Below, piece by piece: positions 1 through 64,000 of a DNA stretch of 64,000 bases. The notes beneath the pieces were generated by a model that saw only the letters and a program-made list of their open reading frames with translations, was not told where the DNA came from and did no database searches. Made by a program: the position numbers and the translations under genes. This stretch comes from a virus: positions 1-64,000 of IMG/VR virus record IMGVR_UViG_3300015241_000002; one strand, given 5' to 3'. Numbering within the stretch: the first letter of the stretch is position 1; each line of letters starts with the position of its first letter.

Positions 1-168
1 AAGAAGTCTAGCTACAGCCAGGGTAATGGCAATTGTGTTGAGGTTAAGAAGGCCGAGACTATCACGGTTCGAGATTCCAAGGATAAGACCGGACCGATTC
101 TTATGTTCACCATAGCCGAGTGGGACGCCTTTATTCGAGGCGTAAAGGATGGTGAGTTTGACCTGTAG
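1..168 (+). CDS. DUF397-like protein, 3' fragment (5' end lies outside the window)
   Basis: Frame 1 is open from base 1 to the TAG at 166-168. The translation KKSSYSQGNGNCVEVKKAETITVRDSKDKTGPILMFTIAEWDAFIRGVKDGEFDL fits the DUF397 pattern (SSYS..G.CVEV...V.VRDSKD..GP.L.F....W..F) typical of Streptomyces and other actinobacterial proteins. Confidence 0.75.
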   Translation, partial: KKSSYSQGNGNCVEVKKAETITVRDSKDKTGPILMFTIAEWDAFIRGVKDGEFDL

Positions 169-358
169 CGATTCTTGCCCTGTGGGGGTTTTTGACAAGA
201 TCTCCATGGGGCATGAATTTAAACAAGGAGAGAAGATGATCATGGTTCTGGAGCCCGGTACCTGGGATATGGACACTGGACGTTTCGTCCGTGTCCGGCC
301 AGATCAGCTCGCCAGCTGGCCAAATGATCTTGACTATAGGCAAGTATAGGCACTCGAC

Positions 359-724
359 ATGTCTAATTATGGATACAATAAAATACACGATGAGGTTAGA
401 GCTGAAAAAGGCCCGGCCACTCTGTACTTATGCGTGGATTGCCCAAATAGAGCAGCTCATTGGTCATATGATAATAACGACCCAAATGAACATTTTAACT
501 TAAAACTACAATATTATAGCGAAAACGTAGATCATTACGTTCCAAGATGTATGCCATGTCATCAACAATTTGATATGTCTAAAAAATTTCAAGAAAGAAT
601 AACCCTTCAATGTGAACATGAATTACATGTAAAGTATGATACTGAAGTGAAATATAAATTTATATTTTGTTACGGATGTATGTTTTATAGACGCGAACCA
701 TTGGGGGATTATAATGAGCAATAA
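359..724 (+). CDS. HNH homing-type endonuclease
   Basis: 121-aa ORF. It carries CVDCPNRAAHW...DPNEH...HYVPRCMPCH, the Cys-pair plus His-Asn-His arrangement seen in freestanding phage HNH nucleases. Confidence 0.75.
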   Translation: MSNYGYNKIHDEVRAEKGPATLYLCVDCPNRAAHWSYDNNDPNEHFNLKLQYYSENVDHYVPRCMPCHQQFDMSKKFQERITLQCEHELHVKYDTEVKYKFIFCYGCMFYRREPLGDYNEQ

Positions 725-1106
725 GTTGCCATCAGACCTATGGAATCTTTCGGTGGAAGCCCTTAATAATTCTGAACGTTGGTTTGGAGAGAGTGGAGTA
801 GCTGCGGATATTTCTCATATGAGTTTGTCCATGTGTGGGGAGGCAGGAAATTTAGCTAACATTATCAAATTAATAGATCGGGGTGAGATAGACCCTAAGG
901 ATGCACGTGCTCACTTTGATATGGTGATGGCACTTGCCGATGTGTTCGTTTATGTACTTAACATAGCTGCAATATTACAAATTGATTTGTTGAGAGCGTA
1001 TGAACAAAAAGTGATTGCTAATGAGAAACGGTTTGTAGATGATAGGGAAAAGAAAAATCAACCTATTAGAGCAATAGGTTGGCAATCGTATAGTAGTGGA
1101 GAGTAA
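714..1106 (+). CDS. MazG-like nucleotide pyrophosphohydrolase
   Basis: 130 aa. The segments CGEAGNLANIIK...ALADVFVYVLNIAAILQIDLLRAYEQKVIANEKRF match the helical MazG/dimeric dUTPase-like pattern (GE.GE....K...EL.DV..Y...LA...GIDL..A...K...N..R). Confidence 0.7.
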   Translation: MSNKLPSDLWNLSVEALNNSERWFGESGVAADISHMSLSMCGEAGNLANIIKLIDRGEIDPKDARAHFDMVMALADVFVYVLNIAAILQIDLLRAYEQKVIANEKRFVDDREKKNQPIRAIGWQSYSSGE

Positions 1107-1375
1107 TGAGAAAAATTTACTTTTATGCTGGAGTAATTGGAAATACAAATGATAATACTTCAAGTCCGCATTCAAGAGTAGAAGAATATGAAGATGAGCT
1201 TCCAGAAAATGAGCAACACAATGGAATCCAAGGTGTAAATCTACATGCTTATGGAGATTCTCTTGACTCTGCATTCTTGGAGGTATATGGACCGGACGAA
1301 AACGAAGTATTTCATAAGTGGAATCAAATCTCTGCATTAAGTTTAGGATTCCTTCAAGCTTGGTGGGAAGAATGA
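1106..1375 (+). CDS. hypothetical protein
   Basis: 89-aa ORF with a TAATG junction to the upstream gene. The product is acidic. No motif recognised. Confidence 0.55.
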   Translation: MRKIYFYAGVIGNTNDNTSSPHSRVEEYEDELPENEQHNGIQGVNLHAYGDSLDSAFLEVYGPDENEVFHKWNQISALSLGFLQAWWEE

Positions 1376-1641
1376 TAATATCAACTAGACAGGCAGAAAA
1401 GATACTTGCTAGAACTTTAGAATTTCGTATCTCAGATGGACATGTTGAGTTTCTTGAATTCAATACAGATGACGATGGTGAGGAAAAGATAACTGTAAGA
1501 GCAGTCCAGCCTGTGGAGCTTTGGGCATGGCAGCTTTGGAATCAATCTCTAATTCTAGTTCAACAAGTTATGGAATTAACTCCAGAGCAGGATGGACCTA
1601 AACTTGGAGTGGAATCATTCAAGAGAGTAATGGATCAATGA
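1372..1641 (+). CDS. hypothetical protein
   Basis: The in-frame ATG at 1372 forms an ATGA overlap with the upstream stop. I prefer it to the 1318 start given in the ORF track. No motif recognised. Confidence 0.55.
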   Translation: MIISTRQAEKILARTLEFRISDGHVEFLEFNTDDDGEEKITVRAVQPVELWAWQLWNQSLILVQQVMELTPEQDGPKLGVESFKRVMDQ

Positions 1642-1928
1642 GAGTATTAAGATATGAAGTTCCTGTTGATGATTTTACACATGTAATTTCTCTATCAGGT
1701 GAAGTGTACCCATTTATCAATGCTTCACACCCACACATTGTCGAATTCTGGTCACTTGACACTGGCGGTCCATCCACAGATAGAAAATTTAGAGTCGTAG
1801 GTACTGGACAGCCGCTTCCAATCTCTGAGTATTGGGAAGGAGATTACGTAGGAACAGCAATCCATATTATAACACCATCTGGACTGCCTGGTTCGCGTTT
1901 GGTATGGCATTTATTTGAAATTAAATAA
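1638..1928 (+). CDS. hypothetical protein
   Basis: 96-aa ORF with an ATGA overlap onto the upstream gene. No motif recognised. Confidence 0.6.
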   Translation: MRVLRYEVPVDDFTHVISLSGEVYPFINASHPHIVEFWSLDTGGPSTDRKFRVVGTGQPLPISEYWEGDYVGTAIHIITPSGLPGSRLVWHLFEIK

Positions 1929-1985
1929 AAAGTCGGGCACGTCCGCTCGCGCATAGGCAAGGACCCCACAGGGAAGGAATAGGTA

Positions 1986-2219
1986 ATGTCTGTACAGCAA
2001 GAAATGTCTATTGGAGCCAAGTTCGTTCTTTTAAAAGACGGGCAAGGACCAGACATTTGTATTTATCACGATGGAGAGATTGAACACGAGATTGCATGGA
2101 GCGCGGTGCCTGAGAGCGGCGAACTCGACGATACAGACGTAAAAGATAGGTTTAAGTGGCTTATTGATGCAGCAGCGGCGTTCCACGAAATTCCAGTGGA
2201 AATTGAGACTATTAAGTAA
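1986..2219 (+). CDS. hypothetical protein
   Basis: 77-aa acidic ORF with a GGAAGGA Shine-Dalgarno sequence just upstream. Confidence 0.6.
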   Translation: MSVQQEMSIGAKFVLLKDGQGPDICIYHDGEIEHEIAWSAVPESGELDDTDVKDRFKWLIDAAAAFHEIPVEIETIK

Positions 2220-2329
2220 TGTGGTATCTAATAACTGGTAGCATAATCTTGGTATTATGGTTAATAGGATGGTACTTTAGAAAGCATGCACCTTTCTACG
2301 AGGATGAATACGACCGGGAGTATTGGTGA
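2219..2329 (+). CDS. small membrane protein (36 aa)
   Basis: Translated by hand because it is below the track cutoff. It has a TAATG junction and one hydrophobic helix (WYLITGSIILVLWLIGWYF). Confidence 0.4.
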   Translation: MWYLITGSIILVLWLIGWYFRKHAPFYEDEYDREYW

Positions 2330-2353
2330 CTAATACATCAACAGGAGGCTAAG

Positions 2354-2524
2354 ATGGCTAACGAAATATTAACTATATCATATACACACAATCATGAATG
2401 CGAACGTAAAGATCAAGAATATATCTACTTTCCGCGTTGCACTAATGGAGTAGCTGAGATTCCCGAAATAGTATGTATCGAATCTGGAGCTAAGTTAGAA
2501 ATTATTCGGGAAAGAAAGATGTGA
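2354..2524 (+). CDS. hypothetical protein (56 aa)
   Basis: Translated by hand. AGGAGG lies about 6 nt upstream of the ATG. Confidence 0.5.
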   Translation: MANEILTISYTHNHECERKDQEYIYFPRCTNGVAEIPEIVCIESGAKLEIIRERKM

Positions 2525-2527
2525 TAT

Positions 2528-2752
2528 ATGGTGAGTGGATTTTTGAAGGTTGATAAAATAATTTCATTAGCTGCATGTCCTATATGTTTAGTTGATAAAG
2601 ACGTAAGATGTGTTGATCAGACCGGTCAAGACCGTGATGTGCAACACAAGGCTAGAGTGATGGCCGCAAGGAATGCAATTGCTATGGTTTCTAAGCCTAA
2701 GAAACCTTCCGATAAGCCTGTAGGGATCGTTCCTAACTATAAGGTATACTAA
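2528..2752 (+). CDS. hypothetical protein
   Basis: 74-aa ORF with a CPIC...RC cysteine pattern. It is tightly packed against its neighbours. Confidence 0.5.
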   Translation: MVSGFLKVDKIISLAACPICLVDKDVRCVDQTGQDRDVQHKARVMAARNAIAMVSKPKKPSDKPVGIVPNYKVY

Positions 2753-2922
2753 TGGGTTATATTATTTGGAAACGTGATGATCGATACAACGGTATGACTA
2801 AAGAGGAAGCATGGGAAGATTACCATGAGCGTCACCCAGAAGTTTTGGCTGATTGGGGAGAGCAAAATGATAGAATGCCAAATGATAATATCATAGCCAT
2901 AGAGGTGGAAGATGGGGAATAA
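2752..2922 (+). CDS. hypothetical protein (56 aa)
   Basis: Translated by hand. It has a TAATG junction with the upstream stop and overlaps the next gene by 11 nt. Confidence 0.45.
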   Translation: MGYIIWKRDDRYNGMTKEEAWEDYHERHPEVLADWGEQNDRMPNDNIIAIEVEDGE

Positions 2923-3097
2923 TATAGATAAGTATTGTGAAGTTATGCATGATGCTTACGAAAAGGCCGCTTTGGGTGCTGGTTGGGAGACTAACCCGGC
3001 GAGCCGCAAGCCGTGGTCTGATGTGCCTGAGGCCAACAAAGAAACTATGAGGGTAGCAGTTGTGGCACTATTAAAGTATCTAGATAATGATGAGTAA
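2912..3097 (+). CDS. hypothetical protein, possibly RyR-like domain
   Basis: 61 aa. MHDAYEKAALGAGWE...KPWSDVPEANKETMRVAVVALLKYL resembles the phage RyR-domain pattern (H..Y...GW......W..lPE..K...R..V). The call is tentative. Confidence 0.4.
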   Translation: MGNNIDKYCEVMHDAYEKAALGAGWETNPASRKPWSDVPEANKETMRVAVVALLKYLDNDE

Positions 3098-3404
3098 GTA
3101 CACCGACGATGCAATTAAGTTGGGTATATACAGACATTACAAAGGACAACTATATCAAGTATTAGGAATAGCACATGACGCAAACGATGAGAGCCGTACT
3201 TGCGTGGTCTATATTGGACTTCAACTTGATAAAGCAAATCCAGGTCCAAGAATGGCTGTAAGAACAATAGAAGATTTTTTAGCTTATATAGATCCAAAAA
3301 CTGGTGGTAAGGCTCTAGACTGGGCAACACCAATGTATCCACGCTTTGATTATATTGGAATGTATTTGGAGGAGTGGATGGTGGGAGATGCAAAACAAGA
3401 GTAA
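3087..3404 (+). CDS. DUF1653-like protein
   Basis: 105 aa. GIYRHYKGQLYQVLGIAHDANDESRTCVVYIGL matches the DUF1653 core (YRHYKG..Y.V...A.H.E......VVY). Confidence 0.65.
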   Translation: MMSKYTDDAIKLGIYRHYKGQLYQVLGIAHDANDESRTCVVYIGLQLDKANPGPRMAVRTIEDFLAYIDPKTGGKALDWATPMYPRFDYIGMYLEEWMVGDAKQE

Positions 3405-3576
3405 TATATTTCCAGTTTTGATCGCAATATCTTTTCGAGTATCTGATCCCAAAGATATTCCAGAGATCATTGAGGCTATACACCCACCAAGTCTCCCCAG
3501 TTTTGCTGGTGAGATTCGTGTAGTTGTTGGTACAGATGTGGATGACGTTATTAAGTTTCTAGATGAAGAAGAATAA
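3388..3576 (+). CDS. hypothetical protein
   Basis: I chose the in-frame ATG at 3388 (MQNKSNIF...) to keep the overlap with the upstream gene small. No motif recognised. Confidence 0.45.
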   Translation: MQNKSNIFPVLIAISFRVSDPKDIPEIIEAIHPPSLPSFAGEIRVVVGTDVDDVIKFLDEEE

Positions 3577-3579
3577 TAT

Positions 3580-4155
3580 ATGAAAAGACGTCATCCTGAA
3601 GCATTATGCGAGAGTTGCCCCCTCTTCGAGACAGGCGAATTCGTGCCTAGCTGTGGGCCGGAACATGCAAAATTGGCGGTTATCGGAGAGGCCCCGGGTA
3701 TTAATGAATCAAGAATCGGAAAACCGTTCGTTGGTCAGAGTGGTAGGCTTTTGGACGTATTGCTTAAGCACAATGAAATTGACAGAGAAGAAACCTTTCT
3801 TAGCAATGCGTGCCTATGTCGAGATCCTTCCGGAGAAAATCCTCCCAAAGATGCAATCGGTGCGTGTAGACCAAGACTACTTCATGAACTCAAAGAGCGT
3901 GGAGTGGAAACTGCCGTTGCCATGGGAAACTACGCAGCCGAATCACTTTTGGGTAAAACTGGTATCACGAAGCTCCGGATTGGACCCCCAAAAGAAAGTA
4001 ACACTATCAATGGAATTAGAGTTATTCCGACCATCCACCCTGCGGCGGCTCTTAGAGCGCCTGATAACTTTCTATTTATCCAAAGAGATTTCAAAAAGAT
4101 AAATGGGATTCAAAGAACATGGAATCCCCCTAATTATATAGTAGTTGATGATTAA
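3580..4155 (+). CDS. uracil-DNA glycosylase, family 4-like
   Basis: 191 aa. It has an N-terminal Cys cluster (CESCPL), the motif GEAPGINESRIGKPFVGQSGRLLD (GE.PG..E...G.PFVG..G.LL) and a C-terminal HPAAALR. Confidence 0.8.
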   Translation: MKRRHPEALCESCPLFETGEFVPSCGPEHAKLAVIGEAPGINESRIGKPFVGQSGRLLDVLLKHNEIDREETFLSNACLCRDPSGENPPKDAIGACRPRLLHELKERGVETAVAMGNYAAESLLGKTGITKLRIGPPKESNTINGIRVIPTIHPAAALRAPDNFLFIQRDFKKINGIQRTWNPPNYIVVDD

Positions 4156-4622
4156 TGGATATATTAGTTGATCCAGAAGATGAACATTTATTAAAGAAAT
4201 ATAATTGGAGAGCAAATGCTGATGGATATGCATGCGTTAATAGATCTGGAAACGTAATATTTCTACATAGTTTAATAATGGGTTTCTTAGGGGTGGATCA
4301 TATCAACTGTAATCCACTAGACAATAGACGTTCTAATTTACGACCAGCGACTGACCAACAAAATACACAGAACAGACGTAAATGGCACAAACAAGGAAAT
4401 AGTATTTATAGATCTAAATACAAAGGAGTCTATACTAAAATTACTAGGAAAGGAGTTATATATTATTGTTCACATATAAGAGAAAATGGGGCACTAAAAT
4501 ATTTAGGGTCTTTCGATACTCCAGAAGAAGCAGCGCTAGTTTGGGATGAAAATGCACGGCGCCTACATGGAAACTTTGCAAGACTAAACTTTCCAATGGA
4601 AGGAGAGGAATCAGCTTTATGA
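4155..4622 (+). CDS. HNH endonuclease with C-terminal AP2-type DNA-binding domain
   Basis: 155 aa. The HNH core is LHSLIMGF..VDHINCNPLDNRRSNL. The AP2-like segment is YKGVY...YLGSFDTPEEAALVWDENARRLHGNFARLNF. The gene lies between UDG and the polymerase, as freestanding homing endonucleases often do. Confidence 0.8.
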   Translation: MDILVDPEDEHLLKKYNWRANADGYACVNRSGNVIFLHSLIMGFLGVDHINCNPLDNRRSNLRPATDQQNTQNRRKWHKQGNSIYRSKYKGVYTKITRKGVIYYCSHIRENGALKYLGSFDTPEEAALVWDENARRLHGNFARLNFPMEGEESAL

Positions 4623-6512
4623 AAGCTGTAGATGCCATAAGGCAAGTCAAAGCTCTCAATCCTAAGTTTGTAACTATAGACATAGAATGTGGAATAGAAA
4701 AGGATGCATCGTTTGGACATCCAAATGAGTTCGATCTTTTATGTGTTGGAATAGGATACGCAAAAGGCAAGGTATTAGTTATCGGAGAAAATGCTTTAAA
4801 GAAGGATGAAGTTTTAGAGGAGCTTGGGGATCTTTTACGATCAGTGAGGATTGTTTGCCAAAACGGTAAATTTCGATCTAGCAGGACTCTATCTACATTG
4901 CGGTCCATTAAAATTATGGGCAGACACAATGTTAGCGCATTATGTGCTGGACGAGCGTCCTGGTGTTCATGATCTAGAACAAATGTCTATGGAAGATTTG
5001 GGAAGTCCCAATTGGAAAAATACATTAAATAAATATAAAAAGCCTGGAGAATCGTATGCAGTCATACCGAGAGACGTTCTGTATAAATACAATGCTTTTG
5101 ACGTGGCCAATACATATGATTTAATTGAACTATATTTGATGGAGATTGAAGCCCAACAGGAAAAAGATACTTACTTCTTGCTTCAAGGTAAGATGGTTCC
5201 TGGTAAGACGTTGTTGGACGTTCATGATTTTCTGTGTGAAGTCTCTAACGAGTTAATGTTCGTAGAATTGAATGGAATTGGAATTGACCCAGATTACATT
5301 GACGAGCTGGCTGAGAAACTTGAATTCAATATGGGTAATTTGGAAAGATCCATTAACGATATGCTTCCATGGATTAAGTCTGTGGATGAGGACGGTATAC
5401 CAGATGTTGGCCAGAGAGACTATGATAAAAAACTAGGTGGCGTTAATCCTCGTAGTCCTAAGCAGCTTTTGCAAGTGTTCAAAGATTTTGGAATGTATAC
5501 ACAATCTACTGATGCTGATACATGTAAGATGATTATTGAAGTTAAGGGATTAGATTCTACAATTGGAAGATTTTGCGCAACATTATTACAATATAGAATG
5601 GAAGCTAAAGAATATGGAACCTATGTGGACGGGATACGAAAGCGTATCCTTGCTGGTACCACCAGAGTTTATCCAAGTTTCTTGCTCCATGGAACCACTG
5701 AGGGAAGATTATCATGTAGGAATCCGAATCTCCAGAATGTTCCTAGAAAATCTGCCATCAGAAGACTTTTCGTACCTACGAAATCTGAAAATATCTTCGT
5801 TCAAGCCGACTATTCACAGGCTGAACTTCGAGTCCTATGTTGGCTCGCCGGGGATACTTACTTCACTCCAATTTTCAACGAGGGAATAGAAGATATATTC
5901 GATACTCTTTCTGAAAATGTATTGTTTCCTCAATACCCAAAAGCAACTACAGACAAAGAGTTCTTTAAGGAAGTTAGATCGAAATGGGTCAAACCTTTTG
6001 TGTACGGGTTAGCGTATGGTCGTACTGAACATGGAATTGCAGGAGACATTGAAATTGGAATGACGCTCAACGAAGCTAAGCTAACTATGGATAAATTCAT
6101 GAGTGTTATCCCAGAGATAGTTCGTTGGCAAAAAGACATTAAGAGAATAGTTTCCGGTGGCGGTGACCTAGTTACACCATTTGGTAGGCACAGAAGATTC
6201 CATCTTATCACACGGCAAAATCATGACGATGTAATGCGCACTGGTTTGGCTTTCGTACCTGCAAGTACGTCATCAGATCTATGTCTTAGAGCATTTGCTA
6301 GAATGAACCCAGAGTTTAGAGCTAAAAAAATAGCCGTAGTCCGTAACCTGGTCCATGATAGCGTTATTGCAGAGTGTAATGAAAATGATGCTGAAGAGGT
6401 AGGACAGATAATGACTAAATATATGTTAGATTCAGCCCAAGAGCTTGTTGGGAATTATGTAAAATTTGCAGTGGATGTTGAAACGGGTTTTAGTTGGGGG
6501 GATCTCCATTAA
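4619..6512 (+). CDS. polA: DNA polymerase I (family A, 3'-5' exonuclease plus polymerase domains); reading frame broken by a 1-nt shift near 4868-4874
   Basis: Track ORFs 4619-4972 and 4851-6512 overlap in different frames. The first carries Exo I (VTIDIE) and ends in ...VCQNGKF. The second continues DLAGLY...DTMLAHYVLDE. Polymerase motifs are present: RNPNLQNVP, ADYSQAELRVL (motif A), KPFVYGLAYG (motif B) and LVHDSV (motif C). Confidence 0.85.
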
Positions 6513-6697
6513 TGAAGGGAATGCATACTTGCTCTCGTTGTGGTAGAATTCGTTATGAAGATAGAATGCGCCCAGTACATAGCGAAGCACACCCGGGACA
6601 GACGTTTTATATTTGTGCCTCAAGGCTAACCTGTAATATCCATAGAAAAATGGTCCGTAAAAGTACAATCATGACTAACGAGGAAATTAATGAATGA
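6512..6697 (+). CDS. hypothetical Zn-ribbon-like protein
   Basis: The in-frame ATG at 6512 forms a TAATG junction with the polA stop. The product MKGMHTCSRCG...YICASRLTCNIH contains Cys pairs. Confidence 0.45.
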   Translation: MKGMHTCSRCGRIRYEDRMRPVHSEAHPGQTFYICASRLTCNIHRKMVRKSTIMTNEEINE

Positions 6698-6809
6698 TGG
6701 ACCCAAGTGGGCTACAATTGTCGGGGTAACAATCATAGGTCTATTTGTCTTAGCGGTATTTACTGCTATGATATTAGGACTTATCTGGTTAGCAGGAGTT
6801 GTATTATAA
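6690..6809 (+). CDS. small membrane protein (39 aa)
   Basis: Translated by hand. MNDGPKWATIVGVTIIGLFVLAVFTAMILGLIWLAGVVL is hydrophobic throughout. It overlaps both neighbouring genes. Confidence 0.4.
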   Translation: MNDGPKWATIVGVTIIGLFVLAVFTAMILGLIWLAGVVL

Positions 6810-6955
6810 TGCATATATTTCACAAATGGGAAAGATGGGGAAATCCAGAGGTTACTGAATTTTTAAATGTCTATTCTGATAAGAAATTTAATAGATCAAT
6901 CCAAAGACGAATTTGTAAGAAGTGTGGATATGTCCAAGAAAGAAAGGTTGATTAA
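6809..6955 (+). CDS. hypothetical protein (48 aa)
   Basis: In-frame ATG at a TAATG junction. The product contains a CKKCG motif. Confidence 0.45.
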   Translation: MHIFHKWERWGNPEVTEFLNVYSDKKFNRSIQRRICKKCGYVQERKVD

Positions 6956-6956
6956 T

Positions 6957-7286
6957 ATGCCTAAGTCATTACAGACGATGTTATCAGAAGTATTTGCAAA
7001 TAACGTAGAGCATGGCTGGTACGAAAGAGATAGACCGTTCAGTGAAGATATTGCATTGCTGACTACAGAGGTTGCCGAAGCTTACGAAGCTTATCGAATC
7101 CGTAGTATGGATGCCTACACAGATCCTAATGGCAAGCCAGATGATGTCAAAAGTGAATTAGCAGATATTCTTATTCGGTTACTCGATACGTGCCAAAGAT
7201 ATAATGTAGATTTGGAATTGGAATACGAACGCAAAATGGCCTATAATAAGACTCGTCCGTATAGGCATGGAAATCGATTAGCATGA
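6957..7286 (+). CDS. MazG-like nucleotide pyrophosphohydrolase (second copy)
   Basis: Internal ATG at 6957. The segments LLTTEVAEAYEAYR...VKSELADILIRLLDTCQRYNVDLELEYERKMAYNKTRPYRHG match the MazG/dimeric dUTPase-like helical signature. Confidence 0.7.
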   Translation: MPKSLQTMLSEVFANNVEHGWYERDRPFSEDIALLTTEVAEAYEAYRIRSMDAYTDPNGKPDDVKSELADILIRLLDTCQRYNVDLELEYERKMAYNKTRPYRHGNRLA

Positions 7287-7798
7287 CCAATTTTAGAATC
7301 TTGGCGGCAGATCCTGGTGGTACAACTGGAATAGCAACCTATTCTGCATTACGCATGACCAATCCTACTACAAATGAATTTGAATATTTTGATGAAGAAT
7401 GGTGGGGTACACAGTTGGGGCCAGAAAAACACCATGATGAACTTGATATGCTTTTAGGTATACAGCACGTACAAAATTATAGAATTGTTTGTGAGTCTTT
7501 CGAATATAGAAATCGTTCACGTGCTGGGTTAGTTTTGGTATCTCAACAGTATATTGGCGTGATTGAAAGATTTGCTCAAGAACGTAATATTCCATTGTTT
7601 ATGCAACCTGCGAGCTTGGGCAAAATTACCAAGAAAAGCTTTGTTAGAAAAGAAAATTTGGAGCGGTTGGGTTTGTGGGTCAAAGGCGGTGCCTCTACTT
7701 ACAATCATCAAATGGATGCTTTCGGTCATCTTTTGCAGTACATGATTAAGAACAATATTCAGAAACAAGAACTATTAGAAAAAGGCTGGTCTAAATAA
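7283..7798 (+). CDS. RuvC-like Holliday junction resolvase
   Basis: 171 aa. The N-terminal ILAADPGGTTGIA supplies the catalytic Asp in a beta-strand and DPG turn, followed by an acidic CESFEY segment, as in phage RuvC-family resolvases. Confidence 0.65.
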   Translation: MTNFRILAADPGGTTGIATYSALRMTNPTTNEFEYFDEEWWGTQLGPEKHHDELDMLLGIQHVQNYRIVCESFEYRNRSRAGLVLVSQQYIGVIERFAQERNIPLFMQPASLGKITKKSFVRKENLERLGLWVKGGASTYNHQMDAFGHLLQYMIKNNIQKQELLEKGWSK

Positions 7799-8248
7799 AT
7801 GGAACTTCGAATGGGATTCTCTGGAACAAGATATGGTATGACTAATGGTCAGTCCAAAAAAGTTGCAGAGATAATTAACTGGTTTAGACCACAAGAATTT
7901 CATCATGGAGATTGCATTGGATCGGATGCAGAAGCTCACGAAATTGTTAGTAAGCACGAATATATTTGGACGGTTGGGCATCCTCCAATAGATGACAGTA
8001 AAAGAGCATTTTGCAAATTTGATCAAGAAAGACTTGCACAGGAATACAAAGCTAGAGATAGAAGAATTGTCATAGAGTCCAATATATTAGTAGCAACACC
8101 AAAAGATCCATTTGAAGTTTTGCATTCGGGAACGTGGACCACAATAAGATATGGTTTGGAAGCAAATATTCCCGTACTTATTGTAAGAGCCGATGGTACT
8201 TTAATGGTTAAGGGCTTGTTTGGGTTAAGCGGAATTCTTGAATATTAA
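7799..8248 (+). CDS. SLOG/DUF2493-like Rossmann-fold protein (tentative)
   Basis: 149 aa. GFSGTRYGMT...HHGDCIGSDAEAH...GHPP resembles the GTR.G...HGG..G.D pattern of DprA/DUF2493-type SLOG proteins. The call is weak. Confidence 0.4.
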   Translation: MELRMGFSGTRYGMTNGQSKKVAEIINWFRPQEFHHGDCIGSDAEAHEIVSKHEYIWTVGHPPIDDSKRAFCKFDQERLAQEYKARDRRIVIESNILVATPKDPFEVLHSGTWTTIRYGLEANIPVLIVRADGTLMVKGLFGLSGILEY

Positions 8249-8440
8249 ATGGATAAAGAAGCATTAACTATGGAACAGATAGAATCTGCAAAAAGAATGT
8301 GCGAAGATATTTTTACTAGAAGTCATTGGACAGCAGAGGAAAGGACTAATATATTGGAGATGTTAGGAATACAGCCATATGTGTCTGCTGTACACAAAAA
8401 GCAATATGCCCCTAAAAAGAAAAGAGTTAGAAATAAATGA
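8249..8440 (+). CDS. hypothetical protein
   Basis: 63-aa ORF directly abutting the upstream stop. Confidence 0.55.
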   Translation: MDKEALTMEQIESAKRMCEDIFTRSHWTAEERTNILEMLGIQPYVSAVHKKQYAPKKKRVRNK

Positions 8441-8622
8441 CAGCAATAACAGTAGGTGAGCTTCGCGAGAAGATGGTAACTCTACCTGACTCTGCTATAG
8501 TGGTAGCAGAAGAACTACCAGCCTTCAATTACATTACAGATAAATTCGATGTAGTTAGTGCAATGGCAATTGGAGCTAGAACTGATGATCCAGGTTTAGT
8601 CCTTAAACTTAAGTTGATGTGA
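8437..8622 (+). CDS. hypothetical protein
   Basis: 61-aa ORF with an ATGA overlap. Confidence 0.55.
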   Translation: MTAITVGELREKMVTLPDSAIVVAEELPAFNYITDKFDVVSAMAIGARTDDPGLVLKLKLM

Positions 8623-8623
8623 T

Positions 8624-9217
8624 ATGAAGATTTGGTATGATACAGAATTCTTAGAAGATGGAAAGACTATTGAATTAATATCGATTGGGATGGTTCGTGA
8701 GGACGGAGAAGAATATTACGCAGTCGTTGATGTAGGAGCAATAACGTGGTTACGAATTACTCAGCATGATTGGCTAATGCGAAATGTAATTCCAAGTTTA
8801 CCATTGCAAAATAGAACATCACTCGACACTTGGTTATCTGTTCCAGCCAATTCATACCCCAAGCCGTCAACTAGCCTTCTCTCACTTGATTTTGCAGATT
8901 CAAGAGTGAAGCCTAAGAGAGTAATCGCTAATGAGGTTAGAGATTTCATTAGTGAGGTTGACAGGCCAGAACTATGGGCTTGGTATGCAGCATACGACCA
9001 CGTAGCATTGTGCCAACTGTGGGGTCCTATGGTTGCAATACATGGCACGAAGATTCCATTCTGGACTAGCGATCTCAAGCAAGAATGCAATCGTTTAGGT
9101 AATCCTACAGTTCCGCAACAGTTAGCAGGTCAGCACAATGCTTTAGCAGATGCCAAACACAATCGTGAGATTGATGAATTTTTAATGCAGTATAAGAGTG
9201 TTAAGAGGTCACCATGA
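8624..9217 (+). CDS. 3'-5' exoribonuclease, Rv2179c-like (DEDDh)
   Basis: 197 aa. WYDTEFLEDGKTIELISIGMV, ELWAWYAAYDHVALCQLWGPM and HNALADAKHN closely follow the sequence I remember for M. tuberculosis Rv2179c. Confidence 0.85.
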   Translation: MKIWYDTEFLEDGKTIELISIGMVREDGEEYYAVVDVGAITWLRITQHDWLMRNVIPSLPLQNRTSLDTWLSVPANSYPKPSTSLLSLDFADSRVKPKRVIANEVRDFISEVDRPELWAWYAAYDHVALCQLWGPMVAIHGTKIPFWTSDLKQECNRLGNPTVPQQLAGQHNALADAKHNREIDEFLMQYKSVKRSP

Positions 9218-9507
9218 CACAAGAAGATAAAGAACGTTACGTAGCTGCTATGCATGGCGTGCAATCTGGCGTAGCTATGAAAATGAATTGGGATACTAAA
9301 GAAACTGAGCCAAAAAGTCTCAGAGTCGGAGTTAATTCTGCACTAGTAGACTTCAGTGCTCTACAAAAATTATTAATAGATAAGGGTATAATCACAGAAG
9401 ACGAACTATATTCTGCACTTGCAGATATGGCAGAACTTGAAGTAGCATCATATGAAGACGAAATCAATTCACACTACAACACTAATTGGACTATCGAGTT
9501 AAAATAG
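9214..9507 (+). CDS. hypothetical protein
   Basis: 97-aa ORF with an ATGA overlap. It is the last gene of the left + strand block. Confidence 0.6.
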   Translation: MTQEDKERYVAAMHGVQSGVAMKMNWDTKETEPKSLRVGVNSALVDFSALQKLLIDKGIITEDELYSALADMAELEVASYEDEINSHYNTNWTIELK

Positions 9508-9511
9508 AAAG

Positions 9512-9577
9512 ACCACGACCCCATTCAATTGAGGGATGACACGGGGAGCTAGTGTCAAAATTGAATGGGGTCGTGGT
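9512..9577. terminator. large hairpin at the point where the + and - strand blocks converge (candidate bidirectional terminator)
   Basis: A perfect 19-bp inverted repeat: ACCACGACCCCATTCAATT (9512-9530) and AATTGAATGGGGTCGTGGT (9559-9577), with a 28-nt loop. It starts 5 nt after the stop at 9507. Confidence 0.6.
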
Positions 9578-9652
9578 GGTATATGTTGAGGTTATAAGAA
9601 AAAACGGAACTTCGAGGTTAGCACATGGCAAAGCCCCACAGGGGGCAGGAGG

Positions 9653-9820
9653 CTAACGACGGCGCGGTATGTCATCTGGGTTAAAGAAGGATAAAGCCCA
9701 AAAAGCTATCCCCAAGTAAAATAGATTTACAACATGATCGTTGACTGTAGGACCCTTGACAGCAAAGGCAGCGAACCCGATCAATAGAGCCGCAACTAGA
9801 ATACATAATGCCCTGAACAT
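9653..9820 (-). CDS. small membrane protein (55 aa), possibly lysis-associated
   Basis: Translated by hand. AGGAG lies upstream of the ATG at 9820. MFRALCILVAALLIGFAAFAV...LFYLGIAFWALSFF gives two hydrophobic segments. The gene follows the holin-like gene. Confidence 0.45.
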   Translation of the reverse strand: MFRALCILVAALLIGFAAFAVKGPTVNDHVVNLFYLGIAFWALSFFNPDDIPRRR

Positions 9821-9854
9821 TATGGCTCCTCGTTATAGAGGTTAGCGAGAACCA

Positions 9855-10046
9855 CTATACTTGCTTATTAGCGGGTGCAAGATATGTCGTAACTGCGACA
9901 AACACACCGGCAGCAATGGCGGCACCAATATCTGCAGCAATAGTCCACGTAGTAGCTCCAGTAGCGAGAGGTACGAAAGCTGCCACACCAGCAGCTATAC
10001 CTGCAGCGGCGGATTTATAAGCTTTTTGAATGCTAGTAATATTCAT
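9855..10046 (-). CDS. holin-like membrane protein
   Basis: 63 aa with two Ala/Gly-rich hydrophobic helices. It overlaps the stop of the upstream lysin gene by 4 nt. Confidence 0.5.
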   Translation of the reverse strand: MNITSIQKAYKSAAAGIAAGVAAFVPLATGATTWTIAADIGAAIAAGVFVAVTTYLAPANKQV

Positions 10047-11059
10047 ACTGGATTCACTCCTGTATCTCCATGGACTGTCACATTGACGTCTACGACTGAA
10101 GCGTTCAACGCCTCTGTAATAATAGCCTTGATCTGGTCACCTGTAAGTCCGGTCTTCTCAGCTAACGCATTGATAGTCGCAGTCTGTGCGGCAAGTACCT
10201 TACCGAACGGATTAGTTGTGAATCCAGAGAAGTCGTTCAACGTACCCTTCTCTGCACCTGTACCATCCATTGAGTCAGCTGGATAAAGTGCATTAGTCTG
10301 TCCGGTCAATACCATCAGCACAGCCCGTGGGACATACTGCTTGATGTGATCGTCGACAGCGGCAAAGTGTTTGTCCAAGTAAGTCTTAGTTGAGGCGTCC
10401 AATGTAATGTCCTCCTTAGTTGACGCGTAGGGCGAACCATCAGGCCACCAAGCGCGCAATCCATGTGGATCAGTAATCGTATTGATATCGGTACCAGCTA
10501 CTGGTGTGTTTAACCACTTACCGTCGATGTCATGTGATTGAACCATGCATACATGCGGCGATTTGATGTTGTATGGCATATTGAATGTAGAACCCATCAA
10601 CCAGTGCTGACCAGTTAGATATCCATTTGCACACAGATACTCAATTAGGTTTGATTGACCATAGATCTGGCAAATGTAGTGGCCTGCTAACCCTGCCTTC
10701 ACTTGATTAATCTTGGCACCCATCTCATGGAACCTATCGGCAGATGTAAACGTATCAAAGCTAAATGCACACTGAACTGTTCCATCGTCTGGTACACCAA
10801 GTGCACGACACGCAGCTATTGATTCTACACCTGCCGCCTTAGCCTCAGCCATAGTGGAGTCAAGGAAGAAGCTTGCCTTCCGCTCCCTATTAGGCAAGAA
10901 CCCCATTCCTAACTGTCGGGCCTTATCTACGCGGGCCTTATTAATTGGGTCAAATCCACCAGGCTTACCTACGATATAGCCTGTAATGGCTATCGCGCCG
11001 TGAACCTTTGCATCATTTAGATTGAACGGTGATGCTCCATCGTAAGCGAACTGAGCCAT
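10043..11059 (-). CDS. endolysin candidate, DUF1906 / Rv2525c-like glycoside-hydrolase-like domain
   Basis: 338 aa. The N-terminal 200 aa (AITGYIVGKPGGFDPI...GMGFLPNRE...AFSFDTF...IYGQSNLIEY) resemble the DUF1906 TIM-barrel family. The gene lies between the minor tail genes and the holin-like gene. Confidence 0.55.
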   Translation of the reverse strand: MAQFAYDGASPFNLNDAKVHGAIAITGYIVGKPGGFDPINKARVDKARQLGMGFLPNRERKASFFLDSTMAEAKAAGVESIAACRALGVPDDGTVQCAFSFDTFTSADRFHEMGAKINQVKAGLAGHYICQIYGQSNLIEYLCANGYLTGQHWLMGSTFNMPYNIKSPHVCMVQSHDIDGKWLNTPVAGTDINTITDPHGLRAWWPDGSPYASTKEDITLDASTKTYLDKHFAAVDDHIKQYVPRAVLMVLTGQTNALYPADSMDGTGAEKGTLNDFSGFTTNPFGKVLAAQTATINALAEKTGLTGDQIKAIITEALNASVVDVNVTVHGDTGVNPV

Positions 11060-11080
11060 GTTACCCCTTCCCTCAAGGGC

Positions 11081-11443
11081 TTACAAACCGATGCACACAT
11101 ATGCAACGGTGCAGTTATGGTTACCAGCAGCGTTGGCGCCACTCGTTGTAAAAATTCTCCAGTCAAATCCTGTAACAGTAATATTGCCAATAGTCAAACC
11201 TAGTGATGAAGGACCTCCAGCGCTATCGGCCTGAATCTCAGTGAATACCAAGGGTGGATCTTGGAAGGTTACACCAAAAGTAGTTGAACCAGAGGTGAAT
11301 GATGTACCCGCAACCAAATTAGCACTGAATGCATTAGTAAATGGAAATTCAGGATTAGTTCTAAGGTTCGTTATAGAACGTTGTAGATCGCTAAAAAGGT
11401 CATATAATGTATCGACTGTCATCTTAGGCCTAGGTACTGGCAT
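11081..11443 (-). CDS. minor tail / baseplate-associated protein (hypothetical)
   Basis: 120-aa ORF in the tail module, start/stop coupled to the upstream gene. Confidence 0.45.
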   Translation of the reverse strand: MPVPRPKMTVDTLYDLFSDLQRSITNLRTNPEFPFTNAFSANLVAGTSFTSGSTTFGVTFQDPPLVFTEIQADSAGGPSSLGLTIGNITVTGFDWRIFTTSGANAAGNHNCTVAYVCIGL

Positions 11444-12510
11444 TATGCTACCTCTGCCGTATCCTTAGTATAAATGACTGTCGTTAGCTTGTCCCCTTGA
11501 CTGATAGTATTTTGCCAACCAACTACACGGATGAGGTTGTTGTACTGTACATATTCGTCGTTAATTATTACAGTGAACTGTGATCCAAAATCAAAGTCCT
11601 TAATAGGCGTTAATACTCTACTTACAAGAGCAGGTATAATCTTAGTCGTTGCTGTAGCCTTGACCTGACTTGTAGCAGAGTTATTCAAAGCTGTTAGGTT
11701 GCTTAGATGCGAACCACGTTCTATAATTTGGTAGAGAGCATCGTATGCTGTTTGATTGGCTGCATCAACTGCGTTACCAATCACATTATTACTATTAGCT
11801 ATGTCGTAGTCATTACCTATTGCCTGTGCATTGTACTGTACAGAATAGCCATCCATGTTACCACCATACTCTAAAGTATTTGATAGAGCGGCAGCTGGCT
11901 TAATCTTTCCTCCATACAACTGTAGAACATGTGACGCACCGACAGTGCGGAAGAAAAAGTCTACACCGTCAGTGCTAGTCGATGTAGCATCTATCAAGTC
12001 GAGAATGAAGTTCCTATCTATGGCTCTATATGTAGGTGACATAGTTTGAGCATTGCTTGTTACCTTATTAGTAGTCATTTGCGTAGAGCGAATACTGTTA
12101 ACATAAGCGATTAGGTTGATAATAATGTCAGCACCGCCCTGTGCTGAGTATACCTTATTAGTCTTGAGTTCACGCTTTGCTAAGTAGGATAATGGATCTT
12201 GAGCTGCACAAGACAAGACACCAGTACTACTTGCAGGTGTAGCATCCCATAGAGGACCCGCAAATACTGGATCATCTTGACTCACCTTATTATCATAGAA
12301 CCAAAGTTCATGCTTACCTGGGTATAAGTTACTTTGATTGACCTGAGAATAGCCTCTATAAGGTATTTCACAACGGAATGATTGGCCACTAACGTTGAGC
12401 ATCTGTTCATATTGCACATTCCTGTAAGGTAGTGCGGCTATGAAATCACCATCATGGTCATGGGATTCAAGTTTGAATCTAGAATTGAGTGCCCCTAGAG
12501 CTGCCGGCAT
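11443..12510 (-). CDS. minor tail protein
   Basis: 355-aa ORF, the second gene downstream of the tape measure. The call rests on position only. Confidence 0.5.
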   Translation of the reverse strand: MPAALGALNSRFKLESHDHDGDFIAALPYRNVQYEQMLNVSGQSFRCEIPYRGYSQVNQSNLYPGKHELWFYDNKVSQDDPVFAGPLWDATPASSTGVLSCAAQDPLSYLAKRELKTNKVYSAQGGADIIINLIAYVNSIRSTQMTTNKVTSNAQTMSPTYRAIDRNFILDLIDATSTSTDGVDFFFRTVGASHVLQLYGGKIKPAAALSNTLEYGGNMDGYSVQYNAQAIGNDYDIANSNNVIGNAVDAANQTAYDALYQIIERGSHLSNLTALNNSATSQVKATATTKIIPALVSRVLTPIKDFDFGSQFTVIINDEYVQYNNLIRVVGWQNTISQGDKLTTVIYTKDTAEVA

Positions 12511-12512
12511 GA

Positions 12513-14132
12513 TTATCTCCAGGCGTCGTCGTAGGCATAAGAGAAACCTTCATTGGTAATCGAAGTAGATGAGCCTCCTGGTCTCTGCATAACGATCTGA
12601 TTAGATCCAGATAGTAAGGACCACCAAGTACGTCCTGTAATATACATAGACCAATCGCTACCATCGGAAAGTCTTGTAAGTGTTCGTCTCTTAAGATCTA
12701 ATACATAACCTTCACCAACTGCTGAATTTGCTAGATTTACGCCACCTAATTGATTAATGATTTCTATTCCAATAGTTGCGCCATTTACTGATTTACCAGC
12801 CACAATAGCAAAAAATTCTGGATTGTAAAATTTAAAAAATTGTCCTGGCGTCCCTATATCGGAAGTGTTATATACATTAAAATATATTAGAGGATATGTC
12901 TCTGCATTGCCATTATTGACCAGTGGAGTAGCAATATAATTGGCAATGCCTAGAGTATTTGCTACTCCAAATGTCGTAGCAACTGCATAAGCAACTGAAT
13001 CTTCGTTTTTCATTTGTATTTGGAACGGGGTGGATCCTATAGAACGTACCCTATCCAGGTCGGATTTGAATCCTATGGGCTTGACCATCAAGACACGTGG
13101 ATTTTGCCCAGGTAATTTAAAATAAAATGGTATAGCAACATCAACGGGGCTAGCTGATGTTTTTAATGTATCATAACGAGATTCATTGATGGGCGGGGTA
13201 TCAATTAAGGTTCCATCTATTACGACAGTTTTGCCTAAAGTAAACTTGGCATCAACATAAGAACCATTAGCACCATCTATAGCAGAATCCGATTCTGCAG
13301 CATCCAGATCTACCAGTCCAGTAACTGTATTAATATCATATATAGGTGGCGTTACGTCAGATGGATCATTAAGTAAAATACCGTTATCTGTTAGCTTGAA
13401 AGTCATATCATCCAATTGCACGGTAGGACCATAGAAAGTAATACCTACAGTGTTCCATGCACTAGAGGATGCGAGTGTAGAAGAATAGGTTTCCACCGTG
13501 CCAATACCCACAGGTGTAGTGACCATTGACTGTATTATAGTACCAGTAATAGTGGATGATGTAGTATATGCAACTGGAGGTGTGGTTCGTTGTGCGGTAG
13601 GAGCCGCTCCAGATCTTAGAAAGAACATTGATAATGCATTCGGAGCGGTAAGAGCCGGCATAGTTAATGAAGGAGTAGTACTTGTAGCGGAGTTAGCAGT
13701 TATAGATGAGACACTACTTACATTGTGTACTACATAAGCATGCATGCGAGTGGTACCACTAGTAGTAGTTGCTGATGCAGATCCTATGCCTATAACAGTG
13801 GCCGCCGCAATTCCACTTACCCAAATTCCGGCAAGTCCCATTGAGGCTACTTGTGTGAAAGTTAGCCCCGAACTTCCCACTCCTACCGAAGATACACCAA
13901 CATCCGAAACGGTAACTATAACTACTACATCGCCCTTATATATGACATTGAGGTTACTACCTACATAATTGATACCAATACCGTCTCCACAACTGGCACC
14001 ACTATTAGGCATAGTTTGCGCATTGTTAGACACAGAATTAGATATACCAGAAAAACCAGCTATAATAGCATTACTGATAACAGCCCAACCAATTGATGGA
14101 CTTGTCACACCTGGATAAGTAGTGAGGGCCAT
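12513..14132 (-). CDS. minor tail protein (distal-tail position)
   Basis: 539-aa Ser/Thr/Gly-rich ORF. Its start abuts the tape measure stop (ATG at 14132). The call rests on position. Confidence 0.5.
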   Translation of the reverse strand: MALTTYPGVTSPSIGWAVISNAIIAGFSGISNSVSNNAQTMPNSGASCGDGIGINYVGSNLNVIYKGDVVVIVTVSDVGVSSVGVGSSGLTFTQVASMGLAGIWVSGIAAATVIGIGSASATTTSGTTRMHAYVVHNVSSVSSITANSATSTTPSLTMPALTAPNALSMFFLRSGAAPTAQRTTPPVAYTTSSTITGTIIQSMVTTPVGIGTVETYSSTLASSSAWNTVGITFYGPTVQLDDMTFKLTDNGILLNDPSDVTPPIYDINTVTGLVDLDAAESDSAIDGANGSYVDAKFTLGKTVVIDGTLIDTPPINESRYDTLKTSASPVDVAIPFYFKLPGQNPRVLMVKPIGFKSDLDRVRSIGSTPFQIQMKNEDSVAYAVATTFGVANTLGIANYIATPLVNNGNAETYPLIYFNVYNTSDIGTPGQFFKFYNPEFFAIVAGKSVNGATIGIEIINQLGGVNLANSAVGEGYVLDLKRRTLTRLSDGSDWSMYITGRTWWSLLSGSNQIVMQRPGGSSTSITNEGFSYAYDDAWR

Positions 14133-17100
14133 TAGCCAACTCTCCTACTGAATTCCCAACCTAAGTCGGCTGCATGTTTAACAGGATCAATCTCTTGTGT
14201 TGTTATGTAGAAGTTCTGAGAAGGGCCTGTGCCACGTCCAGGCGTCACGCTGACCGTCTCAGCTCCACGCTCACCCACGCCGATGACGGTAGGCGTGTCG
14301 AATACAGTCGGCGACATCCCACCGCCGTACCAGTGTGGAGAGCGGTTTAGCCAGGTACCATAAGCGTTGGATGGGGAACCATAACGTCCTCTAATATAGT
14401 TGAGACCCCAGTTAATCTGAGTAGCTGGGTTAGTTAACCAGTCGGATCCGGAAGAAGCCATCTTACTAGCAGGGAGTGCCTGAGGAATTCCATAGGCACC
14501 ACTAGATGGATTTTTAGCAAATTGGGACCAGCCAGAATTACCTGTAAGAAAGATTCTTCCATCCTGTTCGGCCGTCCAAGAACCAAGCTCTGTAGTCACA
14601 CACCACACATCTTGTCTTTCTAACAATTTCGTAATTTGGAACTTACTAATATATGGTACTGTCATTCCAATTCTTCCAGCAGACTCCCCATGTGCTGTAC
14701 GTGATGGTTTAAATCCTTCTAAATAAACAGCAAGTTTAATAGCATCTTGCATTTCACCATTATTTTGTGTGATAGTTGTATGCCCACGATCACCATTCTG
14801 CCCTATGCTATGTCCTTCTGCATCTATCATTGCTGCAAGCCATGCAGAACGTTGCTCGATAGATAGTCCTAGTATAAACTGTTCTAGACCATAATCCATA
14901 ATTTGGGATCTTTTTACCAAATCTGTAACGTAATGGCGTGGAAGCAGGAAAATATGTTCTGGAAGCCAATTAGCTTTAGAATTACTGCGATTGGAAATTG
15001 TTTCAGTATAGTCTATACCTACCAACATAGCACGTATTCTAACAATTTGGCTTAACTTGGACTGATAAATTCTACCATCCCACTTACCATTGGATGTTTC
15101 GGTAAGGGTTCCATCTCCCTGTATCCACGCCAATACTGCTGCATCTTGAAGCGAAAGTGTCGGGATGCCATCAGTATTGGCAATGGCGGATAACCGAATT
15201 CGATGACCCCAACGAAGTTCATCTGTTCGTACAAATCCCGGAACTTTCTGCGCCCCGCCCTTTTTAATTACAGATTCCAACGGCTCACTCCACCAACGAT
15301 GGCCAGGAGTTACATCAACTTGCCAATTACGATTTCCTAAACGTTGAACTTCACGGTCTTCGTAATGGACAATACGAGTTATTCGTGTCCACTCGTTGCA
15401 ATCTAAAATAGGATTATAACCAAGTGTTTCGTCCCCAATTTCCACCTCGCCATGAGATAGCCAGCCGCGTTTGGTGAGAATTCGAGTTCGTAGTGGAACA
15501 CATTCGCCATTCCAGAGATTTATAAGGGATCCCATCTGATCTAATCCCCAACCAAATCTACCTAACTGACCCTTAGCATAAGCTTGATTAGCTAGAGCAC
15601 CCGCTCCAGTAACATTTCCTTGAGAACCAACTGACGAAGCCGCAGCTTTCGCAGCAGCCTTACGAGCCTTACCACCCAAATCATCGATCATACTTCTAAT
15701 TACTTGGTCTACCTTTTGATATCCACCACTGGATATATCCTTAATAATTCCACCTGGCATAGATCCAAGTGCAGCCTTAACTGGAGCTTCTGCCAAGTTA
15801 AGACCAGCTCTTAACATGGCTGCAACACCCTTGCGAAGTCCGCCCTCCACAGCGCCGACTGTACTCTTTAGAGCACCAGCAATACCTCCAATTATACCTC
15901 CCCCAATAAACATACCAGACTTGTCCATTGATCTTCTATTGGAAAACATGGAATTTATTCTGTCAATTCCACGCTTTCCGCCAATCGCACGAACAGCTTC
16001 TGGTATTAATATGCCCTCGCCGCCAGAGAACATATAAGCTGGCAACCGTATATTATCCTTACCTGGAGAGTAACCGGGAAGAACTCCACCTCTAGCAAAG
16101 CCTCTAGTATTAGGTGTATGTGCGGGGCCCTTAGCATTAGGGTCAGCAATAGTTCCTATCTTATCAATGTGGAAATGGCCTGGGAGGTGACCAAGCAGAG
16201 CGTTAATTCCACCGATAAAGGCATTGATTACAGAAATTATGCCATTGAGAGCACCTCTAATTGCTCTCTGTACTCCATTCCAAATGCTGGAAAATACATT
16301 TGACATTCCAGACCATAAACTTCTCCAACCATTACTTATGGCAGTAAATGTTGGGCTTATTACGTTACGCCATATAGCCTTAATGGAATTACCTGCCGCT
16401 GTAAATACAGGCTTTCCTATGTTATCCCAAATTCCACGAATTAGATTCCAAGTACCTCTCCAAACTGTAATCATTGCATTCCATATAACTCTGATACTAG
16501 TCCACATAAATTTAATACTAGACAATATGAAATCAAATATGGGTCGGCCTACATTATTCCATGTAGCCTTCATCAAGTTCCAAGTAGCCCTCCATAAACT
16601 GACCTGAGCACGCCAAATAATCTTGACACCGCTCCACATAAATCTAACAGTATCAAGTATAGCAGTAAATATAGGATGGCCTACCGTATTCCAGATAGCA
16701 GAAACAACGTCCCAAGTAATCTGCCATGTCTTTTTTAGAGCCTCAAAAATAAGTTTAATTTGAATACCTAATACAGCATAGAAAAATAATCCAATTCCAC
16801 GGATTACTGGCATGACCGCGTTCCATACATTTATTATAGCATGCCATAAATTACTCCAAGCATGGTCTAAATTATCTAATGCATGTAATACATTGTCAAA
16901 AGAATGCACTACATTCTGCCAAGCGTGCGCTATTGCCATAACAACTTCATTTACAGCCGTACTTATTGCTTTGTATATAGCATCCCAAGTAGACTTAACT
17001 GCATGGTATGCATTATCCCAAGCATGGACAACATTACTAGCTGCATGCGCTACAGCCTTGTAAACATCATTCCAGATCCTTACGGCAAATGACGATATTT

Positions 17101-18574
17101 GCTTCCAATATTTAATTACAAAGAATACTGCAGCAGCTATGGCAATTATAGCAAGTATAATTAAAGCAATTATTCCAAGCAATGGCGCCGCACCTATCTC
17201 GAACGCAGCCGCAGCGGCGGTCAATATAAGGAAGGCACCAGCCATAGCAATAATAACACCAACCAGTATCATTGCAACAGCTGTAGCAGCAAGAATATAA
17301 GTAATCCATTTCTTGACAGTCGGATTGAGCTTGTTAAACCAATTTAGTACAGCACTAAGCGCCTTCACTAAAGCTAGCTTGACAGGGATCAAATTATTAC
17401 CCAGCTCAATACGCATTGCCTGATATTGGTTTTTCAGCTGCTGTACCTTCGCCTGTGGGGTATTTGACATAACCTTGTAAGCAGAAGATGCAGCTCCGCT
17501 AGAGTTATGCATATCATTGGTCATTTCTTTCAACAAACCATTGGAATCACTAATTCCAAGGTTGAAGAAACGCATAGCTTGAATGGTACCGCCAGCACCC
17601 TTGAATATTTCATTAAGCTTAATAGCACGAGCTACTGGAGTTAATTTGCCTAACTTGTCTCGCATCTCAGAGACAATGTCTACCATGGGGCGGAATTTAC
17701 CGGACGCATCCTGAACTTCAATACCCATATCATGGAGATTTTTAATAGCAGTCGGCTTAGACAACGCATCCAAAGCACGAGATGCAGAGGCGGAAGCCAT
17801 AGCTGCGCTAAGTCCATTACGGGTTAGGAAGGCCATCATGCCGGCTAAGTCTTCGATAGACTGTCCAGCCTTCAAAGCTGAGGGCACAGCTCGACCAATG
17901 ACAGCAGCAAATTGCGAATAAGTACCGACGCCTTTTCTGACCAACTGGAACAAGACATCACTAACATGAGTAACTTGCTGAGCTGGTAATTTATAGGCGT
18001 TAAGTACGGCTATAATAGCTCTACCAGCTGTGGCCATATCGGTAGCGCCGCCCACAGAGGCCTGAGCTATAGCCTTAAGAATTTTCTCCGCACCAGGACC
18101 ATTAGTGTCCAAAGAGGAGAAAATATCGTATAAGGATTTTTGAATATCGTCAAAAGCTACTGGGACTGTTCTCGCTACTCGGAGTCCGATATCAGATAAA
18201 TCCTTGAAACTTACCTTAGCCTTGTCAACCTGTGTCAGTGTTAAAGAGACTTGCTGGTTATATTTAATGGCCTCATTGGTCATCTTGTTAAAGGCATTAA
18301 CACCAATGCCCCCAACAATGGCCATACCAGCACCTATGGTAATAAGATTTTTGCCTCTTGCTATTTGAGCCACCGTTGCTGCTTTGGCTGCTTTAGCAGA
18401 TTTTAAATCTGCAGCCGCTTGGGAGCCTGCAACTTTAATTCCTGCCGCCTGCATTTCATTAACACGCGCCTGTGCAATGGCAATGGAATTAAGTTGTTTA
18501 GAAGTACTAGCTAAGGCAATCGCAGCTTCATTTCTGGCACGCAAAATGAGGTAGATTTCGCTGGCTCCAAACAT
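14132..18574 (-). CDS. tape measure protein with a lytic-transglycosylase-like motif interrupted by an intein
   Basis: 1480 aa. The N-terminus is coiled-coil, followed by a hydrophobic block (ILAATAVAMILVGVIIAMAG...) and Trp-rich repeats (IWN.V....W). The spliced C-terminal region would read NLWNGE/SGWSQFAKNPSSGAYGIPQ. The gene follows the G/G-T chaperones. Confidence 0.9.
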   Translation of the reverse strand: MFGASEIYLILRARNEAAIALASTSKQLNSIAIAQARVNEMQAAGIKVAGSQAAADLKSAKAAKAATVAQIARGKNLITIGAGMAIVGGIGVNAFNKMTNEAIKYNQQVSLTLTQVDKAKVSFKDLSDIGLRVARTVPVAFDDIQKSLYDIFSSLDTNGPGAEKILKAIAQASVGGATDMATAGRAIIAVLNAYKLPAQQVTHVSDVLFQLVRKGVGTYSQFAAVIGRAVPSALKAGQSIEDLAGMMAFLTRNGLSAAMASASASRALDALSKPTAIKNLHDMGIEVQDASGKFRPMVDIVSEMRDKLGKLTPVARAIKLNEIFKGAGGTIQAMRFFNLGISDSNGLLKEMTNDMHNSSGAASSAYKVMSNTPQAKVQQLKNQYQAMRIELGNNLIPVKLALVKALSAVLNWFNKLNPTVKKWITYILAATAVAMILVGVIIAMAGAFLILTAAAAAFEIGAAPLLGIIALIILAIIAIAAAVFFVIKYWKQISSFAVRIWNDVYKAVAHAASNVVHAWDNAYHAVKSTWDAIYKAISTAVNEVVMAIAHAWQNVVHSFDNVLHALDNLDHAWSNLWHAIINVWNAVMPVIRGIGLFFYAVLGIQIKLIFEALKKTWQITWDVVSAIWNTVGHPIFTAILDTVRFMWSGVKIIWRAQVSLWRATWNLMKATWNNVGRPIFDFILSSIKFMWTSIRVIWNAMITVWRGTWNLIRGIWDNIGKPVFTAAGNSIKAIWRNVISPTFTAISNGWRSLWSGMSNVFSSIWNGVQRAIRGALNGIISVINAFIGGINALLGHLPGHFHIDKIGTIADPNAKGPAHTPNTRGFARGGVLPGYSPGKDNIRLPAYMFSGGEGILIPEAVRAIGGKRGIDRINSMFSNRRSMDKSGMFIGGGIIGGIAGALKSTVGAVEGGLRKGVAAMLRAGLNLAEAPVKAALGSMPGGIIKDISSGGYQKVDQVIRSMIDDLGGKARKAAAKAAASSVGSQGNVTGAGALANQAYAKGQLGRFGWGLDQMGSLINLWNGECVPLRTRILTKRGWLSHGEVEIGDETLGYNPILDCNEWTRITRIVHYEDREVQRLGNRNWQVDVTPGHRWWSEPLESVIKKGGAQKVPGFVRTDELRWGHRIRLSAIANTDGIPTLSLQDAAVLAWIQGDGTLTETSNGKWDGRIYQSKLSQIVRIRAMLVGIDYTETISNRSNSKANWLPEHIFLLPRHYVTDLVKRSQIMDYGLEQFILGLSIEQRSAWLAAMIDAEGHSIGQNGDRGHTTITQNNGEMQDAIKLAVYLEGFKPSRTAHGESAGRIGMTVPYISKFQITKLLERQDVWCVTTELGSWTAEQDGRIFLTGNSGWSQFAKNPSSGAYGIPQALPASKMASSGSDWLTNPATQINWGLNYIRGRYGSPSNAYGTWLNRSPHWYGGGMSPTVFDTPTVIGVGERGAETVSVTPGRGTGPSQNFYITTQEIDPVKHAADLGWEFSRRVG
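14537..15502 (-). mobile_element. intein (322 aa) with LAGLIDADG homing-endonuclease domain, inside the tape measure protein
   Basis: The N-terminal splice junction is GE/CVPLRTRILT (Cys1). Block B is TPGHRWW. Two dodecapeptide motifs are present (LAWIQGDGT and LAAMIDAEGH). Block F is VWCVTTELGSWTA. The C-terminal junction is IFLTGN/S (Asn then Ser+1). The joined exteins restore an E-S-GW...NPSSGAYG.PQ transglycosylase-like motif. Confidence 0.8.
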
Positions 18575-18587
18575 AGCTTAATCTACC

Positions 18588-19198
18588 TCATCTCTTATTA
18601 AGAGCAGCTTTTCTTTCTGCTTCTATACGCTTTCTTTCCTCAAGCTTGGCCATTCCATATAATCCAGCATTCAACAATGCTACATGATAATAGTCCTGAT
18701 CTAAAATGCCGCCTTGTCGAGGCAAAGAATGAAAAGATTTGCAGAGAGTAGTAAGTTCGAGTGCTAACTTGACTTCGTCATCTGCTTCTTTTCCCCCAGG
18801 TAGTAAGAGGTGCGCCTCGACGCGGCTATTCAGTTTCCCTGATCTTCCTCGTTAAAGTTATTCATCTCTCCAATATACTTTTCAATCTCTTGACCAACCT
18901 TTGGATCCAATTCATCAAGAGTAGCAACCTTTGTGAGATCCAAAGGCTGTTCGTCATCGCCAGTCAGATTATGTTCAACAACACAAATAGCGAATTCGAA
19001 AGCGCTAATCTTCTTGTTGCCCATTGCCATCTCACCCTTGAAATCCTTACTATTCCCATCAGTTTCGAACCCAAGGGTAAGCATAGAACGGCGCTCTACA
19101 GACTGTCCATAACTCATTCTTTTCAGCACAACATAACCGTCCGGAAGAGACTTGAGTTCTTTCCGTTCGGTGTTGAGACTAACTGTCGCTTTTGGCAT
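18588..19198 (-). CDS. tail assembly chaperone, -1 frameshift product (G-T-like)
   Basis: After a -1 slip on GGGAAAC the frame stays open for 81 further codons (LNSRVEAHLL...ERKAALNKR). It stops at 18588-18590, 14 nt before the tape measure ATG. Confidence 0.7.
18830..19198 (-). CDS. tail assembly chaperone (G-like)
   Basis: Internal ATG at 19198 preceded by GAGGGAG. The 122-aa acidic product lies directly upstream of the tape measure and ends right after a slippery heptamer. Confidence 0.75.
   Translation of the reverse strand: MPKATVSLNTERKELKSLPDGYVVLKRMSYGQSVERRSMLTLGFETDGNSKDFKGEMAMGNKKISAFEFAICVVEHNLTGDDEQPLDLTKVATLDELDPKVGQEIEKYIGEMNNFNEEDQGN
18833..18839 (-). other. programmed -1 ribosomal frameshift slippery site G_GGA_AAC
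   Basis: A canonical X_XXY_YYZ heptamer in the correct zero frame, immediately before the G stop codon (18830-18832). Confidence 0.7.
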
Positions 19199-19320
19199 TT
19201 TCGGCTCCCTCAGCCTAATATTATATACTACGATTTGTAGTAGTTTAATTGCTCCCCTTAAAATGATAGAGGCTAGATGGCATAATCTACAACCACCCAA
19301 GCACCTACCAGGCACTAAAA

Positions 19321-19677
19321 TTACGGAGTCGGAGTTACGGGCGGATCATCCACAGCAACGGCCGCATCCAACGAGTCACGTGCGGTACTAAGGTTATCTG
19401 AGGCACTGGTCAGCGTAGCCGTAACTGCATCAATATCTGCCTGAGACACGGAGCCTCCAGCTGCAACCTTTGCAGCAAGGTCATTAAGAGCAACGACGGC
19501 AGCAGCAACATCCGTAGCGGTACTATCTACCGTTGAAGAAATATTAGCCGCAGCCGCCTGGAGAGCGGAAATACTAGTCATGATCTGTTGTACTCCTTCA
19601 TGTAGTGAATTTAGCTGAATTCCTTGAGTTCCAGTTCGTTCCAGAATCTCCATCAATAGGAAGTTCTGAATGTTCAT
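19321..19677 (-). CDS. hypothetical Ala-rich coiled-coil protein
   Basis: 118-aa ORF between the major tail protein and the chaperone, with an ATGA overlap onto the upstream gene. Confidence 0.55.
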   Translation of the reverse strand: MNIQNFLLMEILERTGTQGIQLNSLHEGVQQIMTSISALQAAAANISSTVDSTATDVAAAVVALNDLAAKVAAGGSVSQADIDAVTATLTSASDNLSTARDSLDAAVAVDDPPVTPTP

Positions 19678-20945
19678 GACATATTCTCTGCCGTAATAAC
19701 AGTCAACTGATAATGCTTACCAGTACCATCGATTGCGCATTGATAAGTGATGCTAGCTCGAACCAAGTCGCCTTGACCACCAATGTTGACTTCATACGTA
19801 TCAACGATGGAAGTTGGAGACAGAAGTGCAATAGATTCAACCGGTGAAGTGTGAGTAGCAGTTAGAGTAATAGATTTAGAAGTCAATGCCTTAAATGCAT
19901 CATATTCAGTGCGGTTAAAGAAGTCACGAGTAATTGTAATACTAGCCTCGGACTCACCGAATGCAACAAACTGAGCACCAGTATTAGCGCTAATCAGGCG
20001 GAACTGTGCAGCTCCATTATCATTCGATTCAAAAGTGAATCCATCCGAATCAAAAATCTGAGTAGCAGTAGGAATCTGCAAGTTATACTGTCCGGCACCA
20101 AACGGAGTAGTAGTTGGCCAAGTCGCAGTGGGACCGGATTGCACAGTCTCATTTGTAGATACAATAGTTGGAGTAAACTGTAGAACGGCGTTATTAACCT
20201 CAAACTTGAAGCTGCCAACGGTACACCCAACGTAGCCGTAAACAACACCATTTCTAACAATCGTAATCGACAAAGTACGAGCTGGTACAGCCACAGCAGA
20301 TGGTGTATACACATAAGTATTCTGTGCAGCAACGACCTTAGTAAAAGTACACCTCGATGCAGACAGGAAATAAACAATACAGTCAGTCAACGCCTCAATA
20401 GAGATGTCACCTTCTGCATTAGAGAATCCTGGAGATGCACCGACAAGTCCAGGAGTATTACGGATTGGTCGACGCCAGTTAGTCTGCTGGACATACTTCA
20501 ATGATTCAGACAGATATGGAATGTACTTAGTCGGAGCTACATACACACCAGGATTCGCAGCAGTATTAATAAGTGGAAATGCTCCAGTTGGAGTGCCAGG
20601 AGTAGTGTCTGTATCTGTAGTAACAAGACCTACGGTTTTGTAAAGAAGTTCAGTGCCTGCACCACCACCGGCAGCTGTTTTATACAACTTAAACCCAGTA
20701 GCTCCAGCAACAGTTACCCAAACTAAAACGACTGACGATGTAGATCCTGTTGTAACTACACCACTTATTTCGTTACTAGTAACAGTTTCCCCAGCTCCAT
20801 TGATTGCAGTTATTATGTACCTATAGGTACCAGCAGTAATGGTCCCGCCAGAGGCAGATGGAGTTGCGGAAGTAAACACTGGAGGTGGCAAAACTTCTGC
20901 GGCCACACCCATAATACTAGCGGCGCCAAGTCCGGGTGTCGTCAT
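19674..20945 (-). CDS. major tail protein with N-terminal FN3-like module
   Basis: 423 aa, placed upstream of the chaperones and tape measure. The N-terminal GTYRYIITAINGAGETVTSNEISGVVTTGSTSSVVLVWVTVAGATGFKLYK is FN3/Ig-like, as in many siphovirus tail tube proteins. Confidence 0.65.
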   Translation of the reverse strand: MTTPGLGAASIMGVAAEVLPPPVFTSATPSASGGTITAGTYRYIITAINGAGETVTSNEISGVVTTGSTSSVVLVWVTVAGATGFKLYKTAAGGGAGTELLYKTVGLVTTDTDTTPGTPTGAFPLINTAANPGVYVAPTKYIPYLSESLKYVQQTNWRRPIRNTPGLVGASPGFSNAEGDISIEALTDCIVYFLSASRCTFTKVVAAQNTYVYTPSAVAVPARTLSITIVRNGVVYGYVGCTVGSFKFEVNNAVLQFTPTIVSTNETVQSGPTATWPTTTPFGAGQYNLQIPTATQIFDSDGFTFESNDNGAAQFRLISANTGAQFVAFGESEASITITRDFFNRTEYDAFKALTSKSITLTATHTSPVESIALLSPTSIVDTYEVNIGGQGDLVRASITYQCAIDGTGKHYQLTVITAENMS

Positions 20946-21322
20946 GTCTGGTCATCCCCCTTCAAACTATCGCCAACAAGCTTTTCTTTATTATCTGTGG
21001 GGGAAAAGCCGCCCACCACTATCGGATCTAGAACAACTTCTTCCACCGGACTCGAAGGCGAATCGTACTCTTCTATAGTAACGCCTGGAGTCAAATCAAA
21101 AGCACTTAGAAGATTAAACTCTGGAGCATCTTCACCCCATGTAGCCTCTAAAGTAGCCGGATCCTGCATTAGATTATTAGGTGCATGATGGGCTATGAAA
21201 GCGTCCTCATTAAAGTCTTCTGGCAAGTCTGTGGATTCTCCATTCTTGAAGAGTCCAACACCATCCACCTCCACTAATGCACCCTGAGGTAAGTTGGGTA
21301 GGTCAACGGTAATTTTGTACAT
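20942..21322 (-). CDS. hypothetical virion-module protein
   Basis: 126-aa acidic ORF with an ATGA overlap onto the downstream gene. Confidence 0.5.
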   Translation of the reverse strand: MYKITVDLPNLPQGALVEVDGVGLFKNGESTDLPEDFNEDAFIAHHAPNNLMQDPATLEATWGEDAPEFNLLSAFDLTPGVTIEEYDSPSSPVEEVVLDPIVVGGFSPTDNKEKLVGDSLKGDDQT

Positions 21323-21344
21323 TAAATCCCTCCTAACCTAAGGG

Positions 21345-21800
21345 CTAACTTGGCAACAAAAACTGTGACTGTGCAGTATAACTAATTTTATTTGCACGGA
21401 CTAGTGAGCCGCTCTTTGTGGTATACCCTGACTGTACCTCTGGGCAATAACCATGAATGACCCGTCCACCCAATTGCCTATCAGAATGGACTACTGCTTC
21501 AACAGCCTCAGCTAGTAAGTCCGCCCCTCTTCTGTTTTCCTGTGGGGATGTTATAAAGCTATGGTATACTAGAATAGTTAAATCAAAAACTATATCTAAC
21601 ATTCTAGCACCGGCAGCTTGACGTAGCAAATTTCTTTTAGTGCCAGGTTCTATACAAACTACGGGGGTAGTTGGTATTTTATCTTGATCCCCAAAGAATA
21701 CGTCTGCTAAACCTAAAGTCGCTTTATTGTCCAACATTTTGTCAAATAAAAAATCACAAACTTCTACTAGGCTTCCAGTTAATGTACCAACTTGCGTCAT
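21345..21800 (-). CDS. head-tail joining / tail terminator-position protein
   Basis: 151-aa ORF. The call rests only on its position between the connector genes and the tail tube gene. Confidence 0.4.
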   Translation of the reverse strand: MTQVGTLTGSLVEVCDFLFDKMLDNKATLGLADVFFGDQDKIPTTPVVCIEPGTKRNLLRQAAGARMLDIVFDLTILVYHSFITSPQENRRGADLLAEAVEAVVHSDRQLGGRVIHGYCPEVQSGYTTKSGSLVRANKISYTAQSQFLLPS

Positions 21801-21809
21801 TTATTTCGA

Positions 21810-22487
21810 CTACCACCTAGTATAAGCTGCAACGCGTTCATTAAGCCATACTATAAATATATCTCTAATTCTATCCTCATCCTCCGGCTGTATAACAAGG
21901 AACGGACGAGCTGGGACATCAGGAGCAGTTTTTCCTTGCTTGATATTACCAAGCTCCCTAAGTCCAGCTCCTAATTGTCCTGCAGTAACTCCACGTTTTA
22001 CAGTAGTAGTTCCCACAGGGTAACCAGATTGCTGAACCTTACCATACCAAACGGACTGTTGAAGATCCTGAACTTCTGCTTTTTCCCTATCAATAGTCCA
22101 AAGATTAAGCTGTGTAGCTTTACGCTTTAAGGCTCCAGTTGAATCTAGTATATTATTTCCAGACCCACCACGTTCACCGAATCTGACTAAACCTCTTTCT
22201 CTCATTTCTAAAGAGAAGTCCGAAAGAGGTTCCCAATCACCACCGGCTCCAGGTGCATTACGAGCTGATTCAGAATCAAAATTCTGTCTAATACTAGGGA
22301 TCATTACTTGCTGAACTGCTCTAGTCAATGGAACTCTAAATGACCTAATATCCATGTCCAGTTTAGCAAGACGACTAGCAACAAAACCTATTGATGGGGA
22401 GAAAGTAACGCTGGCCCCAACTGGTAGAGCACGACCAAACCTTATAGCTCCAGGTGCGTTAACAGCACCACTAGGTGTGGTCACCAA
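21810..22487 (-). CDS. virion morphogenesis protein (Mu gpG-like, tentative)
   Basis: 225 aa. The segment IPSIRQNFDSE...GGDWEPLSDFSLEMRE...NILDSTGALKRK resembles the phage virion morphogenesis family pattern (F...G....W.PLS..T...R....IL..TG.L). Confidence 0.45.
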   Translation of the reverse strand: MVTTPSGAVNAPGAIRFGRALPVGASVTFSPSIGFVASRLAKLDMDIRSFRVPLTRAVQQVMIPSIRQNFDSESARNAPGAGGDWEPLSDFSLEMRERGLVRFGERGGSGNNILDSTGALKRKATQLNLWTIDREKAEVQDLQQSVWYGKVQQSGYPVGTTTVKRGVTAGQLGAGLRELGNIKQGKTAPDVPARPFLVIQPEDEDRIRDIFIVWLNERVAAYTRW

Positions 22488-22939
22488 ATCCTACCCATAC
22501 TAAATTTTGCTGGCCCAAGACTAGGATCGTCATCAGTAGGCTGCAATGCGGATGATGCATCCGTAGGGTAGAATACTGGCTGACTAAATCCGAGATCAGT
22601 ACCAGGTGGTACATCAGGTAAAGTTATGGCCCCACTAATTATTCCAGCTATTAAATTACCAGCTTCATTAATTAGTAAGAGGCCATAACTATTTACATTA
22701 CCATCTTCGGAATATGTACGCTGATAATACCAACCTACATATAGCATTGAAATTATTTTTCTAATTAATGCTGGAGTAGTACCTGGTGTAATCCAACTTG
22801 TAACATCGTAAACCTGCGAAACTTTTGTAAGCACTTGGGTAGCTTGCGATGCTTCAAGATCACTGTCGAGCTCCCCAAAGTTAAGCTTGGAATGGTCCGC
22901 CCAAGCATTCGCCTCGTCGACAGTGATATGAACAACCAT
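22481..22939 (-). CDS. head-tail connector-position protein
   Basis: 152-aa ORF downstream of the capsid genes. The call rests on position. Confidence 0.4.
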   Translation of the reverse strand: MVVHITVDEANAWADHSKLNFGELDSDLEASQATQVLTKVSQVYDVTSWITPGTTPALIRKIISMLYVGWYYQRTYSEDGNVNSYGLLLINEAGNLIAGIISGAITLPDVPPGTDLGFSQPVFYPTDASSALQPTDDDPSLGPAKFSMGRIW

Positions 22940-22949
22940 GGATTACACC

Positions 22950-23249
22950 TTAAGGAGTTGCTTTGGCAGGTGCGGCCTTAGCGGGCGTGCTAGTGCTAGG
23001 GGCAGCAGGCTTCTTAGCCTCTTCCAACAGAGCCTCTAGCTCAGCAACACGAGCCTCTAACGCGTCCTTCTCTTCCATAACATTAGCAGCAATAGGAGCA
23101 GGTTCACCAACACTTCCATTAGCTAACCACTGAGCTACTACATCTTCTGGAGCACCCTTAATTTCGTCATCCGGCTCGAACCAGATGACGCTATCAGGAT
23201 CCTTATCATCCTTCTGGTATCCAACTGTGGATAAAGCGACGATAGCCAT
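22950..23249 (-). CDS. hypothetical protein (Ala/Pro-rich C-terminus)
   Basis: 99-aa ORF whose start abuts the capsid gene stop. Confidence 0.5.
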   Translation of the reverse strand: MAIVALSTVGYQKDDKDPDSVIWFEPDDEIKGAPEDVVAQWLANGSVGEPAPIAANVMEEKDALEARVAELEALLEEAKKPAAPSTSTPAKAAPAKATP

Positions 23250-24283
23250 TATGCAATGGCCCCCTTAATCAAATACCCGGTGACACACTTTTGGAAGTCA
23301 CCAGAGGCAGGGTTGATTTCATATCCAACGATCTTAAGATCGTAGCGACGACGCACGCGAATAAGATCAGACGCACGCTTATCCTCACGCCAGCGATCGG
23401 TAATCATTGGAGTACCCCCATAGCTCCAAACAAATTCATAACCGAACGCAGGGATCTTAATACCTGGACGTGGGGGAACCCAAGCGAGCAAAACATCTTT
23501 GCCCCAAAGATAGGAACCCACAACAGCGTTACCAGCAGTACCCATACCACCGGTACCAACGGCAACACCAGGAACAATGATGTTTGGAATACCCAGAACA
23601 GCACCGATAATCTCCGGAGTGAGAATAGCACGCTCCGAATACTTAATGCGCTCGATGATATCGGGGTGATCCTCCAACTGCGACATAACCTGGTAAGGGA
23701 TGACGGCAGTATTAGGCTCCATGAACACCTTGGCATGGACGGCACGAGTACCAGTACGAACCATGCCGATCGGGTCTGACGTAGCATAAGTATTCCACTG
23801 CGAAGCAGAAACAGCAGAAATATCAATGCTCAGACCAGATGCAAAGTTAGCAATTGTAGTAGCTAACGTCTGCATGGCAACTTCACGACTAAGAAGAATC
23901 TTAGAAGTAAGGAGTTCAGTACCATCCCGGTCAGGAGAAAGAGGTGAATCAACGTTCTCACGCTCTTCATCAGTAACAGGAATCTGTAGCGCGTGCTCCT
24001 GAGCATAGTACGAGTCCAGAGAAAGCTTCAAACCTGGAATTTCATTAGCCTCAGTACCGGGAGCGCGGTAGTCGCCAACTTCTGGCAACCAAGCTTCACG
24101 GCCGAACACGTAATACTTATCAGACTGCTTCCTAACACCCACTGCTGGGAAAAGCTGTTCACCAACAAGAGAGTTATTCGGCCAGCCCAACGAAATTTCT
24201 GTAAGAACGGCATCAATGTGGACGTTGCCGGTTCCCGTAGGCTGATAAACTGCGAGAGTCTTTCCTCTATCGAACCTTGCCAT
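23249..24283 (-). CDS. major capsid protein (Mu gpT / protein E-like, HK97 fold)
   Basis: 344 aa, placed after the protease/scaffold and decoration genes. The N-terminal LFP.VGV.K.SDKYYVF..E.W and the overall length match the major capsid protein E family as I remember it. Confidence 0.75.
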   Translation of the reverse strand: MARFDRGKTLAVYQPTGTGNVHIDAVLTEISLGWPNNSLVGEQLFPAVGVRKQSDKYYVFGREAWLPEVGDYRAPGTEANEIPGLKLSLDSYYAQEHALQIPVTDEERENVDSPLSPDRDGTELLTSKILLSREVAMQTLATTIANFASGLSIDISAVSASQWNTYATSDPIGMVRTGTRAVHAKVFMEPNTAVIPYQVMSQLEDHPDIIERIKYSERAILTPEIIGAVLGIPNIIVPGVAVGTGGMGTAGNAVVGSYLWGKDVLLAWVPPRPGIKIPAFGYEFVWSYGGTPMITDRWREDKRASDLIRVRRRYDLKIVGYEINPASGDFQKCVTGYLIKGAIA

Positions 24284-24300
24284 TTTGATTACACCTCCTT

Positions 24301-24717
24301 TTAGAAGACAGTACCTGGAGTAAGCATGACATCAATGAATCCACCACTGGAACCGACACCGGTCATAGCAAAACCAAGAACGTTTTCAGTGGAAACTGCC
24401 GCACGGGCTAAACCATTAGCAGCACTAGCAATCTTAACTCCGGCCGTAATAGCGACAGCAGTAGTTTGAACACGAACTAGACCAAGAAGAGCACAGTTAA
24501 TTTGTGCCTTACCGGTAGCAAGACGAACTGTGTCAAGATCTTCCATGCAGACTACTAACAATCCCGTTGCGGCGTTGCCGGCAATGGCAACGGTGTTCAA
24601 GTTAAGTACTTGTCCTCCTGAACCAACAGCAGGCTTAAGAATAAGCCCTGCGGTGTATGCAGTAGCACCTGTGGCAAGGAATCCCTTGTCAAGCACATAG
24701 TTCTGGCCGACACCCAT
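24301..24717 (-). CDS. head decoration protein (DUF2190-like)
   Basis: 138 aa, Gly/Ala-rich and predicted beta-rich. It lies between the scaffold/protease and capsid genes, which is the typical DUF2190 context. Confidence 0.5.
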   Translation of the reverse strand: MGVGQNYVLDKGFLATGATAYTAGLILKPAVGSGGQVLNLNTVAIAGNAATGLLVVCMEDLDTVRLATGKAQINCALLGLVRVQTTAVAITAGVKIASAANGLARAAVSTENVLGFAMTGVGSSGGFIDVMLTPGTVF

Positions 24718-25964
24718 TAGTTGTCACCTCCAAAGGAATACGCATCTTCCTGGTATCTGTGGTAAAGATCCGGATTCCTCGCAGCAATGATGTCAGCAGC
24801 ATCCGCAAAACCAAGAGTCTTGTCACTCTCCTGTAGCTTCTTGACTTCCTCAGTGAATTCATCACTTGAAGTCTTACCATCATCATTAACCTTATTACGG
24901 AGGTACCCACGCTCTCCAAGGGCCACAATCTGAGAATCAACCATTTGGTTGAATCCATCAAGAATGACCTTGGAAGTAGCAGCATCATTAAGCTGCATAA
25001 GAGTAGCCGTAAGCGAATCTCTCATAGGAACAGGAATTGCGTAACCCTTAGCACTTGCACGATCACAAAGTTCCTTGACCGTCTTGGTTACGTTCTCTTC
25101 CCGCAGCTTATTGCTAAACTCGGTGAGCTTCGCACCCTGGTTCTCAACTAGCTGAGCCTGAGCTTGATAAAGCTGCAACAGAGTCGCAACTACAGGGTTG
25201 TTATCTCCAAGCTTCTTAGCCTCTTCCATAGCGGCAAGAACTGCCGGGTCGGTAATAGGCGCAGGCACTGGTGGAACAACTACGGGTGGCGTTACAGTAG
25301 GAGCCGGTGGAACTGCCGGAATAGGCACAGGCGGCGCAAAAGTAAACTTCTCTAGCGCCTCCAAAACCTGAGCCTCAGTTGCACTCTCACCAAGCCCAAG
25401 CTTAATACCGAGTGACTTAACCTGTTCAGGCGTCATGTTGCTACCTCCTTCATTGGGATTAGTGGGTGCATCTGGAACATTTGCAAAAACCTCCGACAGA
25501 TTGATTGGCATTAAATCTTTTAAGAAAGGACGATTGGTAAGAGAGCCGCCAAATATAACGTTCTGATAAGTTACACCAGACTTTGCGTCAGTCCACTCAT
25601 CATCAAATTCAGCAGAGAAATAACGATAGGCCTTGTCCTTAATTGACTGAAATGCTTTCTTCGTAAAGTCAACTAAGAGCCAAAGCCCATCTGTACCACG
25701 GTCTGCTGCATCTTTAACCCAACCGGCAGCATCACCACCATAAAGTTTATGATCGTAGTCAATATCAAGCTGTTGTACACGAACATTATTCTTGATATTG
25801 TCAACGTACTGCTTTACCTTATCTGGGTTAATATCAATGATTCCATACTGAGGATGCTCATACGTGCCCAAAGGCATTGCCTGCAGCCATATAGAAGTGT
25901 CTTCTTCTACGACGTCATCTAATTTTATAGCATACAAATCTAATAAGTAGGAAGCCTTAGCCAT
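24717..25964 (-). CDS. capsid maturation protease / scaffold fusion (Mu gpI-like)
   Basis: 415 aa. The N-terminal MPLGTYEHPQYG.IDI....V......N......LDIDYDH......AAGW...........GLWLLVDFT..A...I....YRYFSAEF matches the Mu-like prophage protein I pattern. A Pro-rich linker and a helical C-terminus follow. Confidence 0.7.
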   Translation of the reverse strand: MAKASYLLDLYAIKLDDVVEEDTSIWLQAMPLGTYEHPQYGIIDINPDKVKQYVDNIKNNVRVQQLDIDYDHKLYGGDAAGWVKDAADRGTDGLWLLVDFTKKAFQSIKDKAYRYFSAEFDDEWTDAKSGVTYQNVIFGGSLTNRPFLKDLMPINLSEVFANVPDAPTNPNEGGSNMTPEQVKSLGIKLGLGESATEAQVLEALEKFTFAPPVPIPAVPPAPTVTPPVVVPPVPAPITDPAVLAAMEEAKKLGDNNPVVATLLQLYQAQAQLVENQGAKLTEFSNKLREENVTKTVKELCDRASAKGYAIPVPMRDSLTATLMQLNDAATSKVILDGFNQMVDSQIVALGERGYLRNKVNDDGKTSSDEFTEEVKKLQESDKTLGFADAADIIAARNPDLYHRYQEDAYSFGGDN

Positions 25965-26385
25965 CGTACGACCTCTTCTTATTGTGAATTATATCACTGA
26001 TATGTGGCTGCGTAACACCAAAATCTCTAGCCAAATCTCTTTGGAAGAAACGGCCGGTAGCCCACAATTCTCTAATCTTCTTAACTTGATCACTGGATAA
26101 CACCGAACGTCCATGACTTTCCCCGTACGACTGTCTACCCTTAGAAACCTTATCCCTCATATTATCTGCTTGTGTTCCAAGAAATAAATGAGCTATTTCA
26201 AAACATGGGGGATTATCACAACGATGAAGTACATACATACCATCAGGTATAGATCCTATCTTTCTAGTCCATTCTAATCGCGTAACTCTCCACAATTTCC
26301 CATCGTATTGGGACAATCCATAACCATCTTTATCAAAATAACCATCCCACTCTACACATGGTATGTCTTGCCAAAGTAACTCCAT
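25957..26385 (-). CDS. HNH homing endonuclease (HNH_3-type with C-terminal HTH)
   Basis: Internal ATG at 26385 preceded by GGAGG. The product contains YVLHRCDNPPCFEIAHLFLGTQADNMRD and then a helix-turn-helix-like LARDFGVTQPHISDIIHNKKR. The gene is inserted inside the head-gene module. Confidence 0.8.
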   Translation of the reverse strand: MELLWQDIPCVEWDGYFDKDGYGLSQYDGKLWRVTRLEWTRKIGSIPDGMYVLHRCDNPPCFEIAHLFLGTQADNMRDKVSKGRQSYGESHGRSVLSSDQVKKIRELWATGRFFQRDLARDFGVTQPHISDIIHNKKRSYDG

Positions 26386-26543
26386 CGTACCTCCAATCCC
26401 ACATCTTATCTTAATAGTACAGGAAAAAGGCACACATAGGTCTGCGCACCTTATAGAATGTTACAATGTGATCAAGATCAACTTCCGGGCCCTCTTTTGT
26501 CATCGAAAAGCCCCACAGGGAAAGGGCAAAGCGACGCAAAAAT

Positions 26544-26882
26544 TCAGACTAACTTAAGAATGCCTACAACTCGAACAGGTACATCAGTTCCAGAGATCCT
26601 AAGCCAGACAGTATATGTGCCAGCAGCGTGGGCCGGCGGTTTAACTTGGGCGCGGTAGATTACAACTCCAACATTAGCATCTACATCCCAAACTCCAGCA
26701 ACCCAATCCCCAGAAATTGGCTCCACTCCCGGGAATACAGCTGTAGGATCGTAGAGAATGAACGCCATCTCTACAGACATGCTGATAGGAACAAAGACAG
26801 ATCCATTAACCTCCGCGAAGACCGGAACGCGCAATGGCTCAGAAGATAATCTTGGCCTTTCTACAGTTTTAAGTGACATCAT
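26544..26882 (-). CDS. hypothetical protein (beta-rich)
   Basis: 112-aa ORF abutting the stop of the 1180-aa gene. Confidence 0.5.
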   Translation of the reverse strand: MMSLKTVERPRLSSEPLRVPVFAEVNGSVFVPISMSVEMAFILYDPTAVFPGVEPISGDWVAGVWDVDANVGVVIYRAQVKPPAHAAGTYTVWLRISGTDVPVRVVGILKLV

Positions 26883-29800
26883 CTACCTATTTTCTATAGC
26901 CGCTATGTTCCAAACCGGAATGGTAGATCCAATATCCCATTTTGTTTCTATCTGACCCATTACCCATACAGGTTCTAAATTACCAGTAATGTAAGACGGG
27001 AATTGTACGTTGACAATTATAGAGACGTTGCCAACTTGTTGCTGAGATGCAATCCCAAACGCTGTGATGGTTTGTGTAAGTAGGACTCTAGCAATTCCGA
27101 CTAATTCGCCAGATTTAATACCAAATGGAGATATCGTAACGCTACCTGTTGTAACTGTTACGTTACCAACTCGTTCCCCAGATACAATCCCTACTGGAGT
27201 AACTACACTAGCACCTACAGATATACTTGGGTTACCAAAACCTTCTCCACTACTTATCCCAAAGGCTGTGATAGTAACACTGCCGGCAGTTATAGAAGGA
27301 TTGCCTACACTATCACTACTGCTTATACCTGCAGGATTAATACTTGGAGCAGTTACTGAGATACTTATATTACCAACTACCTCAGAACTTCTCACACCGA
27401 ATGGGGCCAACGTCTGAGCCACGCTCAGAGCCCCTACAGCCTCGCCTGACGCTATACCTATAGGGCTGACCGTGACCGATCCTGGCGTGGCCGTGGCGTT
27501 GCCGACAGACTGCCCAGAGTCAATTCCAAATGCATTAATAGACTGTGCTAATTGAACTAGAACATTACCTATAGAACTAGTATCAACAATACCAGAAGCG
27601 TTTATGGTTACGGATCCTGGCTGGACAGAACTATTTCCAATGGTTTCTGAAGATTTAATTCCAAATGGAGATATAGTAGCGATGGAACTGATTGTTGCAT
27701 TTCCAATAATTTCGGAGGATTTAATTCCACTAGCAGAAATTGTAACTGCGCCCGGGGAGACTGTAACGTTGCCTACAGTCTCTCCATCAACAATACCAAA
27801 TGGACTTATTGTAACAGCACCAGTAGTTACACTAATATTGCCTATTTTTTCAGAAGAGAGTAATCCATAAGGATTGATATTACTAGAAGCAAGATTAGTG
27901 TGATTGATAGCTATAGGGCCGCCAGAATCTAAGATTCCAGCATTTTGTGAAACAAATTCCCATCGATAAGAATCAGGCCTAAGATACAGACGAAGGTACC
28001 CAAACCATTGAGAATTTAGTTGATCATAAGCACCCGTTTGTAGAGAGTTAGGCGATCCAGATTCATTTCTAGTGGGCACTCCAGTATGAAGTCCAGAACC
28101 TCCTGTACCGACTACAAACGATTTGATTCCATTACTATCTATGGAAGGGTTAGTAGTTGAAGACGTTCCACGTTCAAACTTGGGGAATCTTTGATATGAG
28201 TGACAATGACCCTCGAATACTATACTACACCCAGCATCATAAAGTAAGTCCCAGAATGTCTGGACGGTTATATCATCCCCAGTAGATCCAGTATTTCCAT
28301 CAGAATATCTAGGGTGATGCCAGAAAGCAATAATAGGCTTACCAGTGTTAGCCGCTAAATCAGATTGCAACCAGGCATATTGTGCAGATGAAGAATCGTG
28401 AGCTGTTTGAGAGTCAGAATCCAATGCAATAATATGCCAACCTGTAGTTGGCGAGTCAAAGCTATAATAGTGTTGTGGTGAGTGAGCTTGTGTACCCCAA
28501 TAGGTATCATACTGAGTAAGATCACCAGGAACCCAATCATGGTTACCAGGAGTTGGCTCCAACCTCGCTTTAATAGCTCCATACATTGTATCAAAGAAAC
28601 CATATTGCGCAGTAGTTCCATCATTAGCAAGGTCACCTGGTAGTAAAACCATAATTGGATTGTCTGCTACAACCTTCGCAGCAACTACAGACGGCGGGGG
28701 GTTAACGCCGGCACCAGGTTGCATATCTGCAACGACTATTAGGAAATCTTCTCGTTCAACTCCAAGCTTAGACTGGAGGAATCTAGCATTTGATGGCCCC
28801 TTACCTGGGTGTAACTGGGATGCAATAAGTCCTGGACCAGATATTACTAAAGGACCAGAAGCTGGACCAATAAATCCCTGTATACCAGTTCTTATAGCAA
28901 TTTGGTTGATGTACTGATCACACCAGTTACCAGTAGATGAAACCTTACCAAGGATCATTACGCCTGAGATAGCGTTAACAGTCGCGGTGAGTGTGTCAAA
29001 TGTATCTACTGGACTTGCAGTGTCATCCCCAATATACAAAGCATAGTGGAATTCAGATCCAGCCGCATTCCACCAAGCTTCCAACCTATACTGAGTATTA
29101 GCCAATAACGTATATGTCGAAGTATAAACTACTGTACTGTTAAGAGAAACAAAAGGATGTGCAGATGTGTTAACTCCAACATAGTTAGCACCATTGCCAC
29201 CCAACTGAACCCACTGCACTGAAGATGTTGGAGCAAGTGTACCAACGAAATATGCGTACGCACGTACGGCAACAACTGCGATGGCGGAAGTACTTAACTG
29301 TAATCTGCACTGAGTACCGGTCTGTGCAGGCAAGAAATAATCTTGAGTACTATCCCACGGATGGGTATTGTCAAAGGTTGGAGAATCTACTATGGCACTA
29401 AATGCAGTATTAGTTCCTCCACCTGAATTACCAGTTGTAACTACTGTTCCATTAGATTGTCCAGCCTGTGCCGCATCGTTAGTAACTGTAATTACTGGAC
29501 CTATTACTGCAGTCCCAATTCTTTCACTACTAGCAATCCCAACAGGACTTATAGTAACAGAACCTTGAGCTACTGTGAGATTCCCTACACTGTCACTAGC
29601 CGCAATTCCAAATGGGCTAATCGTTTGATCCGCAATAGGAGCAATCTGAGCCCCAAGTGGTGTTGCAATGAAGTTAAATTTATTATGTGGTCCGAGAAGT
29701 CCTGGGAAGACTAAGCTAGAAACCATACCAACCACAGAAACAAGTGGACCAGGCTGTGCAGTATCACTAAAAGCCACATCATCATACCATGTTGACCAGT

Positions 29801-30425
29801 TAGCCGTCATGGTCACTGCTGATGAGTGACCGAATCGAACGTCACTAACAAGTGCCGTAGTAGCTCCACCTGTAGCGGAAATCGAGCCCCCACTATCCGG
29901 TGTATTCGTCTCTAGATTTCCGCCAGAATAAATGCGTGCTGCCTGATCAGCAGTACTAGTGGTGATGTTAGTAACATCCCACTCGACCCGGCACCATTGA
30001 TTAAGTGGAATTGCGGCAGTACTAATTGCAAGTTGTGTACCGACATTGTTAAGAATGCGAATCGTGCCAGCAACGTTAATTTGCAATGCTGCTTGAGTCG
30101 CAGCCGATCCAATCATTCCAGCAATACGAGTTGCTAGAGTGGGATATGCAGTTATATATATGTAGAACCGCATAAACGCATTAGCTACAGGTGTTGGGCT
30201 TATACCAGCACCTGAATAGTTTTGATTAGAAGTACAAGAAACCCCACTTATTAGAGTGTTCTTGATAGCAGTTAGACCAGAGTGCACTTGTGCATTGTCG
30301 TAAATACAAGTAGCACCTGCACCGCTAAGACCTACAACAGTAAATTGATTAGGACCAGTAGAGTTAGAATTGGATACAGTCGTGCCTTGCGTGCCTTCAC
30401 ATGTATTTGAAAGATTATCAGCCAC
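26883..30425 (-). CDS. large fibre-like protein with calcineurin-like metallophosphoesterase domain and tandem 22-23-aa repeats
   Basis: 1180 aa, GTG start preceded by GAGGTGA. The central region carries the phosphoesterase motifs VVADMQPG, PGDLANDG, GNHDW, FWHHPRYS and GHCHSYQR. It has 13 C-terminal and 2 upstream copies of a VTISPFGI.SSE.IGN.-type repeat. Confidence 0.7.
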   Translation of the reverse strand: MADNLSNTCEGTQGTTVSNSNSTGPNQFTVVGLSGAGATCIYDNAQVHSGLTAIKNTLISGVSCTSNQNYSGAGISPTPVANAFMRFYIYITAYPTLATRIAGMIGSAATQAALQINVAGTIRILNNVGTQLAISTAAIPLNQWCRVEWDVTNITTSTADQAARIYSGGNLETNTPDSGGSISATGGATTALVSDVRFGHSSAVTMTANWSTWYDDVAFSDTAQPGPLVSVVGMVSSLVFPGLLGPHNKFNFIATPLGAQIAPIADQTISPFGIAASDSVGNLTVAQGSVTISPVGIASSERIGTAVIGPVITVTNDAAQAGQSNGTVVTTGNSGGGTNTAFSAIVDSPTFDNTHPWDSTQDYFLPAQTGTQCRLQLSTSAIAVVAVRAYAYFVGTLAPTSSVQWVQLGGNGANYVGVNTSAHPFVSLNSTVVYTSTYTLLANTQYRLEAWWNAAGSEFHYALYIGDDTASPVDTFDTLTATVNAISGVMILGKVSSTGNWCDQYINQIAIRTGIQGFIGPASGPLVISGPGLIASQLHPGKGPSNARFLQSKLGVEREDFLIVVADMQPGAGVNPPPSVVAAKVVADNPIMVLLPGDLANDGTTAQYGFFDTMYGAIKARLEPTPGNHDWVPGDLTQYDTYWGTQAHSPQHYYSFDSPTTGWHIIALDSDSQTAHDSSSAQYAWLQSDLAANTGKPIIAFWHHPRYSDGNTGSTGDDITVQTFWDLLYDAGCSIVFEGHCHSYQRFPKFERGTSSTTNPSIDSNGIKSFVVGTGGSGLHTGVPTRNESGSPNSLQTGAYDQLNSQWFGYLRLYLRPDSYRWEFVSQNAGILDSGGPIAINHTNLASSNINPYGLLSSEKIGNISVTTGAVTISPFGIVDGETVGNVTVSPGAVTISASGIKSSEIIGNATISSIATISPFGIKSSETIGNSSVQPGSVTINASGIVDTSSIGNVLVQLAQSINAFGIDSGQSVGNATATPGSVTVSPIGIASGEAVGALSVAQTLAPFGVRSSEVVGNISISVTAPSINPAGISSSDSVGNPSITAGSVTITAFGISSGEGFGNPSISVGASVVTPVGIVSGERVGNVTVTTGSVTISPFGIKSGELVGIARVLLTQTITAFGIASQQQVGNVSIIVNVQFPSYITGNLEPVWVMGQIETKWDIGSTIPVWNIAAIENR
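27020..27885 (-). repeat. in-frame tandem repeat array (about 13 units of 22-23 codons) at the C-terminus of the 1180-aa protein
   Basis: Successive units include NINPYGLLSSEKIGNISVTTGA, VTISPFGIVDGETVGNVTVSPGA and VTISASGIKSSEIIGNATISSIA, continuing to TITAFGIASQQQVGNVSIIVNVQ. Boundaries are approximate. Confidence 0.75.
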
Positions 30426-30428
30426 GAC

Positions 30429-30596
30429 TCACCTCACTCCAAATTCCAACTCATCAATATGATGCCAACTCTTGGAACCATCATTCCAAATTATATTTAC
30501 AAATTCCCCTTCAATGTCTTTGACCATGCCAAAATTCCCATCAGACTTTCGTTTGACAGGATCATAATGCTTAAAGAACTGTCGCTGTTCTAGCAT
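30429..30596 (-). CDS. hypothetical protein (55 aa)
   Basis: Translated by hand (MLEQRQFFKHYDPVKRKSDGNFGMVKDIEGEFVNIIWNDGSKSWHHIDELEFGVR). Its stop lies 3 nt before the GTG of the next gene. Confidence 0.45.
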   Translation of the reverse strand: MLEQRQFFKHYDPVKRKSDGNFGMVKDIEGEFVNIIWNDGSKSWHHIDELEFGVR

Positions 30597-30606
30597 TGCT
30601 TACGAC

Positions 30607-31170
30607 TTAGTTCAATGCTTCAAGCTTGTACTGGTGTAGCTGAATCGAAGTAGTCGCTGTAGCCACTGAGAATTTGGCTTGGAGATCAACGGCCTGTGAA
30701 GTTGTGGTATCGAAGTTAGAACCTACTGCAGGCGCTGACGCGGGAATGAATAAGGTACCAGCGCCACCTGCAGTTGCTACTGGTGAACCGACTACTGCCT
30801 CAGACGTCCACTGCCCAATTCCCATTAGATTACCTGTTGCACCAATCACTCGGCACACCAAGTCGATTTCTAATGCCCAGGTGACGTCAGTCTTTGCAAC
30901 GATATTCAAATTCATTGCAGCTGCTGCGTTGTTGTACACAGCGGTCCCACCAAATAGCACCTGAAACAATAGAGTGCCCGGCGTAGTCACCACACAGCTA
31001 ACACGACCCATTGCTGTAAGTCTAATCGTCTTGCCAATGGAGAAAAAGTTAGCTGGTAGCGTATACTTAGCAGCAGCAGGTATGATAGACCCTTGTGTGG
31101 TGGAGTTAGTGATAGCTGTTCCATCAACCTGCGCCGTGACTAAAGTTTCTTGCCAAGTCTGCAAACTCAT
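30607..31170 (-). CDS. hypothetical virion protein
   Basis: 187-aa beta-rich ORF in the cassette between the portal and protease genes. Confidence 0.5.
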   Translation of the reverse strand: MSLQTWQETLVTAQVDGTAITNSTTQGSIIPAAAKYTLPANFFSIGKTIRLTAMGRVSCVVTTPGTLLFQVLFGGTAVYNNAAAAMNLNIVAKTDVTWALEIDLVCRVIGATGNLMGIGQWTSEAVVGSPVATAGGAGTLFIPASAPAVGSNFDTTTSQAVDLQAKFSVATATTSIQLHQYKLEALN

Positions 31171-31185
31171 TTTATTCCCCTATCC

Positions 31186-32067
31186 TTATAGCTTGAATAT
31201 TCCACGGCCAGCAGTATTGTCCCATGAGACGACAATATTTCCACCATTAGGAGTAACTGGTAATCCAGAACCGGTAGCAGGAGCAAGAGCTCTACTTCCC
31301 GCCGTAACTGTGGTTGACGCTACAGTTAAAGAACGATCCCCAACGTTAGCAAGAGAAGATAAGGTAGCAGACGCTCCATCCGAGAATCTTAAGACAGTAG
31401 TGTTGGGGATGGCCGCAGTTAAAGGTTCAACAACGATCGTAGTAGATGCGCCAGGGCTGGAATCACATGTCACGATGTGAAATCCATCAACTACACCAAT
31501 TATTTGAGAAGTGCCAGCAGTGCCAGTATCTTGTAGAATAAGAATACCATCAATGGCAGCGGCTGTAGCAATAGTCGAGAAAGTTACATCAGCAGCATCA
31601 GCTACGCCATTAAGTACTGTACGAGAAGCCAAATTTACTTTACCATTAGCCCCATAAATTTGGGATGCAGACCAGTCAGTATAAAATTTTCCAACTGTAG
31701 ACACTCCACCGTATGTAATAGCATACCCACCAGCACCAGCTCCACCCGTTCCAACTACGTTCGTTCCACTAATTGGATTTTGAAGACTAAAGTGTGTAGT
31801 ATCTACTACTGTAATTTTCCAAAATCCATTACACGCTGTATTCGTAGTATGGCCATTAATGTATACTAAATCCCCAGTAGACAAACCATGAGTCGTAGCA
31901 GTCAACATAACCGGAGGGGTTGCGGACGTTGAAGATGTTACCTGAATAATAGCCGCTGACGCAGTATTGAAATCCAATATTGCGACTGACATATTTGTGG
32001 CTCCATCGAAGTCAATGGATCCATCAAGAAATCCTTGTCTGCCAGTTTCTGTTAATGCATTTACCAT
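31186..32067 (-). CDS. fibre-like structural protein
   Basis: 293 aa. The segment TATTHGLSTGDLVYINGHTTNTACNGFWKITVVDTTHFSL resembles a small beta-barrel module that recurs in phage fibre and collar proteins. The rest is Gly/Thr/Ser-rich. Confidence 0.45.
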   Translation of the reverse strand: MVNALTETGRQGFLDGSIDFDGATNMSVAILDFNTASAAIIQVTSSTSATPPVMLTATTHGLSTGDLVYINGHTTNTACNGFWKITVVDTTHFSLQNPISGTNVVGTGGAGAGGYAITYGGVSTVGKFYTDWSASQIYGANGKVNLASRTVLNGVADAADVTFSTIATAAAIDGILILQDTGTAGTSQIIGVVDGFHIVTCDSSPGASTTIVVEPLTAAIPNTTVLRFSDGASATLSSLANVGDRSLTVASTTVTAGSRALAPATGSGLPVTPNGGNIVVSWDNTAGRGIFKL

Positions 32068-32068
32068 C

Positions 32069-32566
32069 TTAATTTACCTCCGCACAGGTTGCTTCAACAG
32101 TAATTTGATGAATAGCCTCAATAACACCTGGTTTGGGTGTTACTCTAATGACATAGTTATTGAGAGCACTAGCGTCAGTTCCAGCATCCACAACTAGAAA
32201 ATCTGCATTAACTGCATCTCCAGTTTGATACCCACCCGAAATTACTACCGTTCCAGAAGGACATATAACATTGTAGCCATTAGTGTCCCCAGCCATTAAA
32301 TCCACCGAATAGAAATGTCGAACTAGTTGGAAATTTGAAATTCCAACAGGTCCTTGTGGCCCAACAGGTCCAGTCTGATTCCAATTTAAGGAAGTTTCTC
32401 CGGAAGCACAAGTGGAATCAACTACTCGAAGCTTGCCATCGGAAGTTTTATAACAACCATGAATTACTCCACCAGAATCAGGAATGGACGCATAAGCAAA
32501 CGCCCCAACTCCAATACCAATAGCGATTACTGCACTGCCAATTACTAATTTCTTACGTAATCTCAC
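32069..32566 (-). CDS. secreted/membrane-anchored protein with short collagen-like segment
   Basis: 165 aa. The N-terminus is signal/anchor-like (MRLRKKLVIGSAVIAIGIGVGAFAYA). A GPVGPQGPVG triplet run is present. The gene has an ATGA overlap with the portal gene stop. Confidence 0.5.
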   Translation of the reverse strand: MRLRKKLVIGSAVIAIGIGVGAFAYASIPDSGGVIHGCYKTSDGKLRVVDSTCASGETSLNWNQTGPVGPQGPVGISNFQLVRHFYSVDLMAGDTNGYNVICPSGTVVISGGYQTGDAVNADFLVVDAGTDASALNNYVIRVTPKPGVIEAIHQITVEATCAEVN

Positions 32567-34377
32567 TTGCTACCTCCTGAATTATCTCTACCGGCGTTAG
32601 ATTTTTGCTGGCCACTTGGAGGTGGCCCCTGGCGTGGTAATCCAGCTTGGGCACCTCTTTGCTTACGTCCTCTCTTACGTCCTGCGGTAGCGCTCCCAGG
32701 GGCCACAGGAGGGCCTACACCGGTGCTCCCACCACTATTATTTGCGGGTGGTGGAGTAGGAGCTCCAGGCGTATTTTGATTTGTGCCTGTGGGCGGTCCT
32801 TCAATTGGAGTTTGTGGCTCATCACTTCTATTCATTGGAGTAGCTGCAAGACGACGAGTTGCCTTGTCAATAAGTGGCAAATCCATCTCATCGCGAAGCA
32901 TCTCTTCCAGTGGATCATCTGGAATCAAAGCACCAGCACCAATAAGGTTACGAATAGCAAACGACAACGTACGCCAGTCTGCCTGCTCACCAATTCGTCT
33001 TGCTTTAAGCTTAGGAACTCCTACTCGACTAAAGTTTGCGTCTATTATTTTGGGAATGAGATAAGTATTGATAGTCTCACATACAATGTCCGCAATAAAT
33101 CGAGTCGCCTTGAGGAACATCGTTTGATCTTCCTCTTTGGTAGTCGTATCTACACTCATAAACCCCAGTAGGATATTTTCACGAATAGCTTCCTTGTGTT
33201 CCTTAATGGACGCTAAACAATCTACTCTTTGTCCTTCCAACTTAGCAAACATAATATCCCAATTTGGAGGAAGAACAACATGAGCTCTCTCATTGGTTCG
33301 AAGATTTCTACCCATGTTTTCAGCCATAGATTTGTCGCCTTGACTAAATCCTGGGGGCAATTTAATGATAGGTATACCAATTCCATGCCGTTCTTTCTGA
33401 ATAGCATCGATCTTGTAAAGCTGTTCCATGTAGAACCAATGCTTATACGCAGAGCGCAGAACAGAAATGCCTTCGATATCCCCAGCTTCTCTATCGAAAG
33501 TAAATACAATTAGCTTGCTAATTGGTATATCAACTGGCTGCTGCATTCCAGTCGTAGGAGGCAACATAGTAACACCAGCTGGCCCACCATTTTCATCAAA
33601 ATGCCAAGTCCATACATCCAGCGGATGACGTGGTGCTAACTTCTTAACACAAAGCCTTTTCTGCCCATTTACAATCTTTTCTTCCCATACAATCTCAAAC
33701 ATGTAGTAGCCAAACTCGCACATGAGTAGAGACTCTATAAGGAACTGAGGCCAAGTAATAGACATGTGTGTGAGATTATCCCACACAAAGTCAGCCGCAT
33801 TCTTGTCTGCAGTTTTTGTATTGTCATCGGGCTCTACAAACCAACGCGCAGACAAGACAGGAGTTTTTACAGCCCGCAAAGTCCCCTTGACTGTTCCATC
33901 CGATTTTCTCATTTTGTCATATTGCTGTAAACCCTTAATTCCAACAAGGTCTTGATTGTACTCTCTACGAACCCAAGATGTAAATGGACTTACAGATGAA
34001 CTACCAAGCTCTCCGATACTGACATCTGTGTAATCGACAAGTTGCTTTCCCTGTTCCTTAAGGAGATTACCACCTTCATCAACCTTAAGAGACATAGTAG
34101 GTAACGCTAACCCCTTGACATCACTAGAACTTCTATTGCTGCTATTAGCACCACGCTCTGCGACTATAACAAATGGATCCCCATAATTCTCTACAACCTC
34201 GACAAGATCATATCTTTCCATGACAGTAGACAGAGTAGTGTATTGCTTATTCTGCTCAGCTAAACTAAACTCTTTAGTCGCAGTACTAGTAGAAACTTTG
34301 CTATGTCCATTGCTACTAGCCTGCCCATTCTTACCCACAGGACCGTAAGGATTAGAGCGTCGCTTCTTGTTACTCAT
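32563..34377 (-). CDS. portal protein (Mu gp29 / DUF935-like)
   Basis: 604 aa, immediately downstream of TerL. The central region (YDKMRKSDGTVKGTLRAVKTPVLSARWFVEP...) follows the DUF935 portal pattern. The C-terminal tail is basic and Pro/Gly-rich. Confidence 0.8.
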   Translation of the reverse strand: MSNKKRRSNPYGPVGKNGQASSNGHSKVSTSTATKEFSLAEQNKQYTTLSTVMERYDLVEVVENYGDPFVIVAERGANSSNRSSSDVKGLALPTMSLKVDEGGNLLKEQGKQLVDYTDVSIGELGSSSVSPFTSWVRREYNQDLVGIKGLQQYDKMRKSDGTVKGTLRAVKTPVLSARWFVEPDDNTKTADKNAADFVWDNLTHMSITWPQFLIESLLMCEFGYYMFEIVWEEKIVNGQKRLCVKKLAPRHPLDVWTWHFDENGGPAGVTMLPPTTGMQQPVDIPISKLIVFTFDREAGDIEGISVLRSAYKHWFYMEQLYKIDAIQKERHGIGIPIIKLPPGFSQGDKSMAENMGRNLRTNERAHVVLPPNWDIMFAKLEGQRVDCLASIKEHKEAIRENILLGFMSVDTTTKEEDQTMFLKATRFIADIVCETINTYLIPKIIDANFSRVGVPKLKARRIGEQADWRTLSFAIRNLIGAGALIPDDPLEEMLRDEMDLPLIDKATRRLAATPMNRSDEPQTPIEGPPTGTNQNTPGAPTPPPANNSGGSTGVGPPVAPGSATAGRKRGRKQRGAQAGLPRQGPPPSGQQKSNAGRDNSGGSK

Positions 34378-34398
34378 AAATTACCACCTTATGGTACA

Positions 34399-35829
34399 TC
34401 AGAATTCCTGACCGCTCTTGGTGAAGTATCCACTAGCGCCTTCTACGTCATAGCCACCGTATTGTTCGCCAGAACTACGAGTTGCTTCTAAATTAAGATC
34501 CATAACATCTGAAAGATGGTAAGTTGCGCCAAGCTTGTAGATATGAACCAAAGCATAGCGTAAAGCATCCATTGCGTGATCGTCTTGCGCTAAGCTCTTC
34601 TCTGGAGCATTTCTACCATTTGGGGGATTGCTTGACTTGTAATTATTAAACTCACGAATCGTGTTGATGCAAGAGAAATCAACGAATATAGCGGGGAAAT
34701 ATATAGGCCCACCGAATTCATCTTCTTTTTCCTCACGTTCCATGAAAGAACGCACTAAGTCTATACCTTCACGCCAGTTGGTTTTAGCTTCTGGCATTGC
34801 ATAACATGGCACAAGCTTTTGCGATATAGTAGCTGCCGCTTCTGGATCTGCCGCATCTCCAAAAGCAAGGTCTAGGTGGTAGCCAAATGGCTGTTCTCTA
34901 GCCTTGAGCTGTTCACAGTGATCTTCTACACGAGTGAAGCTTTTGTAGTGCTCTCTCCAAATATACACTCTATCATCTGGACTTATTTGGAACTCAATTG
35001 CAGCCAGTGGATTCGTATAACCGAAATCAAATGCGATGTAATTTGGCCATAATGGATTAAATTTAATTTCCTTGACGTGCTTACTTATGTCCCATTCAGG
35101 ATATATCTTTCCAACGAAAGAGCCAAAATCCGCGCCAATTTCCTGAGCAAAAGCTTCTGCAGTCATGGTACGACGTAGTAGCTTTATTTCCGAATCAGAC
35201 TCGCCACCAGGATAAACGGATGGATTGTTCCAAGATGGAAAAGACCATGACGCATATTCAGGAACCGAAGGATCATGCCCTAACATCCACAAGTCATACA
35301 GCCAATTGAATCCTTCTGGCGTCGTTACAAAATCTGCACTTCCTCGATGGTCTGCTAATGCAGGTCGAATGAATCGCTCCCATGTATCTAACTGATGCTT
35401 TGCTGCCTCAGACATAATGACATGGTCCAGACCTTCACCAACGAGATTCTCACTATGGTCAGCACTTTTGCACTCAAGTTTAGTGCCCCAAGGAAACTCG
35501 ATCCACATATTCCCTTGCTTTGGAGAGTAAGCTCGCTTTATAGTCTTATCTTGCCCAAGCTTTCTATTTATAATCAAGTCTTGCCAAATAACTCTAAACT
35601 CTTTTTCCGCCAAAGAGTAGACTGGACCGACGATCCAAAACATTTTGTTAGGGAGAAATAACTTAGGTTCTAGATCTTTCCCAGCCATGTGCGACTTGCC
35701 ATATCTTCTACCACATACAGCTACCCTAAATCTGGCATCAGACCTGTGGAACTCTACTTGTCCTGGGTGGGGCTCATAGCCTATCTGCTTAAAGAAGGCT
35801 GCTTTGGAAATAGCTCTATTATTCGCCAT
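34399..35829 (-). CDS. terL: terminase large subunit
   Basis: 476 aa. PHPGQVEFHRS...VAVCGRRYGKS gives a Walker A-like motif. The acidic nuclease-half motifs GDAADPE and DDHAMDALRY are present. The portal gene follows. Confidence 0.9.
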   Translation of the reverse strand: MANNRAISKAAFFKQIGYEPHPGQVEFHRSDARFRVAVCGRRYGKSHMAGKDLEPKLFLPNKMFWIVGPVYSLAEKEFRVIWQDLIINRKLGQDKTIKRAYSPKQGNMWIEFPWGTKLECKSADHSENLVGEGLDHVIMSEAAKHQLDTWERFIRPALADHRGSADFVTTPEGFNWLYDLWMLGHDPSVPEYASWSFPSWNNPSVYPGGESDSEIKLLRRTMTAEAFAQEIGADFGSFVGKIYPEWDISKHVKEIKFNPLWPNYIAFDFGYTNPLAAIEFQISPDDRVYIWREHYKSFTRVEDHCEQLKAREQPFGYHLDLAFGDAADPEAAATISQKLVPCYAMPEAKTNWREGIDLVRSFMEREEKEDEFGGPIYFPAIFVDFSCINTIREFNNYKSSNPPNGRNAPEKSLAQDDHAMDALRYALVHIYKLGATYHLSDVMDLNLEATRSSGEQYGGYDVEGASGYFTKSGQEF

Positions 35830-35962
35830 TCATAGCAACCCTTCTTGTAAATACAAACCCGTCCTCGGGCTTGGAAGTGCCCCACAGGCAGGAGGCGGAT
35901 AAGTCGATCGAACCCGACGCGTGTAGTTATAACCTTGGAAGCATGTAGTATAATCGAAAACT

Positions 35963-36784
35963 TTAACCACCTCCACTACTATCTGGGGTTGCAATTGGAA
36001 AATTACGAGGCCGTAATAGAGGAGGGATACTAATAGTAATAGTTATACCAGGTACTGTAATAATGCGTGGCGGTGGAGTAACTGTTTTTGTCACCGTGGC
36101 AGTAGCTATGATTGTCAATGTTGCTATTTGACCAGGCGTAGTTTTAGTTGTAGTAATATACGTAGTACCATTTTTGCCAGCACTCCCTGGTACGTTAACT
36201 GTTTGTGTAAATTTGGTTGGGATCGCTATTGGTGTGGGTGTAGATGTAATAGTGTGTGTAGCTGTTGGTACAGTCTTAGGAGTTGAAGGTACCGCTGTAG
36301 GAATCTTGCATCCTAATGTAGGAGCTGGAGGAATAGGGTTATTCTTAACAGCTGCATTATATTCATCGGATGCTATCAGGTATGCCTTACCATCTTTTGC
36401 AAGTTCGGCTTGACTAAATGGGACTTTAAATACGTCCCGTACTACTTTGTCTAAAGCATTAGTTCTTATAGTACTGGATTTCGATAATGCATCAGATCTC
36501 TTAGTGAATTTGGCAGACCAATCTTCTACACAATTAAGTACTGCTTGTATCTGTGCATCCTTCAATTTACCAGCTTTGGTTGCATTCTTTCTATCATTAT
36601 TTTCTCGATTAAATGCTATAAGAGTAATTAACAACAAGATAGCTAAAATTACAGTACCTATTCCTATTATCCATCTAAACTTCTTATTGCGTTGTAGTTC
36701 ATTACGAACTGCTTTAGCGTCTGTTGCAAGCTTTATTATTGAATCGTTTAGCTCATGCATCTCATTCGCAAGTTGATCAGGCAT
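35963..36784 (-). CDS. membrane-anchored Thr/Pro-rich protein
   Basis: I prefer the internal ATG at 36784. The product has a coiled N-terminus, one TM helix (WIIGIGTVILAILLLITLIAF) and a long T/P-rich C-terminus. Confidence 0.55.
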   Translation of the reverse strand: MPDQLANEMHELNDSIIKLATDAKAVRNELQRNKKFRWIIGIGTVILAILLLITLIAFNRENNDRKNATKAGKLKDAQIQAVLNCVEDWSAKFTKRSDALSKSSTIRTNALDKVVRDVFKVPFSQAELAKDGKAYLIASDEYNAAVKNNPIPPAPTLGCKIPTAVPSTPKTVPTATHTITSTPTPIAIPTKFTQTVNVPGSAGKNGTTYITTTKTTPGQIATLTIIATATVTKTVTPPPRIITVPGITITISIPPLLRPRNFPIATPDSSGGG

Positions 36785-36914
36785 AGTTGGCCTCTTCCCA
36801 ACAAGGCCGCACATCTGGCCAGTAGACCGTCACATCTGCATCTAGTGCGAACATCGGCCTGTCATCCCAAGCCGTCGATTGGGTATCCAATACAGGAATA
36901 GACAGGTCAAGCAT
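36777..36914 (-). CDS. hypothetical protein (45 aa)
   Basis: Translated by hand. It is start/stop coupled on both sides, overlapping each neighbouring gene by 8 nt. Confidence 0.35.
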   Translation of the reverse strand: MLDLSIPVLDTQSTAWDDRPMFALDADVTVYWPDVRPCWEEANYA

Positions 36915-37071
36915 GATGCCCCCCGTTGTTTGGCTTCTTAGCTTTTTCAATTAGAGGGACTAACCTTTGGTAAACTTGCTCTAATCTGTCGACAGTAGCA
37001 TCAAGCCGGTCTGCTACACTGTCGACTTTCTTGATAACATCAACTTCTTTCTTTCGATGGCGGAATATCAT
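36907..37071 (-). CDS. hypothetical protein (54 aa)
   Basis: Translated by hand (MIFRHRKKEVDVIKKVDSVADRLDATVDRLEQVYQRL...). It has an ATGA overlap with the upstream stop. Confidence 0.4.
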   Translation of the reverse strand: MIFRHRKKEVDVIKKVDSVADRLDATVDRLEQVYQRLVPLIEKAKKPNNGGHHA

Positions 37072-37358
37072 ACACTTCCGCCCCCTTGCATTTGTCGACG
37101 TAACATCTCTGCCTGCAAAAGTGGGGTAATTTGCTCCATTATAAGTGTAGACTTTACTATGGCGGGGATAGCTGTATCCAAGGTAGCTAATAACTTTTCG
37201 TTCGCTGCCTCTAATCTTTCAACCTCCCCTTTAGTACGCAATTGACCTGTTATGAACAACCCTATAATGACTCCAGGGAATCCTAGTCCCAACACATAGG
37301 TAACAGGGTCTGTGGCTGCTCCCCCAGCTGCGTCAGCTAAAAATTGTGCAATAACCAT
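37068..37358 (-). CDS. membrane protein with coiled-coil tail
   Basis: 96 aa with an N-terminal hydrophobic segment (YVLGLGFPGVIIGLFITG) followed by a helical region. Confidence 0.5.
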   Translation of the reverse strand: MVIAQFLADAAGGAATDPVTYVLGLGFPGVIIGLFITGQLRTKGEVERLEAANEKLLATLDTAIPAIVKSTLIMEQITPLLQAEMLRRQMQGGGSV

Positions 37359-37666
37359 TAGCTACCAACTAGCTCACTACTATGCCCCCAAGTAAACTCA
37401 CCTACTGGGCGATGCATCCTACAACCTACACAGTATGTACTTCCGTAAAACCTTGGGTTTCTTGCATAGGTTTCCGCAAGCGCTTCACCCATAGTCGTTA
37501 ATGTTCCACATGTTTGGTGCACGTAGCTCCGACGTATTGGACGAACAAATCCTTTTGCGCGTTCCTCTTTAGATAAAACTAAATAAACTTCTGCCTGCTC
37601 AACCGGTTCGCTATCCGGTCCATGTGTTAGTCTTGGATCCTTTGGATCATCTGTTAAGTGCCCCAT
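37358..37666 (-). CDS. hypothetical Cys-containing protein
   Basis: Internal ATG at 37666 preceded by GGAGGG. The product contains HQTCG...YCVGCRMHRPVGEFTW, a Zn-ribbon-like arrangement. Confidence 0.5.
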   Translation of the reverse strand: MGHLTDDPKDPRLTHGPDSEPVEQAEVYLVLSKEERAKGFVRPIRRSYVHQTCGTLTTMGEALAETYARNPRFYGSTYCVGCRMHRPVGEFTWGHSSELVGS

Positions 37667-37689
37667 GGATACCCTCCAAAACTTAGATC

Positions 37690-38115
37690 TTAATAAGGTT
37701 GCCATGTATTTGCCTTAGTAGCAGAATGATTAAATGGCTCTCTCAAAATGCCTGTAGTAGCATCTCCCGCAAAACTTACAACATTTACAAAAACGTTAGA
37801 TGCACTTGCTGTTGCTGCATTGGACATTACTACATGTGTAGAATCGGTGAATGAGCTAATAGTAGTATTTGGTGGGATCCCAGCTCCAACAACTGTAAGT
37901 CCAACACCACCAGAGGAAAAAGTACCAGTCGTTGCGGTTAGTGTAGTAGTTCCATTTGTAGTACAAATAAGCTGCTTACCACGACCAATTCTTAAAATAA
38001 CTCCGCCATTTGTTGACCCAACTGCTGTAATTGTAGCAGCTCTAGCTCTTGTGGGTGTAGACCCATCAAAATAGGTTACATGTCCATTCACTTTAGGTAC
38101 ATAGGTCCTAGCCAT
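37690..38115 (-). CDS. hypothetical Thr/Gly-rich protein
   Basis: 141-aa ORF. No motif recognised. Confidence 0.5.
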   Translation of the reverse strand: MARTYVPKVNGHVTYFDGSTPTRARAATITAVGSTNGGVILRIGRGKQLICTTNGTTTLTATTGTFSSGGVGLTVVGAGIPPNTTISSFTDSTHVVMSNAATASASNVFVNVVSFAGDATTGILREPFNHSATKANTWQPY

Positions 38116-38136
38116 TACTCACTTGTTTCTCGTTTT

Positions 38137-38679
38137 TTAAAAGACCGTATAGTATGCATTGACATCATGCATTGTGGCGGCAGCCTTCACATTATCGATC
38201 TGGAAATTGTTGCCACCCATCTTTAACTTGAGGCCCAAGGTCCCAGCCACAAAAGCCCCCACAGGGGTAATCGATCCTAGATCCACGAATGAATTCGTGC
38301 CCACCTGAGCCATAAACAGTGGGACGCCAGTGGCGCGTCCATACACGCGATAAGCGCTGGCCCCCGCCTTTGCAGTCCAGTTCAGGGTTACAGTAGACGT
38401 GGCTCCTGTAGTGACCTGGGAAACTTCTGTCGCTAGTGGTGTTTCCGTCCCATTAATAATTGCAGAGACGTTATAGAAGTAAGTGCTTGCAGCTAAGGTC
38501 CCACCCGTAGTACTCGTGCTTGGTGCCAAACCAGCTACGGCCGTACCAATAACTCCGGCACCCATTACTAATGCATCGTAGCTGTGGCCATTATTCGCAC
38601 GGTAGCGAACGTTCAATCGGCCATCCGTACTCTTGGGTCCACTAGCTACAACGACTGCTCTCTTATCCTTCTGTGACAT
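38137..38679 (-). CDS. FN3-like domain protein, paralogous to the N-terminus of the major tail protein
   Basis: 180 aa. GGTLAASTYFYNVSAIINGTETPLATEVSQVTTGATSTVTLNWTAKAGASAYRVYGR aligns position by position with residues about 33-90 of the 19674-20945 product. Confidence 0.55.
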   Translation of the reverse strand: MSQKDKRAVVVASGPKSTDGRLNVRYRANNGHSYDALVMGAGVIGTAVAGLAPSTSTTGGTLAASTYFYNVSAIINGTETPLATEVSQVTTGATSTVTLNWTAKAGASAYRVYGRATGVPLFMAQVGTNSFVDLGSITPVGAFVAGTLGLKLKMGGNNFQIDNVKAAATMHDVNAYYTVF

Positions 38680-38715
38680 TACTTTACTCCATTCTACATA
38701 ACTATCTAATCATTG

Positions 38716-39021
38716 TTAGGCCGCACCGTTACCAGACTTACCTGCGCGGCCACGATTGGTACCCTTATTTACAGAGACTCCACTAACTTTTGGAGCTACC
38801 TTCTTAAAAGCACCCCTAGCTCCCGTCGTCTTGACCTTAGGGTTAGTCGTAACACTAGTACCAGCTCTAGTGGCCGCATTACGCCCCGCAGTTCCTACGG
38901 CTTGGTTGGCCTTCTTGACGGGGGCAGACTTAGCATTGCCGACTCGGCCAGTATTTGTCATCTTACCTGAATTGGCCTTCTTAGTACCTGTGTTGGTGCC
39001 TGTACCAGGTGCACTAGCCAT
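38716..39021 (-). CDS. basic low-complexity protein (Lys/Thr/Gly/Asn/Ala-rich)
   Basis: Internal ATG at 39021 preceded by GAGG. The product MASAPGTGTNTGTKKANSGKMTNTGRVGNAKSAPVKKANQ... is 101 aa. Confidence 0.5.
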   Translation of the reverse strand: MASAPGTGTNTGTKKANSGKMTNTGRVGNAKSAPVKKANQAVGTAGRNAATRAGTSVTTNPKVKTTGARGAFKKVAPKVSGVSVNKGTNRGRAGKSGNGAA

Positions 39022-39022
39022 G

Positions 39023-39232
39023 TTATTTACCTCTAGCTTTCTTTGAAGTAACCTTCTTAAGATTGGGGTTAGCTTTCTTGGCAGCTGGACTAGCCTTTCG
39101 GCTTGCATTGGCTACAATGGCTGCTGCCTGATCCGGAGTGTAACCTCCACTCTTTGCAACAGACTTAGCTGCTGCCTTAAAGCCCATACCTTTTCTTGCT
39201 GGTGCTTTTGCCTTAGGTGGCATGTCACTCAT
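39023..39232 (-). CDS. basic Lys/Ala-rich protein
   Basis: 69 aa: MSDMPPKAKAPARKGMGFKAAAKSVAKSGGYTPDQAAAIVANASRKASPAAKKANPNLKKVTSKKARGK. Confidence 0.55.
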   Translation of the reverse strand: MSDMPPKAKAPARKGMGFKAAAKSVAKSGGYTPDQAAAIVANASRKASPAAKKANPNLKKVTSKKARGK

Positions 39233-39527
39233 CCTCGCTATTGTTGTGTCTATCTAGTACATGAGACCTAACTTCCCAAAGTGACAATTCTAAGAGCCCC
39301 ACAGCCATGGGTAAATTGGTGTCAGGGCCTACACTATAATCAAATCCCTGAACTATATCACCTTCATCGTCGAATCTACTTGTACCGATGGATAAGACCC
39401 ATCCAGTTACAACACCAGGCCGATTCAAATTTTCGGCAGTGTACTTGCGAACAGCTTCATCTAGAACAATTCGATTCTGGACAAGCTCTGAATCATCTAT
39501 CCTTTGGAAGCTTCCCTCAGTGCCCAT
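39225..39527 (-). CDS. hypothetical protein
   Basis: 100-aa acidic ORF that overlaps the next gene by 8 nt. Confidence 0.55.
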   Translation of the reverse strand: MGTEGSFQRIDDSELVQNRIVLDEAVRKYTAENLNRPGVVTGWVLSIGTSRFDDEGDIVQGFDYSVGPDTNLPMAVGLLELSLWEVRSHVLDRHNNSEDE

Positions 39528-39550
39528 AGGTTTGACCTATCTTTAGATTA

Positions 39551-39715
39551 CTAGATAGTAGTTTGGCTAGTACGAACACCCGGTGCTAAGACTAGTGGGT
39601 TGATTGGCTTCTCACCACTAGTCTTTATTTTTCTTTTGGTAGGCTGCTTAGTCGCTACCTTTGTGGCCTTGCTTGGAGCTGCCTTCTTGGTTGGCTTTTT
39701 CTTCTTGGGGGGCAT
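39551..39715 (-). CDS. basic Lys/Pro-rich protein (54 aa)
   Basis: Translated by hand. It has a TAATG junction with the upstream gene. The product begins MPPKKKKPTKKAAPSKATKVATKQPTKRKIKTSGEKP... Confidence 0.45.
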   Translation of the reverse strand: MPPKKKKPTKKAAPSKATKVATKQPTKRKIKTSGEKPINPLVLAPGVRTSQTTI

Positions 39716-40062
39716 TAGAGTTTGTCCACATCTTGAAGGACAGACTCAAGGAACTCACTAATTGGAGTACTCTCAGGGCTCGTTACCTCTTCCCCGACAC
39801 GGCCCATTGCACGATCCATAAGGTATCTGCCGGCATCAAAGCGAATGCGCTCACTAGAGCTATGGATAGCAAGGTGAATCATGGACTGAGCAACAATGGG
39901 AATGTTCTCATCGACAAGGCGTCTGGAAGTCTTGACGTTGTTTTCCCCCTCATGCAAAGAGCGTTCCATAATCATACTTTCTAAAGCCTCGTCAGGAATC
40001 CATTCCTTACCTGGCTTTTGATTGTCGTTATCACTGTCTCTACCGTTGTAATCACTAGACAT
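39715..40062 (-). CDS. terminase small subunit-like protein (tentative)
   Basis: ATG at 40062 preceded by GAGGAGGAAGG. The C-terminal half (AIHSSSERIRFDAGRYLMDRAMGRVGEE) resembles the ..R..AA..LLDRG.GK motif of some small terminases. It is the first gene of the late - strand block. Confidence 0.4.
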   Translation of the reverse strand: MSSDYNGRDSDNDNQKPGKEWIPDEALESMIMERSLHEGENNVKTSRRLVDENIPIVAQSMIHLAIHSSSERIRFDAGRYLMDRAMGRVGEEVTSPESTPISEFLESVLQDVDKL

Positions 40063-40361
40063 AAGGGGTCCTTCCTCCTCATCTATACTTAGTTTAATTG
40101 TACTGCTTTTGCGCACCTATTTTTGCCTATGCTTATATAATGTTACAATTAGGTTATAGTTGAAATTTTTAGTTACTTCTACTTTCTTATTGTCAAATTT
40201 AGTTTAGGATAGATAGGTACTACTTCAATTAAATAAGTAGAGTATTTGGTTAACTTTGAATATATAACTAGTAGAGCCTGAAAATGTTAAAAAAGTTTTC
40301 GGCACTATTTTGCTTAACCTACACCCCGTTTTGCGGCTGGAAAAAGTTGATCAAGAATATA

Positions 40362-40401
40362 GTTAACAAAAGCGACAAAATTGACGTTAACAAAAGCGAC
40401 A
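40362..40401. repeat. two exact 16-bp direct repeats GTTAACAAAAGCGACA in the divergent intergenic region
   Basis: The copies are at 40362-40377 and 40386-40401, 24 bp apart start to start. They lie inside the ORF-free stretch 40063-40731. Confidence 0.8.
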
Positions 40402-40731
40402 TTAACGAATTATAAGACACGACAATAAGGATAAAATTAGACAATCTCTACATAAAATCACCACAAACTAGGACAGTGCTAAGCTATGCCTAGTTCCAAA
40501 GCACGGATCGGAGCGGGGCCACCATTGCCTGCAACACGCAAGAGATAGGAGAGAGAGGCACACAAGCACAAGGCTACTGCTATGCCTTGCTACATACGTA
40601 CACACAAGACAGTCACGTGCTTTCCCTAGCCTGACTCTGACACCTATCTATGCAGAGTCTCAGACGTCTAGTGAGCACAGTGTGTGCGTATCTAGGAAGC
40701 CATAGATTGGCCTCTAGAAAGGATAGGCGCC

Positions 40732-41193
40732 ATGCCTCGCAACTGGTATGGCAATGCACAATCGGCAAGGCAGGCTACACGTAGCCACAATGGTGCGCTA
40801 AGCCTGTCAGCAGTAGGCGGCATGAACAGCAAGGCAACGGTCCAAGCTCGCACTGTGGATCCGCAGTCTTGCCGTGCCATCTATGGCAGTACCGACAATG
40901 CAGCACAGGATGCCACTAACAGCGTACTGTGCCGTGCTCTCGATACCGCTAAGGCCAGTGCATTGCACTCGCTACAGCATTACACGGGTCCGCAGTATGG
41001 GCCTAACGTTCACCGATACGCGCCGTCAATGGGCGCTATCAACACCACAACTGCGGTCGCTGCTGCTAGCACTCCTAGCGAGTCGCCCGCATCTACGCCT
41101 AGTGAGGCAGACATTGCCTGGCTAACAAAGCGCGCAACGTCGCGTCACATGACTTTGGTCGAGTACTGCGCCACAATTGGCATAGTGCTCTAG
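40732..41193 (+). CDS. hypothetical protein
   Basis: 153-aa ORF and the first gene of the right + strand block. It lies in GC-rich sequence. No motif recognised. Confidence 0.5.
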   Translation: MPRNWYGNAQSARQATRSHNGALSLSAVGGMNSKATVQARTVDPQSCRAIYGSTDNAAQDATNSVLCRALDTAKASALHSLQHYTGPQYGPNVHRYAPSMGAINTTTAVAAASTPSESPASTPSEADIAWLTKRATSRHMTLVEYCATIGIVL

Positions 41194-41350
41194 ACCAGAG
41201 GCACCCACAGGGGCAGCATAAAAAGCGGTGCAACACTGCCTAGATGACTGTGTGGGTTCCGAACGGGTCGCTATGATAAGTGATCCCGCCATGTAGAGTG
41301 TCAAAGCTCTACGTGGTGCTGGCTCGAAATGGGCCGTAGTAAGGGGAGCT

Positions 41351-41692
41351 ATGAAAACTCAATACGCAATTGCTGTGACAGCCACCGTAATAATCGGGCT
41401 GCCTCTATTGGCCGGGTGTAATAACTCGGGCCCCGGGGAGCATCCCAAAGGCCCCACAGGGCAAACGGCGGCAGTGACGGTAAAGCCACAGGTGACTGAA
41501 GAGGATTTGTACCATTTCAATTGCCTGACGATGGGCAACCACAAATGCGGATCGAAGTGGCAAATCCTAGACGCCGGATGGAAGGGGCAAGTAAAACTAG
41601 ACAACCCACGCCAAGACACAACGGGTTGCAAAGTCTTAGTCGGTGACACTACCTATATCGACTGCCCAAACGGAAGGATCTACACAAGCTAA
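41351..41692 (+). CDS. lipoprotein
   Basis: 113 aa. The signal peptide carries the lipobox LPLLAG-C (MKTQYAIAVTATVIIGLPLLAGCNNSG). GGGGAG lies upstream of the ATG. Confidence 0.7.
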   Translation: MKTQYAIAVTATVIIGLPLLAGCNNSGPGEHPKGPTGQTAAVTVKPQVTEEDLYHFNCLTMGNHKCGSKWQILDAGWKGQVKLDNPRQDTTGCKVLVGDTTYIDCPNGRIYTS

Positions 41693-41725
41693 CACAACAC
41701 AACACAACACAACACAACACAACAC
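41691..41725 (+). repeat. pentanucleotide microsatellite (AACAC)x7
   Basis: Seven perfect tandem AACAC units start inside the lipoprotein stop codon (TAA at 41690-41692). Confidence 0.95.
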
Positions 41726-41741
41726 ATGTAAATGCTGCATT

Positions 41742-41787
41742 GCCCCGACTAGGGTCAGATACGGATGAACCGTCAAGTAGTCGGGGC
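41742..41787 (+). terminator. hairpin downstream of the lipoprotein gene
   Basis: A 10-bp stem, GCCCCGACTA (41742-41751) and TAGTCGGGGC (41778-41787), followed by TTTG. The loop is 26 nt and the U-tract is weak. Confidence 0.45.
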
Positions 41788-41833
41788 TTTGCTGTGTCTA
41801 TATGGGCACACTAACTGAATAGAAGGTGACGTA

Positions 41834-42019
41834 ATGGACCCAGACGCTACCGTTCGCCTTGCTGAAAAAGCAATTGCGGATGAGGATTGGGCACTGGCGG
41901 GAGATCTGCTAAATGCCTATTTCGAGTGGACGCGCAAAGGGGGCTATCACTCCGACGGCCAAATGCTACGCGTCCATGCACTGCAACATGTTGTGGTGCA
42001 ACACGAGAAATACCAGTAG
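41834..42019 (+). CDS. hypothetical protein
   Basis: 61-aa ORF with AGAAGGTGA upstream of the ATG. Confidence 0.55.
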   Translation: MDPDATVRLAEKAIADEDWALAGDLLNAYFEWTRKGGYHSDGQMLRVHALQHVVVQHEKYQ

Positions 42020-42092
42020 ATAGAACATTGTCTTAGTCATGCACTAGGACAGTGTTGTGTCTATATGGCACAAGACAGGAGGTGAAACAAAC

Positions 42093-42536
42093 ATGTCCAA
42101 GTCAGAACACACTGAGTTTGTCATGCCGACAGTGACGTTCGTAGAGGATTACGAACCCACTACTCAGCTAGGCCGAAAGGCAGAGGATAACCCGTTTAAC
42201 GACGTCGTGACTGCGCTCGCCGCTACTTACGATAAAGAGCTCAATCGCAGCAAGGGTGCCGCTAATCTGGTGATCGCAAAGGGTGAAACTCGAATCCGCG
42301 TAGCTGCAAAAGTACAGAAGGCTGCCCGTGCACAGGGTTTCACTGCACGTATCGATGACAAGGCGACCGAAAAAGGATTGGCCGTCATTGCGGTCTATCT
42401 CGTCCCAATCATCAATCGCAGTTCAAAGAAACATCCAAAAACTGTCACTATCACTAACGTGGCAGACACCGCAGACGATGCTTCAAATGGACTGGAGTCA
42501 GCTCCAGAAAGCCAGGAACAGTCTGTTACAGTTTGA
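42093..42536 (+). CDS. hypothetical protein
   Basis: Internal ATG at 42093 preceded by GGAGGTGAAACAAAC. The product is 147 aa. No motif recognised. Confidence 0.55.
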   Translation: MSKSEHTEFVMPTVTFVEDYEPTTQLGRKAEDNPFNDVVTALAATYDKELNRSKGAANLVIAKGETRIRVAAKVQKAARAQGFTARIDDKATEKGLAVIAVYLVPIINRSSKKHPKTVTITNVADTADDASNGLESAPESQEQSVTV

Positions 42537-42606
42537 GATAGTACCATCTCTCAAAAATGCACAACGTACAAAACAAACGTCCATACTCTAGCGTACTGTT
42601 ACGCTA

Positions 42607-42706
42607 AAAACGTCATAGTACACACTATAATCACACGTAAAACGTTATAGTAACCACTATGATTTGCGTAACATACGCTGGAGTACGGAAAACATACGCT
42701 AGGGTA
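42607..42706. repeat. two pairs of 14-16-bp direct repeats (iteron-like) in an ORF-free stretch
   Basis: Pair one is AAAACGTCATAGTA (42607-42620) and AAAACGTTATAGTA (42639-42652). Pair two is AACATACGCTGGAGTA (42670-42685) and AACATACGCTAGGGTA (42691-42706), with starts 21 bp apart. Confidence 0.75.
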
Positions 42707-42902
42707 TTGTAGCGACATAAGTCAGAGTCGCTTTAAGCCCTTATAAGTACCATTACCAACTACTCTCTGTGACATTCGTGACTCAGAGTAACCATCGCTT
42801 AACATCGATCTGCTGAACCAATCATGAAACATAATGCGCAAAACGGATGTTGATCAATAGCACGTCTGTTCGAAACAAAAAGGGATATTCGGAACATATC
42901 CG

Positions 42903-43190
42903 TTATGCACACATTTTTATGATCTTGTAAGGCCCAATTTTGTCCCATTTAGGTAGACACCACACACTACACAGCTCCAGCACCCCAACATTTTTTGTTA
43001 AGTCATACATCTGGTCTATAACATTAATACTAGAAGTAGTATCAGTGTATAAGTGTACTGTGTTTTTTGCCTGATTAATCGGACATTTCAGGAATTGTAC
43101 GCATTCACTTTTTGGAATGTCACAACAACATCGAACGCATGACGTCCGCACAGTGGTATCCAGTTTCAACAGACAAGCGTCAGAACCCAT
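42903..43190 (-). CDS. possible Cys-rich protein encoded antisense to the early block
   Basis: This 95-aa ORF is the only ORF of 60 aa or more on either strand between 42591 and 43393. It contains 9 Cys. The Shine-Dalgarno sequence is weak, so coding status is uncertain. Confidence 0.3.
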   Translation of the reverse strand: MGSDACLLKLDTTVRTSCVRCCCDIPKSECVQFLKCPINQAKNTVHLYTDTTSSINVIDQMYDLTKNVGVLELCSVWCLPKWDKIGPYKIIKMCA

Positions 43191-43268
43191 TTCAGCACAT
43201 CCCGTGCAGGCTTCAATGTTGATCTTGTTAGAATCGATCTCAGACAGTCGAGATCAGGCTTGACGAGC

Positions 43269-43292
43269 TTTGTCTACTAGACATGTAGACAA
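43269..43292. promoter_or_regulatory. operator-like inverted repeat TTGTCTAC-N8-GTAGACAA
   Basis: 8-bp perfect arms at 43269-43276 and 43285-43292, extendable to about 11 bp. A nested palindrome GTCTA-C-TAGAC is present. The site lies between the antisense ORF and the next + strand gene. Confidence 0.45.
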
Positions 43293-43392
43293 GCTAGCCA
43301 ATCGTGAATTCGAAGATGATGATCTTGACATAGCGGAAGTCGATACATGCTATGAAAAGCAAAAATAGCAAAGGAAAAGAGGTGAAACAAGG

Positions 43393-43806
43393 ATGATCTA
43401 TAACGGCAATGATTTGTCAGACATAAACAGAATCGTCAAACGTGCTGTGAGAGAACTAAAGCAGTCCAAAGCTCCAAACCCCAACCACTTCGATTTCATC
43501 GCAGTCCGGGGAATGTCCGGAGTATTGGTCGGCGCTCCTGTCGCAATAGCGCTACGAAAGAAACTGATAGTAGTACGTAAGCCAGGTGAGAACAGTCACG
43601 GCTACAAGCTACTGGGCGCCGGACAAGGAGAGATAGGCAATCTCCACTACAAGCAACGATTCATCTTTCTAGATGATTTCATCTCTACAGGGGCAACCAA
43701 AGAATATGTCCTAGATGAAATCCCCAAAAGATGCCAACATGTAGGTGATTACTTGTATGAGCCTACAGACAAGTCACAAAGGTTACGGTGGAACAATGAG
43801 AACTAA
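43393..43806 (+). CDS. phosphoribosyltransferase-domain protein
   Basis: 137 aa. GAGGTGAAACAAGG precedes the ATG. RFIFLDDFISTGATK is a PRPP-binding loop (hydrophobic run, DD, then .TG.T). Confidence 0.65.
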   Translation: MIYNGNDLSDINRIVKRAVRELKQSKAPNPNHFDFIAVRGMSGVLVGAPVAIALRKKLIVVRKPGENSHGYKLLGAGQGEIGNLHYKQRFIFLDDFISTGATKEYVLDEIPKRCQHVGDYLYEPTDKSQRLRWNNEN

Positions 43807-44347
43807 ATGGGAAATCCTAAAAGAGCAACAAACAAACGCAAAAGCCAATCTCGAAAGAATTGAAAACGAGATGTTCGGCCTAGAGCAGACACCATGCAAG
43901 CTCAATTGCGCAGGGTGCGGGGAATACCTCGAAACAGAGGCAGACTTTGCCGACCATTTCGAAATTCCAGATGAGCAATATCTGAATCTGGGTCGCTGCC
44001 CGCGCAATTGGCTAAAAGAGGTCAACACCACAAACACCACAAACACTACACAGAATGTCAACGTGTGGGGCACCGATAAGCAACTCATAGGTGAAGGTTT
44101 CTGTGCTGAGTGTGAGCACGCCAGCCCGGGGCACTACACGAATTGCCCACTGCACAGAAACAATAACAGTCGTACTGTGAAACGAATAGATCCAATTGGT
44201 TGTGGTTGCACAGACTGCATCGTGGGCTATTCCATTCCATTGGACATAGCTAGTGACCATCAAATCAAGGCCATGGTTAGGGGCCACCTAATTGATGCCA
44301 CATCTCAAACCGAATTTGATTTCGATGCTTACATGAAAGACAGGTAA
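43796..44347 (+). CDS. Cys-rich hypothetical protein
   Basis: The internal ATG at 43796 overlaps the PRT gene by 11 nt. The product contains CAGCG, CAECEH and GCGCTDC motifs and an NTTNTTNTT run. Confidence 0.5.
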   Translation: MRTKWEILKEQQTNAKANLERIENEMFGLEQTPCKLNCAGCGEYLETEADFADHFEIPDEQYLNLGRCPRNWLKEVNTTNTTNTTQNVNVWGTDKQLIGEGFCAECEHASPGHYTNCPLHRNNNSRTVKRIDPIGCGCTDCIVGYSIPLDIASDHQIKAMVRGHLIDATSQTEFDFDAYMKDR

Positions 44348-44709
44348 GCCCGAAAATGCCACCCAAAGTCGCGGGTCGCTCCCACACTCTGTCGACACAA
44401 CTAAACACTAACTGTTGCCCCCTCTGTGGGGCAGTACCATGACAGTAGACGACCGTATGGCTTCTTTATAAATGAATTCTAGTCACCACCTTACGCTAAC
44501 TTTACATGCCTAGGTGTAGCATATCAAGTGGGCAGGCAGTAACAGCAAGATCAAATAGCTAAGTAAAGTGTAGGGCTAAGCATATAATTGATGCTATGGT
44601 TCAATCCAATTAGCTCACGTAGTAAAACAATTGAGTAAGTATTACAGCGAACCGGCCAAGTGAGTCGGGTAAAAGAGAACATAAGTCATGTAAAGAGAAG
44701 AGGTGAACA

Positions 44710-45249
44710 ATGGATAACGAAACCAACTTGGAAAGCCTAGGGCTAGAACACAGTGCTTGGCAAACTCAGGAAGAGCAAGAGAGTGCCCAAAGTGAAGCGC
44801 TAGCGCAGGCAGAGCAAGACGACAAAGCCCGTGAGCATGCAACGGCTATTGCGAAGATGCGAGCCATTGCGGATTTCTTCGAAGCTAACCCACAGTTTGA
44901 TGTGCCAAACCAAAACCAAAGCGTTAGCGTGTGGGTATGGGGCAAGGAAGAAATGGCCAAGTGGGCAAAGGCATTGCCAGGTAAAAAGGATAAGGACCAG
45001 AGCAGTAACACGTATACCCTACGCGGCAAGCTGCCAATCGAGACGTACGTAACTGATATGGGCATGTACCCTACAGGTGAGTCCGTAGCAGTAACGATTA
45101 GCTCTAACCGTAGCGAGATTTGTGAGCGCGTCGTGACGGGTAGGGAAATGCAAGAGGTTAGGGTGTACCCGCCTAGCACTACGGAAATGCAAGAGGTAGA
45201 GATCGTAGAGTGGGTATGCACAGATAGCCTACTCGCAACAGATGAATAA
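44710..45249 (+). CDS. hypothetical protein
   Basis: 179-aa ORF with GAGGTGAACA upstream. The N-terminus is acidic and Gln-rich. Confidence 0.6.
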   Translation: MDNETNLESLGLEHSAWQTQEEQESAQSEALAQAEQDDKAREHATAIAKMRAIADFFEANPQFDVPNQNQSVSVWVWGKEEMAKWAKALPGKKDKDQSSNTYTLRGKLPIETYVTDMGMYPTGESVAVTISSNRSEICERVVTGREMQEVRVYPPSTTEMQEVEIVEWVCTDSLLATDE

Positions 45250-45275
45250 GCTAGCACAACCTTAGAAAAGGTGAT

Positions 45276-45452
45276 ATGAGCAAGTTCAAAGCTAAGCACC
45301 GACGTAGTAAGCGGCAGATCAAAGCGGCAGAGCGTGCGGCGAACCGATTTAGTGGGTTGCCAAAGCACAGTAACATGCAAGTGAGTGACACTGAGTATCC
45401 AACAGAGCCGTTGCCCTATGTGCGGCTAGATGAACTGTTGGCAACTAAGTAA
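45276..45452 (+). CDS. small basic protein (58 aa)
   Basis: Translated by hand. AAGGTGA precedes the ATG. The product begins MSKFKAKHRRSKRQIKAAERAANRF... Confidence 0.45.
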   Translation: MSKFKAKHRRSKRQIKAAERAANRFSGLPKHSNMQVSDTEYPTEPLPYVRLDELLATK

Positions 45453-45544
45453 GTAAGCAATACGGCAGTAACGCATAGATGGTTCCGAGAGGTTTGACGC
45501 CTATGACTATCGTGCTTACCGGATAGGCTGTAAACGGTAAGGGA

Positions 45545-45631
45545 GTGCATGCTAAGGGAAGACGGGTAAGGCCTGAGAAACAGTAGGGCGCCGTCGACAA
45601 AGTACAGCCCGTTCAAGTCGGGCCATGCACA
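45545..45631 (+). ncRNA. tRNA-like element 1 (acceptor stem and T-arm present, no convincing D or anticodon arms)
   Basis: GTGCATG (45545-45551) pairs perfectly with CATGCAC (45624-45630). The T-arm GCCCG-TTCAAGT-CGGGC (45607-45623) is canonical. I could not fold the 55 nt between them into a cloverleaf. Confidence 0.35.
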
Positions 45632-45961
45632 CTGGAAAGGCTACGCAATACAAAGGCAAGGTGCAAGCTGCCCATTACAGGGCGGAACTTGTGGCGTAGC
45701 AATCCATGCAACGCAAGATAGCAACTTGCGCCAAAGTTATTGATAGGGGCTAGTGCACTAGTCAGACCTAGGGGTGGATAGAGTCGCTTGAGCTAGTAGA
45801 AGCCGCCTAGGCAAATAAATGAATAACGTGGAGGCAGTTCCGTAAACTTGGTAGTTGATAATCGGGCCCACGTATGATCCTTCGTAACTACCAAACACAA
45901 GGCAAGATGGTGCCATAGCTGAAAGCAAGGATACGGTGAGAAATTAGCCTGGCCCTTGTAG

Positions 45962-46016
45962 GTGCGGCCGCTATAGCGGATTGGTTAAGAGTAGGGTTCA
46001 AGTCCCTACCCGCACA
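45962..46016 (+). ncRNA. tRNA-like element 2 (acceptor, mini D-like hairpin and T-arm; anticodon arm missing)
   Basis: GTGCGG (45962-45967) pairs with CCGCAC (46010-46015). A CCGC-TATA-GCGG hairpin is present. AGCGGATTGGTTAAGAG resembles a D-loop sequence. The T-arm is TAGGG-TTCAAGT-CCCTA (45992-46008). The total length is only 55 nt. Confidence 0.35.
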
Positions 46017-46054
46017 CGTAATACAGCGAACCGATCGAAGAGGTGAAGTACACG

Positions 46055-46207
46055 ATGAGCAAGAAAGCACGGCGTAGATTGAAAGATCACACCCGTGGCC
46101 TAAATAGGCACTCCAAAGGTGCAAGCCAACTTGACAAGGAAGTGAGATTACGTCAAGAGCATGCGTTAAATAAAATAACAAAGCCAACGGATCAAAAGCC
46201 AATCTAA
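46055..46207 (+). CDS. small basic protein (50 aa)
   Basis: Translated by hand. GAGGTGAAGTACACG precedes the ATG. The product begins MSKKARRRLKDHTRGLNRHSKGASQ... Confidence 0.45.
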   Translation: MSKKARRRLKDHTRGLNRHSKGASQLDKEVRLRQEHALNKITKPTDQKPI

Positions 46208-46341
46208 CCCACATAAAGTTCGGGCGTCGCTGCTCGTGACTAACGTAACTGAATAGCTAAGTAGAGCTTTGTACTTGCCCCCTGTGGGGGTAGTTAATCG
46301 AAGCCCGAGGGCCGGTTTATAACTATAACAAAGGTAGAATT

Positions 46342-46503
46342 ATGAAGCGCCTTACAAAAGATCTCACCAACCCGCATAAGTATGGTAAATCCAGCGGGGA
46401 CGCCAAGAAGGTTGGGGATAGTAAGACCAACTTCTCTCGCAAAACCGATGGCAAAAGTGGGTACAAGCACGGCTCATTTAGCAATCCACGGAAGCCTAAG
46501 TGA
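46342..46503 (+). CDS. small basic protein (53 aa)
   Basis: Translated by hand. AAGGTAG lies upstream. The product is MKRLTKDLTNPHKYGKSSGDAKKVGDSKTNFSRKTDGKSGYKHGSFSNPRKPK. Confidence 0.4.
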   Translation: MKRLTKDLTNPHKYGKSSGDAKKVGDSKTNFSRKTDGKSGYKHGSFSNPRKPK

Positions 46504-46533
46504 CAAATTGGAAAAAAGAAGGTGAAATAACTA

Positions 46534-46731
46534 ATGAGCGTAGCGCGTAAGGACTTTGTAGGAATTGCGAATGCGATCAATATAGAAGCTAATCGTGAGC
46601 ACAATTCCGCGAATGACAGCCCATCTCAAGTACTGACTCGCGTAGTAAATCTCATTGGAGACTACCTCGCCACTCAGAACAAGAATTTCAATATGTCTAC
46701 GTTTGAATGGGAATGTTTTCGCGATAAGTGA
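46534..46731 (+). CDS. hypothetical protein
   Basis: 65-aa ORF with GAAGGTGAAATAACTA upstream of the ATG. Confidence 0.55.
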   Translation: MSVARKDFVGIANAINIEANREHNSANDSPSQVLTRVVNLIGDYLATQNKNFNMSTFEWECFRDK

Positions 46732-46740
46732 AAAGCACGT

Positions 46741-46822
46741 GGGGATGTGCTGGAATTGGTTTACAGAGTGCCCTTAAAAGGCATCGCCGAAAGGCTTACG
46801 GGTTCGAATCCCGTCATCCCTA
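46741..46822 (+). tRNA. tRNA-Leu(UAA): tRNA-Leu, anticodon UAA (type II, long variable arm)
   Basis: Cloverleaf folded by hand. The acceptor is GGGGATG/CATCCCT (G1-U72 wobble). The D-arm is CTG-GAATTGGTTTA-CAG. The anticodon arm is GTGCC-CTTAAAA-GGCAT. The variable arm contains GCC-GAAA-GGC. The T-arm is ACGGG-TTCGAAT-CCCGT. CCA is not encoded. Confidence 0.85.
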
Positions 46823-47127
46823 CTGTAGGAAGCAATTAGGTACCTAAGAGAGCGACAGCTAGACCCTACAAAGCTCTAGTGCTTCCGTTGTAGGCTAGTA
46901 AGGTAGTACATACCTGGAAATAACAATAGCTTCCCTGGCTTATTTATAGGTTGGGCAGTCAGGGCAGGGAGCGCGGCTTGGAAAAGTTGCCATGAAAGTT
47001 TGTGGAAAAGCCAGGCTACAGCGATTGCAAAGCATCGTAACGCGCACGAGCTAAGCGTAGGTAGCTACTGTGGTTACTATTTTTTATTATAGGCTACGGT
47101 AAGCTCTTAGCTTGGAGCAAACCCGTT

Positions 47128-47196
47128 CGCTACAGGGAGTTGAAAGTCTCTTACCTACTTTGACTTTCATAATGTTAGGTGATCCTACCTGTAGCG
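47128..47196 (+). other. nested inverted repeats (possible structured RNA or 5' leader) upstream of gene 47244
   Basis: The outer stem is CGCTACAGG (47128-47136) and CCTGTAGCG (47188-47196). The inner stem is TGAAAGTC (47141-47148) and GACTTTCA (47162-47169). The loop sequence ACCTA could pair with TAGGT at 47176-47180. Confidence 0.4.
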
Positions 47197-47243
47197 GGCG
47201 GGCCCAAAGCTTTTTATAAACTATAGAAGAGAGGTGAAAGTAA

Positions 47244-47723
47244 ATGTCACTTAACAAGGTGGAAATTGAAGTTAATTGGAACTCGCCTGTTCTGTATGGA
47301 ATTGGTGTTGATACATATAGAGGTCCTAACCTGGAACGTATTGATGCGGCCCTAGAGGCTATTGACGCATCGCCCGAAAATTGGAATCAAGAGGATTGGG
47401 CAATTCGGGGTAGTGAGGATAGTATACCTAACCTACCAGAGATAGTAGTCGAGCCGGTACCACATTGTGGAACGGCTATGTGCTTAGCTGGCCATGTGGT
47501 AACTCAAGCGGGATATTATCTTTTGTTTGAAAAGGGCCTAGCAAATACCAATGTTGCAGTCGATTCTAGTGGCCAACGGTATTACATAGATCAGTTAGCG
47601 GAGGGTATATTAAATATAACGCATGATCAAGCCGAAGCTTTATTCGAGTACAGAAATACTCGTGATGGATTGGCGTGGGTCCGTGGTCAAATTGCCAATG
47701 GCTCTCGTCATCCATCGATTTGA
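47244..47723 (+). CDS. hypothetical protein
   Basis: 159-aa ORF with GAGAGGTGAAAGTAA upstream. It contains a HCGTAMCLAGH motif. Confidence 0.6.
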   Translation: MSLNKVEIEVNWNSPVLYGIGVDTYRGPNLERIDAALEAIDASPENWNQEDWAIRGSEDSIPNLPEIVVEPVPHCGTAMCLAGHVVTQAGYYLLFEKGLANTNVAVDSSGQRYYIDQLAEGILNITHDQAEALFEYRNTRDGLAWVRGQIANGSRHPSI

Positions 47724-47733
47724 GGTGAAATAA

Positions 47734-48306
47734 ATGTATAATGGTTTAGGCTTGCCTAAGGCAGCTGGACATCCTGGGCGCGGAGTAACCGTGTTTGACG
47801 CGAAGCAATTTGCAGAGATGTTAGCACATGACTTGTGTGCCGAATCTGACTGTCTCATGTGGGCAGATGCAGCCTCTGTACCGTTGCGTGGCCGTGTCAT
47901 TGCAAGCACCAATAGCAAAGCTAAAGACATCTACCCAGAGTACCTACAGAAGTACTGTTTTACATGTGCTTTCTGGTATCAGATGTTGGAAACGGCCAAT
48001 GAAGGCACACTGATTGTGGAGACTACTAGAGTACCGTACGATTCAAATGGATTGGATCTTTGCAGATACCAGTTCGACCCTAAGAATCCTATCGTGAAAG
48101 ATAAACGAAATTTCTTAGGGTTTGGCGGCTCAGTATTTAATATCAAGTTCCAAGATGGCCGTATGAATAGTGAAATTAGAACGAACAATCTTTGGCATCA
48201 AGGAACAGTGCCTGATCATTTGCGTGACAGGTTCAAAGTAAATGCAGTGTTTGTTGATTCTTTCAATCCTGCTAGTGGACTTGACCTTGCTAGAGGAGGT
48301 GCGTAA
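47734..48306 (+). CDS. hypothetical protein
   Basis: 190-aa ORF with GAGGTGAAATAA upstream. No motif recognised. Confidence 0.6.
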   Translation: MYNGLGLPKAAGHPGRGVTVFDAKQFAEMLAHDLCAESDCLMWADAASVPLRGRVIASTNSKAKDIYPEYLQKYCFTCAFWYQMLETANEGTLIVETTRVPYDSNGLDLCRYQFDPKNPIVKDKRNFLGFGGSVFNIKFQDGRMNSEIRTNNLWHQGTVPDHLRDRFKVNAVFVDSFNPASGLDLARGGA

Positions 48307-48310
48307 TAAG

Positions 48311-48652
48311 GTGACTGAGCTAGACCAGGAAGAGATTTACGATCGTATGCAGAAATACTGGATAGAGGCTGACGATTTTCACAGGACTGCCGCCATGTCT
48401 CATCTAGCCTTACCAGAAGTAAATGCAGTCGTTGACCATGCGCTACTTATGATGGACAACATTGTATTGCAAGCGGCTAGTGTATACTCCACAGGAGAGG
48501 ATTCGTTAGTAGGCGCCATGCAACAGTTTGAAAACAAAAAGGCTAGCCTGTTAATACACATCTTCTTGGCAGCTTATAACATGGGTATAGCAGGTGATCC
48601 TCTAATAAAGGTGCCTGCAGGTTGTGCACATAACCATGGAATAGAAAACTAA
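48311..48652 (+). CDS. hypothetical protein
   Basis: I prefer the GTG at 48311, which is preceded by AGAGGAGGTG, to the upstream track start that overlaps the previous gene. The product is 113 aa. Confidence 0.5.
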   Translation: MTELDQEEIYDRMQKYWIEADDFHRTAAMSHLALPEVNAVVDHALLMMDNIVLQAASVYSTGEDSLVGAMQQFENKKASLLIHIFLAAYNMGIAGDPLIKVPAGCAHNHGIEN

Positions 48653-48804
48653 TGCACCTAATTAGATGGTGGATACGTAAACATCCAAAGTTGCGTGCAC
48701 GAATTCTGACTCGTATTATTGAATCTAAACTGAACGATCAAAGACTATCTCCAATGGAGATTCGCACGAGATACAACAATTACATTGACCGTGGTATTAA
48801 ATAG
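48652..48804 (+). CDS. hypothetical protein (50 aa)
   Basis: Translated by hand. It has a TAATG junction with the upstream stop. Confidence 0.4.
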   Translation: MHLIRWWIRKHPKLRARILTRIIESKLNDQRLSPMEIRTRYNNYIDRGIK

Positions 48805-48822
48805 TTTTGGAGGATATTTAAA

Positions 48823-48948
48823 ATGGTTTGGGTTTGTAAGTCGTGTGGTATCTTGTGGACTCGTACACGATCTTTGAAAAGATACTACAGGAATGCCGTT
48901 CCTAATGGAACTTGCCCAGATTGTATTAAGGTTGGAAAGGGAGGGTGA
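48823..48948 (+). CDS. Zn-ribbon mini-protein (41 aa)
   Basis: Translated by hand. GGAGGA lies upstream. The product has CKSCG...CPDC. Its stop directly precedes the next ATG. Confidence 0.4.
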   Translation: MVWVCKSCGILWTRTRSLKRYYRNAVPNGTCPDCIKVGKGG

Positions 48949-49155
48949 ATGGCAAGAGCAAAGAAAGACATAAATTCAAACGATGTTTTCATTACAGTTG
49001 ATGGGCATGAAGTAACCATTGGATACATTGGTAATTTAATGTTCTCAGGTAAGTGTGAATGTGGAGTAATTAAGGTTAGCCCGACGCACTTAGGTATTAG
49101 GCAACACGTACATCGTGAACATCTTAAGCAATTAATTTTACCAGAGACGGTTTAG
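48949..49155 (+). CDS. hypothetical protein
   Basis: 68-aa ORF with GGGAGGGTGA upstream. Confidence 0.55.
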   Translation: MARAKKDINSNDVFITVDGHEVTIGYIGNLMFSGKCECGVIKVSPTHLGIRQHVHREHLKQLILPETV

Positions 49156-49161
49156 TAGTAC

Positions 49162-49235
49162 GGGGGTATAGCTCAGCGGATTAGAGCGAGACTCTTCTAA
49201 AGTCTAGGTCGGGAGTTCGAATCTCCCTACCCCCG
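49162..49235 (+). tRNA. tRNA-Arg(UCU): tRNA-Arg, anticodon UCU
   Basis: Cloverleaf folded by hand. The acceptor is GGGGGTA/TACCCCC. The D-arm is GCTC-AGCGGATTA-GAGC. The anticodon arm is AGACT-CTTCTAA-AGTCT. The variable loop is AGGTC. The T-arm is GGGAG-TTCGAAT-CTCCC. Confidence 0.9.
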
Positions 49236-49276
49236 CGTAACTATTTAAATAAAAACTAAGAGAAAGAAGGTGAACA

Positions 49277-49654
49277 GTGAAGCAAGCTATTAAAAGACTT
49301 TGGATAGATGCACTAAGGTCTGGTGAATACGAGCAAGGGCATAGAGTGCTAGTGCTAGCAACAGCAGGTGTGGATAGAAAGTATTGCTGTCTAGGAGTGC
49401 TTTGCCAGCTTGCAGTAAACAATAGAGTTCCTATCGACGTTACGGTGGAATACTCCACAGTTGTTGGAGATGATGTTTTAGCTTACGATGGAGTTAGATT
49501 TAATCTGCCAGAAAGTGTTATCGAATGGGCAGGATTGGGCAGTGATAACCCGAGTGTGTCAACCATGGATGGCAGTGGAACTACTTTGGCAGATATGAAC
49601 GACAATGGAGCCTCATTTAATCAAATCGCACTTGAAATCGAGGAGCATTTATAA
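49277..49654 (+). CDS. hypothetical protein
   Basis: 125-aa ORF with a GTG start preceded by AGAAGGTGAACA. It contains a YCCLGVLC motif. Confidence 0.55.
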   Translation: MKQAIKRLWIDALRSGEYEQGHRVLVLATAGVDRKYCCLGVLCQLAVNNRVPIDVTVEYSTVVGDDVLAYDGVRFNLPESVIEWAGLGSDNPSVSTMDGSGTTLADMNDNGASFNQIALEIEEHL

Positions 49655-49756
49655 AATTCGCCAAAAGGTGACGGGCTAGTTAGGATCAAACTTAACTAGC
49701 TCACGTTGCAGCAATTAAGCTGTGCAAAGAAATATAAGTAAAGGAGGTAAGAAGCT

Positions 49757-50836
49757 ATGAGCCAAGAGACTGTAGCATGGCTCCACAATAACTGTCTGAT
49801 TGGATTTGCAAACAAGCGCGGCAGTGCGTGGTGGTCATCTAGAGGGCTGGATTCTGTTGACGATAACGGAGAGCCTATGCATTACAATGGACCTGTTCCA
49901 TTGGACGACGTAATTCGTCGACTGCCGGCTTTTAATGTTGAAGCTATTTCAGTTCCTGTGACTGCAGTGTATGAGGACGCCGATGGTAACGAGGTTACTT
50001 TGACGGACTCTTCACGACAGGTTATTGTGCGCCCAGATACACAGCACATCCTAGGCGTATTCAAGGATGGCTACGTGGTGCATCAGTATCAAGAGTGGTT
50101 AATCGGATTGGCTAGTAAGTTGCTGGATACTTCAACTAGTGACTTGGGTATTGCCAACGTAGTTACCTTAAAGAATGGTGCTGTTGCGGCAGTGCAATTC
50201 GAGGTGCCGGATACTGTGACGACAAAGCATGGCCTAGAAATTAGACCGTCTTTGCTTATCGTCTCTAGTATGGACGGATCACTGGCAACCATTCCTAAGC
50301 GAGTCGTAACCAACATGGTGTGTGACAACACTATGAAGGCTGGCTTATCTGAAAAGGGCCCGGAAGCTAGAGTCAAGCACACTCGTAATTCTCTCGACAA
50401 ACTCGACGCTATGAGAGCCAAGCTTGAACTGGAATTCATTGCGGACGAGGTTTCAGAGGAATTCAATCGTCTTTGCGAGACTAAGGTTACTGGATTGCAG
50501 TTCAAGCAATTCTTGACTGAGTACCGTATGGCTGAAAACTCAAAAGGATTAGATCCCATGGCGCCCGACGCCGAGGATGGCAGAGCTAAGACTCTTGCTG
50601 AGAATAAGCAAGACAAGCTCATGAGCATGTGGCTTAGTGACGATCGTGTCAGCCCGTGGGCAGGAACGGCTTTTGGTGTGCTACAGTTGACGAATACCTA
50701 CTTGCAGCAGGTGGCACCCACTAACAAGGGGACCATTCGTTACGAGAGAAATGTGCTTGATGCCGCGAGTGGTAAGATCGAGAAATCCGACAAACTCACT
50801 CTAGAAATTCTCGAAAAGGTTTTGGCGGCAGCGTAA
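49757..50836 (+). CDS. DUF932-like protein (phage/plasmid-like protein)
   Basis: 359 aa with AAGGAGG upstream. Its size and N-terminal pattern resemble the DUF932 family common in actinophages. The call is made from memory and is moderately confident. Confidence 0.5.
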   Translation: MSQETVAWLHNNCLIGFANKRGSAWWSSRGLDSVDDNGEPMHYNGPVPLDDVIRRLPAFNVEAISVPVTAVYEDADGNEVTLTDSSRQVIVRPDTQHILGVFKDGYVVHQYQEWLIGLASKLLDTSTSDLGIANVVTLKNGAVAAVQFEVPDTVTTKHGLEIRPSLLIVSSMDGSLATIPKRVVTNMVCDNTMKAGLSEKGPEARVKHTRNSLDKLDAMRAKLELEFIADEVSEEFNRLCETKVTGLQFKQFLTEYRMAENSKGLDPMAPDAEDGRAKTLAENKQDKLMSMWLSDDRVSPWAGTAFGVLQLTNTYLQQVAPTNKGTIRYERNVLDAASGKIEKSDKLTLEILEKVLAAA

Positions 50837-51009
50837 TGGCTAGACACAGTAAGAAGTCCACTACAAAGTCTACAGGCAATCCTGTTGGGGCAAAAGGAAC
50901 ACATCCCGTATCAACTAGACTTGGGATTAGGCAGGATCAAATGCCTACTGACAGGCCGAATGAAGGGTTACACGCCATAAAGCCAGGATCACAGAATCGT
51001 AAGAAGTAA
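50836..51009 (+). CDS. small basic protein (57 aa)
   Basis: Translated by hand. It has a TAATG junction. The product is MARHSKKSTTKSTGNPVGAKGTHPVS...GSQNRKK. Confidence 0.45.
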   Translation: MARHSKKSTTKSTGNPVGAKGTHPVSTRLGIRQDQMPTDRPNEGLHAIKPGSQNRKK

Positions 51010-51261
51010 ATGGGTAAATATATAGAGTACTCAGTATGGTGGCGTTTTAGTGACGACCATGATCCGGATCATTGGAAACAAATAGGCAAGCCAACTAAAG
51101 ACTTGGAAGTTTTGCGGGAGATATTCATTCCAGATGGAGTACCAATTGGTATAGCCTGGAATGAAGACGATAAGAATTTCAAAATAATGCAGCGCACGGT
51201 ATCCACTAGCGAGTGGAGAAATCAAGATGCAGGTACGTCAGGCTTTAGGCGGTATGCATGA
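51010..51261 (+). CDS. hypothetical protein
   Basis: 83-aa ORF that directly abuts the upstream stop. Confidence 0.55.
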   Translation: MGKYIEYSVWWRFSDDHDPDHWKQIGKPTKDLEVLREIFIPDGVPIGIAWNEDDKNFKIMQRTVSTSEWRNQDAGTSGFRRYA

Positions 51262-51422
51262 TAACTACAATTCATTTATGTTTAGTACATGGTGAGCAAA
51301 AGCCTGATAGAGACTGGTTACCTAACTATTGCCAGGTCATTATAGGAACTGATGTAGTAGGTACCAACACTCCAGACATTATTTGTGGCAGACCACTATA
51401 TGAGAAAAAGGAGGTGAAATAA
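51258..51422 (+). CDS. hypothetical protein (54 aa)
   Basis: Translated by hand. It has an ATGA overlap upstream, and its stop abuts the next ATG. Confidence 0.4.
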   Translation: MITTIHLCLVHGEQKPDRDWLPNYCQVIIGTDVVGTNTPDIICGRPLYEKKEVK

Positions 51423-51668
51423 ATGATTACTAAGTCCATCGTAGTTGGTGCGTTTTTGGCGGTCGGAATTGTTGGTGGTGTTGCTAGTGCCACTTCAATT
51501 CACAGTCATAGCCAGGTCAAGCACCCAATGGTGAAGGTAGTTAAGTTAGCTCCGGCTATGCCTAGGATGTCTAACGAGATTACTGTGCCCGTGAGAACTG
51601 CAGGATGTCCTCAAGTACTGTGCCCGACAACTCCAGGTCAGGTTAGTACGGGCCCTCCGCTTCCGTAA
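51423..51668 (+). CDS. secreted or membrane-anchored protein
   Basis: 81 aa with GGAGGTGAAATAA upstream. The N-terminal helix is hydrophobic (IVVGAFLAVGIVGGVASA). Confidence 0.55.
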   Translation: MITKSIVVGAFLAVGIVGGVASATSIHSHSQVKHPMVKVVKLAPAMPRMSNEITVPVRTAGCPQVLCPTTPGQVSTGPPLP

Positions 51669-51781
51669 TAATTGCTGTAGGTTGGCCCATATATTGTGTG
51701 ACTAAACATACGGTATGTGGGTCTTTCCTATAGTTATTATTCAGCAAGGTTTTAAATAGAAACTTAAATAGAAAGGAAGTT

Positions 51782-52012
51782 ATGTCAAATCTTGGTGCAA
51801 TAAATGTATTAATAGAAACTGCCCAAAAAGTAGATACTACTGTGGAAGAACTAACAAAGCGTATACAAAGACACTACCCTGCTACAACTCTATTTGAGCA
51901 AGGTTTAGTATCAGCTTGGGTGCAAGCAATTAGTTTACTTACGGGAATCACGTTCCATGAAGTATACATACAGACTTATAAACCGCTAAAACTAGAATCC
52001 AAGCAAGTCTGA
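51782..52012 (+). CDS. hypothetical protein
   Basis: 76-aa ORF with AAAGGAAG upstream. Confidence 0.55.
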   Translation: MSNLGAINVLIETAQKVDTTVEELTKRIQRHYPATTLFEQGLVSAWVQAISLLTGITFHEVYIQTYKPLKLESKQV

Positions 52013-52159
52013 GGCTAGAGATCAACTAGCTTCCATCTGAGAAGAGGTCAAACTTTTTTCAGATACGCCATTGCCATTGCGGCCCGACAGGAGTACAGTT
52101 TCTCTATGGAAGGCCGAGAGGCGGCCAACACAAATCGAGAAAATTAGGAGAATCACACC

Positions 52160-52951
52160 ATGGCACGAAGAGATCAGGGAAACACCGCAGTCGCTGAGCC
52201 GGATGAGGTTGACACCGCGACGGCGTCAGATGAGGCCGCGCTGGCCGATTCAGAGGTAGAGGACATCGCCGGTACGCCAGTAGAGGCCGAAGCCGAGACT
52301 GTAGATCTAACTGGATTCTGGAGCGCTATTGACGCGCTTGATAAGGAGACTCCGGATTATTCTACCGTTAAGGCCGAGTACGATGTTCTTTCTCGCAAGG
52401 GAAAGATGCAGGCTAGTACTGGTATTCGTACGAAGCTTATGGCGGAGGTTGAGAACGATAACTACGAAGCGGCTCGTTCGCTTTCAAAGGTTAAGAAGTA
52501 CTTTGCAAGTCTTACCCCGTCTACTTCTACTGAGACGGCTGATCCTACGGTCGAGCTTGTCAATCGAATTGCTGCATTGAGAATTGTTAGTGCGCAGCTT
52601 TCCGAGGGACAGGATGCTTTGGAAGAGCGCATTGTGGCAGCAGTTACTAGTCCGGATGAAAAGGTTCAGGCCGCTGTTACTAAGTTGCTGGAGATTCGTG
52701 CGGCTCGTAAGCCGCGTGAGCCTGGCAGTGTTCGTCACAACGTGGGTAACCACATCGTTCAGGTGTTTGCTAACGTTGCTAGTGGGGAGTTCCTGGATTA
52801 CAAGGCTATTGGCGAGGCCACGTCTGATGAGTATGACGGTAAGACGTCCACTCCGTCAGCTGTCAAGGCTAAGTTGGAGTCGGGTAAGTTTGCCGAGGAT
52901 GGTCTCAGTGTCGAGACTGTGGGTGGTAAGGTTGGGGTCCGCAAGTCGTAA
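52160..52951 (+). CDS. hypothetical protein with acidic N-terminus
   Basis: 263-aa ORF with AGGAGAA upstream. It lies in a distinctly GC-rich patch. No motif recognised. Confidence 0.6.
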   Translation: MARRDQGNTAVAEPDEVDTATASDEAALADSEVEDIAGTPVEAEAETVDLTGFWSAIDALDKETPDYSTVKAEYDVLSRKGKMQASTGIRTKLMAEVENDNYEAARSLSKVKKYFASLTPSTSTETADPTVELVNRIAALRIVSAQLSEGQDALEERIVAAVTSPDEKVQAAVTKLLEIRAARKPREPGSVRHNVGNHIVQVFANVASGEFLDYKAIGEATSDEYDGKTSTPSAVKAKLESGKFAEDGLSVETVGGKVGVRKS

Positions 52952-53177
52952 GTAGCTATAAAAGTTAGATATAACTAAACAGCATTTGGGTGCGGCACCT
53001 TTGCACGGATCCCCCGATACGTAGCTCTAGGTACAAAAAGCGGTAACGCTGGCCGTAACAAAGTCTAAAGCTTTTAACTTTGGGTCGCACTCGCTAAAGG
53101 TTAAACCAACCGCCCCACAGGGCAAAGAAAAACCAGTAACCAAGTCACTAAACCGAAGGGAGTCGGAGGTGTTGAAG

Positions 53178-53345
53178 ATGACTATAGATGGTAACATCCA
53201 GATAGAAGCTGAGGCTTTGTACGACGCTTATAACCTAACGTCGGATGAGCTGGAGCGTACTTTTATCATGCAGAAGATCGAAGCTCTTTACGCCTCTGCT
53301 CGTAACGGTAGCAAGGTTAGAGAGCGCACCTTAGAACTAGTATAA
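53178..53345 (+). CDS. hypothetical protein (55 aa)
   Basis: Translated by hand. GGAGGTG lies upstream of the ATG. Confidence 0.45.
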   Translation: MTIDGNIQIEAEALYDAYNLTSDELERTFIMQKIEALYASARNGSKVRERTLELV

Positions 53346-53456
53346 CTGCAAATTCAAGTTTGGGCACCGACTATGGAGGAAGGTCGATGTCCATTCTTGT
53401 TTTAACAGTAAAATACATAACAGTTTAAATTAATTAAAAGGAGAAGGAATGAAGCC

Positions 53457-53651
53457 ATGAGTGGTGTAATGGTTAGACGTCCAGGTGAAACGCGCTGGAC
53501 CGAGATTTGGCATTTAGATGTGATGCATGAGTATCTAAAGGCTGGAAAGGATTTCGAGGTTCCTGTCCATTGGTCTAAAGATACAGGTATACAAGAGGTC
53601 TATCGCTACACTATAACTGGGAAAAGGTTAAACCCAAATACAAATATGTAA
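53457..53651 (+). CDS. hypothetical protein
   Basis: 64-aa ORF with AAAGGAGAAGG upstream. Confidence 0.55.
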   Translation: MSGVMVRRPGETRWTEIWHLDVMHEYLKAGKDFEVPVHWSKDTGIQEVYRYTITGKRLNPNTNM

Positions 53652-53679
53652 GATCAAAACTAATTAAAAGGATGGAAAC

Positions 53680-54060
53680 ATGACACAACCAAATGCCCCA
53701 CAGGAAGATGTAACAGCTAGAACTGTAAGAGTGGCCGGAGTACAAGCATTAGTTCTAGCTTACTTCGATAAGCATCCAAACCAGGTCTTACACATTGCAG
53801 AAATATCAGAAGCTGTAGGATCGCCAAGTGACAAGGTCCGCAATGCTATCAATAACATTAGGACTGGAAACAAAGCTGACGCTCAGAAGCGTTTGAAGGT
53901 CGAGCTTCAAGGTCAGGCTTGGGTTTGGCGTAGTGGCAATTTAGGAACCGATGGGTCCACACTAGATACACTCTATGTCAAGGCTTATGAATCCAAGAGT
54001 GGTGTTGTTTTAGTGGAAGATGAGAACGGCCAAGTTTACAAATTAACTCCTATTGAATAG
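53680..54060 (+). CDS. possible winged-helix DNA-binding protein
   Basis: 126 aa. LVLAYFDKHPNQVLHIAEISEAVGSPSDKVRNAINNIRTG looks like an HTH or winged-helix segment. The call is tentative. Confidence 0.4.
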   Translation: MTQPNAPQEDVTARTVRVAGVQALVLAYFDKHPNQVLHIAEISEAVGSPSDKVRNAINNIRTGNKADAQKRLKVELQGQAWVWRSGNLGTDGSTLDTLYVKAYESKSGVVLVEDENGQVYKLTPIE

Positions 54061-54069
54061 GAACATTAG

Positions 54070-54288
54070 ATGAAGCTGGGGGAATTTAGAGAAAAGACTA
54101 AAGATTTACCTGACGACACTGACATGCTCATGGAAGCCGAAGAGCATATGCAATATAATGAAATGTTTTTTCGTTGGATTCTTCCTCCAGTACTTGATCA
54201 TCCCTATGTAGTACTATTTGAGGGTGGCCAGATCTGGAACTACGAATTAGATTTAGATGCTCGTATCGATGCTAGATTAGATTTATAG
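54070..54288 (+). CDS. hypothetical protein
   Basis: 72-aa acidic ORF. Confidence 0.55.
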   Translation: MKLGEFREKTKDLPDDTDMLMEAEEHMQYNEMFFRWILPPVLDHPYVVLFEGGQIWNYELDLDARIDARLDL

Positions 54289-54298
54289 GAGAGGTGGC

Positions 54299-54562
54299 AT
54301 GGAGAAAGATTATTTGCGACCCACGGATCCACAACCAAGGGTTGACACAAGAGAATTCGACCCTGATGAGGATGACCAGAAGAAACATCTCATCCGTCAG
54401 AGCTTTGGCATGCTTGCATCGTGGGCTAAGACTCGGCCTACGGCGCGCTTGTATGAAGGCAGCGTCCACGATGACGACCACAAAATGAATAATCTAGAGC
54501 GGCGCCGTGCTAAGAATAAGATTGCAAGGAAGTCTAGACGAATCAATAGGCATCGATCCTAG
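54299..54562 (+). CDS. hypothetical protein with basic C-terminus
   Basis: 87-aa ORF with GGAGAGGTGG upstream. The C-terminus is RRRAKNKIARKSRRINRHRS. Confidence 0.55.
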   Translation: MEKDYLRPTDPQPRVDTREFDPDEDDQKKHLIRQSFGMLASWAKTRPTARLYEGSVHDDDHKMNNLERRRAKNKIARKSRRINRHRS

Positions 54563-54577
54563 AACGAGAGGCTAGTT

Positions 54578-54724
54578 ATGCAGTGCGCTTGTAACGTATT
54601 TGGTTTGTGTGTCTGGCATTTTGGGCACTTAGATCGCAAAGAAAAAGAAGCCTATGCGGCAGAGCATGGGTTTAGAACGGGCAAGACCTCTACCGTTATC
54701 ACTAGAAGGAATGATCCACGATGA
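54578..54724 (+). CDS. hypothetical protein (48 aa)
   Basis: Translated by hand. GAGAGG lies upstream. It overlaps the next gene by 4 nt. Confidence 0.4.
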   Translation: MQCACNVFGLCVWHFGHLDRKEKEAYAAEHGFRTGKTSTVITRRNDPR

Positions 54725-54894
54725 ATAGAATTGAATTAAAATCGAAGTTAATTGATGTTAGATCAGACATTGCCGTTCTTTTGAACGATCTAAACGATCC
54801 CACTGCGACAGTCGATGGTATCAACTCTAGCATTACTGATATTATCAATCAGATTGACGATCTGGAGGCCACAGAGGATGATTGGGATGAGTGA
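54721..54894 (+). CDS. hypothetical acidic coiled-coil protein (57 aa)
   Basis: Translated by hand. It has an ATGA overlap upstream. Confidence 0.45.
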   Translation: MNRIELKSKLIDVRSDIAVLLNDLNDPTATVDGINSSITDIINQIDDLEATEDDWDE

Positions 54895-55258
54895 AGCAAC
54901 ACCTTTAGTTGGTGTTGAAGCGACGCCTTTAAGTGTGGTAAGGCTGGATCCAAAGCTAGCAGAATTTGCTGTACCGGCAGGGTCCAATAAATTCTATTCT
55001 GAGAAATGCCCAACCTGTGGTTTTGAGGGATACGTAAATCCCACTACTCCTGATGGCAAACATACTTGGGAGGGAAATTGGTTCCTGTTTAGAGACCACC
55101 TTTCTGCTGTGGAATATAGAATCAGTGGAATGTGCCAAGAATGCCAAAACTCAGTCTTTGATGTTGATGACGAGCCAGAAGAGAGCTATGGAGAGTTCTA
55201 TAGTTCAGTAGACGAGGATGATTATCTAGCTTCCCGACAGGAAGACATGGATAGGTAA
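54887..55258 (+). CDS. Zn-finger protein
   Basis: Internal ATG at 54887 (MSEATPL...). The product has CPTCG...C.EC Cys pairs and an acidic tail. Confidence 0.5.
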   Translation: MSEATPLVGVEATPLSVVRLDPKLAEFAVPAGSNKFYSEKCPTCGFEGYVNPTTPDGKHTWEGNWFLFRDHLSAVEYRISGMCQECQNSVFDVDDEPEESYGEFYSSVDEDDYLASRQEDMDR

Positions 55259-55404
55259 TGTATGTAGTTGTTGCCATGATTCTTTATGCATACTGGCACT
55301 TTGTTACCATCCCAGATATGTTATTTCTAATCGTAGGGATGGTAATAAAGGGAATAGAGATCAATCCGGATGGAAAACCCATACTCAGAAAAGGCAAGAC
55401 GTAG
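55258..55404 (+). CDS. small membrane protein (48 aa)
   Basis: Translated by hand. It has a TAATG junction. The hydrophobic stretch is MYVVVAMILYAYWHFVTIPDMLFLIVGMVI. Confidence 0.35.
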   Translation: MYVVVAMILYAYWHFVTIPDMLFLIVGMVIKGIEINPDGKPILRKGKT

Positions 55405-55651
55405 GTTCCTTAGGAAGTTTGTACTCTATACGTTTTTAGCTATACCTGGTACAGTGATAGGGCTATTATTAACGCTTACAATCGTCTTGGCAATTATCGG
55501 GATTCCATTAATGTTACTATCCATTAGACCTCTCGCATTGCTTAACAAGCGGCGTGTCGCTGCCATAGTTGAGTGGGATTTCGAGCAGCTTAGACTAGCT
55601 AAAGAGTCCAAGATTTACGGACCCGAACCTAAGCGGCCATGGTTAAACTAG
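55370..55651 (+). CDS. membrane protein
   Basis: 93 aa with two hydrophobic helices (FVLYTFLAIPGTVIGLLLTLTIVLAIIGIPLMLLSI). Confidence 0.5.
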   Translation: MENPYSEKARRRFLRKFVLYTFLAIPGTVIGLLLTLTIVLAIIGIPLMLLSIRPLALLNKRRVAAIVEWDFEQLRLAKESKIYGPEPKRPWLN

Positions 55652-55827
55652 ATAGCGATGAGCCTATCCATGACAAGGCAGCACGGAGGATATTGTGGCT
55701 CGCAATAGCACACTCTGAGAGCGGACCGCAGCATGTAACCAATTTGCATTTTAACGAATTCTTTGCTTGGTTTACCTGTACCCCTCCCTGTGGGGTCTTT
55801 GTAATTCTCCAATGTGATAAATTTTAA
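55639..55827 (+). CDS. hypothetical protein
   Basis: 62-aa ORF that overlaps the upstream gene by 13 nt. Confidence 0.45.
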   Translation: MVKLDSDEPIHDKAARRILWLAIAHSESGPQHVTNLHFNEFFAWFTCTPPCGVFVILQCDKF

Positions 55828-55893
55828 ACAAAGAATCAAGATGATCTTCATTCAGCATGTCCGGTTTGTCCACTTGCCAGGCCGGGAGCCATT

Positions 55894-56124
55894 GTGAGAT
55901 TATATAGGCAAGCGATCGACCGGCGGGCGGTAATTGTGAGTGACAATAGTAGAAGCATACCTTGTATTAGCTGTGAAGGCGCAGGGTATAGCTGGAAAAG
56001 ACTTGTGGATTTCCAAGATGAAGAGACATGTAGTCATTGTAAAGGTACAGGTCTGGAGCCTGTAGTTACAATGACAAGTGGCTTTGAAGGTTCAATCCCA
56101 CCAATTAACATGCCCAAGTTATAA
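55894..56124 (+). CDS. DnaJ-type CxxCxGxG zinc-finger mini-protein
   Basis: 76-aa ORF with a GTG start. CISCEGAGY and CSHCKGTGL are two CxxCxGxG motifs. The start codon is uncertain. Confidence 0.45.
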   Translation: MRLYRQAIDRRAVIVSDNSRSIPCISCEGAGYSWKRLVDFQDEETCSHCKGTGLEPVVTMTSGFEGSIPPINMPKL

Positions 56125-56359
56125 AATTGGACGTTAGCTCTAGAGGGAGCTAATAGGTTGCTGACAGCGCACTCACCCCCACAAGGGGAACTGTAGGTAA
56201 TCATACAATTGAATAGGGTAAAAGGCCCGAGGTATAAGTTGTATTTCGGGCTTAACGGGGTAGGTCGGAATGGTTTTCCGAGCGTGTCTTATACACACGC
56301 CAAGCTGGTCCAATTCCAGATGCCCCGACTTTATAACCAAACAAACAATAGGTGAATAT

Positions 56360-56515
56360 ATGAGATGGCAAAGTTGTAGTAAGTGCGGTACAAGAATAAA
56401 GCATGGATTTCCATTTAGAGGATTGCAATTATTGTGCGGAGGCTGCATGTTTCCGCACTTCAAGTCGGATTACGCCCGTGGTGCTGGATGGACTAGTAAA
56501 AAGGATGATAGGTAA
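56360..56515 (+). CDS. Zn-ribbon mini-protein (51 aa)
   Basis: Internal ATG at 56360 preceded by AGGTGAA. The product has CSKCG...CGGC. Confidence 0.45.
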   Translation: MRWQSCSKCGTRIKHGFPFRGLQLLCGGCMFPHFKSDYARGAGWTSKKDDR

Positions 56516-56814
56516 TGTCAGATTTTAATTTAGTTAAGTCGGAATCGAAAAGTGATACTCCCCCAGCTAAAGCTGTAATGGCGTTGGAAACGACACGTAC
56601 TATTGCGGCATCAATAAGTGGGGAATTAGCTATTCTTGAAAAAAGATTAGAGCATGTAAGTTTGGCTAAGAATGTAACGGAAATGTCTGAGAAAGCTCCT
56701 TCCGTTCCAACAGATCCTAGTTCTGAATTTGTAAGTGGAATAATCGATCTAAACAATTCTCTTAGAAAAATTTTGGATCGAATTGGTGTTACTTTACAGT
56801 ATTTGGAAATTTAA
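56515..56814 (+). CDS. hypothetical protein
   Basis: 99-aa ORF with a TAATG junction. Confidence 0.55.
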   Translation: MSDFNLVKSESKSDTPPAKAVMALETTRTIAASISGELAILEKRLEHVSLAKNVTEMSEKAPSVPTDPSSEFVSGIIDLNNSLRKILDRIGVTLQYLEI

Positions 56815-56816
56815 AG

Positions 56817-56852
56817 CTTCTACTGTGCTGTCCTATTCCGGTACAGTAGAAG
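56817..56852 (+). terminator. hairpin directly after the stop at 56814
   Basis: A 10-bp stem, CTTCTACTGT (56817-56826) and ACAGTAGAAG (56843-56852), with a 16-nt loop. It opens a 330-nt ORF-free region. Confidence 0.5.
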
Positions 56853-57141
56853 AATGGGTTCCCTTTTCAGGACCCTCTTCTCCAAAAGAGGGTAGGGGAA
56901 TTCATGTAAGAGGGTAGTAGGGGAAAGATAAACCTAACATTTAGGTGCGACTAAATGAGGTTGGCCATTTGCAAGGATGGTTTAGGCTCCGGGTATGGTT
57001 GTAACGTGGATAACCAGCCGCCCGAACGTTATAATTAATACTTGTTGCAGCCGCTTTTCCCTGCTGCCTTCTACAATGTAAAGCCCACTGCATGGTTGGC
57101 AGACTGTACGGCGGGCTTTACTAACTTAGGAAGGCTAGTAC

Positions 57142-57597
57142 ATGAGCAATACAACTAAGGCAGCGCCTCCTGCGCTCTATATACATTGCAGGGCCATATA
57201 CGACAAGATGATGGAACGTGCACACGAGGAACAGCACAAAGATGGTTCCATGATCGTGTACGTTGGATTTTTGACGTATCTTATTCAAGAGCTCTCTTTA
57301 AGCAGCCCCTATTATACATTTGGAACTAAGGCTCTCAAGGAAATGGGATGCATTAGACAAATTCAACGGGGCGGTGGACGAAACCCTAGTCATTGGGAAC
57401 TTATAAAGGCACCCACCGAAGAATTGTTTAGGTTAGCAAATCCTAATGATGCATCTAAGGCACAGTTAGGAAGAAAGGGTGCTGATGCAATGTTACAGGC
57501 CCAGCTTGTAGACTTAACTAAGAGAGTCAGTTTATTAGAGAAGGCTATTGTGCCCAAAAATACAGAATTATTGGCGGATGGAGTTAGCAATGACTGA
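57142..57597 (+). CDS. hypothetical protein, possible winged-helix
   Basis: 151-aa ORF with GGAAGG upstream. LKEMGCIRQIQRGGGRNPSHWELI resembles a wing segment. The call is tentative. Confidence 0.45.
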   Translation: MSNTTKAAPPALYIHCRAIYDKMMERAHEEQHKDGSMIVYVGFLTYLIQELSLSSPYYTFGTKALKEMGCIRQIQRGGGRNPSHWELIKAPTEELFRLANPNDASKAQLGRKGADAMLQAQLVDLTKRVSLLEKAIVPKNTELLADGVSND

Positions 57598-57919
57598 GAC
57601 TAGACCGACTTTTGAGAACGCATCAAGGTGTCCCAAATGCGACACTCCTGGAGAGGATAGGAAAGACGACACTGGACCAAAAGGTTCCACATTACACTAC
57701 ATCTACTGTGTTAATTCAAGATGTAAGTGGTTCGATACTTTCTGGATCGTTCAAGTAAATAAGGATGGAACCGTTCCACCTGCTAAGGATCACACCGGAG
57801 AGAAAAAGATTTATGAGGGATTTGAAGGTCATGATCGGAGAGCAGAGGAACTTATAAACACATTGAAGCGCAACGCAGAAGCAGAATTAAGACCTGGTGG
57901 AGCCGAGCTAAATCAGTGA
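57590..57919 (+). CDS. Zn-ribbon protein
   Basis: Internal ATG at 57590, overlapping the upstream gene by 8 nt. The product has CPKCD...C..SRC Cys pairs. Confidence 0.5.
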   Translation: MTETRPTFENASRCPKCDTPGEDRKDDTGPKGSTLHYIYCVNSRCKWFDTFWIVQVNKDGTVPPAKDHTGEKKIYEGFEGHDRRAEELINTLKRNAEAELRPGGAELNQ

Positions 57920-57968
57920 ATTGGCACTAAAATAACCAACACAATCCATAGTTTAGAAATGAGGTGAA

Positions 57969-59507
57969 ATGTTAGACTTATATCCTTATCAAGAGAACGA
58001 TATCAAGAAACTCTATAGACAAAAAAGTGCAAGTATAGAATCAGAGATGGGCAGTGGCAAGACGCTCGAAGCTATAGCTCTTGAAGAATTGTGGAATCCA
58101 TTGGGAGAGAAGCCTACTCTTGTTATAGCACCAATTAATACGTTTGATACATGGCGCAGTAAGTACGCTATACAGGCTCCTGGTGTGGACTTGATTACTA
58201 TTGATCGTAAGAATGCTGAGACTAGGAACGAATTCCTAAAGAAGATTCAAAAGCGTCAAGGTGACGTATTCCTTATGCATTACGAAGCCGTTCCATTGAT
58301 GCCAAAATTACAGAAAATTGAATTTGAAGTAATTATATGCGATGAAGCACACAGACTTAGCAATTGGCGAATCAAGAGGACGCAAGCTGTAAAGAGGCTA
58401 AAGACGAATCATAAGCTTGCAATGTCTGGGACCATGACTGGAGAATACCCGGATAGGCTATGGAGTATATATGAATGGTTATGGCCTGAGTACTTTACTT
58501 CCTACTGGAGCTTTCGTAAGCGCTTTTGTGAGGAAGAGGAAGTATGGAGTGAGAAAAGACAGACTTATTATACCACAGTTGTTGGAACTAAAAATATAGA
58601 TATACTGAACGACATTCGTGATCCTTGGAGAGTGCGGCATCTCAAGAGAGAACAGTGCTGTTCGAACCATCTTAATGGGATTATGAACTGGCTGCCTGAC
58701 AAGACGTACGACGATCCTATCATGGTAGATCTTTCGCCGACACAGAGAAACTTCTATGATCAGATGGAAGCTAGCATGATTGCATGGATTGGGGAGAATC
58801 AGAACGAGCCACTTGTAGCTCAAGTAGTTATTGCTCAGCTAACCAGGCTTAATCAAATGGCATTGGCTACTCCAGAGTTCTATACCAAGTTGGTATGGAC
58901 TCCATACTATGAGCGTGAGCATGACCAAAATGGTAAGAGAATAAGTGAACCAGAGACTCCTATTATTAACCCTATTACTGGACTGGTTGAGAAGCATAGA
59001 GTACCAATTCAAGCAATCAAGCTAAAGGCTCCATCAAGTAAGATCGAAGCATGTATTGACTTTATCAAGGATCATGCTTCTCAACCATTAGTTGTATTTA
59101 GTTCTTCTAAGAAAGTGTGTTACTTAGCTCAGGAAGAATTTGCAAAACAGCATATTACTTCTGAGGTCCTAAGTGGAGATACACCACAGTCTCAAAGAGA
59201 CGGAATGGTGAAGCGTTTCAATAATGGAGATTTCCAAGTATTCATTGGAGTAATTGAAGCTGCGGCTGAGGGAATTGATGAGCTACAATTAACATGTGAT
59301 ACCATGATTTTCTTAGACAGATCTTGGAGAACAATTAAGAACAAGCAAGCAGAAGAAAGACTAGATCGTCCGGGCCAAAAGAATACAACTAGAGTCATTG
59401 ATATTCAAGCTCGTGGTACTAGAGATGCTGGAAGAAAGCAGCAACTCGAACTTAAGTGGGAAAATATCCGCAGTATGCTTGGTGACCCTACATTAGGAGA
59501 CAAATAA
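57969..59507 (+). CDS. SNF2/DEAH-box superfamily-2 helicase
   Basis: 512 aa with GAGGTGAA upstream. Motif I is EMGSGKT and motif II is CDEAHRL. The C-terminal helicase domain contains GIDELQ...DRSW...QAEERLDRPGQ. Confidence 0.85.
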   Translation: MLDLYPYQENDIKKLYRQKSASIESEMGSGKTLEAIALEELWNPLGEKPTLVIAPINTFDTWRSKYAIQAPGVDLITIDRKNAETRNEFLKKIQKRQGDVFLMHYEAVPLMPKLQKIEFEVIICDEAHRLSNWRIKRTQAVKRLKTNHKLAMSGTMTGEYPDRLWSIYEWLWPEYFTSYWSFRKRFCEEEEVWSEKRQTYYTTVVGTKNIDILNDIRDPWRVRHLKREQCCSNHLNGIMNWLPDKTYDDPIMVDLSPTQRNFYDQMEASMIAWIGENQNEPLVAQVVIAQLTRLNQMALATPEFYTKLVWTPYYEREHDQNGKRISEPETPIINPITGLVEKHRVPIQAIKLKAPSSKIEACIDFIKDHASQPLVVFSSSKKVCYLAQEEFAKQHITSEVLSGDTPQSQRDGMVKRFNNGDFQVFIGVIEAAAEGIDELQLTCDTMIFLDRSWRTIKNKQAEERLDRPGQKNTTRVIDIQARGTRDAGRKQQLELKWENIRSMLGDPTLGDK

Positions 59508-59728
59508 TGAGTGCGTTCCGTGATGCCCTTTCCGATTTGATCAATGAGAAGAATAAGGAAGCCGGTTCCAATACCCCTGATTTTGTTTTAGCTAACTATC
59601 TTGGCGACTGCCTAGACGCCTTTGATGAGGCCACCAAAGCCCGTGATGGATGGTACGGCATTGCTCCTGAGCCTGGCATGGAGACTGACACCGACGATGG
59701 TGTAGTGATGGTTCCTAAGGCTGGGTAA
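59507..59728 (+). CDS. hypothetical protein
   Basis: 73-aa ORF with a TAATG junction. Confidence 0.55.
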   Translation: MSAFRDALSDLINEKNKEAGSNTPDFVLANYLGDCLDAFDEATKARDGWYGIAPEPGMETDTDDGVVMVPKAG

Positions 59729-59729
59729 A

Positions 59730-59885
59730 ATGATAAGTACAGAAACTCTCAAAATACTAATTGATTTAGCAGAAGTTGGAAATCAAGAATCTCCGTGGGC
59801 ATGGTCAGAAGGTTTTATGTGGAAATCAGAAGAATGTGCATTGGCAATAGATAATGCACGTAATGAGTTATTGGATCTAAGATGA
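59730..59885 (+). CDS. hypothetical protein (51 aa)
   Basis: Translated by hand. It has an ATGA overlap with the next gene. Confidence 0.4.
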   Translation: MISTETLKILIDLAEVGNQESPWAWSEGFMWKSEECALAIDNARNELLDLR

Positions 59886-60196
59886 CTAATACTAGAGTTT
59901 TACCAACGATTGATGTAGATCCATCTCTAGAGGATGAAATAACCCCGATCTGTAATGTCACGGATAATTCTGGTTGGATAAGACGTAAGCATAAGCCGTG
60001 TCAAGAAAAAGCAAAGTGGATTGTATATTTCACATGCCCCACAGAAGGTAGGATGCTAGGTGGGTGTCCGGCAGGTCCAGGAAAATTTGGATACGCATGT
60101 CACAAACATCGTAGCGATATGATAGACCCCAATAGAAGAGTCCTCTGCTCGGGTTGTGGATCAAATGCAAAAGTTACAGCAGTACAGCCAATATAG
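59882..60196 (+). CDS. Cys-rich hypothetical protein
   Basis: 104-aa ORF containing 9 Cys, including a CSGCG motif. Confidence 0.5.
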   Translation: MTNTRVLPTIDVDPSLEDEITPICNVTDNSGWIRRKHKPCQEKAKWIVYFTCPTEGRMLGGCPAGPGKFGYACHKHRSDMIDPNRRVLCSGCGSNAKVTAVQPI

Positions 60197-60204
60197 GAGA
60201 CTTA

Positions 60205-60537
60205 ATGGACATTACTTTAGACCCTAACGACCAGTTCGAGGCAGTAGTAATGGAAATGGTTAGGACTAATCGAAAGAAACGTGCCGATTATGCTGGTGAT
60301 GGGCACATTTTTCAAAACTTTTATGATTCAGCATATCAACTTGGATTGACGCCTGGCTATTCTGTAGAAACACTCGTTGCCACTAAGCAATCACGCTTAC
60401 GTGTCTTGGGTGTGGAAGATAAGAGAATAGTTAATAACGAATCTAAGCGGGATACAATTTTAGACAGAGCAGTATATTCAGTTATCGCATTAGCCCTTTA
60501 TGATGAGGGTTCCTATGCTCAAACTTGGCAAGAATAA
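60205..60537 (+). CDS. DUF1599-like protein (nucleotide-modification-associated domain 1)
   Basis: Internal ATG at 60205 preceded by AGGAGA. RKKRADYAGDGHIFQNF...ATKQSRLRVL...DTILDRAVYSVIAL follows the DUF1599 pattern (K..DYg...F.NF......K..R......D...D..nY). Confidence 0.5.
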   Translation: MDITLDPNDQFEAVVMEMVRTNRKKRADYAGDGHIFQNFYDSAYQLGLTPGYSVETLVATKQSRLRVLGVEDKRIVNNESKRDTILDRAVYSVIALALYDEGSYAQTWQE

Positions 60538-60554
60538 TCAAAAGGAAAAATAAA

Positions 60555-61067
60555 ATGCCTAATCAATCTAAACCATTCAAGGTTGAAACCGAACCACGAG
60601 GAGAAATAGTACAACTATATTTTGGTATGGGCAATTGGACAGAGAGTCTGAAAGAGGCTACGGAGCAAGCAGACGGCACAGGTGTTTATGTTCGAACTGT
60701 TTATTATGGGCCTATTTCTAAAGTGGACGAAGAAGATTCCGCATTAACACCGAGTTATGTGGAGGAACTTCCAGATCATTCTGATCATGGAATAGATAGA
60801 AGAGAAGTTGTAAGAGAAGGTTTAGTAGAGCTTCGCAATGCAATGCTTACTATTCCTCGCTTCGATGAAACACTTTTGCTTAGTCATGCAATCTGGTGGT
60901 TGTCGGATCACGACGTGCCTACACCTGCACCGCTGCCTAGAGAGCTTCTGACGGCCGATCCTGCGCTCATGGCTAGCCCAGAAGGTGACGTCAAGGGATT
61001 GCAAGAGCTTAGAGACGAAATTGATTGGGTACACAACGATAATTTGAACGAGCCATGGGAAAACTAA
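60555..61067 (+). CDS. hypothetical protein
   Basis: Internal ATG at 60555. The product is 170 aa. No motif recognised. Confidence 0.5.
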   Translation: MPNQSKPFKVETEPRGEIVQLYFGMGNWTESLKEATEQADGTGVYVRTVYYGPISKVDEEDSALTPSYVEELPDHSDHGIDRREVVREGLVELRNAMLTIPRFDETLLLSHAIWWLSDHDVPTPAPLPRELLTADPALMASPEGDVKGLQELRDEIDWVHNDNLNEPWEN

Positions 61068-61231
61068 TGGTTAAGGATTTGCTACATACAGAGGAAACCA
61101 TGAGAGTCTAGTGGGTGAAGTAAGAGGTCCAACTACCTATAACTCTATGGTCATTGCAATTGAAGCAGAATACAATCCAGAAACTAACAAAACTCGCGTA
61201 AAGTTTGCCCATGTAATAGAAGGTGATTTGG

Positions 61232-61405
61232 ATGGGACTGTACCAAGCTAGATATCTTCCAGAAGATGATGACATTTGTGCCTGTGGTCACTTCGCAGGA
61301 AGTAAGACATACAGACATTGTGATGAATGTGATTGCAAAAAGTTTAACTTAGATGAAAAAGCAACTCTTTCAAATTGGGAAGCCGAGGAAGCAACGTGGG
61401 ACTAG
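61232..61405 (+). CDS. Cys-rich mini-protein (57 aa)
   Basis: ATG at 61232. The GTG at 61223 used in the track is part of the AAGGTGA Shine-Dalgarno sequence. The product has CACGH...HCDECDC. Confidence 0.45.
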   Translation: MGLYQARYLPEDDDICACGHFAGSKTYRHCDECDCKKFNLDEKATLSNWEAEEATWD

Positions 61406-61620
61406 TGGGACTGACTATTTCTCCAGACCCATCGATGAATTATGAACACGAAGTTGGCAATAATGGATGCTATATTAGCTGGTGTGGAAGCCAAGGTTAT
61501 CCCAAGGATTGTAAACAAGAGGGATGTGATGGGTTAGTCCATGCCGACTTTGGTGACGAGAATATGGACTGTGATTACTGGCTGTACACGAAATGTGATA
61601 AGTGTGGTGAAAGTGAATGA
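61405..61620 (+). CDS. Cys-rich hypothetical protein
   Basis: The GTG at 61405 overlaps the upstream TAG. An alternative ATG lies at about 61435. The product has multiple Cys pairs (CDGLVH...CDKCG). Confidence 0.4.
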   Translation: MGLTISPDPSMNYEHEVGNNGCYISWCGSQGYPKDCKQEGCDGLVHADFGDENMDCDYWLYTKCDKCGESE

Positions 61621-62018
61621 GCGTTTACGTTATCCTGGACTTTGATGACGAATTGGAGGCTAAAGAGTTTGTCATTGACGCTAGGTATGCACCATGGAAA
61701 ACAAGAACTAATACAGTAGTTGACCCTACAGTTGCAGCAGTAATCAAGAAAGCTACTGTATTCTGCCATTGTGTTAAAAGAGAGGGCTGGACTAGAGGCA
61801 GGAATTTTGGATGGTATGTCTGTGCTAGTTGCGGACACCCTACAGAAGCGTATGCATCCATAGATAGTTGGGCATCTTTTATGGGAGCGAATCTACTACC
61901 ACCAGAAATTTCCAAAGAGATGAGACCTAAAGGTTGGGAACATTCACCGAAAGAATGGACCTTCTTGTTGGCACCAAAGACCCCACAGGGAACAGAACAA
62001 ACTGACAAGGAAATTTGA
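61617..62018 (+). CDS. hypothetical protein
   Basis: 133-aa ORF with an ATGA overlap. It contains CHC...CASCGH Cys pairs. Confidence 0.55.
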   Translation: MSVYVILDFDDELEAKEFVIDARYAPWKTRTNTVVDPTVAAVIKKATVFCHCVKREGWTRGRNFGWYVCASCGHPTEAYASIDSWASFMGANLLPPEISKEMRPKGWEHSPKEWTFLLAPKTPQGTEQTDKEI

Positions 62019-62021
62019 AAA

Positions 62022-62267
62022 ATGGATCTTAACAGTGTAGAAATCAATAGCAGCGAAGCCGACCGAAAGATCCGAGCTGATGCGTTACTAACTGCTCGTA
62101 AAGTTATTTACGGCCAAGGAGCTTATGGTCCACTTTCAGTAAATCATAGTGCTGTGGCCGATACTTTAGATGTAATAACTGTAGCAAAGTGGATTGTCGA
62201 TGGTTTCGATCCCTGGCCAGAAATTCAGGATGATACACAGTGGACCCCCAAAAATTTTGATGGATAA
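62022..62267 (+). CDS. hypothetical protein
   Basis: 81-aa ORF. Confidence 0.55.
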   Translation: MDLNSVEINSSEADRKIRADALLTARKVIYGQGAYGPLSVNHSAVADTLDVITVAKWIVDGFDPWPEIQDDTQWTPKNFDG

Positions 62268-62289
62268 TTTTATCTAAGGAAGGGAACTA

Positions 62290-62754
62290 ATGAACAAGTT
62301 TCGAATTTATCTAACGACAGTTCTACTGATCGTCGGTATTGGGTTTGTTATGGCTCCAAGTGCTAATGCTGATATTTGTAGTGGAGTACCTGGTTGCTAT
62401 AGCGATTGGAAGTCCATTACCTACCACAATGCATACGATGATGGTGTAGATATTACTGTCGCACAAGCGGTGGCGTGGCACCCGGACGATCTATCTCGAA
62501 CGGTTTACGCTTCTGGATCATATTGTTGGTCTGACGGGCCGCACATTTGCCATCGTATGGATGAGATGCGCCTCTATTGGGCAGTTCCTGGTTCTGGTGT
62601 TTGGAATCAATATTACGCTCAAAGTCCAGGTCCCAACTATGGATATTATACTGTTCAATACATTACACCTCCAAGTAATGGGTCTGTCAAAGGCTGGATG
62701 GCTAAGTTCCGTTTCGCCGGGGACTGGGTGAACGCTCCTATTATCTATAACTAG
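62290..62754 (+). CDS. secreted protein
   Basis: 154 aa with GGAAGGGA upstream. The signal peptide is MNKFRIYLTTVLLIVGIGFVMAPSANA. Confidence 0.6.
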   Translation: MNKFRIYLTTVLLIVGIGFVMAPSANADICSGVPGCYSDWKSITYHNAYDDGVDITVAQAVAWHPDDLSRTVYASGSYCWSDGPHICHRMDEMRLYWAVPGSGVWNQYYAQSPGPNYGYYTVQYITPPSNGSVKGWMAKFRFAGDWVNAPIIYN

Positions 62755-62786
62755 AGTTACTCTCGGAAACTACGGAGTGCTGAGTA

Positions 62787-63017
62787 ATGAAGCTAAGGCA
62801 TAGGCGTAGAGAACGTGAGAGAATAGAGGAACGGAGATATATTTATAGGCATGCAAGGGAATTAGCTGCGTGGAACAGCCCCAAGTTTCAACAATGGTGG
62901 GAGGAATTCACTAAAGCGTACGAGGCTAATAGAAATGCGGCATTAAGAGCTACACTAAGGCGTGGAGATCCACCAAAGGATAGGGAAGTTATACCTTGGA
63001 ATCCATATAATGGGTAG
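62787..63017 (+). CDS. hypothetical basic protein
   Basis: 76-aa ORF with an Arg-rich N-terminus. Confidence 0.5.
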   Translation: MKLRHRRRERERIEERRYIYRHARELAAWNSPKFQQWWEEFTKAYEANRNAALRATLRRGDPPKDREVIPWNPYNG

Positions 63018-63225
63018 ACAATCAATCATGGAAGATTTTGCTACCGTTCGTTCCGCATTGGAAGACGCTGTTAAGCACTTAATGATGAACGGATACGATA
63101 TGCGATTGCATGAAAATTTTGGCGATGCACTTTATAGTTTAACAAGAATTGAAAAGGCATATTCTGAAAAAAGAATTGAAGATGTAATAGTAAATGACCC
63201 CAATATACAAGATCATATAAAGTAG
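63010..63225 (+). CDS. hypothetical protein
   Basis: Internal ATG at 63010, overlapping the upstream gene by 8 nt. The product is 71 aa. Confidence 0.45.
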   Translation: MGRQSIMEDFATVRSALEDAVKHLMMNGYDMRLHENFGDALYSLTRIEKAYSEKRIEDVIVNDPNIQDHIK

Positions 63226-63235
63226 AGGAAAAATA

Positions 63236-63586
63236 ATGGATGCAGAAAAAGTTGCTTTTATGGTAGAATGGGCAGCAGAGGGTGGTGCTCATTTAGAAAC
63301 GAATGGAGAGTGTGGATTCGGCCGTGATTGTGTGGGCATTTCCAAAGACAATGCTTACATTGATTACGACTACAAAGATAATATTTGGGTTCCAGAAGAT
63401 GCTTACCACAAGCACGATTGTCTAGCCGTTTTAGGTCATGGAGAAGGACCATTAGAGCAGCTATATCAGTGGGTTAAGTGGCTCAAAGACAATGGCTGGA
63501 TCATCAAAACTGATCCGCGTAACCCTAAGGATGATTTAGATCTTCTATTTCATGGAGTAACAACTTCTTATATTAAGGCACTTTAG
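63236..63586 (+). CDS. hypothetical protein
   Basis: 116-aa ORF with GAGGAAAAATA upstream. Confidence 0.55.
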   Translation: MDAEKVAFMVEWAAEGGAHLETNGECGFGRDCVGISKDNAYIDYDYKDNIWVPEDAYHKHDCLAVLGHGEGPLEQLYQWVKWLKDNGWIIKTDPRNPKDDLDLLFHGVTTSYIKAL

Positions 63587-63589
63587 ATC

Positions 63590-64000
63590 ATGAAGACTGC
63601 CAAAGAATGGTTGGTAGATGACTATATCGAGAGTAAATTATTCCATGAAATACATAACTCTGAGAGAAAATCTTTTGAAGGGTGCAGACGTAGGTGGGAC
63701 TGGCATTTTCGTGACTCACTCTACCCACCTACAACGCTAAAAGTTTTTGAATTCGGTATAGCGTACCACAAAGGGATGGAGGTGTACTATAACCCAGAGA
63801 CTTGGAAATGGGATGACGAGGTAAAAGCCAATCTTAGCATCAAAGCATTCGTAGATTCTTGCGAAGAACAGCGTGCGAAGGCTCTAGCCTCCAACATTTT
63901 CTATGATCATGAAGTTGAGCAGGATTATAATGAAAGAGTAGAGCTCGGCAAAGGAATGCTAAACTACTACTTTTCTTCGGTTGCACCCAAAGAAGATAAC
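63590..64000 (+). CDS. PD-(D/E)XK Cas4/RecB-like exonuclease, 5' fragment (continues beyond the window)
   Basis: The frame is open from the ATG at 63590 to the window end. The N-terminus (SERKSFEGCRRRWDWHF...FGIAYHKGMEVYY) resembles the start of actinophage Cas4-family exonucleases. Confidence 0.5.
   Translation, partial: MKTAKEWLVDDYIESKLFHEIHNSERKSFEGCRRRWDWHFRDSLYPPTTLKVFEFGIAYHKGMEVYYNPETWKWDDEVKANLSIKAFVDSCEEQRAKALASNIFYDHEVEQDYNERVELGKGMLNYYFSSVAPKEDN

Follow-up and report, generated by a model that had tools for sequence, protein, structure and literature searches.

tRNA-derived acceptor/T-arm modules in a conserved noncoding RNA island of an uncultured soil phage

The tRNA genes of phages are mostly viewed as tools for codon usage or anti-defence. 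RNase P, one of the enzymes that act on tRNAs, measures the 12-bp length of the stack formed by the acceptor stem and the T stem (PMC4919913). The t-elements of plant mitochondria have a perfectly conserved T arm; RNase P and RNase Z cleave them, CCA is partially added, and both 5' and 3' ends of mRNAs are set in this way (PMC1920247). YrlA of M. smegmatis is likewise cleaved by RNase P, and CCA is added when the acceptor stem is 7 bp (PMC4201824). In phages, theta (HDV-like) ribozymes mature tRNA 3' ends, mostly beside tRNA-Met, tRNA-Sup and tRNA-Leu (PMC10879173).

Here we analyzed a 602-nt segment of phage DNA (45453 to 46054) within a stretch of 64,000 nt, hereafter the window. A preliminary description had reported that this segment is free of ORFs on the + strand and holds two T arms with nearby acceptor strands, and had offered decayed tRNA genes, minihelix-type tRNA mimics or parts of a larger structured RNA as explanations. 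Our results show that the segment is one conserved noncoding RNA island, neither an empty spacer nor a tRNA graveyard. The soil phage is uncultured; the island appears to lie in one of its early operons, on the + strand, and is presumably transcribed.

Anatomy of the island and its two modules

The island follows a 58-aa ORF that has no homologue among the indexed proteins. The + strand from 45453 to 46042 was as empty of genes as previously described, since not even an ORF of 25 aa was present. The order of elements is a 5' leader, an H-type pseudoknot, a long module (module 1), a folded core of ~330 nt, a mini module (module 2) and the ribosome-binding site of the next gene (Table 1). The preliminary description had contained neither the pseudoknot and the conserved core nor the family in related phages and the placement just 5' of the next ribosome-binding site. 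Its sequence statements were all correct on re-check, i.e. the two T arms with a shared TTCAAGT loop, both acceptor pairings and the AGCGGATTGG at 45975-45984.

Table 1. Features of the island, of the neighbouring tRNA region and of mini modules in related contigs (window positions unless a contig is named).
Feature	Position	Strand	Details
58-aa ORF	45276-45452		island begins at 45453, directly after its stop codon
5' conserved leader	45453..45506	+	blocks AAGCAAYACGGCA and AACGCAY.GAU, variable hairpin, GCC..GUGACU
H-type pseudoknot	45507..45541	+	directly before GGA linker of module 1
Pseudoknot S1	45507-45511 / 45522-45526	+	CUAUC / GAUAG
Pseudoknot S2	45515-45521 / 45535-45541	+	CUUACCG / CGGUAAG
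Pseudoknot linker	45527-45534	+	GCUGUAAA
Linker GGA	45542..45544	+	with end of S2 gives leader motif GUAAGGGA
Module 1, long tRNA-like module, 87 nt	45545..45631	+	discriminator A 45631
Module 1 acceptor, 7 bp	45545-45551 / 45624-45630	+	GTGCATG / CATGCAC
Module 1 variable insert, 55 nt	45552-45606	+	contains hairpin GACGG..CCGUC
Module 1 T arm	45607-45623	+	GCCCG-TTCAAGT-CGGGC
Conserved structured core, ~330 nt	45632..45961	+	lies between the two modules
Core helix	45633-36 / 45703-06	+	UGGA / UCCA
Core helix	45640-46 / 45694-700	+	GCUACGC / GCGUAGC
Core helix	45649-53 / 45689-93	+	UACAA / UUGUG
Core hairpin	45668-73 / 45680-85	+	CUGCCC / GGGCGG
Core hairpin	45712-17 / 45725-30	+	CGCAAG / CUUGCG
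Core hairpin	45748-53 / 45758-63	+	GGCUAG / CUAGUC
Core stem	45767-75 / 45802-11	+	CCUAGGGGU / GCCGCCUAGG
Module 2, mini tRNA-like module, 55 nt	45962..46016	+	discriminator A 46016
Module 2 acceptor	45962-45967 / 46010-46015	+	GTGCGG / CCGCAC
Module 2 hairpin	45968-79	+	CCGC-UAUA-GCGG
Module 2 D-loop-like sequence	45980-90	+	AUUGGUUAAGA
Module 2 T arm	45992-46008	+	TAGGG-TTCAAGT-CCCTA
Short 5' UTR	46017..46054	+	ribosome-binding site GAAGAGGUGAAG 46036-46047
Next small ORF	ATG 46055	+	listed from GTG 46043 to 46207
tRNA-Leu(UAA), bona fide	46741..46823	+	same RNA island
Conserved pseudoknotted 3' trailer	46823..46890	+	follows tRNA-Leu here
Trailer P1	46823-26 / 46855-58	+	CUGU / ACAG
Trailer P2	46828-33 / 46881-86	+	GGAAGC / GCUUCC
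Degenerate third module	about 46968..47047	+	GCGCG/CGCGC acceptor remnant kept
tRNA-Arg(tct)	49162-49236	+	
Mini module	L007 1124-1178		
Mini module	L008 3533-3581		same TAGGG/CCCTA T stem as module 2
Mini module	L010 2426-2478		3' end of homologous island
Mini module	L013 683-743		
Mini module	L016 about 1927-1966		

The modules are tRNA-derived 'top halves', in which an acceptor stem is stacked on a T arm and the anticodon arm is missing. Both carry a UUCAAGU loop with a G-C pair closing the T stem beside it (tRNA position G53-C61), and in each the discriminator A is followed by C, a short G-rich sequence substitutes for the D-loop and a hypervariable insert replaces the anticodon arm. Module 1 pairs with 7+5 bp and module 2, whose T stem can be extended to 6 bp (GTAGGG 45991-45996 / CCCTAC 46004-46009), with 6+6 bp, and thereby both yield the 12-bp coaxial stack of a tRNA. 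No gene lies directly 3' of module 1.

To assess chance, both strands of the window were scanned for perfect T arms (a 5-bp Watson-Crick stem around a TTCRANN loop) with block shuffles as control. Exactly four were found against 0.33 expected, all on the + strand, namely those of tRNA-Leu, tRNA-Arg, module 1 and module 2. The 3' strand following the T arm pairs with an upstream 5' strand in all four, as compared to 0.04 T arms with such an acceptor in the shuffles. This confirmed that the modules are real and far beyond chance.

Programs for canonical tRNAs recognized only the two genuine genes, tRNA-Leu(taa) and tRNA-Arg(tct), both with ARAGORN at default and with Rfam at the gathering score. 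The acceptor stem is contiguous with a consensus T arm in both modules, as in a canonical tRNA, but an above-threshold cloverleaf with D and anticodon arms was obtained for neither (ARAGORN default; RF00005 at E<=10), in line with the earlier failure to fold one. In an Rfam search of 641 nt at E<=10 neither module matched tRNA (RF00005) or tmRNA. Lowering the ARAGORN threshold to 80% forced a 'tRNA-Pro' with a badly mismatched acceptor on module 2. Constrained folds showed no common anticodon arm.

Several other candidates were considered and rejected. For tmRNA, the lowered ARAGORN threshold gave only implausible permuted calls, position 3-70 is G-C in both modules instead of G3:U70, and neither a tag frame nor an Rfam tmRNA match was present. 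By eye, conserved blocks resembled CR-I to CR-V of the E. coli M1 RNA in the same order. RNase P RNA was nevertheless ruled out, as the 641-nt search gave no Rfam match at E<=10, a local alignment to E. coli M1 was not better than 93/300 shuffles, the related contig L010 is without those blocks and no convincing P4 helix could be drawn by hand. A Y RNA (YrlA) identity of the modules was rejected since their termini form the acceptor stem, with no Rfam match and no GNCGAA(N)G motif between 45453 and 46060; among the scanned window proteins (a subset of the ORFs) no TROVE domain was seen. The window gave no covariance-model match to the Pistol ribozyme (RF02679), and no Rfam family matches the island.

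The AAGGGAG leader followed by AUG/GUG in the acceptor stem mimics a ribosome-binding site with a start codon. A conserved small protein, which in the preliminary description would have spoken against structured RNA, does not explain the region: the insert lengths are 0, 1 or 2 modulo 3 across modules, and the window frame from the AUG in the 5' acceptor strand of module 1 stops after 6 codons.

Overall, the 602-nt segment does not fold better than its shuffles (z = +0.36), and the signal therefore sits in local elements and conservation and not in global stability. A scan for sigma-70-type promoters and terminators found none on the + strand, with counts not above those of shuffles.

The module family and its conserved surroundings

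The module type recurs in at least nine related soil-phage contigs, in a long form of 67-87 nt and a mini form of 44-61 nt, and in nearly all copies the acceptor and T stems together comprise 12 bp (7+5 or 6+6). In the diverged homologue L005 the acceptor of module 1 is identical, the T stem GCCCG/CGGGC is replaced by the compensatory GUCCG/CGGAC and the insert is swapped for one of 35 nt. Across 12 long modules, 10/12 pairs were changed on both sides with 98.6% of cells paired, while slid controls gave at most two such pairs. This count is partly circular, as family members were chosen by a scan demanding pairing, and it covers the long modules, since MAFFT was unable to align the 5' strands of the mini modules. 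Independently of the pairing scan, nhmmer recovered a number of these elements from five contigs, and covariance model R1, with which module 1 scores 75 bits, added two candidates absent from the pairing-scan output. The inserts (35-55 nt) could not be aligned even between the window and L005, though their flanks are near-identical. As far as the alignments tell, only the top half is constrained and the insert drifts.

A phage tRNA(CAU)-like lineage is the probable origin of the modules; the long-module 20-mer spanning T arm and acceptor is identical to the one in canonical tRNA-Met(CAU) genes of phages in IMG/VR. A C follows the discriminator in 12/12 long modules and in 12/16 canonical tRNAs (contigs L007-L017 and the window). 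Most long modules are preceded by the leader motif GUAAGGGA, which in relatives reads ..AAGG(G)UA (alignment columns 8-14). In 9/11 islands the next start codon lies 25-63 nt beyond the end of the final module, which stands just upstream of it. Outside the related contigs little was retrieved: INPHARED phages gave nothing or tRNA-Leu matches only, two flanking proteins had no match in IMG/VR, the exact RNA blocks had none in IMG/VR or GTDB genomes and one metagenome scan returned a single chance match inside a transporter gene. Contig L040 was too short to contribute. L001-L004 are the same phage (99.96-100% identity) and added no diversity.

The leader is conserved in L005 and L010/L011, whereas the hairpin between its blocks is wholly different among relatives. 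The pseudoknot was paired in 100% of cells (4 sequences) with three pairs changed on both sides, compared with 0 in slid controls; its variants in relatives are CUACC/GGUAG, CUGUC/GACAG and CUCACCG/CGGUGAG. For the core, RNAalifold gave 44 pairs, three of them changed on both sides, in a comparison that rests on one diverged homologue, L005, covering the window up to ~45816 (none for 45817-45961). By eye, the core hairpin at 45748-63 is GACAG..CUGUC in L005. The noncoding RNA of the window and L005 share identical blocks of 20-49 nt, whereas the adjacent protein is only 51% identical. Judged by this comparison, the noncoding RNA is under selection and far better kept than the protein beside it. 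Modules also occur without pseudoknot or core in other positions or phages (L012, L016, L017, L007 and L027), and pseudoknot and core are absent from L007, L008 and L009. Conversely, L010 has kept the 5' domain and the 3' mini module, and its module-1 slot holds a stem without a T arm.

Downstream, the tRNA-Leu of the window is followed by a 3' trailer 78% identical to L007 775-860. The same trailer sits 3' of long modules, not of a tRNA, in L007 and L017. All its 13 pairs were 100% paired, two of them changed on both sides (3 sequences only), and Rfam gave no match. A genuinely decayed copy of the module does exist nearby. Its T loop is lost (CGAU-UGCAAAGC-AUCG) and it is the positional homologue of the intact L007 869-952; the flanks align at 74-78% and the module itself has diverged. 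In the sister island of L017, a Pistol ribozyme is present at 11801-11869 (69.7 bits).

Proposed processing handles and the competing explanations

We give a probability of roughly 0.5 to the reading that the modules are tRNA-derived processing handles for RNase P, RNase Z and the CCA-adding enzyme, at which the early transcript would be cut. The host tRNA-maturation enzymes would recognize the top halves, with cleavage by RNase P predicted at 45544/45545 and 45961/45962 and 3' trimming back to A45631 and A46016 by RNase Z or exonucleases; the CCA-adding enzyme would then complete the 3' ends. The predicted products are a 5' piece bearing the pseudoknot, two small stable tRNA-like RNAs, a 330-nt core RNA and the downstream mRNA, which would be left with a short defined 5' UTR. 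As in t-elements, T arm and acceptor stand in a longer RNA near mRNA ends. The trailer shared between tRNA-Leu and modules, together with the C after the discriminator, places the modules in the same context as real tRNAs, and related islands hold further RNA-processing devices such as the Pistol ribozyme of L017. Transcription of the island, its cleavage by the two RNases, the addition of CCA and a benefit to the phage are inferred from the sequence.

Handles alone leave the conservation of core and pseudoknot unexplained, and hence something else there should be functional. Tentatively, the ~560-nt island can be pictured as a large structured RNA of a class new to phages, its pieces excised between tRNA-derived handles, a natural 'tRNA-RNA-tRNA' array. 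The core might then be a new ribozyme, protein scaffold or regulator, and the released tRNA-like RNAs might, through their hypervariable inserts, have a second role in trans, e.g. as decoys for host defences directed at tRNAs. Of the explanations offered in the preliminary description, minihelix-type mimics gained support from acceptor and T stems that covary across relatives, and parts of a larger structured RNA from the embedding of the modules in conserved RNA that also holds a pseudoknot and a folded core. Missing covariation of the paired segments had been named there as a refutation, and these segments do covary.

A trans-acting role is compatible with processing handles and does not exclude them. 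Processed, CCA-bearing top halves could serve as decoys or sponges, or as chargeable minihelices. Decoys might target host factors acting on tRNA acceptor ends or elbows, e.g. nucleotidyltransferase/pyrophosphokinase toxins (abortive infection), and the hypervariable insert could confer specificity or help in evasion. Toxins that modify acceptor ends are present in Actinobacteria. The free acceptor end, the canonical T loop and the D-loop-like GG have been retained, there are several copies per genome, inserts turn over rapidly between close relatives as in an arms race, and the related phage L010 encodes Ro60/TROVE, a known binder of tRNA-like Y RNAs (PMC4201824). Even so, a trans-acting role is doubtful, as the window revealed no partner protein, neither G3:U70 nor a G-1 identity element occurs in the modules, and the placement just 5' of ribosome-binding sites and the trailers in common with tRNAs would be unexplained. 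The island could also be a single structured RNA of ~560 nt (ribozyme, riboregulator or protein scaffold) with T-loop hairpins and terminal stems as its building blocks; T-loop motifs serve as structural parts in RNase P and rRNA. This would agree with the very strong conservation of pseudoknot and core, with the T-arm-less stem between retained ends in L010 and with self-cleaving ribozymes in sister islands. We nevertheless regard it as unlikely, because modules stand alone elsewhere, one kind of module precedes the trailer that in the window follows tRNA-Leu, the whole segment folds no better than shuffles and matches no Rfam family, and the by-eye resemblance to RNase P was not significant.

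That the modules are neutral, functionless remnants of a phage tRNA cluster is improbable, although they sit in a tRNA-bearing region that also holds a clearly degenerate copy and appear to descend from the tRNA(CAU)-like lineage. Compensatory changes have kept their 12-bp stacks and T loops while flanking proteins drop to 51% identity, and neutral decay would have lost the conserved leader motif. The earlier label of decayed tRNA genes therefore does not suit these two copies, in which the top half appears to be under purifying selection and the insert alone drifts. Phage attP sites often carry the T arm and 3' acceptor segment of a host tRNA gene, and copies of such a gene end could look similar. 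An attP origin is hardly credible, however, given a 5' acceptor strand that is present and covaries, many copies per genome, a long-module 20-mer without a match to any tRNA gene across 185,579 species-representative genomes (chance sites inside ORFs only) and no integrase among the scanned window proteins (a subset of the ORFs).

On the processing reading, a phage lineage would have kept only the enzyme-read half of a tRNA, multiplied it and set the copies before genes and to either side of a folded RNA that is itself conserved. Were this borne out, it would be a bacterial-virus counterpart of mitochondrial tRNA punctuation and t-elements and would account for some 'empty' intergenic stretches of phage early regions. 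For the multiplexed expression of RNAs, the modules would then provide compact natural handles of 44-87 nt for RNase P / RNase Z. As structured RNAs, the pseudoknot, the core and the tRNA 3' trailer are unexplored, and in a sister genome they adjoin a known self-cleaving ribozyme, which makes such islands good places to search for new ribozymes.

Comparison with known systems

Like the phage modules, the tRNA-like domain of tmRNA has an acceptor and a T arm but no anticodon arm, carries a D-loop substitute that lacks a stem, and belongs to an RNA with pseudoknots. The modules differ from it by the absence of G3:U70 and of a tag frame, and each closes on itself within 55-87 nt. Y RNAs (YrlA/YrlB) are also tRNA-mimicking noncoding RNAs and are present in actinophages too (PMC4201824). 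In YrlA, however, the 5' and 3' ends form the Ro60-binding stem with GNCGAA(N)G, and the acceptor-like stem, located between the D and T arms, is closed off as a stem-loop (PMC4201824), whereas the ends of a phage module form the acceptor stem. In mascRNA (MALAT1) a tRNA-like element lets RNase P/RNase Z excise the neighbouring RNA; it is not homologous to the modules, and the Rfam mascRNA model gave a weak match to the T arm of module 2 only (14.1 bits). The tRNA-miRNA units of gammaherpesvirus-68 and the species 1 and 2 RNAs of phage T4 are further tRNA-like processing handles, again without homology to the modules.

The trailer behind tRNA-Leu shares with theta ribozymes the crossing P1/P2 topology and the tRNA types involved. 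It differs from them in that P1 is only 4 bp (P2 is 6 bp), where the nested double pseudoknot of HDV-like ribozymes has a P1 of 6-7 bp, no P1.1 or catalytic C was identified and no HDV family in Rfam matches.

For the modules' working mode, t-elements are probably the closest match. Both have a non-canonical tRNA-like fold of T arm and acceptor within longer transcripts beside mRNAs. The t-elements belong to another domain of life with an independent origin, and their cleavage has been demonstrated, whereas the phage modules are known from sequence. Unlike t-elements, the phage modules have a leader motif that recurs and inserts that are hypervariable, and they occur in this family together with an upstream pseudoknot and a conserved core.

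Anatomy and conservation of the gene-free segment

The + strand between 45453 and 46042 contains no ORF of 25 aa or more, and protein coding was excluded from the reading frames. The preliminary description placed two tRNA-like elements without anticodon arms in this segment, and all its sequence statements on them were correct when checked against the window. In both modules the acceptor and T stems add up to a 12-bp coaxial stack as in tRNA, since they are 7+5 bp in module 1 and 6+6 bp in module 2, where the T arm can be drawn with 6 bp (GUAGGG/CCCUAC). Neither module was recognised as a canonical tRNA or tmRNA by ARAGORN or Rfam, even at E<=10, and the sole output of ARAGORN at an 80% threshold was a mismatched 'tRNA-Pro'. 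When both strands of the whole 64 kb were scanned for a perfect 5-bp stem around TTCRANN we found four sites, all on the + strand and all followed by a strand pairing with a 5' partner, namely two real tRNAs and the two modules. The expectation from shuffled sequence is 0.33 for T arms and 0.04 for T arms that have an acceptor; the module signal is far beyond chance. The overall folding stability of the segment is not unusual. We also tested the segment against RNase P RNA, tmRNA, Y RNA and the Pistol ribozyme (the last by Rfam), and it matched none of these classes.

Upstream of the segment lies a gene for a 179-aa protein, whose homologue on L005, a diverged Logan contig, shows only 51% identity. 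No gene is called 3' of this homologue, and the noncoding sequence there can be aligned to window 45453-45816, where stretches of 20-49 nt are identical. The differences are located in hairpins and are compensatory: the T stem GCCCG/CGGGC is GUCCG/CGGAC in L005, and two hairpins change from CGCAAG/CUUGCG to CCUAAG/CUUGGG and from GGCUAG/CUAGUC to GACAG/CUGUC. The insert of module 1 is wholly replaced (55 nt in the window, 35 nt in L005) between identical flanks. The core between the modules consists of nested helices and hairpins, compared here with this one diverged and truncated homologue, outside whose coverage 45817-45961 lies. In the H-type pseudoknot 5' of module 1 pairing is complete (100%) across four sequences, and three pairs carry both-side changes, compared with none in the slid controls. 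A homologous island on the related contig L010 is shorter than that of the window; it has the same 5' blocks and pseudoknot at its start, a stem without a T arm in the slot of module 1 and a mini module at its end. Module 2 is supported by this layout and by analogous mini modules, rather than by a formal covariation count.

Further elements follow downstream. The window at 46220-46330 is gene-free and holds a hairpin (CCCCCUGUGGGGG), a TTCGGGC..GCCCGAG pairing and a block, GCCCGAGGGCCG..TTATAA, that is conserved in L007 (643-669). In the trailer of tRNA-Leu, P1 (CUGU/ACAG) and P2 (GGAAGC/GCUUCC) cross, with two compensatory changes among three sequences; this crossing is its likeness to HDV-like ribozymes, and it has no Rfam match. 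The trailer is also found 3' of long modules in L007 and L017, so that tRNAs and modules share one element downstream of them. We regard this conserved pseudoknotted trailer as a candidate tRNA 3'-trailer ribozyme or processing signal.

Coordinates of modules, associated RNA elements and window genes
Feature	Location	Strand	Detail
Module 1	window 45545-45631	+	7-bp acceptor GUGCAUG/CAUGCAC; 55-nt insert; T arm GCCCG-UUCAAGU-CGGGC; discriminator A
Module 2	window 45962-46016	+	6-bp acceptor GUGCGG/CCGCAC; hairpin CCGC-UAUA-GCGG; stretch AUUGGUUAAGA; discriminator A
H-type pseudoknot	window S1 45507-11/45522-26, S2 45515-21/45535-41	+	linker GCUGUAAA
tRNA-Leu 3' trailer	window 46823-46890; L007:775-860; L017:12155-12232		directly 3' of tRNA-Leu or long modules
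Long module	L005 1126-1192
Long modules	L007 707-775, 869-952
Long modules	L010 4002-4081, 13376-13462
Long module	L012 4486-4566
Long module	L013 2244-2313
Long module	L016 2880-2959
Long modules	L017 12072-12155, 12243-12312
Mini module	L008 3533-3581
Mini module	L007 1124-1178
Mini module	L010 2426-2478
Mini module	L013 683-743
Mini module	L016 about 1927-1966
Terminase	window 34399-35829	-
Portal	window 32563-34377	-
Head protease	window	-
SNF2 helicase	window 57969-59507
DUF932 protein	window 49757-50836
DNA polymerase A	window 4851-6512

The module family, its setting and its origin

The window is from an uncultured tailed phage, in which the small early and replication genes form a long + strand block from about 40 kb onward. 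Near-identical contigs (99.96-100%) are of soil metagenome origin, and INPHARED holds no phage related at the DNA level. The only canonical tRNAs in the window are Leu(UAA) and Arg(UCU), and among DUF932 homologues with an organism name the closest are from Nocardia and Mycobacterium. Such genome-context observations combined lead us to infer, as a suggestion, an AT-richer phage of a high-GC actinobacterial host. Three tiny Lys/Arg-rich ORFs of 58, 50 and 53 aa (45276-45452, 46055-46207 and 46342-46503) surround the RNA island, with neither a family nor an indexed homologue found; the 58-aa ORF has a diverged counterpart at the same place in L005 and perhaps in L012 (4275-4430).

Via DUF932 homologues we reached the related contigs L007-L020, where nhmmer detected related elements in L010/L011, L013/L014, L012, L017, L016 and L007. 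Inspection of the contigs and a relaxed scan gave two size classes, long (67-87 nt) and mini (44-61 nt). The shared anatomy begins with an upstream hairpin and, for most long modules, a leader ..AAGG(G)UA; then come the acceptor GCGYRUG/CAYRCGC, an insert that varies and the T arm GYCCG-UUCRAGU-CGGRC. The discriminator is A in 10 of 12 and G in the other two, followed by an invariant C; L016 encodes ACCA. Across 12 long modules 98.6% of cells are paired and 10 of 12 pairs show both-side changes (slid controls <=2), a count that is partly circular as the scan that found the members demanded pairing; in five contigs, several of these elements were recovered independently by nhmmer. R1, a covariance model of the long modules, scores members at 54-77 bits, adds two candidates (L016 1913-1972 and L009 638-723) and picks up no canonical tRNA on the family's contigs. 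Constrained folding gave no common anticodon arm, and as insert lengths are 0, 1 or 2 modulo 3, no reading frame runs through the modules.

Three stretches on these contigs deserve separate mention. The 104 nt at L016:12139-12242 combine a canonical D arm (TAGCTCAAATGGTTAGAGCG) with a T arm and a 7-bp acceptor, and have about 50 nt in place of the anticodon arm; neither ARAGORN nor Rfam calls this element, which may be a tRNA with an intron or an insert. L010:13069-14349 spans 1.3 kb free of genes, lies 5' of a Ro60/TROVE gene and contains a tRNA-Arg, a long module and five repeats of the type GGGUCGAAGU/GGGUCGGAGU..UUGGUUAAC, two of which (GGGUCGAAGU, GGGUCGAAUG) carry the published Ro-binding motif GNCGAA(N)G; the repeats are probably an array of phage Y RNAs. 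In a 76-kb phage contig, L017:6285-8634 (and L018) covers 2.3 kb that separate a primase-like gene block from small ORFs and are nearly devoid of gene calls, the one exception being a 31-aa call present on L017 only.

In IMG/VR the 20-mer spanning T arm and 3' acceptor (CCGTTCRAGTCGGGCCAYGC) is present in phage tRNA-Met(CAU) genes of canonical form and in one further module (L027 4682-4764). In 185,579 representative bacterial genomes it gave only chance matches within ORFs. The long modules therefore seem to descend from a phage tRNA(CAU)-type gene rather than to be host attB copies. One family member, L008:10355-10426, has the leader and acceptor of the family and, according to ARAGORN, retains a cloverleaf fold with a CUA anticodon (a UAG-reading tRNA). 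ARAGORN also calls a UAA-reading tRNA (anticodon tta) at L010:6029-6106; both fall below the Rfam tRNA gathering score.

Proposed processing handles and known tRNA-like RNAs

Neutral decay of tRNA genes is contradicted by the covariation of the stems. The look of real decay is seen at window ~46968-47047, a degenerate third module that has kept an acceptor remnant (GCGCG/CGCGC) and lost its T loop, now CGAU-UGCAAAGC-AUCG; at the homologous site in L007 (869-952) the module is intact. That the modules are attP copies is likewise contradicted, by their copy number, the covarying 5' strand and the bacterial genome scan with the long-module 20-mer. Modules that are found alone elsewhere weaken the reading as one large RNA with T-loop hairpins of purely structural role. 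Trans-acting mimics, i.e. decoys, sponges or chargeable minihelices, are possible and compatible with the processing model below; in their favour are inserts that turn over fast and a Ro60 gene on L010.

Selection keeps exactly what tRNA-maturation enzymes read, i.e. the 12-bp acceptor/T stack, the T loop, the discriminator and the following C, and the anticodon side is free to vary. The 12-bp stack is what RNase P measures (PMC4919913). Precedents in which RNase P, RNase Z and the CCA-adding enzyme act on top-half mimics are t-elements (PMC1920247) and M. smegmatis YrlA (PMC4201824). In 9 of 11 cases an island's last module ends 25-63 nt 5' of the start codon that comes next; in the window, 38 nt separate A46016 from the ATG at 46055, with a ribosome-binding site at 46036-46047. 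On the strength of anatomy, position and precedent, we propose a role for the modules as processing handles. Each would be cut on its 5' side by RNase P and after its discriminator by 3' processing, and the early transcript would thereby be split into a piece with the pseudoknot, two tRNA-like RNAs that are stable, the core of 330 nt and an mRNA whose leader is short and defined.

The pseudoknotted trailer is possibly another processing device. A self-cleaving ribozyme of the Pistol class, with a strong score (69.7 bits, E about 1e-12), occupies L017:11801-11869; it shares a gene-free island with two tRNA-like modules, which lie about 200 nt downstream of it. The protein of 197 aa encoded at window 8624-9217 (+) carries an Rv2179c-like 3'-5' exoribonuclease domain (PF16473, E=2.7e-13) and may be a phage enzyme that trims the 3' ends of RNA. 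All three fit an RNA-processing theme and prove nothing.

Rfam 15 has no match to the modules, pseudoknot or core, and full-text literature searches turned up no account of phage families of tRNA-like modules that lack the anticodon. Elements of this kind are known, among them such tRNA-like processing signals and mimics as t-elements, mascRNA, the tRNA-like domain of tmRNA and Y RNAs. What appears to be new is that they occur in phages and in two size classes, have a leader motif and a hypervariable insert, and are associated with a pseudoknot and a conserved core.
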